A stretch of DNA of 57,407 nt, filler included, from Basidiobolus ranarum (Eukaryota): NCBI GenBank assembly GCA_040143965.1. It is 5 parts of 5 records of this genome, joined end to end, with 100 filler letters (N's around TTAATTAATTAA, not from the genome) between each part and the next. Parts side by side here need not be neighbours in the genome. Positions count along the whole stretch, not along the records: positions 46,023 to 57,407 come from JASJQH010000618.1; 4 more parts are not named here. One strand, given 5' to 3'. Shown here piece after piece: positions 1 through 57,407 of this stretch. Positions within the stretch are counted from its first letter, which is position 1; each line of letters opens with the position of its first letter. The notes beneath the pieces are model-generated. The model saw only the letters and a program-made list of their open reading frames with translations, did no database searches and was not told the DNA's origin. The translations under genes were made by a program, and so were the position numbers.

Positions 1-287
1 CTAACAGTGGCATTTCTTTTCTTTTCCTGCCCCTGTCATAACGCTCCCGCACTGAAGCAAAGCATACGCCCTATTAGAAATTATCTCCATGAACTTTAAT
101 AAAGCGTCAGGACAAACTCCGTTACATTTAAACTATATTTATTAAACACCAATTGGTACTAAGCTACTAAGAATATTGTCAACATGTGGCTAGAAATTCA
201 TACAAATCATCTTTACCCGGTTTAACTCATATACATGGCTTCCAGATACCAGAGCTTTTAATGATAAGAGTACTACTTGTGTTTAAA

Positions 288-1328
288 TTACATCGCTGTC
301 CTTTTATCCTTTATACTGGAAGGACCGAGATCTTGAATGCGATATCCATTTTCATATGTTCGATCGAACACATGAAACTTTGGAACATACATACCATCCT
401 TATTTGCATGCGTTGGAGTTCTTCTCTGACATTTGCGTCTAGGGAGCATCCAGTTCCTAATAAACCAAGCTCTAACGAACATGGCTGCTTCTATGCTGCG
501 TATTAACCATGCGCTAGGTTTTTCAAAGCCCATAGCAATACGTAGACGATCATCCATTAGGGCGTAAACAGCGGAATGGCTAAAAGGATGGAGGATCCGA
601 GGGATTTTACTTACAAACAAGTCGCGAGTAGCAATGGCCACTTTATGATTGACTGGATGAAATACCATATGACGCTCTTCGTACTCAGTATTGAATTGAA
701 ACATTCCTTCGTATGAATCTGGTATATCTTGGATTCCCATTCGAGCCCCGATATCTCTCCACAGTAAGAAAATGGCTTGCTTTTCATTAGAAGTAGTTGG
801 ACGCCACTCAAAGCGATCAATCCAACGAATAGGTTCGCACACGAATACAGTTAAGGTGTATAGATAATCTTCATTGGAAATTCGATAATTCGAATGAATT
901 TGGTTCATTCTATTGAGTGCTTCAGATGCCCTGCTCTCGTGTCCCTTTACACTGGTCAAAGGGATGGCAAAAGGGCATTTGAGATCAGCATAGAAGGAAT
1001 TTTCAATAAACTCCTTGATCAACAAGTCAGTATCGTCGTATCTCTTTCCGGTGCGCTTAGTGAGCTCCCGTGTTTTGGCAAGAATAGAGGAGATAGAAGG
1101 AATGCCGTAAGTACGGAATAGACCATACTCCAGAGCTTTGGTGTAGGTGAAAGGAAATTCAGTCTGACCAGCAACGCTGACAATCGCATGTACTAATGAG
1201 TTCTTCTCTTCCGATGACACATTATTCAAGGAAAGTGTCTTTAGATAATCCCGATTGTAATAACGCTGGTGTCGAACGTAAAGCCAGTAAGAGGTTAGCG
1301 CCAAGATGGAGAAGAGAATGGTCCACAT
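288..1328 (-). CDS. ER-bound oxygenase MpaB/DUF2236 (rubber-oxygenase-like) family protein
   Basis: 346-aa intronless ORF with an N-terminal membrane anchor and motifs LEYGLFRTYGIPSIS, KRYDDTDLLI, RMNQIHSNYRISNEDYLYTL and W..IG.RMGI.DIP typical of the family. Confidence 0.85.
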   Translation of the reverse strand: MWTILFSILALTSYWLYVRHQRYYNRDYLKTLSLNNVSSEEKNSLVHAIVSVAGQTEFPFTYTKALEYGLFRTYGIPSISSILAKTRELTKRTGKRYDDTDLLIKEFIENSFYADLKCPFAIPLTSVKGHESRASEALNRMNQIHSNYRISNEDYLYTLTVFVCEPIRWIDRFEWRPTTSNEKQAIFLLWRDIGARMGIQDIPDSYEGMFQFNTEYEERHMVFHPVNHKVAIATRDLFVSKIPRILHPFSHSAVYALMDDRLRIAMGFEKPSAWLIRSIEAAMFVRAWFIRNWMLPRRKCQRRTPTHANKDGMYVPKFHVFDRTYENGYRIQDLGPSSIKDKRTAM

Positions 1329-2510
1329 TTTGACGTATGACTTGGTCAGTAATCATCGCCTATATATATATGGATATTGAAGCTGCACCACGATAACCAT
1401 ATGCACTCATTAAGCCATCATCTATGTACAAATAGAGATATTGTGTGATACAATAAAATTCCACATCCATCTTATAGGCCCAAGTTGCAATTGTATGCAT
1501 GGCAGTGTGATGCCTAGAAAATATCAAAATGTTAGCAGACATGTGTAAATAAAGTTAGTAGTAGAGCTGGTACAGTCGTGCGGCATTGCTTTAATCTATT
1601 TGTGGGTGAATCCAATATTAAGACGGGATCGAGATCACATGAATATCCTCCCCAGCTATTTACGAAGTTTGTGGAAATGGGAATTCTCCATGGTTTATGA
1701 AGGAGTGCCAATCAAAGACAAGTGCACATCCCACATACCAACATGCATATATATTAGAATTCACAATGTTCATCAAACTGAATACAATCTCCCAACTAGT
1801 CAGCGTCTGAGTCTACACAAGTAACTTTATACCCATGGTGACGTAAGTTAGCTTGATAAACAGAATATTAGAATCCTCTGATTCATGCTACTTTCTAAGC
1901 AGACAACCAGGCTCATGTCACTTTTGAGAAAGCGATCTCCCTCTCCACAGGGAGCTATTAATCGATTGAGGACAAGCAGAATGATCATTAGATATGCAAT
2001 AACACTTCTCTTCTGATTGAGCTTCAAGTGCGAACAAATAGCAATTCCTGCTGACTAGAGTTGTGTAGAGGACGCAGGAGAGTGCTAAGCATATATCAGA
2101 GACTATCATCGGAACATATATTTTGGGCACCTAGGATGTTCTAGTAATCCTGGGTCAAAACTCTTCATGCCCGTTTTTCATGCGCCGAAAACTCTTCAAT
2201 GCCTTATTGATGCTTAATATGGATCATTGCATATACTGGCATTGAATGGGGATGGCAATTTGTGGCTCGCGAGTACCAATCAATTCTGAAAGGATGGGGT
2301 GTTTCGATTCAAGCATAATGGTATTCAAGTAGAATATCTTTATTTGTTAATGGCATGTTTTTTTTGTGATTTTCATGTTGCATTGAAGTTACATGTATTA
2401 CATCTGTGTACAAGAATATCTAGAGATAGCTAGCTGAATAATGTAGTTAGTCTGATTATCAATGTACTAAACGGATTATTTTACTCTGGTAGCAATGAAT
2501 TGTCTTGCAC

Positions 2511-3537
2511 CTATGAAAATAACTTTTTCAAGAAAGATTTTCGTTTGTTAGGTTGAGAAGCGCTCGAATCTGCTACTGAAGAGGGCGCCTCAGAAACAGG
2601 TGCACTGGGATGGCTGGTTTGTGTAGGAGGTGCTGGTTGGGCAGCGGGTTGTGGATCAGGGGGTTGGGCGGTGGTCGATGCTGTTGGTGGTACAGTAGAA
2701 GGTTGAGCGGCAGCTGCACTTTCCTGCGGCTGTATTTGTGGCTGAGCTACTTCATGGTATTTGGCAATAATTTGCGCAAAGTTCTGTCCTTGGGATTTGG
2801 CAACCTCGAGCTCCTTGACTGTAGGCTGACGAGCACCATCAGGTCCTGCTAAGGTGCCTGCTCCCCAGGCACTACCCCCTACTATTTCCGAATTATCAGA
2901 AAGATGGGGGGATGCAAATCCATTAGGGATGAAGATGATTCCATGATGCACCAAGGTACTCATAAATGTGAGGGCGGTTGTTTCCTGTCCACCATGCTGG
3001 CCAGCCGTAGAGAAGAAAACACTGGCAAATTTGTTTCTTAGTGCTCCTCTATGAAAATGATTAGAATAAGTGACTAGGGGAGAAGGTAATGAGGACTATC
3101 TTACTGCATCCAAAGTGATCCAGTTGCATCCCAAAAGCTTTGCACTTGGGAGGGCATCGATCCATACCGCGTACTAAAGAAGCCATTAGTGTTCAATCAT
3201 CATTAAAACAGCCGCTTCTGGTAACTTACGGGATTCCAAAAAAGAACGCATCCGCTTGAACTAACTCTGCTGGGGTGATTACAGGAATATTGGGTTTAGG
3301 AGGAGCATGCATCTTCTCTAACACTATAGAGACGATTTAGGAATGTTCGACGCATGGTAGAGTTAGTTAGGATATTGAAGCCATACCTTCCTCCGATAGA
3401 GTTTCGGCCACTTGAAATATAGACACATCCACGCTGCCGGTACTTTCTAGTCCCTCCTTGATGGACTCGGCTAGCGTATAAACGTGGCCATACAAACTGT
3501 AAAGAATAATGAAGACCTTGGGCTTTGGGGTAGACAT
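2511..3537 (-). CDS. WrbA/Pst2/Ycp4-type flavodoxin-like NAD(P)H:quinone oxidoreductase with Pro/Ala/Ser-rich C-terminal extension
   Basis: Spliced manually from ATG 3537 (MSTPKPKVFIILYSLYGHV); GT-AG introns 3324-3386, 3174-3229, 3049-3104; motifs FGIPTRYG, STAGQHGGQETT, GGSAWGAGTLAGPDGARQP. Confidence 0.92.
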
Positions 3538-6455
3538 TGGAAATTAGATAGGATTAATTTTACCACCAAGCAGGTACAGAGCTCCTTATATATGCTCCGC
3601 TGGTTTCAAGACGAACTGTAATTGATACGATGTTGTGAAGTTCCCTATTATAAGGCACAAGCATGTTTAGGATAAAAATACCAGCAAAATGATCTTCAGG
3701 TATCCATTGGTTGGGAGAATAAAACCTTTTGTACCGGTCACTTTTAACTGGTCCTCGAGATTAGTCGTTGGCGAGAAATGAGGGCTTTTGGCATTAGCAC
3801 CCACTTTGCGATGTTTGTTCCATCAGTAGGGGTGGCATTATTGGACTGTGCGATTGATTTGAATCAACAGCTGGATGCTTTACCGGTCTCAGTTAAATGG
3901 ACTTCACTACTGTTTGCTTAAATATTCCATAACTGTCGATGTTTTTATCCGATCACATTTGTCATCCGCTAGTGAAGTGAAATTACACTTATGAGGTGGC
4001 CCACTTAGGATCAGAAGACTTCGTGATTCTCCAGGGATTCATTTAGTCATCAGTTCATTTAATAAAGAGCAATGAAGCTAAATGGCAAATGCGTACATTA
4101 ACAAAGTCGTACTTGTGTTCCATCCGCGTTTCCACATTTTGTTGCTAAAATAATCAATTGATGAGCCCATATTTGGGTCAAGCTACGTAATCTCAGCAGC
4201 ATAAATGACTGGACATCAATGCACATATTGACGCGCTAATTCCCGTGCCTGGATAAGAATGAAATGAGACAGGGTGGTTGAGATTGTGGATGTGAGAGAT
4301 AATCAGTGGCCAGCAACGTGACGTCTGTTTTAGAACCTCATAGGAGACCGCTGAAAAAAACATGACGCGTCTCAGATTTAAATTCATGATTGTAGCCCCC
4401 TGTTTGGTACGAGGGAAACGTGTTGCAAAGGTATAACCACGGGGCATAGATGGCACAACTCAAGATCAATGACCCTCGGCTTGGGAGAGGTTCTTGGAAA
4501 GAAATAGGCCCTTTTGATGTCCCCAACCTTAGGTCAGGATGGCTTTACAACAATTGTGGAGACGAATGGCTTGGGACGGGGTCCTCTTTATTAGGCAATG
4601 ATTGTCCATTGTACGAGAACTAACTGTCACAACTAATTCTATTCACATCTGAACCGTTCTATTCTTAGGTCTCACTTGTAAGCGGCTGAATCTACTGGCT
4701 TACTTTGACCCTACTTAATTGTGTCACTTGATCTCACCAACACATCAATGCAATATGAACAGTACTAGAAGTCGAAATATAGTGTATACCAGGTCATTTT
4801 TACTTGAAGTTGGATTGATTTGCAAAATATTTCTTTAGTAATGAGCCCTCCACTCTAGAATATTCGAAATTCATCAAACCTTATCGCTTTTCATGTCATA
4901 CCCAATATCAAATAGCAAGCGACATAAAAAAATGAAAACAGGAGTTCCATAACTTTTACATACCTTTATCTGCACTAGAATATTGTCTTTGTTAATGAGT
5001 TTCTGCAATGTGTGAAGCTGTACGCTATTCACTCTGCCCTCAAGAAGAGCCAAAGGGTATATTCCCCTGATATATGGCGTAATATAACCACGAAGTTGTA
5101 CATCGTAAAAGTGGGGTTAATAAACAGCCATTCAGTATTCATATGTGCAGACCCGTAGTGTTTGAGTGTAGCTCGTATTAATCTTTTCGAACGAATTCTA
5201 TTAATTAGGTGTGTCATACCTGTGCTTGGTACAGAAACATTGACAATACTTTTGTTCCAAAGCTACTCGAGGCAGGACGGTTATGTGATCACAGTACTGC
5301 TTTTAATGTCGAGAGTGTAACAACAGGATTAGCAGTGGTTTGCCCAATCATCGACAGAGAACGTCGCTAGGAGAGCAAGTAAGATCCATTATATAGTCAA
5401 TCTAAGTCAAATCCCAACTTATGGACTAGCCTACTGGTTGATCTATAGCAAGGCTTCTGAAGCACTTGGATGGATTCTTGCATTGCACACCTATTAGAAA
5501 GTAAGCCATGATACCCGGAAAGGATCTCGGAGTAAATTCTTGGCCAGTCAGTGCTTATATTTAATATTGTGAATGTCCAACTCAAGCGTCGTCAACGGTG
5601 CTCGGCTGAGTCTCACAGTATATATAATTTGTTCGTAACGAAAGAATCTTAACAGGTTTAAGGTCATGTGTACTGATCAACTCCTGATAAATCTGACGCT
5701 GAGGGAATTATCAGGATTCACAAGTATTCATTTAATGAGATGAAGGCGTGAGCTCAATACATTCAGTAATATCGAATGGCTGGGTTGTGCTGCGCCAGTA
5801 GATTGATTTTACAAATAGATATGCATGAAATATCATCTGGCCGAGATTTTCATTCCACTGTCCAATATAGCCTTGCAAGGTCGCTGAAACCGGTTAGATT
5901 TTGTGGATCGCGAAGGTTCAATAGGGTAGTATCGGAGCGTACACAAAGCGGAGTTATTAGATTTATACGTTGTTGGATTCGAGTACTCTAATGGGAATAG
6001 CAATGGTCAAGTGAGAGTGTCCAAGGCTATCTATTTCTCAGGGTAATGAAGTTTACACGCAGAGAGGTTGCACGAGTCAAATCACCACTTTTTCATAGAC
6101 CTCTCATGGATAAGAGTGCCATCATCCAGGTCCATAAGGAAGGAAAGTGCTTTCTTTATGCGAGTTCCCAGCTATCACTTATTGCTGGACCCATATATCC
6201 GAAATCTAGCCATCATGTAGTACTAGTAGATGGACTGTTTGTAGTACTACAAAAACATAAATTCAACTTTGCATTCCTCGTCGATGATCATGTTACCGTA
6301 GATTATGGCAATTACGCGATGGTGTAAAGATTCTGAACTTGAGCATATATCCTATGGTCCTTTACCAGAAATGTAAATATATATAAGAGCGTTTTGAGGC
6401 TCATACTCAAACATTAATTCAGTTTTCTCTTCTCTCTCAGCCAGTCTGTTGAAAA

Positions 6456-7748
6456 ATGGTCCACTTCCAATCCCTTGCTTATGGAGCTATCGTTGCTATT
6501 CTATTGGCTGTGCCAATCAGTGAAGCTAAGGAACAATTCCTTCCAAACAAGTATATTGTGAAGTTTCGCAAGAGTGCCGACATTCAAAAAGGTATTGCTT
6601 TTCTATACGAATGGAATCTCACTTTCCAAGAGTACTTCATTAACTAACCATCTCTCTTAGTTGACACCTTGATCAATGAGAAGATTGAAAGTTTCAACAA
6701 CGAGATTAAGTCGAGCTTCGGTGTTGCAGGTGCCGCTGGTGGCAACCAAACTGTAACTTTCAATAAGATTGTCCGAAAGTACACCATGGGTCAGTTTAAG
6801 GCTTACGCTGGTACGCTTAGCCATGACATGGTTAAATCTCTTCGTGATAATCCCAACGTTGAATACGTTGAACAGGAGCAAGTGTTTACTATGGCTGGAG
6901 TTCAAAACAACCCACCTAACTGGGGTCTTGCTAGAATCTCCCAACGCCAACGTAATCCTAATGCTCAATATAACTTCCCCGATTCAGCCGGCCAAGGCAT
7001 CGATGTGTATGTAATTGATACAGGTATCAATGTTAGACACAGAGACTTTGGTGGCAGAGCCTCTCTTCCTGTCAGCTTCATTGAAGGAGAAGCAACAGAT
7101 GATCTCAACGGTCATGGCTCTCATGTAGCTGGAATTGTCGGTGGAAATACTTACGGTGTTGCCAAAAGAGTTAGGTTGATTGGTGTCAAGGTTCTGGGCA
7201 GAGATGGCCGCGGAAGTACATCCGGGATCATCGCTGGTGTCAATTGGGTAACTCGCCAAGTCAGATCAACGGGACGCAAGAGTGTCATCAACATGTCACT
7301 AGGTGGCGGTAATAGTAATGCGCTTAATAGTGCGGTTGATGCGGCAGTGCAAGCGGGCATTCCAGTGATTGTAGCCGCAGGCAATGAAAGCCAAGATGCT
7401 TGCAACGTATCGCCAGCTAATGGCCGCTCTGCTTTTACTGTTGGTGCAACTGACTATAATGATAATGCTGCCAATTACAGTAACTGGGGTCAGTGTGTGA
7501 ATATCCAAGCACCAGGTTCTAACATCTTGTCCGCATTCATGGGAAATCCAGATGCTCGTAATAGCTTGTCTGGAACGAGCATGGCTAGTCCCCAAGTCGC
7601 TGGTATTGCTGCTCTTTATTTAGGTGAGGGTTCGGCTAACTCACCTCAAACCGTTTACAATTCGTTGACTAGCCGTGCTACTCGTAATGTGGTCAGGGGA
7701 TTGAGAGGAAACAGCCCCAACCTTATGGCGTATTCCTTGAGCAACTAG
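6456..7748 (+). CDS. Secreted subtilisin-like serine protease (S8A, proteinase K type) with I9 propeptide
   Basis: Signal peptide; intron 6592-6660 (GTATTG..TAG) joins the two ORFs in frame; catalytic motifs VIDTG, NGHGSHVAG, SGTSMASP, oxyanion AAGN. Confidence 0.96.
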
Positions 7749-8746
7749 GTATAATTGTTGTCTGTTCTTGAGCTCGACGACTTTCAAGTCGGGATGAGTA
7801 TCTTTGATCTTGAAGGCTTTTAATAAAGCACCTCGAAATCATCCACGTTTCGTGATAATATTTTAAAGTGTAACGTATATATATTTGGACAGATTACTGA
7901 TTATATAATGCTCAAATTGCTGAAGCACTCCGGAGATGTTTCTTCGGACACGAAGTCTTGATATACATATACTCCGCAAGATTAATTGGGATTATGCATT
8001 ATTTAAGCATGTTACTAATGGCACTATAAACACTAATCACTGCTAACATAAGTCAAAAGCCAAACTGGATTCACGTAGCACCTACAAACTATGTACGAAC
8101 AAACTCCGCCGTCACTAGCCGTGGAATGGCAATAAGTAGCGCGGGTCTTGTACGTTGCTACCTTGCACATGATAGTCAAAAAGCAGTAACTACATAAGCT
8201 ATAGCACAATACCAAATTAGAGGCAACTGCATATGCCATAGACAGATATCGCCCAGTATGTGAGTGCTCTAATCTCGTAGAATGTGATCTTGATCTGATC
8301 AGCGTGGCATGGTGATTGGTATTGTTACGATATTGATGAGTCAGAAGGAATTTTTGAGATGGCAAGAGCCCATTTCAATCCTAGACCGCTTGAAACTATG
8401 TTACTAATTTGACACTACCCGTCACGTTGATTCTAAGCTAGCTATCTGTTAAGCACAGAACCTGATCAAACTGGGCATAATACTGATGATTCCAGTTAAC
8501 TTCTCATTCAGCCTAAAGTCTAGCCATTGGCAGAATCTGGTAGAGCTTGCTTGATTGGTGAAGAAAAATGGTTAGTAGTCTGATCGAATGCCCCGATGAA
8601 ACACGCGCCTTGCTCAGCTCCGATATTGATTCCTTGGTGATATATGAGCCTCACCAACGAACGTAGCCTCTTCCTCTCGCACAGCTGAATGCTTTCTTTA
8701 ATTTGATCATAATCTTACTATTTTCTATAACTTTTGCTTAGTATAA

Positions 8747-9202
8747 ATGGTCGATTCTGGCACAGAATTCTATACTACATTGCGAGCCGCTGAAAGAGAG
8801 GTAGAGTTTGATGAGGTATCGCATTATGCAGCCTCTTTGGCAGCGCAAGATTTTGCTTTTGGCCTGAGAGGTATATCAGAGGTTCAGACAGAAACACTTG
8901 TTGACCCTAATGTAGTTATACCAATGACTACGTTTTCCTACCATGAGTACCCAATTCTCAAAGAACACCTCGTGTCTCCCCCTGTTTCAAACAAGCAGCT
9001 TACCAAGACCTCCAATATAGAAGTAAGTAAGCCGTGTTGTATCAAATTCAAAATCTTGCCTGAGCCGTCATTAGTAGAAAGAAACTGCATTAACATACTC
9101 CCCAAACGAAGTATGCCTTTTTGGAGAGATATTTCTGACAGGGAATATCTTAGAGTATTTGCCTTGGAGAATCGTCTAGCTAAACATATAGCATCCGAGT
9201 AA
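8747..9202 (+). CDS. Hypothetical protein
   Basis: 151-aa ATG ORF with protein-like composition; no recognised family motif. Confidence 0.4.
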   Translation: MVDSGTEFYTTLRAAEREVEFDEVSHYAASLAAQDFAFGLRGISEVQTETLVDPNVVIPMTTFSYHEYPILKEHLVSPPVSNKQLTKTSNIEVSKPCCIKFKILPEPSLVERNCINILPKRSMPFWRDISDREYLRVFALENRLAKHIASE

Positions 9203-11129
9203 TGGTATATTATCTCATGCAACTAATAACTTCTTCGTGATTGAATGAGTATCTGGCATTAGTCAGCACCAAATGCATTCCTTTACTAGCTGAACTCATC
9301 TCTTTCAAACCACAACTAAGTCACATGCCACATTATTGTAAATAACTAGCCATATCATCTATTCTTGTTAAATTTTGACATCAACGCATACAAGTGGTAC
9401 TGATGAATAATTTCAATGTGACCTCTAAATAAAAAAAAAGTGTGCAATATTCGTCAGTCTTGTGCAAGCTCATCCATTTCCATGTAAAGATGAGTAGAAT
9501 GATTAATTCTTGCATATTTGACTACCACTTAGTATCCACGTATTGATACTAACCAGTACAGATTCTTGGAGACTCTTGGCTGTACGGCGCTATTAACTAG
9601 GATAGATATAATTGGGATGTGCATGCCAAATGGAATAGATGGTAGCCAAATCTCGCACGTAATAGAAGTATTGGTGAGTTGAGACTGCAGAATTTCGGCA
9701 TGTGATCTGACGGTCAACTGATTAGAGAATTTCGTAATGAAAAAATCATGGGCATATCATGTGATGCGAAATTCATTTCCACTTTAAGGTATCTAATAAC
9801 CGATTTGGTAGTACCTGGGACGAGTGTGCTACACTAGGTATAATATTGGTGATGCTCATCATGGAATCTCCAGTGAGTCAATAAAGAGAAGGAGAAGTGG
9901 TATTTCTCGTTTAAAGTTAGTTCTATTTTCTCATACACTTATATCACATTTATGGAATTATTCATGTTAAATTTCATTTCTATTTCTTGAAAATATCCAG
10001 TGATTCTTCCATGATCCATTTATCTCCTGTATCTTAGCATAACCAACGTACTTGCCATCATTTGATGCAGATTCCTTGCTAAGTTTAGTCATGTTTAACC
10101 ATAACCATCTATGTAAAAATGGGGTTAGTCAAGTCTTCCAGAATAACTGAAAGATTAACTTAACCACTGTCTCTCTCGGATTAACAAAATTGGGATACAC
10201 AAGTGACAAGTATAAATGTGGTTTCATATCTTTCCAGAAACTTGGTACTCGGCCAAAGTTTCACCTATTGTTAAGGACTATTATCTAAAAGTCAATGTAT
10301 AGAGGATGTCACTAAAACAACTGGTATGCAAGTATACTCCTAGCAATAATAAAGAACACTTCAACCATATCAAATTGATTAGACGAAGAGCGGAGGCTAG
10401 AACCCTCCCAATAAACCAATATAAAAGATATTTTATCATTGTTACTACCTGGGGGTGAGAGTATTTCTTTACTAGCCTCAACATGCAAGAGTGCCCGCCC
10501 ACTTTAATCAACTTTTTGGTTCATCATTATGGTGACTATGGTCGGACATACTGTTATTGGTAAAAGTCGAGCCACCCCACATAGAGCAAACTTCCCAGGG
10601 AGTTGACTTGTTGATCATGTGAGCTGAGCTGAGTGTAATGGTGAGAGTATTGGACATCGAATAGCGTGATATAAACAGCATATAGTTACGTATTTGATTG
10701 AGCAGCTCGTCATTAAGGCTATGGTTATGATCATGGCCATTCCCGGTTTACCAACGAGACGCTTGCAACCTTAAGTATCCCAAGGTGAGAATTGTATTGC
10801 ATAATATGAATGATCTACGCTGCATTATGCCTATTCAGATACGGAGAGTGATTCTTGTTCGGCTTTTAATTAGTATGAATTTTGTGACACCTAGATCAAG
10901 GTAAACATGGTTAGTGTTATCCGTAGAAATGGATACGTTGACTACAGAACGGGATCTTTACTTGAGTTCGATGGCGTGAGTGTGAGAGTGAGGAAGATGT
11001 TGAGAGTAAATATTGATTGAGGTGGGAATAATGAGTGAATTGCTTGAGGGGCCTCTGGTAAAGACCAAATATGAATGATGATAAATAGCTGAAACCTTGT
11101 CAATTCAATTATCGTTCAATCTTCTAGCT

Positions 11130-11417
11130 ATGCGCTACACTACTTTACTTTCCTTGGTTTTGCTTTCCGCCTCGGGTGTCCTATCGGTCCCAGTTACTGA
11201 GTTCTTGGCTCGTCCAGTTCGCTATGATAACCACAAGTTGATTCAGCTAAAACACTCGGATGCTGCCCTTGATTTCATCAGCAAGAACGACTTGGATGTC
11301 TGGCATAAATCAACCGACGTTCTCCATATCCGTGCTTCTCCCGAAGATGTTGAGAAGCTCGCTGACTTCCAGCCCGAAGTCTTGATCGAGAATATTCAAG
11401 AGAGCATCGACCAAGAG
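11130..11417 (+). CDS. Secreted zinc carboxypeptidase (M14A), signal peptide + activation propeptide only; truncated by contig end
   Basis: MRYTTLLSLVLLSASGVLS signal, then VRYDNHKLI..LDVW..HIR..VLIENIQESIDQE, the typical carboxypeptidase A prodomain pattern. Confidence 0.75.
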
Positions 11418-11517
11418 NNNNNNNNNNNNNNNNNNNNNNNNNNNNNNNNNNNNNNNNNNNNTTAATTAATTAANNNNNNNNNNNNNNNNNNNNNNNNNNN
11501 NNNNNNNNNNNNNNNNN
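11418..11517. other. Artificial contig-join spacer (N44-TTAATTAATTAA-N44)
   Basis: Directly visible; the linker has stops in all six frames. Confidence 0.98.
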
Positions 11518-12227
11518 GTGATATTTGACTAAATAATGTTGACTAACTAATATGTGATATATGAAATAGTTAGGTGTATAAAGATAGAGATAATAAATAT
11601 GATAAAGACAATAAACTTCAACAAATCTATTACTCTGAATCAATCTAAATACATCTCAGATATTACAGGATAGAGAATTGTAAGCCAGTCACAACTCCCA
11701 TGGATCCAGGTGTGAAACTAGTCAAAAATCCCATTGAAAATGATGGAAATTGGCCAAATATGGCTCAAAATATGTCATTTGAAAGCCCTGAGTTCCTTTA
11801 TCAATCTATGGTAGGTAGTTTGATGTGTGCTATGACTGGAACCCAGCCAGATATCTCTTTTTCAGTGGGAGTAGTCAGCCAACATGTGCAAAACCCAGGA
11901 TCTGAGCATTATGCAGCAGTTAAGTGGATTTTCCAATATTTGAAGGGGACAATTAATCTGGGATTAAGACACACACATTCTTATGAGAATAAGGATCTAA
12001 TTGGGTTTAGTGATGCAGATTGGGGACATGATATTGAGGACAGAAGATCTAACACTGGATGCACCTTTCTCTATTGTGAAGCAGCCATATCTTGGAATAG
12101 CAACAAACAACCCACCATAGCACTTTCAACAACTGAAGCAGAATACATGGCAGCATCAGATACAACAAAAGAGGCTATGTGGTTAATGAAACTGTTCAAA
12201 GACTTGGGAATTTTTAAAAGTTCACCC
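11518..12227 (+). mobile_element. Ty1/Copia retrotransposon remnant (RT C-terminus + RNase H start)
   Basis: ORF 11700-12233 has YQSMVGSLM..T(R>Q)PDIS, GFSDADWG, DRRSNTG, ISWNS.KQPTIALSTTEAEYMA; it is cut where an LTR-like sequence begins at 12228. Confidence 0.93.
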
Positions 12228-12709
12228 TGTTGAAAGTCTGGTGACTTGTGGTACAAGCAGCAATTCCCAAAGAGGAAAATATGGAGTATGGTGACTGTAT
12301 CTGAACACAAAGTCTAAGGCCAATCAGTTGCTTGTATAGCTGAAATGCTAAAGTACCATACATTGACAAACTAGGTTAAGATTCCCTAGCAATATAGGCA
12401 TAGCATACAAGGACTTGTAGCTCAGTGGTTAGAGCACCTTGCTAGCGTGAAGGAGGTCCCAGGTTTAAATCCTGGCTAGATCAATATTTCTCCCTAAATA
12501 ATTTCAATAGCTAACATGTATAATGTGTTAAGGAAGGACCCAGGAATATGTGTGCCAAGTTTGGGGCTTCCTTGAAAAATCTATATTTCTTTGAGCTTCT
12601 GAGTAAATTGTGATATTGAATAACGTATAGTTTCTTAGGTCAATATAAGATAACTAAATACTAAGCCATATATGACTATATAGGTGTTTAGGCAATGCTA
12701 TTTTCAACA
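12228..12709 (+). mobile_element. LTR-like repeat copy A (TGTTGAAA...TTTCAACA) with embedded tRNA-derived segment
   Basis: Its 3' ~200 bp match the other family copies (AAGGAAGGWCCCAGGA..TAGGTGTTTAGGCAATGCTAWTTTCAACA); the 5' part differs; no TSD seen. Confidence 0.65.
12411..12483 (+). pseudogene. Degenerate tRNA-Ala(AGC) or tRNA-derived SINE head
   Basis: A-box TAGCTCAGTGGTTAGAGC; anticodon arm CCTTG-CT[AGC]GT-GAAGG (one mismatch); perfect T stem CCAGG/CCTGG with loop TTTAAAT (TTCGAAT with CG>TA); two acceptor-stem mismatches. Confidence 0.75.
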
Positions 12710-12872
12710 GTTAGAAGCCTTCTATAAAGAAAACCTCTAATACACTACTGGTTGTAAATATTGCACTATATCAAATGATATAACTTGCACCCAAGTTTCT
12801 GACATTTTGGTTTGATTATTTCAAGATAATATAAAATATAAATAGTATAACTAACAACTATAACACCAATAC

Positions 12873-13131
12873 TGTTAAAGTATTTGCTGAGTATTCAGTT
12901 GACATTTATAGTTTTGTCAAGATGTAAGCAAACTAATGTGTAGAATGTGTTAAGGAAGGTCCCAGGAACATGTGTGCAAAATTTGGGGCTTCTTGGAAAA
13001 ATCTATATATCTTCAAACTTCTAAGTAAATTCCTTATGAGAATAATGGATAATATCTTAGTGAATTATAAGATAACTAAGTACTAAGCTATTTATGACTA
13101 TATAGGTGTTTAGGCAATGCTAATTTCAACA
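12873..13131 (+). mobile_element. Solo-LTR-like repeat copy B (259 bp) with 5-bp TSD AATAC
   Basis: TGTTAAAG...TTTCAACA flanked by AATAC at 12868-12872 and 13132-13136. Confidence 0.88.
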
Positions 13132-13194
13132 AATACATTCTCGAGTAACCTACACTAACAACTTTGACGCCAATACATTCCCGAGTAACCTACA
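13132..13194 (+). repeat. 40-bp tandem repeat into which copy B inserted
   Basis: AATACATTCYCGAGTAACCTACA repeated at period 40; left flank 12851-12872 (CTAACAACTATAACACCAATAC) matches the other half of the unit. Confidence 0.75.
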
Positions 13195-13545
13195 TAATCT
13201 TAGGATAGTTATACAATTCTGAGTTATTTGTGTAAAATGAACAACATCCACTACAATGCAATCAGAATACAGTCACCAGAGTATGTTGATGTAAAATATA
13301 AATGGTTTCCTTTCTCTTTTATAAGTTGTGGATAAAACTACAAAGACTTTTCAATACGGAATTGTACATTAGCCACCTGATGTTATACCTAATTTTAGTA
13401 TATACTATAGTCTTGGTATTCTACTTAGAGGTTCAAAAGCTTATTGAATGAGATAAACTCATATTAAACCACTTTCATCCAGTATAAATACAGCTCTTTA
13501 ACTCATATTTCAAAATATCCTGCCTTATCTACTTCGATATCTACC

Positions 13546-14010
13546 ATGCAACTATTCATCACCTTTCTAGCTTCCTGTAGTGTTCTCTTCCAAGTTGCCT
13601 CCAGTATTCCAACCAGCTACTATCCTTACCAGTATACCCCACAAATGTATGGTCGATATGTAGGCAACCCATGTGTTCAAGGATATCTTTGTAGCCGGGG
13701 GATTCAGACAAGAGTAGCACCAGTCGCTAGTGTTCCAATACTGAGACAGAAATTTGTTACCATTACTCGAAAGCAAGATAACCTCAATACCGCCAAAGCG
13801 AGCAACAAGAAATTCGCTAGGGTCAAGTATCAGGATGGGCCCAGTGCTGAAGTTGAAGGAGAGCAAACTGCATCAGTCTATGCCAAGAAGCGCGGTGGTG
13901 AACGTTCGTTCAACCCCATATATGGCCAAGAGCAGTTTGGCCAAGCATTACCATATACTCAAGCTGAACCGATTCAATCAGAGCAGTACAACCCTTCCAT
14001 TGAGCAGTAG
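13546..14010 (+). CDS. Small secreted Tyr/Gln/Pro-rich protein, unknown function
   Basis: Signal peptide MQLFITFLASCSVLFQVASS; upstream TATAAATA near 13483; AATAAA downstream; dibasic KKR site. Confidence 0.7.
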   Translation: MQLFITFLASCSVLFQVASSIPTSYYPYQYTPQMYGRYVGNPCVQGYLCSRGIQTRVAPVASVPILRQKFVTITRKQDNLNTAKASNKKFARVKYQDGPSAEVEGEQTASVYAKKRGGERSFNPIYGQEQFGQALPYTQAEPIQSEQYNPSIEQ

Positions 14011-15262
14011 TCGAAGAGGCAGCCTCCTTGAATTTGAGAATAAAATTCAGTGTTCTCGCAACTTCTATACTTACACGAGATATTACTACTGCTGGCATTT
14101 GAATGATAGCACATACTCCTACCTAACATACTCTGCCATGTAGTGAATCTCAGATGATAGCTTATTTTCTGATGGCCAATTATAAGCATGCATTGTCAAC
14201 ATTAGTATACACGCGCTTGTACCATTATTTATAATTGGTTGAGAATGAAACAGTTATTGTCGTGATAGGGATAGGCTAGTATATATATTATATTAATAAG
14301 CAATGTAACGGGTTTGTATATATATTATAAGCTCAATATCACACTACATAGCAATAGAAAAGACTGTCCAAATATGGCGATCTTGATAGCAAGTCAAAAT
14401 ACGAATGGTTTGCAATGCTACTGTGTGGTGGAATATATCCTAGCCCTAATCCTAACCATAACCATAACCATAAATTCATCTGTAGGAGAATGGAAGAAGT
14501 TCACAATAAGTAGCCCACCTAACCCTAAGCCCTACTGCTACTACTATTGTACTTATTTTTTGATACTAATACTCATTAACACTTTTCTACTTTAAATGCG
14601 ATACTTAGAGTTAGCCAATTCTAACTATTTACTATGTTTTTCGGTGTATCAGCAAAAGTATAACTCAAGCAGCTAAGCCTGTTATAATCCATACAAGTAT
14701 CATTGTCTGTGAGAATACGCAAAACGTTACTCAGTTACATGTGAATCTGATCAGAGGAGCAATCCAACTCTACAATCTACCCGATAAGAAGTATATCTGG
14801 TAACTCGGTCTTATGCATGCTTACTTTGTTTAGACAAACAGAGGATTTTCCGAGATCCGGTTTTACATAAGAAATTGATGGGCCAAGATGGTTTATTAAA
14901 GATTTTCCAATTGGCAAGTACTTCATCCACAGTAACTGTTGAGAAACATGCGCACCCAACGCAGGAACCAAGAACAAAGGAACCAATTGCTAATTATTAG
15001 TCGTTACTAAAGGTTTACTTGAGGTAAGTGGAAAGAGGTAGGATCCGTATATATATATAACCGTTATCCAATAGGCTGTAGCATGGTGGATATCTGGAGA
15101 ATTAGTGATTAATGGCCTTAGAGAATGCAAACGCTTATTTTTCTCTCAGATATGACAATGCATGAACGCCCATTTTTCCGGGCTGATTATGTGCGTACTT
15201 ATAAGCAGTCTAATTTTTCTCGGTTTCTCACATTACATTCACTACTTCTATAACTTTTGAAA

Positions 15263-16093
15263 ATGAAGATAGACATGCAACTTATGTTTATGCTAATGTT
15301 TACAATTTCTGTGGCATACCATACGGTAGATGCAGCCATTAACAGTATTTCATATGGGCAGTTTCAAGCTAAAGTAGGTGTCGCGCTATCAGGCTCCAAT
15401 CCTGAATGCGTGGACATCCTCGCCAATACATTGCGAAGAGTTGAGGAGACTGGAAAGGCTGGAGTCACACGAATCCGGGCATCACAACAGTGTGGAGATC
15501 AACCAGTTTGGGTAGGATATAACGTCAAGAGCCAAAATCCAACCAACATATCTCCAGGAATAGTCAAATCTTTAGGCGTGATTTTCACCGACCTGGTGAG
15601 AAACGGCGGCGTGAAGCATGCAATATATAATATCTATTATGATGACAAACCTATAGGCGGATATTGGTATAAAATAGGAGGTTCTCTACCTTTGCAGTAC
15701 TTCGATATGGAATATAGCAACAATACAGCTAAAGACTCTCGGAGTGTCAACTCATTGGTTGAACTACCTATAAGCGTCAGTTACAACAACACAAATTGCA
15801 ATCTTGTCTCGCTCGACACAACCATGGCCGCAGATGTCGTCATCACTGGCAATTCTGTGCAGTCTCCAGAACTCGTTACAGGTGAGCGTGAAACAGCCTA
15901 TAAAGTACCGAACATACAGGGATATGAAATCATCGTTGTAGCGTCTAGCAAAAAAGAAGGAATGCAAATGGCCGACACCTCCTTTGTCAGAACTATCACA
16001 GGTATTATGGCCAAGAATGAGTTTTCTAACGTTGAATACCAATGTGGGGATATATTTGTTGAAGTTACTGCTTTGGCCTATCAAATGTCTTAA
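15263..16093 (+). CDS. Orphan secreted protein (~276 aa), intronless
   Basis: Long ORF with a hydrophobic signal peptide ending ..TVDA; TATA-like element near 15200; AATAAA near 16111. Confidence 0.8.
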   Translation: MKIDMQLMFMLMFTISVAYHTVDAAINSISYGQFQAKVGVALSGSNPECVDILANTLRRVEETGKAGVTRIRASQQCGDQPVWVGYNVKSQNPTNISPGIVKSLGVIFTDLVRNGGVKHAIYNIYYDDKPIGGYWYKIGGSLPLQYFDMEYSNNTAKDSRSVNSLVELPISVSYNNTNCNLVSLDTTMAADVVITGNSVQSPELVTGERETAYKVPNIQGYEIIVVASSKKEGMQMADTSFVRTITGIMAKNEFSNVEYQCGDIFVEVTALAYQMS

Positions 16094-16612
16094 CATGGTT
16101 GAAATTTATTAATAAAAATTCAGTAATCCACTAATACCCAGGAATGAATCCGAAATGAATCTGCATATCCTAGGACATCCTTACTGTTGGATGTTAAGCT
16201 CACTCTCGTACAATTCCTGCTGAAGCACCATGTGGCTACCATTTAACAGTCATCCTTTGTATACAATATAATTGGAATTCTCAATGGCTGGGTAGACAAC
16301 TTTTCCATAATGATAAATTTACTAGCAATAACCAATGTATGCTTTTGAATTGTTCTAATTAGTTACAATGCTTCTTTATTCCGACTGACTTCGGATAATG
16401 GCCTAAACCAGTGTTTAAATAGACTGATTAAACGTTCTGACAAACGAGTTAATTTTAATCAGAATAAGAACTAGATTAATCGATTTGAATCATACCCTAG
16501 CACTAAATGGAACATGTCCAGTAATTTCTGGAAAATTCAAGAGATTTTGGATGAATATTTCAATGAAAGTTAGTACTGGTAGTATCATCTAAACTTTTGC
16601 TAAATAAAAACC

Positions 16613-17074
16613 ATGTTAAGAAGAGTCTTTAGCTTTAACACAAACCGTCTATCTATTACACCCACCTCTAAGTTATTCAATAATCTCCATTTTTACTCCA
16701 CAAAAACTTCTGACAAACCCAATAATCCTATGGAAGATAAAACCAGCGACGATCAACAGGTCAAAGTCCCACTAGGATTACCTGCTCCAGGCGATAGTGA
16801 TTCCACTCAAGTAGAGGTTGGAGGAACCAGTTTCAAACTTGACGCACTTGGTCCAGTTGGTAAGTCACTAGGGGGATTTTTTTAAAGTATAACCACTTGA
16901 TTCTAAACAAGTTTTGTATATTTAGTTGTAAATGAAGATGGTACCATCAGTCGTATCGATAACTGGAAAGAAATGACCGAGATTGAGCGGAAAAATGTGA
17001 ATCGAATTTTGTTAAAGCGTAACAAAGAACGTTTAGAAAAACTTAAAGCCCAGTTACCCACAAGCACACAATAA
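16613..17074 (+). CDS. Small conserved fungal-type protein with predicted mitochondrial presequence
   Basis: Intron 16860-16925 gives LDALGPVVVNEDGTISRIDNWKEMTEIER..RILLKRNKERL, a motif of an uncharacterised conserved family; Arg/Ser-rich N-terminus MLRRVFSF. Confidence 0.8.
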
Positions 17075-17267
17075 ACAAAATATTAGTTGACACATGGATC
17101 AGCAACTTCGTAAACGACCATATAGCCTATGCTAGTAATTTTGAACTATATAGTCTAGGTCAGTCATCCACGATGATCTCGACTCTCTACACAATGGATG
17201 GGATATTTTATGTCAAAATTGAGATTTATTAAATAGGTAATAAGTTATAATGGAGCCAATGAAGATA

Positions 17268-17834
17268 TTAGTGTTGCCAGGCATAAGCAAGCAGAGCCAT
17301 AGCTGCGCTTCCCATGTAAACGGTGTTAGTAGAGGCACCAGAGGTCTCGTTAGAGGAGGTACCATGAGTTTCTCCCGGAGTGGGTGTTGGAGAATTGGTG
17401 GGATAAGCAGCGGTGTACAGAGGTGTGGCCTGCACATCGGGAACCTCCAAGTAGGATGGGGGAGCTTTATCAGTTCCACATTGGAACTTCGTAGAGCAAT
17501 CAGTATAACATTGATTGCGAGTTTCGTCGGAAGAAGTATTACATTTTTCCTGACAATCTTGAGCTTTACCACGGCACTCTTCTAGGACGATTGGCCAAGT
17601 GTAAGGTTTGAAATCGGGAATTTTGGTTTTACAACCACATCCCCAACCCATCGTGGTAACGTTACAGAAATTCTTGGGTGCCTCCAATTCACCACCACAA
17701 TTGTTGGAGCAATAAGCCTTCTGCTGAACACAAATGTTTTCACGGTTAGCTACGGGAAGACTGGTTATTAACCATTCAGCCAAAACCTGGCTAGAGAACA
17801 AGGCAGCAGCGACAGTGAACGAGAGAAGCTTCAT
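17268..17834 (-). CDS. Secreted/GPI-anchored cysteine-rich cell-surface protein
   Basis: Signal peptide, Cys-rich domain (C..Q..YC..NC..NFC..C.C..C..C..C), S/T-rich linker and hydrophobic C-terminal GPI-like signal. Confidence 0.8.
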   Translation of the reverse strand: MKLLSFTVAAALFSSQVLAEWLITSLPVANRENICVQQKAYCSNNCGGELEAPKNFCNVTTMGWGCGCKTKIPDFKPYTWPIVLEECRGKAQDCQEKCNTSSDETRNQCYTDCSTKFQCGTDKAPPSYLEVPDVQATPLYTAAYPTNSPTPTPGETHGTSSNETSGASTNTVYMGSAAMALLAYAWQH

Positions 17835-18439
17835 AATGATATTAAGATGCTGAGAATTGAGTTAGAATCGAGGGTTTTATCTGAATTCTTATCGAGAAAA
17901 ACGCATCCTCTCCTCTCTCCTCTATCCATTGTTTCTCACCTTATATGGAACGTGTTATTGGTGATGATTAGTTTGGTGGAATTAACTTTGAGATGGAAAC
18001 TTCCCAAACTTAATTTACTCCACAATAGTCAGTCGGGAATCTTCCACAGACCAATTGGGTTGTTTTGTAGATGACAAATATTAATTAGGAATTGATGGAC
18101 TTGGAAGTAACTTTCTTACTGCAAACTTTTTACGACTTCTTTACAGGGTAAATTAAACGCCAACTTGTGCATGTGGTACGAAAATCACTTTAATTTCTCA
18201 CTTTTAATTTATCGTTATAACACGGGATTTTCACCTTTTAATATGGGATTTCCCATTGGAATTTCCATGATAATAAAGGAAAGTAATTTAAGGGCGAATG
18301 AATAAGGATTAGAGTTAAGGAGAGAGACAGGAACCGGATAAAGATAAGTATAAACATCTCTAGATACTTTAAACATCATTGTAATGTAACGAAAAGGTTC
18401 CTTCAAATATCTATAAACAAATATTATTCTATATCCAAT

Positions 18440-19309
18440 TTATCCGAAATTTTGGAAGACTTGAAGTCTTCCTTGTTTACCAGTATCCGATTGAGTGTTC
18501 CAAAAGTATTGGGCCAGATCACCCCGTACATTCTCTCGAATACCTCCTGCATGGATGGGTCGAGGTTGGGCTTGGGCTTGAATGGGTGCTCGGGAATATG
18601 AATATGATCCATCCATAACATAGCGCGAAGATGGGTCAGGTTTCGATTTGGGATTGTAGGTCTCTAAGTAGGTGACTTTTGGATTGAAGTAATCCTTATT
18701 TTCCATGTGTTGTTGAGTTGGCATCATGAGGGGCGATGCCAATGAAGGGTTGACTTGGATAGTGGAAGGAGCGGGGTGAGCAAATGGACTCCATTCAGTC
18801 CCAGGTTGAGCTCTAGGTTGGGATTCAGCCACGGTATGAATAAAGCAACAACGTTTACCGTAAGGGCAATTTCCTTGTTCCCAGAAAGTACGACAGATCT
18901 GTGTCTTATATTTCGGATGTCTTGGTACATCACGAAGTTGACTCATACCATGAGCAAATTGACATTTATCACTGTAACGACAAGTACCAGACTCTTCATA
19001 AGAACGACATAATTCAGTCTTATATAAAAGTAAATTCTTGACTCCACCACTAGACTGGGACCCATTGCAAACTGAATCAGATAAAGAAGAGTGAGAGGAG
19101 ACTGAGTTTTCTCTTGATAGAGTGCGATGATGGATTGACGGCGAATCTGTGGAGTTGGAGGAGAATGAACCCTGGCGGGAGAGCATCTGTGATTGATCAT
19201 TCCAAATATCTCTGGAAGTTGAACTAAAGAGAGAGTAGTGATTTTCGCATCGCTCGGTGGGAGTGAAAACTGGGGAGACTTTCGAATCGAACATATTTTG
19301 GAAGAGCAT
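18440..19309 (-). CDS. Tandem CCCH zinc-finger mRNA-decay factor (tristetraprolin/Cth1-Cth2/Zfs1 family)
   Basis: LYKTELC-x8-C-x5-C-x3-H and KYKTQIC-x8-C-x5-C-x3-H with family spacing; C-terminal RLQVFQNF resembles the NOT1-binding motif. Confidence 0.93.
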
Positions 19310-20337
19310 GTTATCCTAGTTGATTAGTTTAATTTCAAAGGAGCGAACACAAAACGTTAAAAATCCCAAGTAAATTCGAAAACAAAAGATCAGTCCAAAT
19401 CAGTGAAATACAATGAGGCGGTTTGCAAGGAGACGAGAGAGAAAGGGAGAAATTTCACAACAAATGCAATGCCAAATTGATAGAAACACTGGTGATCCAG
19501 TGAGTTAGAAAGATAGGCAGACGAGTGGACATTTATACTTCACCAAGCGAAAAGTGAGGCTCATCTCTTACTTTACACCATGTTTCTGGCTAGGTTTACA
19601 GCTTGTTTCTAGCTTGGAAACCGTAGGGTTAGATCAGAAATCATTATTAAATCATTATAAAATCATTGTAATCAACTTGGATTGTTAATGTGCAGCTTAA
19701 TGAATTCCTTGTAACAATAATCTGGTCGAATTGGGATATTTCAGCGTGAGGACATTTCGAAACGTGCAGCAACATTACTTCGGATGATATAGTCTCTAAC
19801 TTGGATCCACATTTTTTGATGCATTGCGTTGTCGGTCTCTTGGATGCTCCATAACTCCGTCATTTCTCCTTTAGTTCCGTTGATAGTCACTAGCTGCCCT
19901 CTCTCTCGTACCATCCACTGGTAGAATCAATGAAACGCTGGTAAAATGCATGAGACACTAGCAAAATAGCTGATTCAATGATGGTAAAATAAGTGAATCT
20001 AGGAATGACGAGGAAATATAAGCATTCGATCTACTACTACACCAACATATGCCTATCACTGATCATCCAATTGTCTATTTATTCGTTGGTCATTCAGGGA
20101 TGAGCGATATGCGGCACGCAACTTGCGATAAATAATCTACGAGTTCAGTTGTGGATTTTTATTTACTCATTTGCTGCAGAGTTTGTTCAATGGAGGAAAG
20201 CAAATAGTGAGGTAAGTTTTGGTGGTCGATGATTGCTAGTGATTTTGCTAGTGATTGCTGAGGGGTAGGGTACATATGAGTTACAATCAGCTCAAGGGAG
20301 AAAGATGTAATGGATGTGGGTGCTAAACGTAGGCCAT

Positions 20338-21071
20338 TCAAAGATCCTCGTCCATCTCCATCGCGGGTCTTTCGTCTTCCAATTCTACTGGATGCTTTAA
20401 CGCGTCACCCATGTGATAATGTTGAGCTCTCATTTTTAAGAAGCGTTCGTGTTTTTCTTTAGCTAGATCAAATAAACCAATATAAATTAAATTTGAAGAA
20501 TTCAAACTGAATACTGTATCATTTACTTTCTTCATCCTCCTCTTCTTCTTCCTCTTCCTCCGACCAATCATTTTCTTCGATAGCGTGAGCTCCACTTGGA
20601 GGTGAATCGATATCCTGGGATGGTATTGAGATAGGACCGTTCAAGCTCATATCTGGAATACCTTTAGATACAAAAATGGGGGGGGTCAATATTTCAACAG
20701 ACTTACCAAGAGTGATTTAGAGATGAAAGTAACGTACTATCTAGATCGGTCAAAACCAGGTCATTCTCGTGATCATAACGAACATAAGGGGTCTTAGGTT
20801 CGTCGATTTTCATGGTAGAATCTTTTTGAGCTTCCGTCAACAAGAGATTATCTTCGTCCCATTTCAATCTATTATTACAACAAGGACAACGGTTAGTTAA
20901 GAAGGCTTATTTAGGCTGGATTGGTGTGAGTTCGGTGATTTATGTATCAATTATGGGCTGGAGGTTCTTTCATACTCAAAATGCTTACTTGGTTGGACGT
21001 TCGGAAGTAGAATTTAGAGGGTTTTTCAAGATCCCTCTAGGCTTAGGCTTTTCTGAAGAGTTGGGGTTCAT
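20338..21071 (-). CDS. Protein phosphatase 1 inhibitor-2 (IPP-2/Glc8 family), multi-exon
   Basis: Exons read [28 protein letters not shown], acidic stretch, F..MRAQHYHM. Confidence 0.9.
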
Positions 21072-21656
21072 CACTCAACCGGACTGTATGTTGAAAACTA
21101 ATGATATGTGCGTAATACAAGAAGATTGAATTTATGATTGATGTCGAAGACAGCTTAAAAGAAGGTAAGAATCTATAGTTGGATAAATGGGTAAAAATTT
21201 CCAATTTATGACACTCGATCATATAAATAAATGGGAATGAATTCTGTCAAAGTTATCTTAAATTACTTCGGCATTTAAACAATTTGGTCGGTCACTGGAA
21301 TTGAACCTTAATACATGCTACAGCATATAGATAGAGTAACCACTAATTTAGCCTTCACACATGCTAGGAGATCGAGTAGTGGCCAATTTAAGGGTCTGGA
21401 CCATGCTGATTTCAAAGTCAATAGGGCTCTGTTCGAGTTGGACCCTTTATCTTTATGTACAAATACAACGACAAACTTTGGAAAAGCGGGTGAGTGGACT
21501 ATGAGTAGTCAATATACAAACCAAGAAGTGAATAGAGTGAAAAAGGGGTGAAAAGGGGGCTTCGGTGGCAGAAATGGCGTGGAAGTCAAATGGCATTAGT
21601 AAGTACAAAATATTATATAATCGGATAAACAAGGTAGAGCTAAGGGCAAGGGGAGC

Positions 21657-22929
21657 TTAATAGTAGTCGTATTCGTAGGAGCTAACTGGTGAAGCAGATA
21701 CAGATCTATGGTATCTGATGATTTGTAGTGTAGAGGTATAACTGTTGATGTCTGTGCCATCGAATTCTGTGTGAGATGCAGTAAGAAATGGATGATTGAG
21801 AGCTTCTGCTGCTGTTATCCGTTGATTTGGATTTGGATTAAGCATATTCTGCAGCAGATTAACCGCGTCATAAACAATGGAGGGACGGATGTTGTAGCAA
21901 CGCTCTTGGCTGAATGAGTCAAGTGCGTCGATAAGAGTACAGAGAGATTGAGTACCCATTTCACATCGACATCCGAGATAGTTAAGATAACAATCTGGAA
22001 CGTATGGCTCCAACAGAGAGCCAAGGATAATTCCAGCACTATAGATGTCAACATATGTTCCATGAGCATTGCCAGTATACATCTCAGGGGCAATGTAGCC
22101 TAAATTTAGGGAATACAGCTTAATACATGCCATCCAACCTCAAGCTACTTGAACTAATTACCTGGAGTGCCGCATGGAGCAATAGGCTCATCACAACATT
22201 TCCTCGATAAGCCAAAGTCAATCAGCACTAGATGGTCGTTATTATCGCACATGATGTTGTTGGGATTGATGTCCAAATGGGCGATTCCTTTCGAGTGAAT
22301 ATGAGCCAACGCCTACAAAGTATGAGTTAGGTTGCGGGTCATATCAATTAAGACTGTCGAGCGCTTACCTTCATCAAATCCCGAATCATCACAGCAATAC
22401 CACTGAGATCTTTATTTAGCATCTCGATCTTTTTCAGCAGAGGCATGACCAAGACCGCTCTGCCCTGATCATCGACAAGGGCCTCTTCTATTTGGAGGAT
22501 ATTAGGGTGGTAGCCAGTCATGCCAAACATAGAGACTTCACGCTCAGCTAACTCCCTTTGGGGGATGGTTTTGAATACAACAGGTACGAGATCAGACAAG
22601 CGAAGACCAAACTCAATGATGGATAGTTCGCTCTGTAGGATAGTGAAGTAAGAAACATTAGGAATCTTTCAAATCGTTTCTTGACTATCTTTGCTCAACC
22701 ATGTATGGAGTAACAAGGGGAACATTGGGGACTGAAATTTGATCAATCAAGTACATACCGAATCCTTTCGGGAGGATCTATCGACAAGATACTTGCTAAC
22801 TTCATTGACGGTGGATAAGGGTTCCAGATGTTCGCGCTCACACGTGAGTATTGAAGGAATAATAGAAATCTAGTCTTTTTTCTTAATTGAATCACACATC
22901 ATCATAGAATAATGAAAGCTCGCGACTTG
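21657..22929 (-). CDS. Ser/Thr protein kinase-like, multi-exon; 5' end uncertain or truncated by contig end
   Basis: VVFK, HPNIL, HLDINPNN, LIDFGLS, GTPGYIAPE, DIYSAG, RITAAEALNHPFL across GT-AG introns. Confidence 0.85.
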
Positions 22930-23029
22930 NNNNNNNNNNNNNNNNNNNNNNNNNNNNNNNNNNNNNNNNNNNNTTAATTAATTAANNNNNNNNNNNNNNN
23001 NNNNNNNNNNNNNNNNNNNNNNNNNNNNN
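22930..23029. other. Artificial contig-join spacer
   Basis: N run with TTAATTAATTAA. Confidence 0.98.
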
Positions 23030-25516
23030 CTGACAATTAAATACTAATGCCCCCAACTATCCCTATTAATCATTACCTTGGTCCGTCACAAGAAGTTCTA
23101 CGAACAGGAGCTGGCTCTTCTTCAGTGATCTTCACCTGGTGAGCAATGATCTTGGAATCCTCCTGTTGTCATATAGAGGGTTAAAAAAGTTTCGCAAGGA
23201 GGGGAAAAAAGAATACTTGCATGTTTCAATGCTTTCTCAGCGTGGTAACCATAAAAGGGACTGTTGGGGTTCATCGTCTCGTCATTAGAGAAGAGAGACT
23301 CATCAGTGTCTGTATTCTCGATTGATTGTGTATCAGAGTTCTTCATGTTTGTTTGAAAATTGGAAACTACGGAGATCGAAACGAGTGGTTTTTATACACA
23401 ATGACAAGGTGCACAAATATAAGGTAATGAATTCATGGAGAGGCAATGACCAAATTACTACCCAATCCTGCATAGCAAAATTAAAAATTTTCAACCATGG
23501 ATCCAACCATATATACATATATATCCAATAGCCATAACAGGGGATTGTTATTGCACCCAAAACTAAATTTGGATCATGCTGTGGCTCTATCAAGCAGATT
23601 ACCACAGTCTTACAAGGTCGTTGCTCGGATCGGTGGGATCCTAGTCTAGTAAGATCCACTTCCAAAATAGCCTCTCTCCGGTGATTGGATATGCTAAATA
23701 CAAGACATATTAATGGTGTTTTGTGGATGGCATGGTATTTAGGGAAGTGGCTTATTTGTAGCCAGTCATATCGCTACATGAAAATAGAGGCATCTGAAAC
23801 ATCTCGTCGGGTACTAGGCATCATTGGCTCGTACATACTCGGTTTTCATCGCAGAGCTTGGAATGAATATGACTTGATTAAGTTTACTCACCGATAAGGC
23901 GAATGCCAGCCAGTACGCTGTACGAGTTTCCCCATCACCTTGTACACTCGTCGTTAGTGTCACAACCAAGGAAAGTATTAAGACTGTGGAACCCAATTAC
24001 ACACAGCATCAGAATTCTTCTTAGCTAGTTACTGGAGCTCGTTACTACTTGATATCCTTCATTTCTCCTAGTTAAGGAAGAAAATATGAGAGTGCTGGTG
24101 CAACGCAACAAAGCGTATTCCTATAAACTCCCAGGCCCTTGAGGAATATTCTTGGGAATCAACTGAAAGAAGGCAGCGTTAATAGCTGGAAACTTCCTAC
24201 TTGATGAAGTCGCAGCACCTCCTCTTTTCTGAGACCGCACTCGTCAATTGATGCTAGCTTTCGCCCACCTTCTAAAGATGGCTGTGGTTCAAGCAGAGTG
24301 TCACCAGAGCTGGTAACACCACAGTGTTTAGTAAAAAGCAATGGTTCGTGACCATCTAAGTGATTTGATAGAATTATAATCTCATTATTACACTTTCCCA
24401 TGCTACAAGGATGCCCACAGGTCTATAAATGGTATCATTATGTAGAGGCTGCGGTTGATTTCATTTCATTTTCTTGTTGTTACTCCAGCCACTTGATGAG
24501 TGCTCAAGTTGAGGCTGGTATGCGAAAGTTGGTGGAACAGGATGTAGAATTATTGTTCCGCTGAAGAGATTTCATGAATTCTGGGATTCTTCCATTTAAA
24601 TACTATTTTAAGGAAGATTGACCTTAAGTGCATTGGCTCCTAGGATTAAGCCACAGGTAACAACCAAACGCTTCGTTGATTATAGCGAATAGAGTGTAGT
24701 TGCCAAAGCGGGTGATATGAGGAGTGGATGAAAACGGGATTTCTACTTCTTGGACTGTTCGCAACTTTGTTTATTATAAACCTTTATCCATGGTTAGTTT
24801 ATCCGCATCAATATAGTGCTTTTAGATTTCTAGATTTCATTGCATCATGCCTGTTTTGTACGGCCGTGTTCTGAGAGGTTAAAAAGTATGCGATTTAATT
24901 ATTACCCAAAATCGCATGATTGCTACTTGAGTGAGTGACTGAAAACACTGTGCTTGGTAAAGTGAGCCCAATATGTCATGTTAAACTTGTGCCCATCACC
25001 TGGGTAGTGTTTATTACCACTATAAAAGATCCAGCGAACATACTGAGAAGTACTAAACAAGAAATGGCTGGAATCAAGATGTCTTAAGCTTGGAGTTAAT
25101 AAACATCCATCATCTTATGAGATGTAACTAGAAAAAGTACAAGCTGGTCGCATTAGCCCACTGCATTACAATCACAATTCCTGCCTCACCACTACTGATA
25201 TAGAAGTTCTATTTCTAGCATTAGATATGCAAATGTGCCTTTTTCAATAACAACAAAATCTAGTAGAACCAGAGCATTCGGGATCTCCAGCTGATGATAA
25301 TTAGTTGGAGATAGAAGGGTTCATAAACTATTACAGGCTGTGGCTTAACTTGAGATAGTGGTCAACAGTGATTGCCTAGGATAATCAATTTCATCACTGA
25401 TGACAATTATCAATTTTCAACACAGAACTTGTATCACTCTATCATTACTTGAAGGTAATGAGAAGAACACTTGGTATTGGATAATATGGACTCTGTCCTT
25501 CCAGTAAAGATGTTTG

Positions 25517-25738
25517 CTAACATTCGTCAATCTCTTGTCCTGTATTCCCAGCTACCATTAGATGAAATTTTGACCAGTCAAATCTTGTGCTATTAATTCT
25601 ACGAGCTTGCGGATATTGAACATCATTGGTCCACCAATCAAATGTATCTTTTTCATTGAGCTTCCCCCAGTATGTAGGTATTTTGAGAGGAGGGTTGAAG
25701 ATGTTGAAGCCAAGTATTTCAACGTTACCAGCTTCCAT
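25517..25738 (-). mobile_element. Possible decayed retrotransposon gag-like fragment
   Basis: PLKIPTYWGK..DTFDWW resembles the gag P.F.G....W motif; CpG-poor context next to an LTR-like copy. Confidence 0.3.
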
Positions 25739-25754
25739 ATTATATGTTTAGTAC

Positions 25755-26035
25755 TGTTGAAATTAGCATAACCTAAACACCTGTATAGTCATATATAGCT
25801 TAGCATTTAGTTACTCTATATTTCACCAAGATATCACCCACTATTCTCATGAGGAATTTTCTTGGAATATATTTGCCAACTTCGAAGTTCTCAGATATAT
25901 AAATTTTTTCGAACTTGTGCTAGAAGCCGCAAACATTGCACACATGTTCCTGGGACCTTCGTTAACATATTCTACATGTTTTTTGTTTCCATCCTGACAA
26001 AACTATAAATATCAACTTTCAACTCGATAAATCCA
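25755..26035 (-). mobile_element. LTR-like repeat family copy (reverse strand, 5'-truncated)
   Basis: TGTTGAAATTAGCATAACCTAAACACCTGTATAGTC.. is the reverse complement of the family 3' end; core CACATGTTCCTGGGACCTTC present. Confidence 0.85.
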
Positions 26036-26114
26036 ACGTGGGAAGGAGCATAGGTATATGTATCATCAGAATATGCAGTTTGAACAAAATATTTTCACTG
26101 AGAAATGAAAAGGC

Positions 26115-26365
26115 TGTTGAGGTAGTTTGGGAGTTGTTGGAAGTAACTTGGAGAACTAGAAGAATTAGTGGCTTTCACTTACTGATATATTGGGTGCAAG
26201 TTGACATTTATACTTTTGTCAAGAAGGGGATCAACTAACATGGGGTCTTTTGGACAAGTTTGATAACTTCTAAGTTGGTAAAGTTATTGCAAGTAATTTC
26301 CAAGTGAGGATACTGAATAATAACAGTGAAATTTATATTTATGCATAAGCTATGTCATTTTCAGC
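26115..26365 (+). mobile_element. Diverged, internally deleted LTR-like family copy
   Basis: TGTTGAGG..TTTGGGAGTTGTTGGAAGT..TTTCACTTA.TGAT..GTTGACATTTATACTTTTGTCAAGA matches the 5' half of the copies at 31999 and 39508; 3' boundary approximate. Confidence 0.65.
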
Positions 26366-27749
26366 CAAGACTTCACCTCCTCATGAAGAAAATAGCAGTA
26401 GTAGTTGATATATTTTGTAGGTCTTGGGACGTTAAAATAAAAGTAAATAGGAAGGATATTGGTACTAAAATACCTTTATTTGATCGCACATCGACACCAA
26501 TATACCAGATAGTTCCCCTTTTGAATACTCAGGGCCAAATATCAATACTAAGCCTGAATATGACCACCGAGTAAACTAATTGAATGCTGTGAATCAATAG
26601 TTGTGAATGATCAGTTGGTTGTTGACTGTACTTTATAAATACAACATTGATATTACGAATACAAAGGTTTCCTACATTAAGCACAACTTCAAAACTGCAT
26701 AACAAACTTGAATTAGTCATAGTTATATATACAGGCCAATAGATAAACAAGGATAAGACTTGAAGGTGTTAAATATGTTAAGCCAACAGTAAAACATAAA
26801 AAAGTTATTTATTTTTGTTATAAAGTTATATATATTTGCAGAGATGATATGTTGTATAAAATTACTCAGTAGCTTAGACTATAAAGCTGGAATTCGAGCT
26901 ACATCACTAATAGTTTGTCTTATTTTGGAAATTTGACCACAATCTTAACATTCGAATCAAATCGGGGCAGTGCCATCGGCCGGTTAACAACCTCTGCAAA
27001 ATGGGCTTCTTCGCTATTAATAAACTAATTTATACTGTTTAAATGTCATTCGAGGTTGGCGTATAGGATAAGGAACCAGCGACTGTCAAACATGTCTATA
27101 TGTTAAATCTTTACGATCGCCTTAAATTGAAGTAGTCATTTTGCGCCAAATGAATATTATGCTTTCTTCTAGACAGCAAGTATTGCTTGTGCTACTAACG
27201 TATGCTTCACGTGTTGTCCAACCAAATTCACTCACCCTTCTAAATTTCAGTGAGTGACTAATGCTCCACTGAACGGCTTTCAATTCTTAAATACTTATCC
27301 ACATTCCGTAATGCTTTGACTGGAAGGCTTGAGCATCTAAACTCAGTTCACCCTAAAGTATGAAGGCAAGACATTCCTCGTGGCATCACAGTCACGATAC
27401 CATGGGGGAAGGTGTTGAGACCAGGTTCTGTTGTGTTCCTGAGAGGCCGTTCTAAGAACTCAAGTCAGTTTTCGAAGATCAGTAAAGCTTATACTATTGA
27501 TTTTCATATGCCTGCGATCATTTGATCTACTTTCGCACTGGTATTTACCCATGAGAAAATTTAATGCACTTAAGGCTGAGCCAATTCAGAATAGCTATAA
27601 ACTAGATCTGGGCGATTCCTAACAAATCAAGAGGGGATTCATGCAGCTTGAGAAGCAAAGACTATTTACCGAACATCTCTCGCATCTGCAACCACTCCAT
27701 GCCATAGTCATCGTGGAAAGAGCGCTTTAAATTCTACGCTAACGCTAAA

Positions 27750-28713
27750 ATGGCCTCTGACCAGGATATTTTGATGCACACCATGAATGTGGTGATTTCT
27801 TCCCTATCCATTCCCATAGGGCTATCCAATACCATCAAGAGCATCAAAATCATTCGACAAGAGCGCGCATTCATATTCAAGTTGAACTTGGGCCAGTCTC
27901 TAATTCTCTTGGTGAGTAAGCTGACCCAAACCATCTTTATCCTTAAGAACCAACCCAACTGTCAGTTTTTGATCTACTTCGCAGCTATCACGTACTACTT
28001 ATCTACTATGATGATCGAAGTGATTTTGATAACCAAAGCCTATTATGCCAACCTGCGCTCGAAGACTGTTGTTGGATTGGGGGCGTTTATTGAATTGTGT
28101 AGATTTGTTATTCATGTTGTTATTCTTATCCACATAAAATCAACATATGGGCCTTTGGGATCCTGTTTTTCATACGGGACCGATACCCTCTTTACTGTAC
28201 TCATTGCTACCGAAGGATGTTTAATTATCTTCTTAACCGTGGCATTTGTCGGTAGTCTATGGCGTGTCTCTCGCATTCAGAATGGTGGAGTTTACTCTGC
28301 CCTAATCAAAGACGGACTGATCTATTTCTTCAGCATCTGCTTGGTGATTATGATCATCATCGTATTGATCGCCACTGGTGCAGCACCACCCGTCAACGGG
28401 TATTTCCTGGACTTTGGCTGTAAGCATGAATTTTAATCTTTCTATATAGGTATCCAGAAACTCTTACATAAGAAATACTGATCAGATTCAATTTAAAGGG
28501 GCTGTTAGTTCTAAAATAATGACTGAGCAGCTGTATGAATCGCATCATCGACGAAAGAGTAGAAGTCAAGCGCTGAGTCAGAGCCTTAGCCATCCTACTG
28601 TAGACTTTCCCACGGCAAAGCAATACGAACATTCTACTCGAGCCCTGACATTTAACGATTCCACTGACTTGGATGGTTCCGAATCAACCAAGAAGACCAG
28701 CACCTATTCATAA
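27750..28713 (+). CDS. Putative 7-transmembrane GPCR-like protein
   Basis: Intron 28420-28498 joins the ORFs (..FLDFGW/AVSSKIMTEQ..); about seven hydrophobic segments, Cys at the top of TM3 (PNC) and in the second extracellular loop (GSC), polar Ser/Thr-rich tail. Confidence 0.7.
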
Positions 28714-31149
28714 ACTTTATAACACTTGAACTCAAGTTTAGTGTAGATACAGCTTTCCCTGTCATCAGAATATCCCTTCTCGTTTACATGTATTAGATCC
28801 ATTAGAAATCCATCTTTTCGATGGTCTTAGTTAACAGAACGAACCACTCCCTCCACAATACAATACACCACTTAATGTAGATAAATCGTAATCTTTACCT
28901 TTCGGGATTGCCCGAGTTCTCATCGTCAAGCCTGAGATCTCTTACATCGATCTTAGTCATCGGATGGCAGTTGGTGAAAACTACGCTGCTCATTAATCTT
29001 CTTGTAATACATGGTGAGAATAAAGATCTATCTATCCTATTTTACATCTTCAGCGTTAGATGTATCTGCTGCTTGCATGGTACATGATAATGCGAAGTTG
29101 GATCGAAAGCACTCCGTCCACAGGAGATTCTGATTCTCTCGACAGCTGGAAGAATTCGTGGGAATTTCATCGATTTCCTTTGATTTGAGATCAGGATTCA
29201 TGCTGACGTAGCATAACTAGTTTACGACTTGACCGATGATGAAAGTACATTGTAGAGGCTCTCCAAGTCCAATGAGAGTAAACTACGCACCGTAAGCAGC
29301 CAAATATCGCTGCTGTTCAGACCTGGTTACTGTAGTACCTGATTAACACGTGGTATTTCTATTGTTTGCCATTGTGAGGTACAGAGTTGCACTAATCATA
29401 TTGTATGACTTGGAGGGGTCCGGTACCGAGAGTTATTGAATGTTACAGTATTACCCGAGGGCATCTCGAGTGATAGAAAAATACTTGATTTACTGCATAT
29501 TACGAACCAGACCGATTTTTCAACGAAAAAAAAATCAACTCCATCCTTGCTTATGTTTGTAAAACCAAGGGAACACCATGAGATGCTTTTGTACATTCAA
29601 TGCTACCTCCACTGCATATTACAGTATGTCGACCTGATGGATTAGCGGATCTCTAGACTGCGTCGATAAATAAGCGAATTAATGGCTCGCATGAGTTTAG
29701 ATGGAATATCCAGTCAATAGTGATTTACTTACCTGACTATCTTTTCACACATCTCTTGAATTTCTATATCCAGTTGATGAATGAGATGCCGGTCGCCATT
29801 TGTATTCTTTTAACTGTTATTCCTTCAACCTGTTCTATCCCTATTTGTACCTTAGTATATCTGCTACGTTCTCTCTAGTCTGCCTCTTTAGATGATAGTG
29901 AAAAAGTGATCGATACGAATCAGGAAATATCAGTACTTTCCTGTTTTGAATGGGGCAGTAGGGCTTTAATGAATGAAGAGCTAGTTGGAGTCTGGTAGCA
30001 GTTATTAACCCATCGGCAGTCATTTTATTAATAGTATTGTTGCATATCCAGAGACATGATCAATCAGTGATTTTTACCAGAGGGAGTGCAAATAAAAGTC
30101 CCACACTAGAGCAGATGATGCGTGTTGAAAATGCCCTTCGAAGCGTTACTCTCGAATGTCTATAATTCACAAACTCAAATTGAGTGTTAACTAGTGATGT
30201 TGCAAACCAGTAAAAGTATATGATTGACTCATGATCCAGTGGTAGAAGAATATGTTACCTATGCGTGGGTATGAACATATTTGGTTATTACATGGATTGA
30301 AATAGAAATCTTGCATGTCTTGTCACAATCTACAGTGAACTTATACAGCCAAACGCTACTCATATCTGATGTGGTAGTTTGAATCCTTCAATCAATTACT
30401 TATGATCTATTCATAATATTGATGCTACAATGGCGAATACCACGATGTCATGGTTCTGGTATTTCCAATTAAGAATGAGTCAAGTTTTATCTTAGTCTCG
30501 TAGTTCTGAACACAACCCTATTGTTTGCTTTAAGTATTACCTCCAAATAGTATAAATACTCTAATTTCGTTCAATGTATATGTAGCTCTACAGGCCGTAA
30601 CAACCCTAAGACTGACTTCGTGTTGTCCAATGAGACAGCTGAGAAATCTTCTACCCAATGATATATTTATTCTTTCACAAAAAAGAATTGACTTCAAGTT
30701 GCTAGATATAATTGAATATGCAGCTCAATGACTTTGGGGCTGACACAGTTAGTAACCGTATTCTGTTTGAGTGGAACAATAGACTTGGTGGCATGCTATT
30801 GGTGTGTGCTTTGAACAAGTAGAATATATTTATTTAAAGTTGGAAGAATTCCTACACCGTGTAGCAATATTTTATTATGAATAATATACATGTTCAATCG
30901 ATGAGAAACCTGATCGTGAAACTTATCATCTTTGGATTCAAATTGAGAATATCGATAGAGGATAGAAACTACTGGAAATGAGAAAAAATCAACAGACCTT
31001 CCTGCGCTAAAAACCTTTAACAAGAAAGCCAAAAAAGTATTTGATGCTATATATAAGCAGGAGGGATTCCCAATTGTAAATATTCAGGACGTAAAAACCG
31101 CCCATAAACCCAGGTTTAAATTGGAAGAATGTGATATAGCAAATAATTG

Positions 31150-33000
31150 GGCTAATATACTCTTTATCAGATAAGGTCTCTTTAACTTAGAGATGGAAAA
31201 TGCATGATACATGGTTACTTATCTAATTATATTGTGATCTTTCACATAACAGTTAGAAAATTATGACACATTTTGGGAAAGAAGTTATTGTTATCACACT
31301 TCTAAGCAATCTTCCTGGTAAATATGTTATAACATAGTTCCTTTGGAAGTTTTGTCACACAAGCTACACATAAAACTTGTATGTGGAAGATTAAAAGTGG
31401 AGAGCTTGAGAGTAAATAATCACAGATAATTGAAGTTATATTTGTCTAGCTAAAAAACCTATATTTCTTGCTAGTAATGAGCACAACGCTGCTCACAGTC
31501 ACTTTTTAAGAAAGTTACTGGACTTATCAACTACAAATACAATTGTTAATACTCTGATCAAACCTCTATCAAAACTTAAATTTAAAGAATTAAGGCATAC
31601 ATGATTAGTTGGTGAGAGTATTAAAGGTTGTTTCTACAATCATATTTCCTAGTTCTGTCATAAATATTGAAGTTTCACACATCATGTCCAAGTTCTTGGA
31701 TAGAATCCACTCAAGTATTTCAGTTCAAGATCAAAGCATATATTTTGAAAATATACAAATTACCACAAAGCCAACAGAGTTGAGCTTAAAACTTACAAGT
31801 TTTTCAAATGAATCCCATGATAGCGCATGTTCCTCCACAGACAATCTGAATTTGCCCTCATTGCTTGTTTCCTGTATAACCTTCAAAAAAGAAACACTAC
31901 TTCTGATTCAATAATGATGAGAAACATCTCTTTTAGTCACAATAACTCCATTTCTCAAAACCCCTTCCACAGATTTCAGATTCTAAAGTTATTTTACCTG
32001 TTAAAGGATTTTGGGAGTTGTTGGAAGTGGTTTACAGGATTAGAAGTTTTGGTGGTTTTCACTTATTGATATATTGAGTTGAAAGTTGACATCAATAGTT
32101 TTGTCATGATGTAAGCAAACAAACATGTGAAATATGTTAAAAAAGGTCCCAGAAACATGTGCGCAAAGTTTAAGGCTTCTAGCACAACTTTAAAGAAATC
32201 TATATATCTAAGAACTAAGTTGGTAAAAGTATTCAAAGTAGATTCTGTCAGAGTATTTTGGGAGCCTGTTGGTAGTGGTTTGGAGGAATTGAGAAATCGG
32301 TGGTTTTCACTTATTGAATTATTTAGCAGAAAGTTGACATTTATAGTTTTGTCAGGATGTAAACAAACTAACAAGTAAAATGTATTAAGAAAGGTCCCAG
32401 GAGCATGTGTGCAAAGTTTGAGGCTTCTAGCACAAGTTTGAAGAATATGAATATATCTGAGAACTTCTAAGTTGGTGAAATATTCGAAGTAAATTCCTCA
32501 TGAGAATAATAGGTAATATCTTAGTGAAATATAGGATAGCTAAATACTAAGCTATATATGACTATATAGGTATTTAGGCAATGCTAATTTCAACAATTTT
32601 AACAATACCTAGTTCAGTTTACAGTTCAAAAAATGAATATTTAATGTGTATGAATTTTCAGCAATCTGCTTTCCTGGGCTTCTAATGCATCACGGAGTAT
32701 ATTCTAACTAGTACCAGCTCCAGTCTAGAGATAGATTCAATACTTATATAATGCAATTATCAACTGATACAGGAGTAATACTGGCATAAGTACTACAGCG
32801 ATGGACTATTGTGAATGCATGACCCAAATCTCCTTATTACAAATGTACATTTCAACTTGGATTGGATTGCGGTTCTCAAATAGACTCCTATGTCCCCCCA
32901 CAATAGAAACTAGCGAGTTATATTAAGGAATGGTACATTTGAAATCCAATCAAATTAGAAGATCACATTGAGTTATAAAATCCGGAATCCACTCCTCCAC
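31150..33000 (+). mobile_element. Possible highly decayed LINE-like remnant (interrupted by LTR-like copy)
   Basis: AT-rich, CpG-poor; faint endonuclease-like LDRIHS..(D)HK and zinc-knuckle-like LC..IET traces; boundaries approximate. Confidence 0.25.
31999..32604 (+). mobile_element. LTR-like family copy D, head-to-tail double unit
   Basis: Starts TGTTAAAG; second unit starts ~32246 (TGTCAGAG); ends TTTCAACA at 32595 plus a duplicated ATTTTAACA; flanks TTACC/ATACC (4/5 TSD). Confidence 0.85.
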
Positions 33001-33858
33001 AAAGATACAATTCCAGATCACTCCCATAACAAGGGAGATAGAACCCTAAAACATCACTGGGCTTCAATTGCCTGCTCTCCTTCAAAGCTCTAGAAATGCA
33101 TACAAGTCTTCTTTGAGTCTTAAGCTATATCTGTATAGGTTACTCTGCAGGCAATTTTACATCTGGATGATCCGATGACAAGGGAGTACAGACTCAAAGA
33201 GCTTTCAATCAACAGAACGTGTGGATATAAAAGAATATTCTTGAATCCTTATTTAACTGTCATCCCAAAGTCCAACAATACGTTGTGAAGGCAATGGTGG
33301 GGTATATCGCATGCTGGCGTATTCTTCATGCCAGTAATGAGTCACATGATTCCACATTTCATTAGGCTTCGTATCAATCAGATCGTTGGTTTCAAATCCA
33401 ACCTCTAAGTGATTACAAAGGTTGAGTGTTTAGAATAAGCTAATGATAGCAGGTGATGTTCAATCCGTATCTCATTCATTTGATAGGCGTGGTTAAGCTA
33501 AGCCACTGAATGGTGACTGTTACGCTCTATTGCTTTGGAAATAATCCCTGGGAATGGATTTGGTGTCTCGTAAGAGTCCCTAATAAAGTGGTTGTAGTTT
33601 CCCATTCTCACACTGTTCATTGTGTGGTGCTCTATTTCGTGAGAACGTTCCAATGAGATGGGCTTGCGTCATAGAATTTCCTCCTTAATGGATATCTACA
33701 TTGTCTTACCCGTGATTGGTACAACATATAGCTCACCATTTAAACAGCAGTCACCCGATCTCTTTCACTACAGCGTTGTGAATTCAATTGAACTACCATT
33801 CACCATCATCTTGAATAACTCCCCTACCAACATCTAGTCCTCAGATCTCCTTCCTGGA

Positions 33859-34429
33859 ATGCCAACAAGTCTTAACAGTGAAATGCAACTCGAGCAGTCG
33901 ATGGAATATTTGAAAACTCTAACAGCAGTTCGTGAAAGATCCCAAAAGATTTTTGACTTGGTTACAAAGAGTGACAAGGGACACTTTTCAGTTCACTTAA
34001 ATAAACTAGAGAATGTCGCGAAATTTGTTCTAGATATTATCAAGAGAGACTACACCTCTCCCAAGGATGTACCTCCACACAGTCGTTGGAGACATTTTGA
34101 TGTTGGAGGTGTTCCTCGTATTCAAAACTTGCTTGATTCGTGGTCTGGTAAAGTTGAGAAGACCGAGATAACTCGCAGAGTTCTCGACTTGTTCATTGTA
34201 TCAGTATTATTAGACGCTGGTGCTGGAAATATTTGGTCGTACAAAGAACCTGGTACTGGAAAGACCTTTAACCGTTCTGAAGGACTTGCTATAGCTTCTC
34301 TGGCTATGTTTAATTCTGGTGCCTTTTCCAACGATCCGAATCAACCATATCAAGTAGATGCGATCTCTTTAAAGAAACTGACAACCACTCAGCTTAGCGA
34401 AGGTTTCCAGGTATCCGAACAGAACCCTT
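33859..34429 (+). CDS. URC4: Uracil catabolism protein Urc4/Urg3 (DUF1688), 5' part; truncated by contig end
   Basis: PPHSRWRHFDVGG, DLFIVSVLLDAGAG..W.Y.E, RSEGLAIASL.MF.SG.FS, GFQVS..NP. Confidence 0.88.
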
Positions 34430-34529
34430 NNNNNNNNNNNNNNNNNNNNNNNNNNNNNNNNNNNNNNNNNNNNTTAATTAATTAANNNNNNNNNNNNNNN
34501 NNNNNNNNNNNNNNNNNNNNNNNNNNNNN
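34430..34529. other. Artificial contig-join spacer
   Basis: N run with TTAATTAATTAA. Confidence 0.98.
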
Positions 34530-34545
34530 TTGTGAGAAGGGTGTT

Positions 34546-34616
34546 CATGGGGGATTGCATCCCCCAAACCCCCTGCTTTCTTTTTTACATGGGGGATTGC
34601 TTCCCCCAGACCCCCT
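34546..34616. repeat. Two direct copies of a GC-rich hairpin unit
   Basis: CATGGGGGATTGCWTCCCCCARACCCCCT at 34546-34574 and 34588-34616; stem GGGGGA/TCCCCC. Confidence 0.85.
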
Positions 34617-35557
34617 CTTTTCATCCTTACCCTTACCAGAACATCTATACCCTGTATCTATTTCCAAAACTAGTGGATTACCATAGACTATATGCTGAAC
34701 GCCAAAGCATATACACAAAAATCATCTAAAACAATTTAATAAACCCAGTTAAAACAACCACTCCGCACGCCTCGAAATGCGTCCCAACATTTACTCCACA
34801 GCCCTCTCATCTCCTTCAAACAATCCACGAACCGGACAACCAAGAATACTTTCCTGCACCCTCCTCTCCTTTTTCTTAACCTGGCATCTCATTTTCTCGT
34901 CACCCTTTCCACCCCTAGGTTTTCTCTCCAAAACCCGGCCTCCCTTTACAATCACGGATAAATCATACTTCCGCTTCAGCTCAGCCTCTTGTATTAAATT
35001 TCTCAAATCCATCATGTTGTGCAGAGGAACCGTCTTCCCCGGTGGTAGATGAATTAAATTTCCTGTTTCGTTGATCTCTTTAAATTAGAATAGTATAGGG
35101 AAGTAGGCGATATTTCTTTGCGTATTACTCTAACTCTAACACACGTAGTATAACTAACTGGATGTGGTTATAAGACTGTATGAAGGTCTGCACGGGTATT
35201 CTTAAATCAGCCCAACTGCATATACATAGCTATGCTGTTTGTTTATAAAAAGTCGATATAAACTATTCGTGGGGGATATTTGCATCCATTCATTCATCGT
35301 AAACCTGTAAACTCAAGAGTCTAAGATCAATTCATATGTAACTATTCTGAGTATTACTAATGTTATCTTAGTGTACCAGCTAGACTTATCATCACATATG
35401 AATAATGGAGTTTGCAATCGAATATTGTGGAATTAAGGAGGTTTATTAATCTCAAACTGTACAAATGATGATGTATGATGCCATGATAAAATGTAGATGC
35501 AAATGGTCAAGTATTTGGACCAACAAATCAAAAAGAGCCGGAAGATGGTGATTGGTA

Positions 35558-37231
35558 TTAAAGCAGCATGCCAGCAATAGTAGCGCTCATCAAAGTAGAC
35601 ATAGTACCACACAGCATGGCAGAAAATGCAAGCTCAGCCAGATCCTTTTTGCGAGAAGGTGCCATGGCTCCCAAGGCACCAATTTGAATACCAATAGATC
35701 CGAAGTTAGCGAATCCACAAAGACAATAAATACCCAAAGATGCGGTTCTTTCCTGAAGTACACCTGCGGTAGTTAATCTGGCCAGTTCTGCGAATGCTGC
35801 GAATTCATTGACGAACATCTTGGTAGCCATCAAGCGAGCGACAGTAAGTAAATCCGTGCTTGGAATACCCACCAACCACATGAAAGGATAGAACAAATAG
35901 CCAACAATCAATTCAAGAGTAAGGGAATCTATGTTGAAGAAGTTTCCTACCCAAGTAAGGAATGAATTGACCAAAGCTAGAAGTGAAATAAATGAAATAA
36001 CAGTAGCAAGAATCAATAATGCCAATTCTATGCCTTGTGCGGCTCCGTTAGAGGCAGCATGGAGAAAGTTGGCTTCTTTGTCTTCACTCTCTGGAATTCG
36101 GACTTTACCCTTGGTAACTGGCTCACCAGTTTCTGGGAAACGAATCTTGGAGATGGCTAAGCCACAAGGAACTGACATAACACAAGAAGTGATCAATGTT
36201 TGTGCATCCACCTTCATTGAAATAAATGCAACTAAAACTGAGCCTGAAATGGTAGCAAATCCTGAGGTCATAGCAGAATGAAGTTCACTGCGAGTCATAG
36301 TTGCTAAAAATGGAAGAACAAGCAATGAGGATTCGCCCATACCGACGAAAGGAGAGGCAGCGGCAACAACGGACTCGGCACCACTAGTACCCATGAGTCT
36401 AACCATTAGCCAAGCAAATTTACGAACAATCCATTGCATACCACCAAGGTAATATACAACCTTCACAATAGCAGCGAAGAAAATAACTGCAGGTAAAACG
36501 GTAAAGACAAATATACCGATATCGGCGATATCGTCGCTGGTTACAAATGCCAAGCCAGATTTGGAGAAATGGAGCAGAGTTGAGCACATATTTGATACCC
36601 AACTGAAAATGTCGTATCCGATAGATGTCTTGAGGATAAATAAGCCAAGGAGGAATTGTAACAAAACGCCAACAACAACTGTCCTCCACGGAATACTTTT
36701 GCGATTGTCAGATGTTGCATATAGTAACACAATAAATACAACGAGACCAAAAAGTGATCTTAATCTGTCTAAGCGACTGCTATGTCCTTCTTGAACAGGA
36801 AGAGCAAGAGTAACTGATACAATCAATGCAACCGGAAGTAGGACACCCAGGATAAGACGGATTTTTTCGGGGATTACTGAGATTGCTTTCATGATTGCAC
36901 CAAAGAACATTCCCAAAGGTTTAGAAAGAATTCTGGTAGTCACATGGTAAAACATGAGCTTCAGAGAAACAAAAGCCCAGAGTAACGAAAGGACCAAGGT
37001 ATCCTTGCCGTGTAATATCCAGGCTCCTATCATCATCCCGGTGATGATTAAGAACATGAGTATATGAAACCACAAGCGATAGCGACGGTAAAATGTTGTC
37101 GGCTGGTCATTCAGCGAGGTGTCAACCTCTTTCTTCTCATCAGGATAAGTGTCATTCGCACTTACAGGGAGAAAAGAGGTAGGATGAGATTCTGAAACTC
37201 TTGGAGCTTCGGTGGTGTTGTCCACAGTCAT
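35558..37231 (-). CDS. Concentrative nucleoside transporter (CNT/SLC28 family)
   Basis: Intronless; WRTVVVG, VLPAVIFF, GTSGAESVVAAASPFVG, MTSGFATISGS, K.FVNEF.A, LCGFANFGSIGIQIG; likely ATG at 37231. Confidence 0.95.
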   Translation of the reverse strand: MTVDNTTEAPRVSESHPTSFLPVSANDTYPDEKKEVDTSLNDQPTTFYRRYRLWFHILMFLIITGMMIGAWILHGKDTLVLSLLWAFVSLKLMFYHVTTRILSKPLGMFFGAIMKAISVIPEKIRLILGVLLPVALIVSVTLALPVQEGHSSRLDRLRSLFGLVVFIVLLYATSDNRKSIPWRTVVVGVLLQFLLGLFILKTSIGYDIFSWVSNMCSTLLHFSKSGLAFVTSDDIADIGIFVFTVLPAVIFFAAIVKVVYYLGGMQWIVRKFAWLMVRLMGTSGAESVVAAASPFVGMGESSLLVLPFLATMTRSELHSAMTSGFATISGSVLVAFISMKVDAQTLITSCVMSVPCGLAISKIRFPETGEPVTKGKVRIPESEDKEANFLHAASNGAAQGIELALLILATVISFISLLALVNSFLTWVGNFFNIDSLTLELIVGYLFYPFMWLVGIPSTDLLTVARLMATKMFVNEFAAFAELARLTTAGVLQERTASLGIYCLCGFANFGSIGIQIGALGAMAPSRKKDLAELAFSAMLCGTMSTLMSATIAGMLL

Positions 37232-38049
37232 AGCTAGGAAATAGTAATTGAAGAAGTAGATAGTAAGGATGATACTTGAAATCACAATACTTTTATACAA
37301 ATGGCTGTGTTAAAAGAAATGTGTTGGTGGCGAATCAGAATTATGGTAATGATTGCCATTTCTGGAATCAATTAAGAGTATTTAACATCCCAAAAAAGAG
37401 TTTTCTGTTTTCGTATATAGCAACTATTAGTAGCTATGGTTTGGCTAGATACTTGGATAGGATAGTTTAAAGAACAGACTATAAAGGCCACAGAACAAAC
37501 ACCATACTCTCCAACGTTGGCTAACACGTTGCTCAATCCCTTGGTTACCTGGGTAAATGGAGAAAAGGGTTCAGGGTTCAAACAAAAAAGGCCAATAATT
37601 CTGAACACGATAGATTACCATTTATAGTCAGATTGTTAAGTCAATGTAGGTAAAATGGAAATACTAAGGCAAAATGGAAATACTTAATATATATCCATAT
37701 TAGGTTGTTTCTCTTTGATTTCGAAGCGTTAGAAAACTTCCAAAGGCTAATATGTACACATATTTTGTGGAGTAAAATGGATCCAAACAACATTCGCATC
37801 TGATTGTTTATGGATTTCTAACCCTTGACATCATGACTGGAGAATCCAGACTAGGTTCAAGTTTGGCATAATTGCTATGATACTAACACGATATATAGAA
37901 CATCAATTAAAGATATGGCTAGGCATAGTAGAAAGTATCATTAATGACCGCCCATGCTTCATGCTATATTTACAATTATCCTCAATAATGTTTAACTGTC
38001 ATTGTTTATTGGCGTCACGTATTCTACTAGGGTATATTAAGTCATTTGC

Positions 38050-38625
38050 TCATGAAAGGGCATTCACAACTATTGAGAAACTGGGAAAACCTTGGGTGAA
38101 GGTAGTAGGATCAGCACCACTTGGACCCAATATGATTGGGGATTCAAGCTCAAAGTACTGACTCAATGGCGGAAATATATTGGCCTCGGGAACGATAAAT
38201 TTGGCTTCTCGAAGAGTATATAGAGTAAGGCTACTCTAAGAAGTTAAGGAATGATCACTAGTAACTTTTAAGTTTGCAAAAATTGTAAAATAAGGCGGTT
38301 GAAGCAAATGTTCCAATACCGGGATGGATCCAGTACTTGTCTCCTCTGTTAACACTTGTTCAAACTTGACATTTCCTAATACTGGATCCGTAGCCAAGCC
38401 GTTTAAGCTGGCTAACTTTAGCCCTATAGCCCCTACATCATTGATAACCTCACGCAGAGTTAGATCACCTTCTACATTCAGCAGTACGGTCTTAGAGTCC
38501 AATTGAAGTGGAATATTCACACCTTGAAACGTGCAAGGAATATCAATATTGAGTAGAGAAAGTGGCAAACTTGACACAAAGGAAAGTAAGCAAAAAGCTA
38601 AGAAATGAACAGTAAAGAATAGCAT
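38050..38625 (-). CDS. Secreted protein of unknown function; one probable intron or premature stop
   Basis: Signal peptide; the reading frame continues ~60 codons past the TAG at 38236; an 84-nt GTATTG..CTTAAC..TTCTTAG phase-0 intron would remove that TAG. Confidence 0.6.
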
Positions 38626-39507
38626 ATCGTGAAGTTGTGGATTACAATATACAAATCCTTCAACTTAATAGCCGTTCATGGCTGAGGTTGTATGACCGCC
38701 AGTGCGACTGATATCGAACAACAAGAATTAGGATTTGAATAAGGTATACTTCGATATGTAACCCCTAAGCTCCAACAACGGTGATTAGCAACGTGCATTC
38801 CCGAGTATTGTAGCCTAACCCTTGACGAACCCTAGATTTTGCAACAAAACCCTGGCAGATTGCATCATTTCTTGATATGCCTTACATCTATACTGTGGCA
38901 TGCCGAAAGATTTGGTGATTTGTTAATGCTTCGGTAGTTTCCGGTACTCCCACTTTATCCTATTCAACATGCCACGAGTCTTTGTCACGCACTTTTCATA
39001 TTTACAGCATTTTGACCGACACTGGTAGAATGTGGGTGGTAACCTTATCATGATATGATATGGTAGGCAAAAGTCAAGTTTTAAAGTCGGTGTCAATAAT
39101 GGTAGTGGTCTGCATATACTTTCAATGGCCGTTACAACTTGGTTGACAGGAAACTGGTGAATCGTAGTGTACTTCTCGGAGAACGTTGACCATCAAATTA
39201 GCCTTATCCCTGATTCGCGAATCACCCGTGATAGGGATCATTTGATAATAAAATCCAACTTTAAAAGTACCTTCATTCTGTGGCACTTATACATGCATGT
39301 AGACACCTTTTCTTGCATGGATATGTTGCTGGTAATTTGGAGTCAGTAAGTCTTGGTTCAGTCAGAATACTATTTTGATGTTGAACATGGCTCTATCTAT
39401 TCCTTAGTAATCATGTATATGCCTGATTAGTCTGACATGAAACCATGCATCTGGAAGTATTTCCCAAAGATAGATATTGTGAAAATGTAAGTAGAAAGGG
39501 TTATGGA

Positions 39508-39837
39508 TGTTAAAGTACTTGGGAGCCTGTTGGAAGTGGTTTGGAGAAATTAGAGAAATTGGTGATTTTCACTTATTGATTTATTAAGTAATCAGTTGAC
39601 ATATATACTTTTGTCAAGATGTAGACAAACTGATGTGTAGAGTGTATTAAGGAAGGTCCCAGGAACATGTGTGCAAAGTTTGGGGCTTCTAGCACAAGTT
39701 ATCAAAATCCATATATCTTCAAACTTCTAAGTAAATTCCTCTTGAGAATAATGGGTAATATCTTAGTTTAATATAAGATAACTAAATACTAAGCTATATA
39801 TTACCATATAGGTGTTTAGGCAATGCTAATTTCAACA
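39508..39837 (+). mobile_element. Solo-LTR-like repeat copy C (330 bp) with perfect 5-bp TSD ATGGA
   Basis: ATGGA(39503-39507)|TGTTAAAG...TTTCAACA|ATGGA(39838-39842). Confidence 0.9.
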
Positions 39838-40466
39838 ATGGAATGGTTACTTTGGGTCATCTATTATCTGCTGATTCTTAAAGGCATCTATATATGCATA
39901 TACCTCAAGTTAAAGTACAGATTTGATTTAATAAAGAAGTCTCCCGTTTTATTAAGGGGTCGGGGTATTTGAATCGTGGTATTTAATCGGGGTATTTTAA
40001 AATAATGTGGAATATTCCTGAGCACAGAACAGCAACACATTCGTTGATCATGTAGAGCGCCTCATTAGCGAAACTTGTGCATGTTACTTTTCCCGTGTGT
40101 AACACTACAACTACTCTAACATGTGATGAAGTTTCCTTCTTCTATACATATAACCCGCGGAAGTACTGAGGGTATTCAACTCTATACAAAACTGCTGCTA
40201 CATATACTTGGAGTATAGTAGTTGCCCAGGCTTACGACATGACGATCTAAAATAGCTAACAGTATGGCACCAGCGAAAAAGATAAAGTTACACCTCAAAA
40301 GATAATAATATGCGGGCTGGTAGTATACATAATGATACAAGTATCGGTCACAAGAAACATTTCTAAGAGCTAATGTTTTATGTAAGCCATGACTGTCGGC
40401 TATAACTTTCACTATAAAGTCACTCATTACATGATGCAAATTTTTGTAAACCCTCCACTATTGATG

Positions 40467-41442
40467 TTAGAACTTCACGTCATGGATGTCGGTAATGTGG
40501 TTCGTCATACTCCTTTCCGTCATCGACTCCCGAGGTACCACTAACTCTTGCTGAAGGTATCGACCTGGCGGGATTATAATATAAGCGAGGATGGCTATAA
40601 ACATCATTAACGAATCAAATACATAAAAGTACACCTCGTGTGAGATAAGATATCCGCTATATCCTTGAGCGAATTCGGCAATACGATAAATGGATCGGAT
40701 TAGAAGAGCGGTAATATTGACCCAGATTGGCCAGTACAGGATACGCCAATGTGATGGTTTGTGAGGAGTGTCTTTGGATGTTTGAAATGTGAAGTTTGAC
40801 GAGTGCTGAACGTAGTAGGTGATGATAGTAAAAACGACCAGGGAGATCATCGCAAAGCTGAGACCAATCAGTGCAATATTAGAGCCAACATTGGATAGTG
40901 ATTGAATAGCCATCATCCCACCACCAGATGCTTGAACCAAAAAGCCAATCACATCGACTGATACAAAAACCTTCTCAACCAAAGCCGGTTGAATATACTT
41001 CGTCCGATGATTGGAGCAGGCGATACTGTGGTAGAAATGTCAACATAAACCTTACAAATGCTCTCACTAACAAAAGCAAACACTTACATCTTCGCCACCG
41101 CTAAATAACTCCCCAGTGCAATGATAATAGGAGGGAGTAATAAAAACAAAGTTGACGCAGCAAAGGCGCCGATATTTCCGGTGTTCTCTGGTTGGCCAGA
41201 CCATAAACGAATAGCAAAACCTATCGCTTCACCTAGCAGAAGAGAACTACGTTTAATATATTACAGGTTACTTTTACAAGTTTTAGCTTACCGGCAGCGC
41301 CACCTGCGACTCCATACATATACCGAGATTTATACCGATAGGCCTGATACGATACAACCATTGCAAAGAGGGAGAATATAACCAGTGCCAATATGGCTAG
41401 CGGTATATTGGGGTCATAGTGATATAAATTATAATGAGCCAT
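40467..41442 (-). CDS. RTA1/Rsb1-like lipid-translocating exporter family membrane protein
   Basis: N-terminal LYHYDPNIPLA; KVFVSVDVIGFLVQASGGG, LLIRSIYRIAEFAQGYSGYL..HEVYFYVFD; two GT-AG introns. Confidence 0.92.
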
Positions 41443-41512
41443 GGATGATAATTATAAGGGTACAATCTCTGTTGTGCGCTCTTTATGTAAATCCTCCAAC
41501 ATCAGATCAACT

Positions 41513-41614
41513 TATCTTTGCCAAGAATACTAGAGAGCATTAGCTATACTCCTGAATCGAACCTATCTTTGCCAAGAATACTAGAGAGCATTAGCTATAC
41601 TCCTGAATCGAACC
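41513..41614. repeat. Perfect 51-bp tandem duplication upstream of the RTA1-like gene
   Basis: TATCTTTGCCAAGAATACTAGAGAGCATTAGCTATACTCCTGAATCGAACC x2. Confidence 0.95.
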
Positions 41615-42384
41615 TTTAGCCTAATGATATAGGTGTAACTACGGTTTCTTGGCATTTGAAACCATTGGATCAGCCAAGAAGAGCGCTGAAATTTGGAACA
41701 AATGTACACTTTAACCATACCACTGGGACTAGTGAGTAGCTCTTGGAGTTACCTAAATATCCCCTTGCATTATCTATTACATTTCATTGAGGAACAGAGC
41801 GAGTTATATTTGGAAATGTTTCACATGTACCCGAAAAGCACGGAGTGAGAAATACAAGGTAGAAGTTTCTTTGAAAACCATGCAATAGTTAACTCTATAT
41901 GTTGACGAAAACAATGGGTGATTGATAAGCTTTGACCGGTAAGCAAAATCAATCCAACAAAATCTAACAACGTCGCATTGAGACCCTAGCGGAAATTCCA
42001 AATATAGATAGCATCAACCGGATCGTCAAGAATTGAACGTTTCCAATATGGAAGGGTCAGAGAATTATGGAAAGGTCAGCTCAACTAAATAAATATCGAC
42101 GGGTAAATTTATAGTCTGAGAGTAAAATATAGATTTTAAACGTGTCCATTCTATCAAGGTGTTTTGGATGGATTCATTCCAACTAAGAACAAAACATTAG
42201 AGATAAGGTTTGTCATCTGGCTAGGAGCTGATTTTGAGCTATGCCAAGCAAATTGATGTAATCGATTAGTTAAAACATGTACCTATTTAACAAAGCTATC
42301 TTGTCCTAGGCATTAAACTAGTGAATTCAACTAAATGGTGTTTCATCTTCATTATTCTTTCTCACTACGTGCTCAAAGCAAAAA

Positions 42385-42743
42385 TTAAAATAGAAGTCGT
42401 TACTCCAAGTAACTTCCTTAGATGCCATTCTAGCTTTCACAGTAAAAAGTTGAGCTTGCACTACTGGTTGCCCTGCGAGGGGTGTCTTCCATCCGCCACC
42501 AGAAGTTGGATATACATTAGTAATTGAGTCTTGGCGACTTTTACGGCTCCCTTCATCCTTATACAACACTAAGAATATGCTCAGCCCGAAATTGGTATTT
42601 GGGCAAGTCAATATATAGCCTGCGATAAGCTGGCCTTACATGAGGGTTCAGTTATTCGGATTCACCCTGTTACTGGCTAAAAAGCAGTGCACGTAAATCC
42701 AATGTTTACTTGATATATCAATGGAGTGAGCAAACAGGGATCG
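42385..42743 (+). pseudogene. TauD/TfdA alpha-ketoglutarate-dependent dioxygenase pseudogene fragment
   Basis: ELALLVALRG(fs)..RHQKLDIH**LSLGDFYGSLHP and VIRIHPVTG*KAVHVNPMFT*YINGVSKQGS, with stops, frameshifts and a large internal deletion. Confidence 0.75.
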
Positions 42744-44165
42744 CTTGGTCAAATCGAGCCATCAAAGATAACCTTTTGATTCAATCACATCTCGATGAGA
42801 ATATTTCTGAGGCCTAAGGAAAAAAGGATCATCCTTACTGTGGCTTATTAACAAATTATCCTTACTATTTACCCTATGAGCGCTGAATTTCTGTTTCTAA
42901 GTATGGTGTAGTAGTTGATCTTTGTCTAGACTACTATCGCAACCTTCATGACGGCATCTCTAAAGGCCCGAACTGAGTAGGGATTTGAGCCACATAATAA
43001 TACAGACATGTCATGCCCGTATTGAACACCCAAGGCTAAAAATTGAAATAGAATACGATAAGGAAAACGGTGAAATTTTTCCTGGTCACAGCTGTTATAG
43101 GGTTTAATTCTTCTGCTTAGTATAAGTGATAGCTTTGGTAAGACAAAGGAATGTCTACTTAAATAATATTCCCAATCTGGTCATATATGAGTACAACAAA
43201 GTAATGAGTAACGCACCAGTATCAGTGTCAGTATCTGCGCAGAGGAAGGTATTGAAGCATAAACGAGTAAGTGGTCATAGCATACCATATCCTAACCATT
43301 ATCAACCTTTAGCTTAGGCAAAGTACAAGTCGAGCATAGTAATAGCTAGTATTGCAAGAATCTATATTTCATATCCTACATCCACCATATCTAAGCTTGT
43401 ATTGGATCTACGAAAGTGTTTTAGATAACTGTAACACCTCTGATCACTATGTTGCAGACATTTCTGATAACTTGAACTAACAAACATCATCCTTTTACTA
43501 AAAGATGAATAAGGCTGATTAAGCTGCATATAAACCCATGTGGTTCTTAATGAAACTGAATCATTGGACCATTTTAGGGTGGCGGAAGACAATTATTTCG
43601 CAAGTTTGTATTCCATTGGCTCGTGTGCGCTTAGGGTTAGGGCTACATATATTCATATCACATTACTCAGTCTGTTTTTTAAATTATAGGGTCAGGGTCA
43701 GGGTCAGGGGCAGCCATAGTATTTAATCAGAGCATAAGCAATAACTTTAAGCGGCTCAGTGCAAGAAACGAGACAAGAAAGGGCAGATTTTAATCTGAAG
43801 CAAAATCTGAAGCCTCAGTGCTTACAGTAGATACAGATACAGGTATCCATGCTCTGTCTCACGAATGTTTACGTAATTAGGATATTGCATAATTTGATCC
43901 AATGTATGCCAGGAGAGGACAACCAAAATGGCAATATGATACGAACTAAATGGGCGGACTTCTCAATTGGAAGAGTCTAGTTCAACAAATTTATTGACAT
44001 TCACAAATATTATCTGGGAAAATTTGGGGATAGATTTCCCCACTAGATAAGGTGATTATTTTGGGTTGAGTGACATCTATTTTTGCTTCCATTTATAACA
44101 TACCCTCGGCAATTCCTGTTTGCCATCTTGGTTGCTGATTTCTCTTCCTTTACCCTGAATTTACC

Positions 44166-45582
44166 ATGAACGGCGTACACACCTATCCTCATAATGTTGG
44201 CATCAAAGCCATGGAAATCTACTTCCCCAAGAAGGTATGTCTATTTGTTATTGCTTAGTGTAAGTTTGAAGTTGCTTACCTTTGTTTCGCTAATATAGTA
44301 TGTAGACCAAACTGAGCTCGAACAATTTGATGGTGTTTCTGCTGGTAAATACACTATTGGTCTCGGCCAAACCAAGATGGGTTTCTGTGATGATCGTGAA
44401 GATATTCACTCCATTTCTCTTACCGCTGTTCAAAACTTACTTGAGAAATACAACATCTCTTATGATCAGATTGGTCGTCTTGAAGTTGGTACTGAGACCA
44501 TTATTGACAAAGCCAAGTCTGTCAAGACCGTTCTCATGCAACTTTTTGCTGAGTCCGGAAACAGTGAAATTGAAGGTATCGATACCACTAACGCTTGTTA
44601 TGGTGGTACTGCTGCTCTCTCCAATGCCATTAACTGGGTCGAGTCTTCATCCTGGGACGGTCGTTATGCTTTGGTAGTTGCCGCTGATATTGCCATCTAT
44701 GCTTCTGGCCCTGCCAGACCTACCGGTGGTGCTGCCGCAGTTGCCATCTTAGTCGGCCCCGACGCTCCAGTTGTTGTTGAAAGAGGACTTCGTGGTACTC
44801 ACATGGAGCATGTTTATGACTTCTATAAGCCTGATTTGTCTTCCGAATTCCCTGAAGTTGATGGACATCTTTCCGTGGTCTGCTACCTTCGTGCTTTGGA
44901 TCATTGTTACCAACGTTACATGGCTAGACTTGCCAAGAAGGAGAACTTGGAAAAGCCAGGACTCAAAGATATCGACTTTATGGTCTTCCATTCCCCTTAC
45001 ACTAAGCTTGTTCTCAAGTCCTTCGGCCGTATTGGTTTCCACGATTTCCTTGCCAACCCTAGTGATGAGAAATACTCTGAGCTTCAACAGTTCAAGGATC
45101 TTAAGCTCGAAGATACCTATACCAACAAGCAAGTTGAGAAGGCGTTCATTGATGCTACCAAGGCTGCCTATAGTGAGAAAGTCATTCCATCACTCTTGGC
45201 TGCTAAGAACGTAGGTAACATGTACAGTGGATCTGTGTATGGATGCTTGTCTTCTCTTCTCTCCGAGGTTCCTTACTCTGACTTGAAGGATAAGCGTGTT
45301 GCTCTTTTCTCATATGGATCCGGATCTTCTGCTACTATGCTTTCTTTCCGTGTTGTTGATTCTACTGAGAACATTGCCAAGCAACTCAACGTTAAGGCTC
45401 GCCTTGAAACCCGTACTGCTGTTGCCCCTGCCGAGTTTGCTAACATCATGAACTTGCGTGAGGAGACTCATCAGCTCAAAGGATACACTCCAGTCGGTGA
45501 TGTAGAAGACATGTATCCTGGAACTTATTACTTGACTCATGTTGATGATAAGTTTAGACGCACCTACGCCCGCAAGAATTAG
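44166..45582 (+). CDS. ERG13: Hydroxymethylglutaryl-CoA synthase
   Basis: NVGIKAMEIYFP exon, intron 44235-44298, RLEVGTET, NACYGGT, ARPTGG, FHSPY, GNMYSGS. Confidence 0.97.
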
Positions 45583-45922
45583 AAATTCTATCTCCCATTG
45601 CAAAACCAAATGCACCTATGTACCTGTACTAGCTAATGCTACTTTCTACTTTCTACTATATACTACACTTATTTATTTTAATACCAATGGTATATTTCTT
45701 ATAATGTAAAATCGCCATTATTCTAGTATTTTCAATTGTTATGATTCATCAGAGTCATTATTTATACCAACTTAATAAATAATCAGCTCAAATTTCCCAT
45801 ATCTTCTAGCCCCATCCCTGATAGAGCATGTACGTGAAGCGGATATACTGATTGAATGGGATTTTAATGAAGAACCGATTGAGATATATATACATTCGTG
45901 AAATGAAGAGGTAGTGCGGATT

Positions 45923-46022
45923 NNNNNNNNNNNNNNNNNNNNNNNNNNNNNNNNNNNNNNNNNNNNTTAATTAATTAANNNNNNNNNNNNNNNNNNNNNN
46001 NNNNNNNNNNNNNNNNNNNNNN
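45923..46022. other. Artificial contig-join spacer
   Basis: N run with TTAATTAATTAA. Confidence 0.98.
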
Positions 46023-46284
<262 letters not shown>

Positions 46285-46670
46285 TTATTCACTCATATCT
46301 TATACTATCGTAATGTATTCTTTCAATTTCTCAAGTTCGATTCCCCTAAAAATGTAACAACCCTTCAATTCCGACTACATTTATAACACCTCATCCACTA
46401 TATAAATATAAGCTGTACTTGTGTATCCCTTCATCATATCTCGTGAGTCAAATGGCTTCATCAAGATAATAAAAGTTGGCATTTAAATTATACGAATTGG
46501 CTTGACGACGAATTGGCTTGACGTGATATCATATCGCAGTCTAGATGCTATTTTGCGATCTGTATTTATTATTTATTAGCCGCAGCACCAAACCTACCTG
46601 ATGAAGCAGTAAATGCCAGTTTTTTGTTCAACAATCTGATGAAGACTGCAATTTATTTTCGCTCACTTTC

Positions 46671-47675
46671 ATGACTACCATATCAACCAGCAAAAACACT
46701 TCACCGCCACTTTCAGCCCTTCAACTTCAGAAGATTCGAATATCAAAAACCGTTTCGGAGATTACCAAGGGCTTCAAGTTAGCATATGAAGGAATCATTA
46801 GCTCCTTTCGAAATCCACAACTTCGAATCTGGTTCTTGTGGTCTTTCTTGATCCTTTCTGGCTTTCTAGTTATTGTTTATATTCTTACTCATTATCTAAT
46901 ACTGCTCCCTTTAAAAATCTTACAATGGAGTAATTTTTTACTTAGTTATATATCTCATCATGACTATAATAGTATAGATTTGGCACTCAGTAAGATAATA
47001 GTTAGCGTAAAAGGTGCCATAGCTGCCACACCATTTGTTGGTTTACTGTTCGTTCGATATCTGTATCCCAAACCCCTTGACAAAGTATTTATGACCTCGT
47101 TGAAGACTTCTTCTGACATTTACTTTTTGCAATTATCCCAGTTTCCTTATCATGTTGATTATTGGAAGGAAATGAAACGATATTTTGCTCGTACTATTCG
47201 TCGACTGAGGTTATTACTGACTGTTTACATATTATCGTCGATTCCAGTCTTAGGTGTTTGGGTGACACCTTTGGCGTCCGCTTGGTTGACTTCAAGAGCT
47301 TTGGGCAAACCTCTGGCGTACACTTTGGCTTTAGCTTCATTCCTATTTCCTAGCTTTAAACCGTATAGTGTTTACACTCTGAGCTATTTCTATGGATGTA
47401 GGGCGCTAGCTTGGGAACTTCTGGAGCCTTACTTCTGTAGAGTGGTGGTAACCAATTCCGAAAGATATCAATGGTTTTTACCTAATCAAATCATCACTCT
47501 GTCTTTTTCTATCATATTCTATTCACTCATGTATATTCCCTATATTGGACCATGCTTTTTTATCTTAGGTCAAGCAGCTGTACCCACTCTGTTAATATAT
47601 CTTTCTGATTCACCTGGCACCCCCTTCATTAAAAAGGATGATGCAAAATCAGCAATGAATGTAAAGAATAAATAA
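46671..47675 (+). CDS. Multi-pass membrane protein (UsgS/EI24-like)
   Basis: 334-aa intronless ORF with several TM segments; LD..FM.SL, ELLEPYF.R and IPYIGP motifs; family assignment from recall only. Confidence 0.65.
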   Translation: MTTISTSKNTSPPLSALQLQKIRISKTVSEITKGFKLAYEGIISSFRNPQLRIWFLWSFLILSGFLVIVYILTHYLILLPLKILQWSNFLLSYISHHDYNSIDLALSKIIVSVKGAIAATPFVGLLFVRYLYPKPLDKVFMTSLKTSSDIYFLQLSQFPYHVDYWKEMKRYFARTIRRLRLLLTVYILSSIPVLGVWVTPLASAWLTSRALGKPLAYTLALASFLFPSFKPYSVYTLSYFYGCRALAWELLEPYFCRVVVTNSERYQWFLPNQIITLSFSIIFYSLMYIPYIGPCFFILGQAAVPTLLIYLSDSPGTPFIKKDDAKSAMNVKNK

Positions 47676-47883
47676 GCTTTTTCATTGTGCAATCAATATA
47701 TTGGAATGATTGTTTACTCAGTAATCTCGTTAGACAGTTCATATATTGAATATGAAATAGTGAATCTATAAGCAACGTTAGTGATGTGACTGCTATGCTA
47801 TTTTTGGCTAAATGGGCATTTTGCTTATCACGACTCTTGGTAAGTTATTTAAGGCAAGTAGTTAGAATCGGTATGATGAAACC

Positions 47884-48030
47884 TTCAATGAAGTAATTTT
47901 TGAGTAATTACGTATCTCATCATGACTATAATAGTATAGATAGATACTCTAAAGCTACTTTTATAGATGCAAGGCGCTAGCTTGGGAACTTCTGGAGGCT
48001 TACTGCTATAGAGTGGAGTCAACTACCCAG
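47884..48030 (+). pseudogene. 5' piece of a tandem duplicate pseudogene of the 46671-47675 gene
   Basis: 47884-47941 matches ~46919-46979 (TCTCATCATGACTATAATAGTATAGAT); 47946-48020 matches ~47375-47450 (GGCGCTAGCTTGGGAACTTCTGGAG). Confidence 0.85.
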
Positions 48031-48384
48031 TCGCAGTGACAAAACTACACAAGGTGTACTTCTTTTGGATCCGCAAGGACAAGGATTTGTTTGAATGGTT
48101 CTTCCCTGGTTTAATTTTGTCGTTTGATTTCTCACCAGTAAATTTGTCAGACTCAGGACTAACCATCTTTCTTCTCACACTCACACTCTTGTGTAGAAAA
48201 CTTTCAAAATAAATGTCAGCGGAAGTCAGGGTATCCTGACCGCTGCGAAGATTTTTTTATAGTTTGTTGAATATTGAAAAGAAAGAAAGGAAAAAATCAT
48301 ATAGAAGAGCGAAGGGTGGTTGTTGTGGTGAGTGAGAGGGGTTAGTAGCCTTCTTCTCAGAAAGATATCTCGAGAGATTTCTAT

Positions 48385-48795
48385 CTATTTCTCCACGATA
48401 CTAAGTTTCTCCTCAATCGCCTCTCCTTTGTTGCGATCTTTGAAATATGAGAAATACCAGAACGCTGATTCCGCAGTGGCGGCAGCTACAAGCACAGTCA
48501 CAATCGCTACGCGTTGGTGTTTGTGATTCTTCCACAGTGTTAACAACACGTTCTCTTCGGTTTCGGGGGCAGCGGCGTTGGCGTTCGTATTGGGAGGGGG
48601 ACGGGTAGAAGAGGTAGTTGAGGACGATGAGTGAGGAGCCGCTGCTACTCCTTCGCCTTTTCCTGTTCCTTTGACGGAGGCGTTGGTGGCTTTGGATGAT
48701 GAGGAGGAGAGAGTGGCCATGGACCTCTGACGGACAGTGGATGTTGCAGTTCGAGCAATGAGCGAAGGCAAAGTGCAATTCAAAAGAGAAGTCAT
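48385..48795 (-). CDS. Small single-pass membrane protein with predicted mitochondrial presequence
   Basis: 136-aa intact ORF; Arg/Ser/Thr-rich N-terminus (ARTATSTVRQRSMATL), low-complexity linker, one TM (VAIVTVLVAAATAESAFWYF). Confidence 0.55.
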   Translation of the reverse strand: MTSLLNCTLPSLIARTATSTVRQRSMATLSSSSSKATNASVKGTGKGEGVAAAPHSSSSTTSSTRPPPNTNANAAAPETEENVLLTLWKNHKHQRVAIVTVLVAAATAESAFWYFSYFKDRNKGEAIEEKLSIVEK

Positions 48796-50084
48796 GATTT
48801 GGTTTGTTTGTTACTTGAGGAGTGGTGATTGTTTATAAAAAAATAGAACATCCTTGTCTGCATCTTTAAATACGGTGCACAAATTCCAGATCACGTTTTT
48901 TTACGCCGATTTTCGGAAAGGGGAGGGGTAGCAGGTTAAATCCGCAGGCTTTTTGCGTTACTTAGCATTTTCCACAGTTCACCTTTATAGAAAATTGCCT
49001 TTCCTGATAACCATGAACCATAATAGCATTAGTGCCTTCTCAGATGTAACGCAAATCACACATAAGCACCATAAATAAACTTTATTCTTATTGTCCACTG
49101 TGTCCATCCGTTCAAGAGACTCAAGCCCAAGGGCTCTCAACCCTTGTTCCACGACTCGCGTCGCAGCTCACAAGAGCAACCACCTGGCCTTGACGATCCA
49201 TCCCTTTCACCCTCAGCACTCAATTCGCCTGGCCTATCTGCGCTGGTACGTTGAATAAGACATCAATAGGTGATGGTCTAGGGATTCGGTCAATCCCGGT
49301 AAAATATCGGGTCATTCTGCGAGAACGAGAGCCAAATTGAACGATTCTTGGTATTGCTCTAAGTTCGAAAGATCAGCCTTGGGGTTCAATCGTATGCACT
49401 TTCGTTCAATTTTAAGTTGTTGTTTTTTTCGAATGGAAGGGGAAAGGGTACATGTGTCGTCCTAGGTTAGACATCCTCCATAGATAAACCAGTAAAAACA
49501 CGCATCTCTATAAATCAAGAGTTTGCTACTCCTCTGCTTACTCATGAAGTCTCGAAAGGACATACCGCGGGAATACACCCGAGTAACCCTTGTTATCCCG
49601 GGTCCTGCTCGAATTAACATTTGACTTCTTAACCCGCTCGCCTTCACAGCATGACCACCACTAACGCAGATCGGTTTAACATCTGAGACATCCTCAATAG
49701 TTCAGACTCATCCAGACCACACATCCCATCATCTTCATCGTCGTTTTCGTCATACTCACCGCCGCGTCGGTTGTCAGCTACCACCTGTCTCATCTTAACA
49801 TTCGCGTACTCTACAAGACCACCTATATGACCACCACCGCCGAGGCCGCTATCAGTCAGGAGTGACGGGTCCTTTGGCAGATCAACTCCAGCAGCCGACT
49901 CACAATACACCAACTCAACGGAATCGGCTCAGGACGACGATGCTGACCAAGGTCATGGTTTTACTCGAATCTGCCATCACTCGTTTCTTCCTCTCTGGAT
50001 CTTCGGCCATCAAAAATGATCCAAAAAGAAAGAGAAAAAGACGTCTTAAATGCGTGGACTAAATTAATAAATGCAGAGATCGTC

Positions 50085-50905
50085 TCATAAGAAAAAAGTA
50101 AAAAAAGAGTTTACTGCTAAGTGAACTTGAATATTCATACTTCCTCTATCCACAACAACAACCAAAGCGTGATTGACAGCAAAGTTCGTTACATTGGTAA
50201 CACCAGGGAGACTAGTGGAGCCACTGCTACCTCCAGCTACAGTACCTCCATTCCGAGCAAGAGCCTGCTGTTGCCGGCCAAGAGATGCACCAGAAAGAAA
50301 TACAGCTCCACGACGACGTGCTACTCCAGAAACAGTAATTTCCGCTTTGCTTCGGAGAGAGTAAATACAATCTGGATTATCCTTGAGGAAGTTGAACTTG
50401 ATCCCCGCTACCTTCTTCGTGTACTCGCGCTTCATATCCGCCGTCTTGTTAGCTCATTTCTGTCTAAATCGCCCGAAAGATCTCGCTCACTGTGAGTTTG
50501 GCAATGTCAAGTAACAACTTGTGATGTATCTCCTGGTTGAGAATCAGATACGAGTTCATCGGACATCTGAGACGGTTGGGATCCAATCCAATGGTGGCAA
50601 GAAAATTATAGTGGTGTATTCGGAAACTTGAAAGAGAGAAAAAGAAATCCATCGTTTTAGGTCAGCTACTTGCTCAACTCGCTACATGACGATCCACTAA
50701 TATCAGACGAATACGAGCACAGGAGAAAAGAAACCTACGTCATGTTCACTCTTGTATTTCTTGGAGGGTCCAGCATCGACATCATTGGGTCCGCACTTCC
50801 TAAAGGAGCGACGAGTATATACGTAATTGGGATGTTTCACCTGGAAAGTATCCCTGATATCCTTTGCGCGAAAGGTACAAAGCGATTTACGCTCTTAGAG
50901 ACTCA
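50085..50905 (-). pseudogene. Decayed multi-HMG-box transcription factor
   Basis: FVPFAQRI(fs)DTFQVKHPNYVYTRR (end of one HMG box), then DPNRLRCPMNSYLILNQE..KLL..LTVSEIFRAI*..KREYTKK..IKFNFLKDNPDCIYSLRSKAE (second box), with stops and frameshifts. Confidence 0.7.
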
Positions 50906-50911
50906 TAAAAA

Positions 50912-51456
50912 CAAGATATCAATGTTTTTCACCGAATTACATTATCACTGTCCTTTTCTAACATATTTCATTCACTCATGTATATTCCTTATATTGGTTC
51001 ATGGTTTATTATCCAAGGTCAAACAACTGTACCCACTCTGTTAATATATCTTTCTGATTCCCTTAGCACTCCATTAAAAAGGGTGATGCAAAATCAAGAA
51101 TAAGCGTAAAGAGTAAATAAGCTTCTTTTATTGTGCAATCGATATACTGAGATGATTGTTTACTCAGCAATCTTATCAAGTCCATCATATATTGAATAAA
51201 AAAAAGTGAATCGATAAACAACGTTAGTAGTGTGACTGCTATACTTTGATTGGTTAAATGGGCTTTTTGCCAAAAAAAGTGTTGGCTATAGAGTACAGCA
51301 GGTTTGGTGAGTAGCATCGATGTTATATAGGCAGTTTGCGCCCTGATAATGTGATTTTTTGCAATGGCTTACACTGGAGAGGATAAGAAATTTTGATATC
51401 AGTTACAATCTTGATTGAACTTTGATATCTTATCACGATTCTTAGTAAGTTATTTA
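50912..51456 (+). pseudogene. 3' piece of the duplicate pseudogene plus copied downstream flank
   Basis: Matches ~47461-47850 (AAGATATCAATG.., CACTCATGTATATTCC, CTGTACCCACTCTGTTAATATATCTTTCTGATTC, CTTATCACGA.TCTT.GTAAGTTATTTA). Confidence 0.88.
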
Positions 51457-51608
51457 GAGTACGTATCATTGTGTATCATTAAACCACTCAAGCTTTATCT
51501 TTTTTTTTGAGACAAAGTACTACTCAAGTATTCACCAAAGTCTCGGTTTATTTGATATTTAAAAAGCGTACCTTTTACATAAATAATTCAATAACCAAGT
51601 CGAAGTGA

Positions 51609-54600
51609 ATGAGTACTTGGAACGATGTTCGACAAGAAGTTAGGGCTTTTAGAGCCTCAATTTCCCCACCTTGTCTATGCATCATGAAAGATTTCGTGTT
51701 TGATGACGCGAATAATACTTTATTATTTATTGGTACCGATCCAACGAAACATTTCCAAACCACCTCTTTATTCGTTGTGGATCTACCACCTGAACCTATG
51801 CAAACCATATCTACCGAACCAGATCAACCCAATTCTGACTCAGGTAAAGGGGGGGGGGTTCTTGAACATAGGAAGATTTCACATATTCTCTAACCAAGGT
51901 TTCTTTTAAACTTTAGTGGTTCCTATAATCGATTGGAAGCCACTACTAACAGAAGCTTGGATGCGGGATAAACCGTTGGAAAATTTATCCAAAGCGGAAA
52001 TCCTTCATAAAGAGAGACAAAGACTCGCACTAGAGGGTATTACCTCGTTTTCTTTCGAGCCAAAGACCCGTCGTATCATGTTCCCCTATTCCAATAATAT
52101 ATACGTCGCAACGGTGGGCTTGGTTAGTATATGAGCGTTCCTATCTTTTACAAAATTAATTATTCAGTGGAGTTCTTATTGATTATTAAAGTAACTCTAA
52201 TCAACGTTTTTTGATACATAGGATAAAGGCTGTCAACCTTTGCAAGTAAAATCGGATATCAGTAAAGGCCCCAGATTAGATCCTAAGCTTGGTGGTCGTC
52301 GTCACGACCTCATTGCTTTTGTCAGAGACCGAGACCTTTGGATATCTACCCTCGATGGTGAAGAGATACAATTAACATATTGTAGTCAAAGTGATGATAC
52401 TACCATATCTTGTGGCATGCCAGAATTCATTATACAAGTAAGATAGTTTTCGATAACGTGTAGAGATTTCACCAGATAGCAAGTGGATCCAAATTAAATT
52501 GGGGTTTCTTAAAGGAAGAATTCGAAAGATATACTGGTTACTTCTGGGCACCCGAGGCTACCAAGTGTAAGGACAATCTGGAGCGGATTTTGTACTTACA
52601 GGTAAGTGAATCAATGGTTAGCACAATCTGTATGCTTCACGGAGCCGATGTGGAGGCTCATCGGTACCCTCGTTGTGGTAAGGGCTTTTCTCTCCATGGA
52701 TTTTAATCTTGGCTGAAGTAGCTCACATCTAGTTTTATCTAGGAACTGAGAATGCTATGTGTGATATGCAAATAGTGGAGTTCTCTTCACCTAGCGATAA
52801 ATCGGTAGGTACCACAGTGATGTTCCAGTTACGATTTATAAATATATTGACTTTTCTTGAGGGTAAATAGGGAGGTCAATGCTCTATAATTCATAAGCGT
52901 TTATGGGGCTCAGCTACCCTCAAGGAGATGTTCCCTTGGATGGAATACGTAGTTCGCTTCGGTTGGATTCCCAATGGAAAGGCGTAAGTTGAAATCAAAT
53001 AGATCTCTTCGACAATCAAATCATTTAACAATCATGGTTGAACAGTGTTTGGGCTCAGCTGATGGATCGCAAACAACAGAAAACTGTAGTAGTCAAAATC
53101 CCACTAAAGAATTTCGCCACCATGTATGAATACAATGGCAACCCTAATTACGAACAGTGTAAAGATAACGTGGAGATTTTGTATCATGAGGAATCCGAAA
53201 GTTGGATCAATGTATGTAGACCTCTAAACGATGTAACTTCAGTTCGGGTTATTGATATTATCGTAGTATTGCTTCATCTATCATTTCATAGAAACACAAA
53301 ATGAAGATTTCACCGAATTCATTTGGTGTAGCGAACGAACTGGTTACCGACATCTTTACCTGGTTCGGAAATTCAAATCATCCCAATGGTTCCTTAAGCC
53401 ACTTACAGTTGGTGAGTGGGTTGTTGCTGATGTACCCATCTGGATAGATACCGTTAGAAAGCTGGTCTATTTTGTTGGGAAACGAGATACACCTTTAGAA
53501 AATCATTTGTATGTTGCTTCCATGGCTGAGGATGCTGACCCTGACAACATTGTTAGATTAACTCCCTTGGGATTTTTCCACAACATCCAAATGAATCCTT
53601 CATGTACTCGCTTTGTATCCTGGTACTCGAACATTAAGGAAGCACCAAGCACCGCAATATACGAGCTATACTGGGAGGACGGGTCTATCTTTCCAAAAAC
53701 GACACTATCTGCACACGTTCATCCCCTTGGTGTGGTTGATAAGAGCCTTCCAGTTGGTGAATTCTTTTCCTTCGAAAACAAGCAAGGTTCGTTCAATGTT
53801 GTATTGGTTTCTCTAGTTGATGCTGATGATGTAGCGATCTTCTCAAGGTGATACCATCTATGGATGTTTCTATAAGCCGGATAACTACGTTCAGGGCAAA
53901 AAGTATCCTACCGTTCTGTATGTATATGGTGGACCTAAAGGACAGGTATAGTGGTTCGATTACACAATTCCCCCGATCTCCTTATCCTAACATCTTGTAG
54001 GCTGTTACAAATGACTATAAATGCCCACGGTTTCTTCCGATGTTCCTAGCCATCCGAATGGGCTTTGCGGTAGTGATGATTGATGGGCGTGGATCTTCTG
54101 ACAGAGGTCTTGCTTTTGAATCACAAATTCGATGGAAGTTGGGTACTGTTGAGTTAGAAGATCAGGCTGGTGGTATCAAATATTTACTAGAGCATAGACA
54201 ACACGACCTTGGCGGAGTTATAGACAAAAACAAGGTTGCCATTACTGGGTGGTCATATGGTAATATCCAATAGTCATGGCTTAACCCTAACATCTGCGCG
54301 GGAGTACTAAAACAACTTGTTTATGTAGGTGGATACATCTCCTTACTTGCTTTGGCTCATTATCCCGATATCTTCAAGATTTCCATTCCTGGAGCACCCG
54401 TTACCCACTGGAAATTATACGACACCGCATATTCTGAGCGATACATGGGACTGCTAGAGGAGAATGCGGAAGGCTATCGTAAGGCGTCTGTTCTCAGCTA
54501 CATCGACAAATTCCCAGATGAGTAAGTACCTGTTCCCTTGGAATGAGCAGAAATGTGAGTAGAAAGCAAAACTAACATCCATTCTAGTGAACATCGACTG

Positions 54601-54792
54601 CTGTTAATTCATGGGTTAATTGATGAGAATGTACACTTCACCCATACCGAATTGCTTGTAAACGCATTGATCCGCGCTAACAAGCCTCATCAACTACAAG
54701 TATATCCTTATGAGCGACATGGCCTTCGACACCCTTCATCCACCGAACATTTCGATACCATGATGTTTCATTGGTTGAGAAACTATCTATAA
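51609..54792 (+). CDS. Cytosolic dipeptidyl peptidase DPP8/DPP9-like (S9B), many introns
   Basis: ERQRL..GITSF, EFIIQEEF.RYTGYFW, VYGGP, IDGRGS, GWSYGG nucleophile split by an intron, LIHGLIDENVHF, YPYERHG; no signal peptide. Confidence 0.92.
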
Positions 54793-55623
54793 ATCATTGT
54801 CTATAAAGATTAACTGAAAACATCTATCAATCCAGTCCAATCCAATTCATTCCATTCTATTTCGGAGTGTTCTGTAACTAATTAGTGTGAATCAATCTCC
54901 ATGTTATAATTAGATTGCCACTTGAGATCATGACCGTTACTTAATGTATCAATCCAGTTATCGGGTCACACCAAGACACACCTCCCCCTTAAATAATGCC
55001 TCTCGCACATCAATTGGTACTGGATTTGTCTGGAATTATGTTATGAGATCTTTAACCTGATAAGAAATGAGTAGACAGCACATAAGGTGTAAAACAAGAA
55101 GAAATCTTGCTGTGAATTGTGGATAAGAGTAGGGATTGACGTGATTTCGCCAACTGCATTTCACACCAACTCAGTCATATAGTTACACGCGATTCACACA
55201 CTAAGAAAGGGAAACTAGAGCTGATCCAAGATGTACAGGAGTCCAATGTTACACTGAACGTCTAGGGTTTCAAAGAAATTAACCCAACAACTTCTCCCAA
55301 AGAATCGTGTGCATTCCAATCACTGGGATTTTGCATTCTGTCTCACGCGTCTTTTGGTATTCATGTGACGACGTCGTACCTCGGGAATATTACACACAAG
55401 TTGTTTTGAATCCCGTGAATAGGTGAGTGAGGAAATACCAGGAATGTTGATGGGGGATAGGACCCAAAGTAGCGTGGATCGGCACTATGCTAATGAGCAG
55501 TACCTGGGCACGATGAGTAGTTCCCGATTAACAAGAGAAGGTTTGGTATAAATGGACTGACTTGAAGGTGATTAGTATCATAAACCATTGCTTTAACCTT
55601 TGTCTAGTTCTATTCTGCTGGCC

Positions 55624-56727
55624 ATGAAGTATTCCATTTGCCTTTTGGGACTCATTTCTTTAGTGGAAGCGGGGATATTTCGAATCCCCTTGACCCGTTT
55701 TGAATCGGATGCAGAAACCGTAGCTCGAGCCATCAGAAACAATACTGAGGGAGTCTTTAGCAGTGCTAGCTCCAAAAATATTCCGCTACAGAATGAGAAC
55801 GATCTTTCTTACTATGGAGAGATCACCATCGGTACTCCACCCCAGAAATTCACGGTGATTTTGGATACTGGAAGTGCTGATCTTTGGATTCCTTCTGCAT
55901 CCTGCCAAGGGGTTGCCTGCTTGAATCATAATCGCTACAAGGCATCTGCATCCAAAACTCACAAAGCCATCGGAAAGAATTTCACTACCCAGTATGGTGA
56001 CTATGTAGTAAGCGGTACCATCTCTCAAGATGTGGTCAATATTGGAGGTCTAAAGATTCCTCAACAACGCTTTGGCCAAGCTACCGTTGAAGATGATGGC
56101 TTCGAGTATATCGTAGCTGATGGAATGCTGGGACTTGGATTTCAAGGATTAAGTAAGACAAAGCAACCACCGTTGTTCTACAACATTGCCAAAGACAAGT
56201 CCATAAGCGATCCGGTATTCGCTTTCTGGCTCGGTAAATATCCATTAGGTGGAGAGCTTACTATTGGTGGAGTGGATCCAGCTCGCTTTGCTGGTACCAT
56301 AAAGTACAGCCCAGTAGTTCGTCAGGAATATTGGGAAATCAAGGTCAACGGTCTTACCATTGGTGATAAAAATGTTCCACTTAGCGTCAAGACTGCTGCT
56401 GTTGATACTGGAACTACCTTGATCAACCTCCCCACTAAGGAGGCCATTGAATTGCATAGCTTCATTGGTGCACAGTACACTGATGATGGCAAATTCATCC
56501 TTGCTTGCGATAAGCAATATCCTATCATTAACTTTAATTTCAATGGAATTAACTTCCCACTTGTTCCCGATGACTATGTTATTCGCGGTGATGGCTTTTG
56601 TATCTCGGGCTTCCGCGCAGTTGACTACGACAGACCCGTTATAATCTTGGGTGAACCTTTCTTGCGTAGATACTACTCTGTCTTTGACTTCGGTAAGAAG
56701 AGAGTCGGATTTGCTCCTTCCAAGTAA
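55624..56727 (+). CDS. Secreted pepsin-like aspartic protease (A1)
   Basis: Signal peptide MKYSICLLGLISLVEA; YYGEITIGTPPQ, LDTGSADLW, VDTGTT, ILG.PFLRRYYSVFD. Confidence 0.96.
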   Translation: MKYSICLLGLISLVEAGIFRIPLTRFESDAETVARAIRNNTEGVFSSASSKNIPLQNENDLSYYGEITIGTPPQKFTVILDTGSADLWIPSASCQGVACLNHNRYKASASKTHKAIGKNFTTQYGDYVVSGTISQDVVNIGGLKIPQQRFGQATVEDDGFEYIVADGMLGLGFQGLSKTKQPPLFYNIAKDKSISDPVFAFWLGKYPLGGELTIGGVDPARFAGTIKYSPVVRQEYWEIKVNGLTIGDKNVPLSVKTAAVDTGTTLINLPTKEAIELHSFIGAQYTDDGKFILACDKQYPIINFNFNGINFPLVPDDYVIRGDGFCISGFRAVDYDRPVIILGEPFLRRYYSVFDFGKKRVGFAPSK

Positions 56728-56837
56728 ATGAAATCTTGAATAAAATATCTTGTGTTACAACATCAATATTGAAATCAGGGGAACTGTGTATAAAAGTAAG
56801 CCTCAACTACCGAAACTTATTTCTCTCCTCAGTAGCC

Positions 56838-57101
56838 ATGTCCACCTCGAACAGAGAGTCTTCCCCTACTTCTTCTGACTCTGGTAGTATTGATGTTAGA
56901 GAGTACTTCAGTCAATATGATCGTATCCCCATCTTAATTACTAAGAGATCCTATGGGTTTATTTGGAATGAAGAGGTCTTTTCTTCTCGTTCTTCTTTCC
57001 TCTATCACAAGTTAAGCAGTAGAACACATCAACGACACCAAGATGAAACTCAGGTGCATGAAATTCGTCTAGCTGACCAAGAGAGTATTCTTCCCTTTTA
57101 A
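56838..57101 (+). CDS. Small conserved-looking hypothetical protein (87 aa)
   Basis: ATG in GCCATG context; S.GF.WNEE.F and V.EI.L motifs look like those of a small fungal protein family. Confidence 0.5.
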   Translation: MSTSNRESSPTSSDSGSIDVREYFSQYDRIPILITKRSYGFIWNEEVFSSRSSFLYHKLSSRTHQRHQDETQVHEIRLADQESILPF

Positions 57102-57407
57102 GGTGTCAACTTCTTCTGATTTCACAAGCTTCCAAGTCATACTCTTCTCTCTTTATTATGTGAGAATAAAGTCACCCAATGTATATATTTGTATCAGGGG
57201 ATATTTTAGTGCAGTCGTGTACCAAATAATCATCTCTCTCACTGGAATCACTACGGAAATCAGATGTATGTGACTTGCAAGAAACGAATCTGGCTTGATT
57301 GGCCATAAGTAGCTTGAGGGTGGTAAATGATTTCATAGCACGTGCTAGGATGGTTTAATCCAAAGACAATAAAATGACGAACAAAAGGTGAACCATAATA
57401 ACGACTG

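Follow-up and report, generated by a model that had tools for sequence, protein, structure and literature searches.

The window analysed here, a stretch of 57,407 nucleotides, consists entirely of five contigs of about 11.4 kb each, separated by N44-TTAATTAATTAA-N44 linkers, and the whole insertion locus is contained in the fifth contig (46023-57407). On the plus strand of this contig, an ORF call identified an intact gene (46671-47675) for a 334-aa multi-pass membrane protein. This protein shares 72% of its residues with a protein of B. ranarum (E 2e-149) and 66% with its counterpart in B. meristosporus; identity to the nearest Mucoromycota relatives, from Umbelopsis, is 34-36%. The relatives carry the source labels EI24-domain or UsgS. 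When compared with the Pfam EI24 profile (PF07264, EI24 / CysZ-like), the protein gave no match at E<=0.1, and its B. ranarum relative scored 30.4 bits, under the 32-bit cut-off. Since the name comes from the labels of relatives and the profile cut-off was not reached, the gene is called only EI24-like. Judging by these similarities, the genes flanking the insert look Basidiobolus-like and the host looks like a Basidiobolus-like fungus.

The 3' two-thirds of the EI24-like gene, together with 185 bp of its 3' flank (46915-47860, plus strand), was found by blastn to be duplicated in tandem (repeat families D1-D8). The copy is partial and decayed, begins 18 bp past the end of the parent unit and is composed of two arms on the plus strand. 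In the left arm (47879-48023), positions 47879-47941 correspond to parent 46915-46979 and positions 47953-48023 to parent 47382-47452, with 89% and 84.5% identity in the alignment, respectively (by blastn, 86% for 46915-46979 against 47879-47941, E 8e-14, and 87.5% for 47382-47445 against 47953-48016, E 5e-17). Between these two pieces, the copy lacks some 390-400 bp of the parent, from 46980 to about 47370-47381. In the right arm (50913-51465), which is 85% identical to the parent, positions 50913-51270 correspond to parent 47462-47824 (blastn, 82% over 367 nt, E 1e-100) and positions 51429-51465 to parent 47824-47860 (blastn, 93% for 47824-47851 against 51429-51456). The former coding part carries deletions of 2 and 4 nt, and an additional 158 bp (51271-51428) has no counterpart in the parent unit. 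Beyond the right arm, a dipeptidyl-peptidase-like gene begins near 51609. The comparison of copy and parent gave in total 449 matches, 76 mismatches and 7 gap events, and the indels are small. A RIP-like bias between the two was considered and rejected, as 32 GC>AT differences are balanced by 31 AT>GC differences.

By alignment, the arms of the copy are separated at 48023|48024 (parent 47452) and 50912|50913 (parent 47462). The sequence between these junctions is an insert of 2,889 bp (48024-50912), which stands in place of nine parent bases (47453-47461); nine target bases were lost and none was duplicated. In the assembled contig, both flanks of the insert are copies of the adjoining Basidiobolus-like gene. 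The only repeat at the junctions is the trinucleotide AAC, present at both. Neither direct nor inverted repeats of more than 9 nt connect the ends of the insert, no TSD or TIR was found, and the ends bear no poly(A)/T run. No transposase and no Pfam family was found at E<=0.1 across the 13 ORFs of the insert; Pfam searches of 15 ORFs of the region returned nothing relevant, and tRNA and Rfam scans of the insert were empty. No further copy of the insert is present within the 57-kb window. Short inverted matches between the left part of the insert and the parent gene (I2, I4 and I5; 21-22 nt, 81-86%) are not colinear, went undetected in blastn at E<=0.01 and were dismissed as chance.

The insert is a compositional outlier. 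With a GC content of 0.449 and a CpG o/e of 0.92, it is the extreme of the window for both measures, and none of the 381 other 2.88-kb windows drawn from the five contigs reached either value (maxima, 0.429 for GC and 0.82 for CpG o/e). Because the CpG o/e of three Mortierellaceae-like contigs described below (L001-L003) is only 0.66-0.72, the CpG richness of the insert is not itself a donor signature. The leftmost 360 bp (48024-48384) have a host-like composition (GC 0.387).

These results bear on several claims of an earlier, sequence-only reading of the window. The pseudogene copy interrupted by an insert with a known empty site is upheld, its junctions being refined from ~48030 and ~50911 to the positions given above. 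The description of the copy as following its parent up to ~47450 and resuming at ~47461 holds with corrections: the copy is partial and tandem, with a large deletion, extra sequence and small indels. The reported lack of TIR, TSD and transposase agrees with the negative end-repeat and Pfam searches, and the reported excess of GC and CpG over the flanks with the control windows.

The insert contains two recognisable genes, both on the minus strand. One is an intact ORF of 136 aa (ORF136; 48385-48795), as called in the earlier reading. Its N-terminus resembles a presequence, its middle is of low complexity, and a single hydrophobic helix lies at the C-terminal end. A protein search gave two matches among 203 candidates, from Mortierella sp. 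GBA35 and Linnemannia elongata. Identity to the Mortierella sp. protein is 54-61%; ORF136 is 61% identical to the relative P0001, which is less similar (47%) to the L. elongata protein. The family is very small: an exhaustive HMMER search returned only 10 of 1.84 billion representatives at E<=1e-3, and a metagenome scan with the ORF136 alignment gave 198 pattern matches, of which 0 were confirmed. In the phylogeny that had been suggested as a check, ORF136 groups with named Mortierellaceae rows in a clade with 100/99 support, the forks inside the clade being left open; the tree is unrooted and contains few taxa, and the placement comes from the named rows, seven more distant rows having no names. 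No relative of ORF136 was found on L001, which stops 535 bp beyond its HMG gene, and a weak match of P0001 in L005 (E 0.003) was discarded, as it lies in a low-complexity stretch of an unrelated ORF. The openness of ORF136 was examined as a sign of selection and discarded: the HMG fragment described below has 2 disabling lesions in 570 aligned nt, and at that rate 1.4 lesions are expected in 408 nt and the probability of observing none is ~0.24. That the frame is still open is compatible with chance. As a lead only, the ESM Atlas search with ORF136 peaked at 0.83, and small mitochondrial membrane subunits scored 0.78-0.79.

The other gene is a 5'-truncated HMG-box pseudogene (50211-50894), delimited by tblastn against P0008, a protein of 356 aa from Linnemannia gamsii with three HMG_box stretches (E 1.4e-38). 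The pseudogene aligns to residues 24-225 of P0008 in three segments of 79% (38/48), 72% (34/47) and 61% (58/95) identity (E 4e-40), and contains the tail of box 1, a linker, an intron-like stretch, the whole of box 2 and a lineage-specific linker. In a protein search with its open 63-aa piece, P0008 was the only word-sharing relative that scored. Box 1 tail, linker, box 2 and post-box linker are colinear with those of P0008 and of three metagenomic relatives (L001-L003), at 61-79% identity for protein and 70-80% for DNA. Unlike P0008, the window copy is missing the N-terminus and most of box 1, and its frame is both shifted and stopped; the third box was recovered neither by sensitive tblastn nor by blastn. 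When the gene was read through as a single query, 14 stop codons were met. Its separate ORF pieces gave no Pfam HMG box (PF00505) at E<=0.1, and PDB searches with three pieces gave at best SOX-2, at an E of only 0.73. The multi-HMG-box gene described earlier as 5'-truncated, decayed and cut at the right junction is in this way borne out by the P0008 alignment and the two lesions.

The relationship of the pseudogene to its relatives was followed at the DNA level. L002 is the nearest, with 79.7% identity over 256 nt, followed by L001 (73.7%) and L003 (69.9%); two further sequences (L004 and L005) are distant HMG relatives. A linker outside the boxes, '...RRRGAV.LSGASL..QQQALARNGG', is common to the pseudogene and P0008 and is missing in the more distant L001. 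For box 2 (247 sites), the window sequence is 79.8% identical to L002, as near as the three relatives are to one another (76-81%), and its difference from L002 at third codon positions (36%) is smaller than that between L002 and L001 (42%). This closeness in DNA and at third positions is incompatible with vertical descent across phyla. The intron-like stretch (GTAGGT...CAAG; 50627-50738, minus strand), whose borders are approximate and do not preserve frame continuity as drawn, coincides in position with introns of L001 and L003; L002 lacks it. Since it is kept at that position, the captured DNA would be genomic and not cDNA.

Two disabling lesions were located in box 2 (50454-50470, minus strand) by DNA alignment with the three open-frame relatives: a 1-nt insertion, which lengthens the T run at 50466-50468 by one base, and a TGG>TGA change at a conserved Trp codon (50454-50456). 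At sites invariant among the relatives, 25 window-specific changes were counted, with 6, 8 and 11 at codon positions 1, 2 and 3. The lineage-specific changes are AT-biased (16 GC>AT vs 3 AT>GC). Among the 142 invariant first- and second-position sites, 14 were altered, or about 10% of formerly constrained sites; the excess of changes at these positions is suggestive only (Fisher p=0.125). The HMG gene is a pseudogene that has undergone AT-biased decay.

Between the two genes, the middle of the insert (48796-50210, ~1.4 kb) gave no homologue in Pfam, PDB or L001-L005. Presumably it stems from DNA between the donor's genes and from the 3' portion of the HMG gene, now decayed. As the third HMG box is absent and this ~1.4 kb has no homologue, the insert could also be of patchwork origin. 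A 94-aa ORF in this part (49644-49928, minus strand) was evaluated as a VWA protein after ESM Atlas comparisons with VWA-domain clusters (0.80-0.84), and was rejected since Pfam (E<=10) and PDB were unsupportive.

Taken by similarity, both recognisable genes of the insert are of Mortierellaceae affinity: their only or closest database relatives come from three Mortierellaceae species. In word-indexed searches of a protein collection that includes B. ranarum and B. meristosporus proteins and the contig's own EI24-like protein (P0003), no Basidiobolus protein was among the matches to either gene, and no paralogue from the window's genome was returned. The insert looks like nuclear DNA of the Mortierella family and appears to be a physical trace of inter-phylum transfer. 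The sequence-only reading had proposed captured genomic DNA from another fungus, in the style of Mortierellaceae, and with both genes Mortierellaceae-like and the neighbouring gene Basidiobolus-like this proposal is sustained. We consider it likely that ~2.9 kb of Mortierellaceae nuclear DNA was end-joined at a break in a Basidiobolus-like tandem gene copy and has since decayed.

The donor would be a fungus of the Mortierellaceae whose HMG gene was nearest to Linnemannia gamsii-like sequences. The cargo of the fragment, as predicted from the alignments, would comprise the 3' portion of a gene with three HMG boxes, intervening DNA and a small gene for a 136-aa membrane protein with its downstream flank. 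The landing site may have been a break inside the tandem copy of the membrane-protein gene, already non-functional at that time; we infer that the pseudogene predates the insertion. Integration probably occurred by end joining rather than by transposition, with 9 target bases lost and a junctional repeat of at most 3 nt, and one end of the fragment would fall within an HMG box. Afterwards, the insert would have decayed under the AT-biased mutation pressure of the host, leaving the HMG gene dead. Since the paralogous copy provides the pre-insertion sequence to the exact base, the mode of integration, a putative end joining with a 9-bp loss, is directly readable.

The earlier reading had left a choice between break repair and a cargo-carrying element; break repair is favoured, and the element loses ground for want of terminal repeats, target duplication and transposase. 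The right end of the insert lies within HMG box 1 or its intron, and sequence of the donor gene or intron continues to ~5-18 nt from the junction, which leaves no room for an element terminus. Capture of the genes by a Helitron, a Pack-type element or another cargo carrier, followed by insertion at this site, could draw on the leftmost 360 bp, which have no gene assignment and a host-like GC. Such elements move gene fragments, some of them without target duplication. The insert nevertheless has no TIR or end-linking direct repeat above 9 nt, no Pfam family in its ORFs, no second copy in the window and a target deletion where a duplication might be sought, and with donor sequence so near the right junction we regard this explanation as highly improbable. 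Neither a DNA transposon nor a Helitron is recognisable from termini, TSD, transposase or a second copy in the window. A processed (retro-)pseudogene is at odds with the retained intron-like stretch, with the presence of two genes and intergenic DNA, and with the lack of a poly(A)/T run.

The cell's own DNA often serves as filler in break repair, and the break could have been filled from a host locus, either an earlier acquisition from Mortierellaceae or, with lower probability, a pair of native genes. The local rearrangements (the tandem duplication, the ~390-400-bp deletion and the extra 158 bp) fit such a secondary copy, against which stands the lack of a paralogue from the window's genome in protein searches of a collection containing the contig's own EI24-like protein. 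A native pair is contradicted by the lack of Basidiobolus relatives in these searches and by the composition of the insert, and whatever the immediate source, the DNA and third-position similarity to a Linnemannia-like sequence still demands a Mortierellaceae origin. We hold an intragenomic copy to be unlikely, and direct transfer from the foreign fungus to be the probable course. Mortierellaceae are frequent soil and culture contaminants and the assembly is fragmented, with contigs of ~11 kb, so that a chimera of contaminant DNA and a Basidiobolus contig has to be weighed. It would require two independent misjoins 9 bp apart in parent coordinates within the same pseudogene, at insert ends that share no repeats able to mislead an assembler. 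Moreover, the HMG gene is cut, frameshifted, stopped and AT-biased, with changes spread uniformly over codon positions, and such decay in place, unexpected in the gene of a living contaminant, argues against contamination. An assembly artefact is for these reasons quite improbable.

End joining captures stray DNA at double-strand breaks, as in NUMT/NUPT-type insertions and the organellar or retroelement filler of yeast. The insertion by putative end joining of Mortierellaceae DNA resembles NUMT-type capture in its lack of TSD and terminal repeats, in the few target bases lost and the <=3 nt of junctional homology, and in its arbitrary fragment ends, which slice through a gene. It differs in that the inserted DNA would be nuclear DNA of a fungus of another phylum, and not organellar or retroelement DNA of the cell itself.

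In yeast genomes, horizontally transferred genes have been described within conserved syntenic regions (PMC2715888); as in those cases, the foreign DNA lies among ordinary host genes and its insertion point is definable. In contrast to them, the present locus has a paralogous copy that shows the empty site at single-base precision, and a putative donor that is a fungus; in place of a functional metabolic gene, its cargo is a truncated pseudogene with a small ORF. Transfers from bacteria to Basidiobolus were reported by Tabima et al. 2020 (PMC7466969), where candidates showed no GC difference from neighbouring genes. The recipient lineage and the mixture of foreign and fungal genes on one scaffold are shared with the present locus, whereas its donor would be fungal and its segment is a compositional outlier. 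A further set of 19 fungi-to-fungi events, deduced from the trees of genes that were kept, has served as time constraints (PMC12592215); the present transfer would likewise span distant fungal groups, but it concerns a fragment in decay, both of whose junctions can be seen.

In the portions seen of PMC7466969, PMC10079182 and PMC12592215 (the last without its supplementary HGT list), as elsewhere in the literature consulted, no published transfer from Mortierellaceae to Basidiobolus was found. Fungus-to-fungus transfer is mostly inferred from conflicting trees of surviving genes, and both junctions, an empty site, a truncated cargo and later decay are seldom seen together. Whether Basidiobolus belongs near Mucoromycota or Zoopagomycota is described as an open problem (PMC12592215), and its genome as containing 'redundant genes from various sources', with genes in common with Mucoromycota (PMC10079182). 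A single dead fragment accounts for neither this placement nor the mixed gene content. A more speculative proposal is that the Basidiobolus lineage repeatedly takes up and end-joins nuclear DNA from Mucoromycota-grade fungi living alongside it, here Mortierellaceae, this locus being the first junction-resolved trace, which would partly explain its 'rogue' placement, now with Mucoromycota and now with Zoopagomycota, with ORF136 perhaps a working import; we think this unlikely. The locus would nonetheless imply that Mortierellaceae DNA is able to reach and enter a Basidiobolus-like germline, and it offers a signature that can be screened genome-wide, namely segments rich in GC and CpG that carry Mortierellaceae-like genes.

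The 57,407-base window is made up of five pieces of 11,385-11,417 bp, separated by four N44-TTAATTAATTAA-N44 linkers (11418-11517, 22930-23029, 34430-34529 and 45923-46022). These linkers mark the joins between contigs and no feature is readable across them; a 'palindrome' (I1) in the repeat listing was the linker itself and was rejected as a feature. In the protein collection, the window's own 334-aa protein is assigned to a contig of exactly 11,385 bp; the pieces are therefore complete contigs from a fragmented assembly. The whole finding is contained in the fifth contig (46023-57407), whose remaining ORFs we take, from names assigned by eye, to be ordinary fungal housekeeping-type genes. 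When the 334-aa protein encoded by the intact parent gene (46671-47675, plus strand) was used in a protein search, 5 matches were obtained among 3,341 candidates, the window's own protein counted in. Proteins of Basidiobolus ranarum (72% identity, E 2e-149) and B. meristosporus (66% identity) were followed by Umbelopsis proteins, with 34-36% identity only. The source labels on these relatives were EI24-domain or UsgS. As Pfam gave no EI24 match for the window protein and the score of the B. ranarum relative was slightly under the Pfam cut-off, the gene is called 'EI24-like' only.

Comparison of the parent region with the window by blastn revealed four colinear matches, in which parent 46915-46979, 47382-47445, 47462-47824 and 47824-47851 corresponded to copy 47879-47941, 47953-48016, 50913-51270 (82%, E 1e-100) and 51429-51456, respectively; the same blocks were recovered in a separate repeat listing. 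Since the copy starts 18 bp past the end of the parent unit, it was concluded that part of the gene region, about 946 bp, had been duplicated in tandem. The 5'-most third of the gene is absent from the copy, about 390-400 bp of internal parent sequence (46980 to about 47381) is missing and deletions of 2 nt and 4 nt are present in the former coding part; the tandem copy is a pseudogene. About 11 poorly aligned nucleotides occupy the deletion point (47942-47952). The copy also contains an extra 158 bp (51271-51428), which has neither a parental counterpart nor a further match within the window and may have been added as filler in a different repair event. Over 525 aligned sites, 449 matches, 76 mismatches and 7 gap events were counted between parent and copy (JC distance 0.16), and the differences showed no AT bias (32 vs 31).

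In the alignment, the left arm of the copy stops at 48023 (parent 47452) and the right arm begins at 50913 (parent 47462). As the arms abut these two parent positions, the intervening 48024-50912 (2,889 bases) is an insertion, with nine parent bases missing. The sequence-only reading had placed an insertion precisely inside a duplicated pseudogene, and both the blastn blocks and the alignment bore this out, with sharper coordinates. Its statement that no TIR, TSD or transposase was visible also held: the site had lost 9 bp and showed no duplication, terminal structure or transposase. The trinucleotide AAC was the sole repeat at both junctions, and no direct or inverted repeat of more than 9 nt linking the ends of the insert was found.

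The intact 136-aa ORF noticed earlier in the insert was confirmed at 48385-48795 on the minus strand (ORF136). Of 203 candidates in a word-indexed search, two proved to be relatives, both hypothetical proteins: one comes from Mortierella sp. GBA35 (54% identity by BLASTP and 58-61% when aligned), the other from Linnemannia elongata (42-47% identity). The two species belong to the Mortierellaceae. An exhaustive HMMER search of 1.84 billion representatives with a three-sequence profile returned only 10 proteins at E<=1e-3. In the maximum-likelihood tree, for which all 12 rows were kept and none dropped, ORF136 grouped with Mortierellaceae proteins, as the phylogeny proposed earlier was meant to check: a five-member clade (100/99 support) included the two named proteins and two other proteins, and the remaining seven rows formed a separate clade. 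The branching order within the five-member clade is left open by the tree; identity was higher between ORF136 and the Mortierella sp. protein (61%) than between the latter and the L. elongata protein (47%), and the ORF136 branch (0.43) was twice as long as its neighbour's (0.21). No Pfam family was found for ORF136, the ESM Atlas gave leads only, all below 0.85, and a metagenome scan with ORF136 found nothing. At the rate of the neighbouring pseudogene, about 1.4 lesions would be expected in ORF136, with P(0) about 0.24, and its intactness is therefore not significant.

The separate ORF pieces of the HMG-box gene were not recognized by Pfam, and none was convincing in PDB. The 63-aa piece adjoining the right junction, for which only 2 word-sharing candidates existed in 5.8 billion, matched one protein (79% identity, E 9e-19), a 356-aa 'high mobility group box domain-containing protein' from a Linnemannia gamsii MAG, with three HMG_box stretches. 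By tblastn with this protein, the gene was followed on the minus strand from 50894 down to about 50211, residues 24-71 matching at 79%, 94-140 at 72% and 134-225 at 61%, the last two segments in different frames with stops included; the non-box linkers were also similar. The match ended after residue 225. Thus, of the 5'-truncated, decayed multi-HMG-box gene cut at the right junction that had been described, the truncation and the decay stood and the match to a three-box protein agreed with the rest, except that the third box was not found in the window.

When metagenomes were scanned with the L. gamsii protein, five loci were obtained, the close relatives being L001, L002 and L003. L002, in which 3 of the 82 residues of box 2 differ from the L. 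gamsii protein as counted from translations, is treated as Linnemannia cf. gamsii DNA. L001 ends 535 bp past its HMG gene and holds no ORF136 relative. At the DNA level, identity of the insert to L002 was 79.7% across 256 nt and 75% across 89 nt; to L001 it was 73.7% (278 nt) and to L003 69.9% (249 nt). Over 247 aligned sites of box 2, the window and L002 were 79.8% identical, and the three relatives 76.1-81.4% among themselves; third codon positions differed at 36% between the window and L002, less than between L002 and L001 (42%) or L003 (51%). Vertical descent from before the separation of two fungal phyla could not leave a gene within the synonymous-site diversity of a single family; Basidiobolus is assigned to the Basidiobolomycota by NCBI taxonomy. 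The host gene next door, used as internal control, showed 34-36% protein identity to its nearest Mucoromycota relatives. The earlier suggestion of captured genomic DNA recalling Mortierellaceae is supported, as both genes have their relatives in this family and the box-2 DNA falls inside its diversity.

The greater GC and CpG richness of the insert relative to its flanks was confirmed by a sliding window. The insert had a GC of 0.449 and a CpG o/e of 0.92, values that 0/381 controls reached in either measure (maxima 0.429 and 0.82); the controls were windows of the insert's length taken in 100-bp steps over the rest of the five contigs, for which per-contig GC was 0.377-0.410 and CpG o/e 0.58-0.77. 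The excess was patchy, the left 360 bp (48031-48384) being host-like (GC 0.387). As the CpG o/e of L001-L003 was 0.66-0.72, a high CpG content does not mark the donor. In all five contigs, host DNA was depleted of CpG (381 windows, mean o/e 0.65), a pattern suggestive of methylated cytosines or a comparable mutational bias; the insert still stands at 0.92 after roughly 10% neutral divergence.

Lying between the first two boxes, about 112 nt of intron-like sequence (50738-50627, minus strand, GTAGGT...CAAG) occupy the position of introns in L001 and L003; L002 has no intron there. The reading frame is broken across its borders as drawn, which could be due to one more lesion or to a wrongly placed border. 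Before the right junction, only about 18 nt are left upstream of residue 24; these align either to L002 coding sequence or to the 3' end of an intron in L001 and L003, and under either alignment the right end of the fragment falls within the donor gene's box 1. Read along the minus strand, the insert consists of a gene truncated at its 5' end, roughly 1.4 kb of unassigned DNA, a second, complete small gene and the 360 bp downstream of it. A piece sheared at random from a compact fungal genome would have this appearance; the insert is not a cDNA or a transposon. In the unassigned middle (48796-50210), GC rises locally to 0.52, open frames are of 50-94 aa and no homologue was detectable; a VWA domain for 49644-49928(-), indicated by weak atlas leads, had no support from Pfam or PDB and was rejected. 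No tRNA or known RNA family was found in the insert.

The four-way DNA alignment of the window with L001-L003 showed a 1-nt insertion in the window HMG gene (extra T at 50466-50468) and a TGG>TGA change at a conserved tryptophan codon of box 2 (50454-50456); the frame was open at both sites in all three relatives. At sites where the relatives agree, 25 changes were private to the window (6/8/11 by codon position 1/2/3), against 0/2/5, 3/2/8 and 4/3/13 for the private changes of the relatives, a contrast that is suggestive only (Fisher p=0.125). Sixteen private window changes were GC>AT and three AT>GC. The HMG gene is dead and has decayed with AT bias. Among first- and second-position sites otherwise invariant, 14/142 (9.9%) were changed in the window, a figure that can be taken as a rough ceiling for the neutral divergence accumulated after constraint was lost. 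This value is comparable in order to the parent-copy distance of 0.16, and the insertion is therefore old, either simultaneous with the tandem duplication or later.

We consider it likely that foreign Mortierellaceae DNA was captured here by end joining. Cells patch double-strand breaks with any available DNA, and a fragment would have been ligated into such a break by non-homologous or micro-homology-mediated end joining. The tandem duplication, the internal deletion and the 158-bp filler fit a site that is prone to breaks or has been repaired more than once; that the surrounding patchwork is a by-product of the same messy integration is conjecture. Break repair and a cargo-carrying element had both been put forward earlier; the former is favoured, and against the latter stands the lack of terminal structure, duplication or transposase. 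Transposon capture in general is scarcely credible, each defining feature that was testable having failed. A chimeric assembly, which is very improbable, requires that two misjoins fell within 9 bp of each other in parent coordinates, and it leaves a truncated, frameshifted, AT-decayed foreign gene unexplained. It is also unlikely that the insert is a secondary copy from another locus of the host, and such a copy would merely shift the foreign arrival to another place. A native Basidiobolus origin of the insert is contradicted by the third-position data, by the insert composition and by three protein searches in which the insert genes had no Basidiobolus relatives.

Mortierellaceae and Basidiobolus both inhabit soil, litter and dung, and end-joining capture of stray DNA is a textbook process. 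The present insertion belongs with known kinds, horizontal gene transfer (HGT) and end-joining capture, and its value lies in an inter-phylum fungal insertion viewed at base level. No report of transfer from Mortierellaceae to Basidiobolus was found in literature searches. Published studies describe the habitats of Basidiobolus (PMC10079182), bacterial HGT amounting to 2-5% of its genes (PMC7466969), fungi-to-fungi HGT as accepted and used even for dating (PMC12592215), HGT insertions in syntenic yeast regions (PMC2715888) and the mixed phylogenetic signal of the Basidiobolus lineage as an acknowledged problem (PMC10079182, PMC12592215).

The deposited L. gamsii protein begins in the middle of HMG box 1 (residues 1-23), and annotation of the 5' end is probably wrong or incomplete. 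Among the relatives of the Linnemannia HMG gene, L001 (about 4240-4345) and L003 (about 480-575) have, besides the intron that separates boxes 1 and 2, another just before residue 24; both introns are absent from L002 and the L. gamsii protein, a presence/absence polymorphism of introns within the family.
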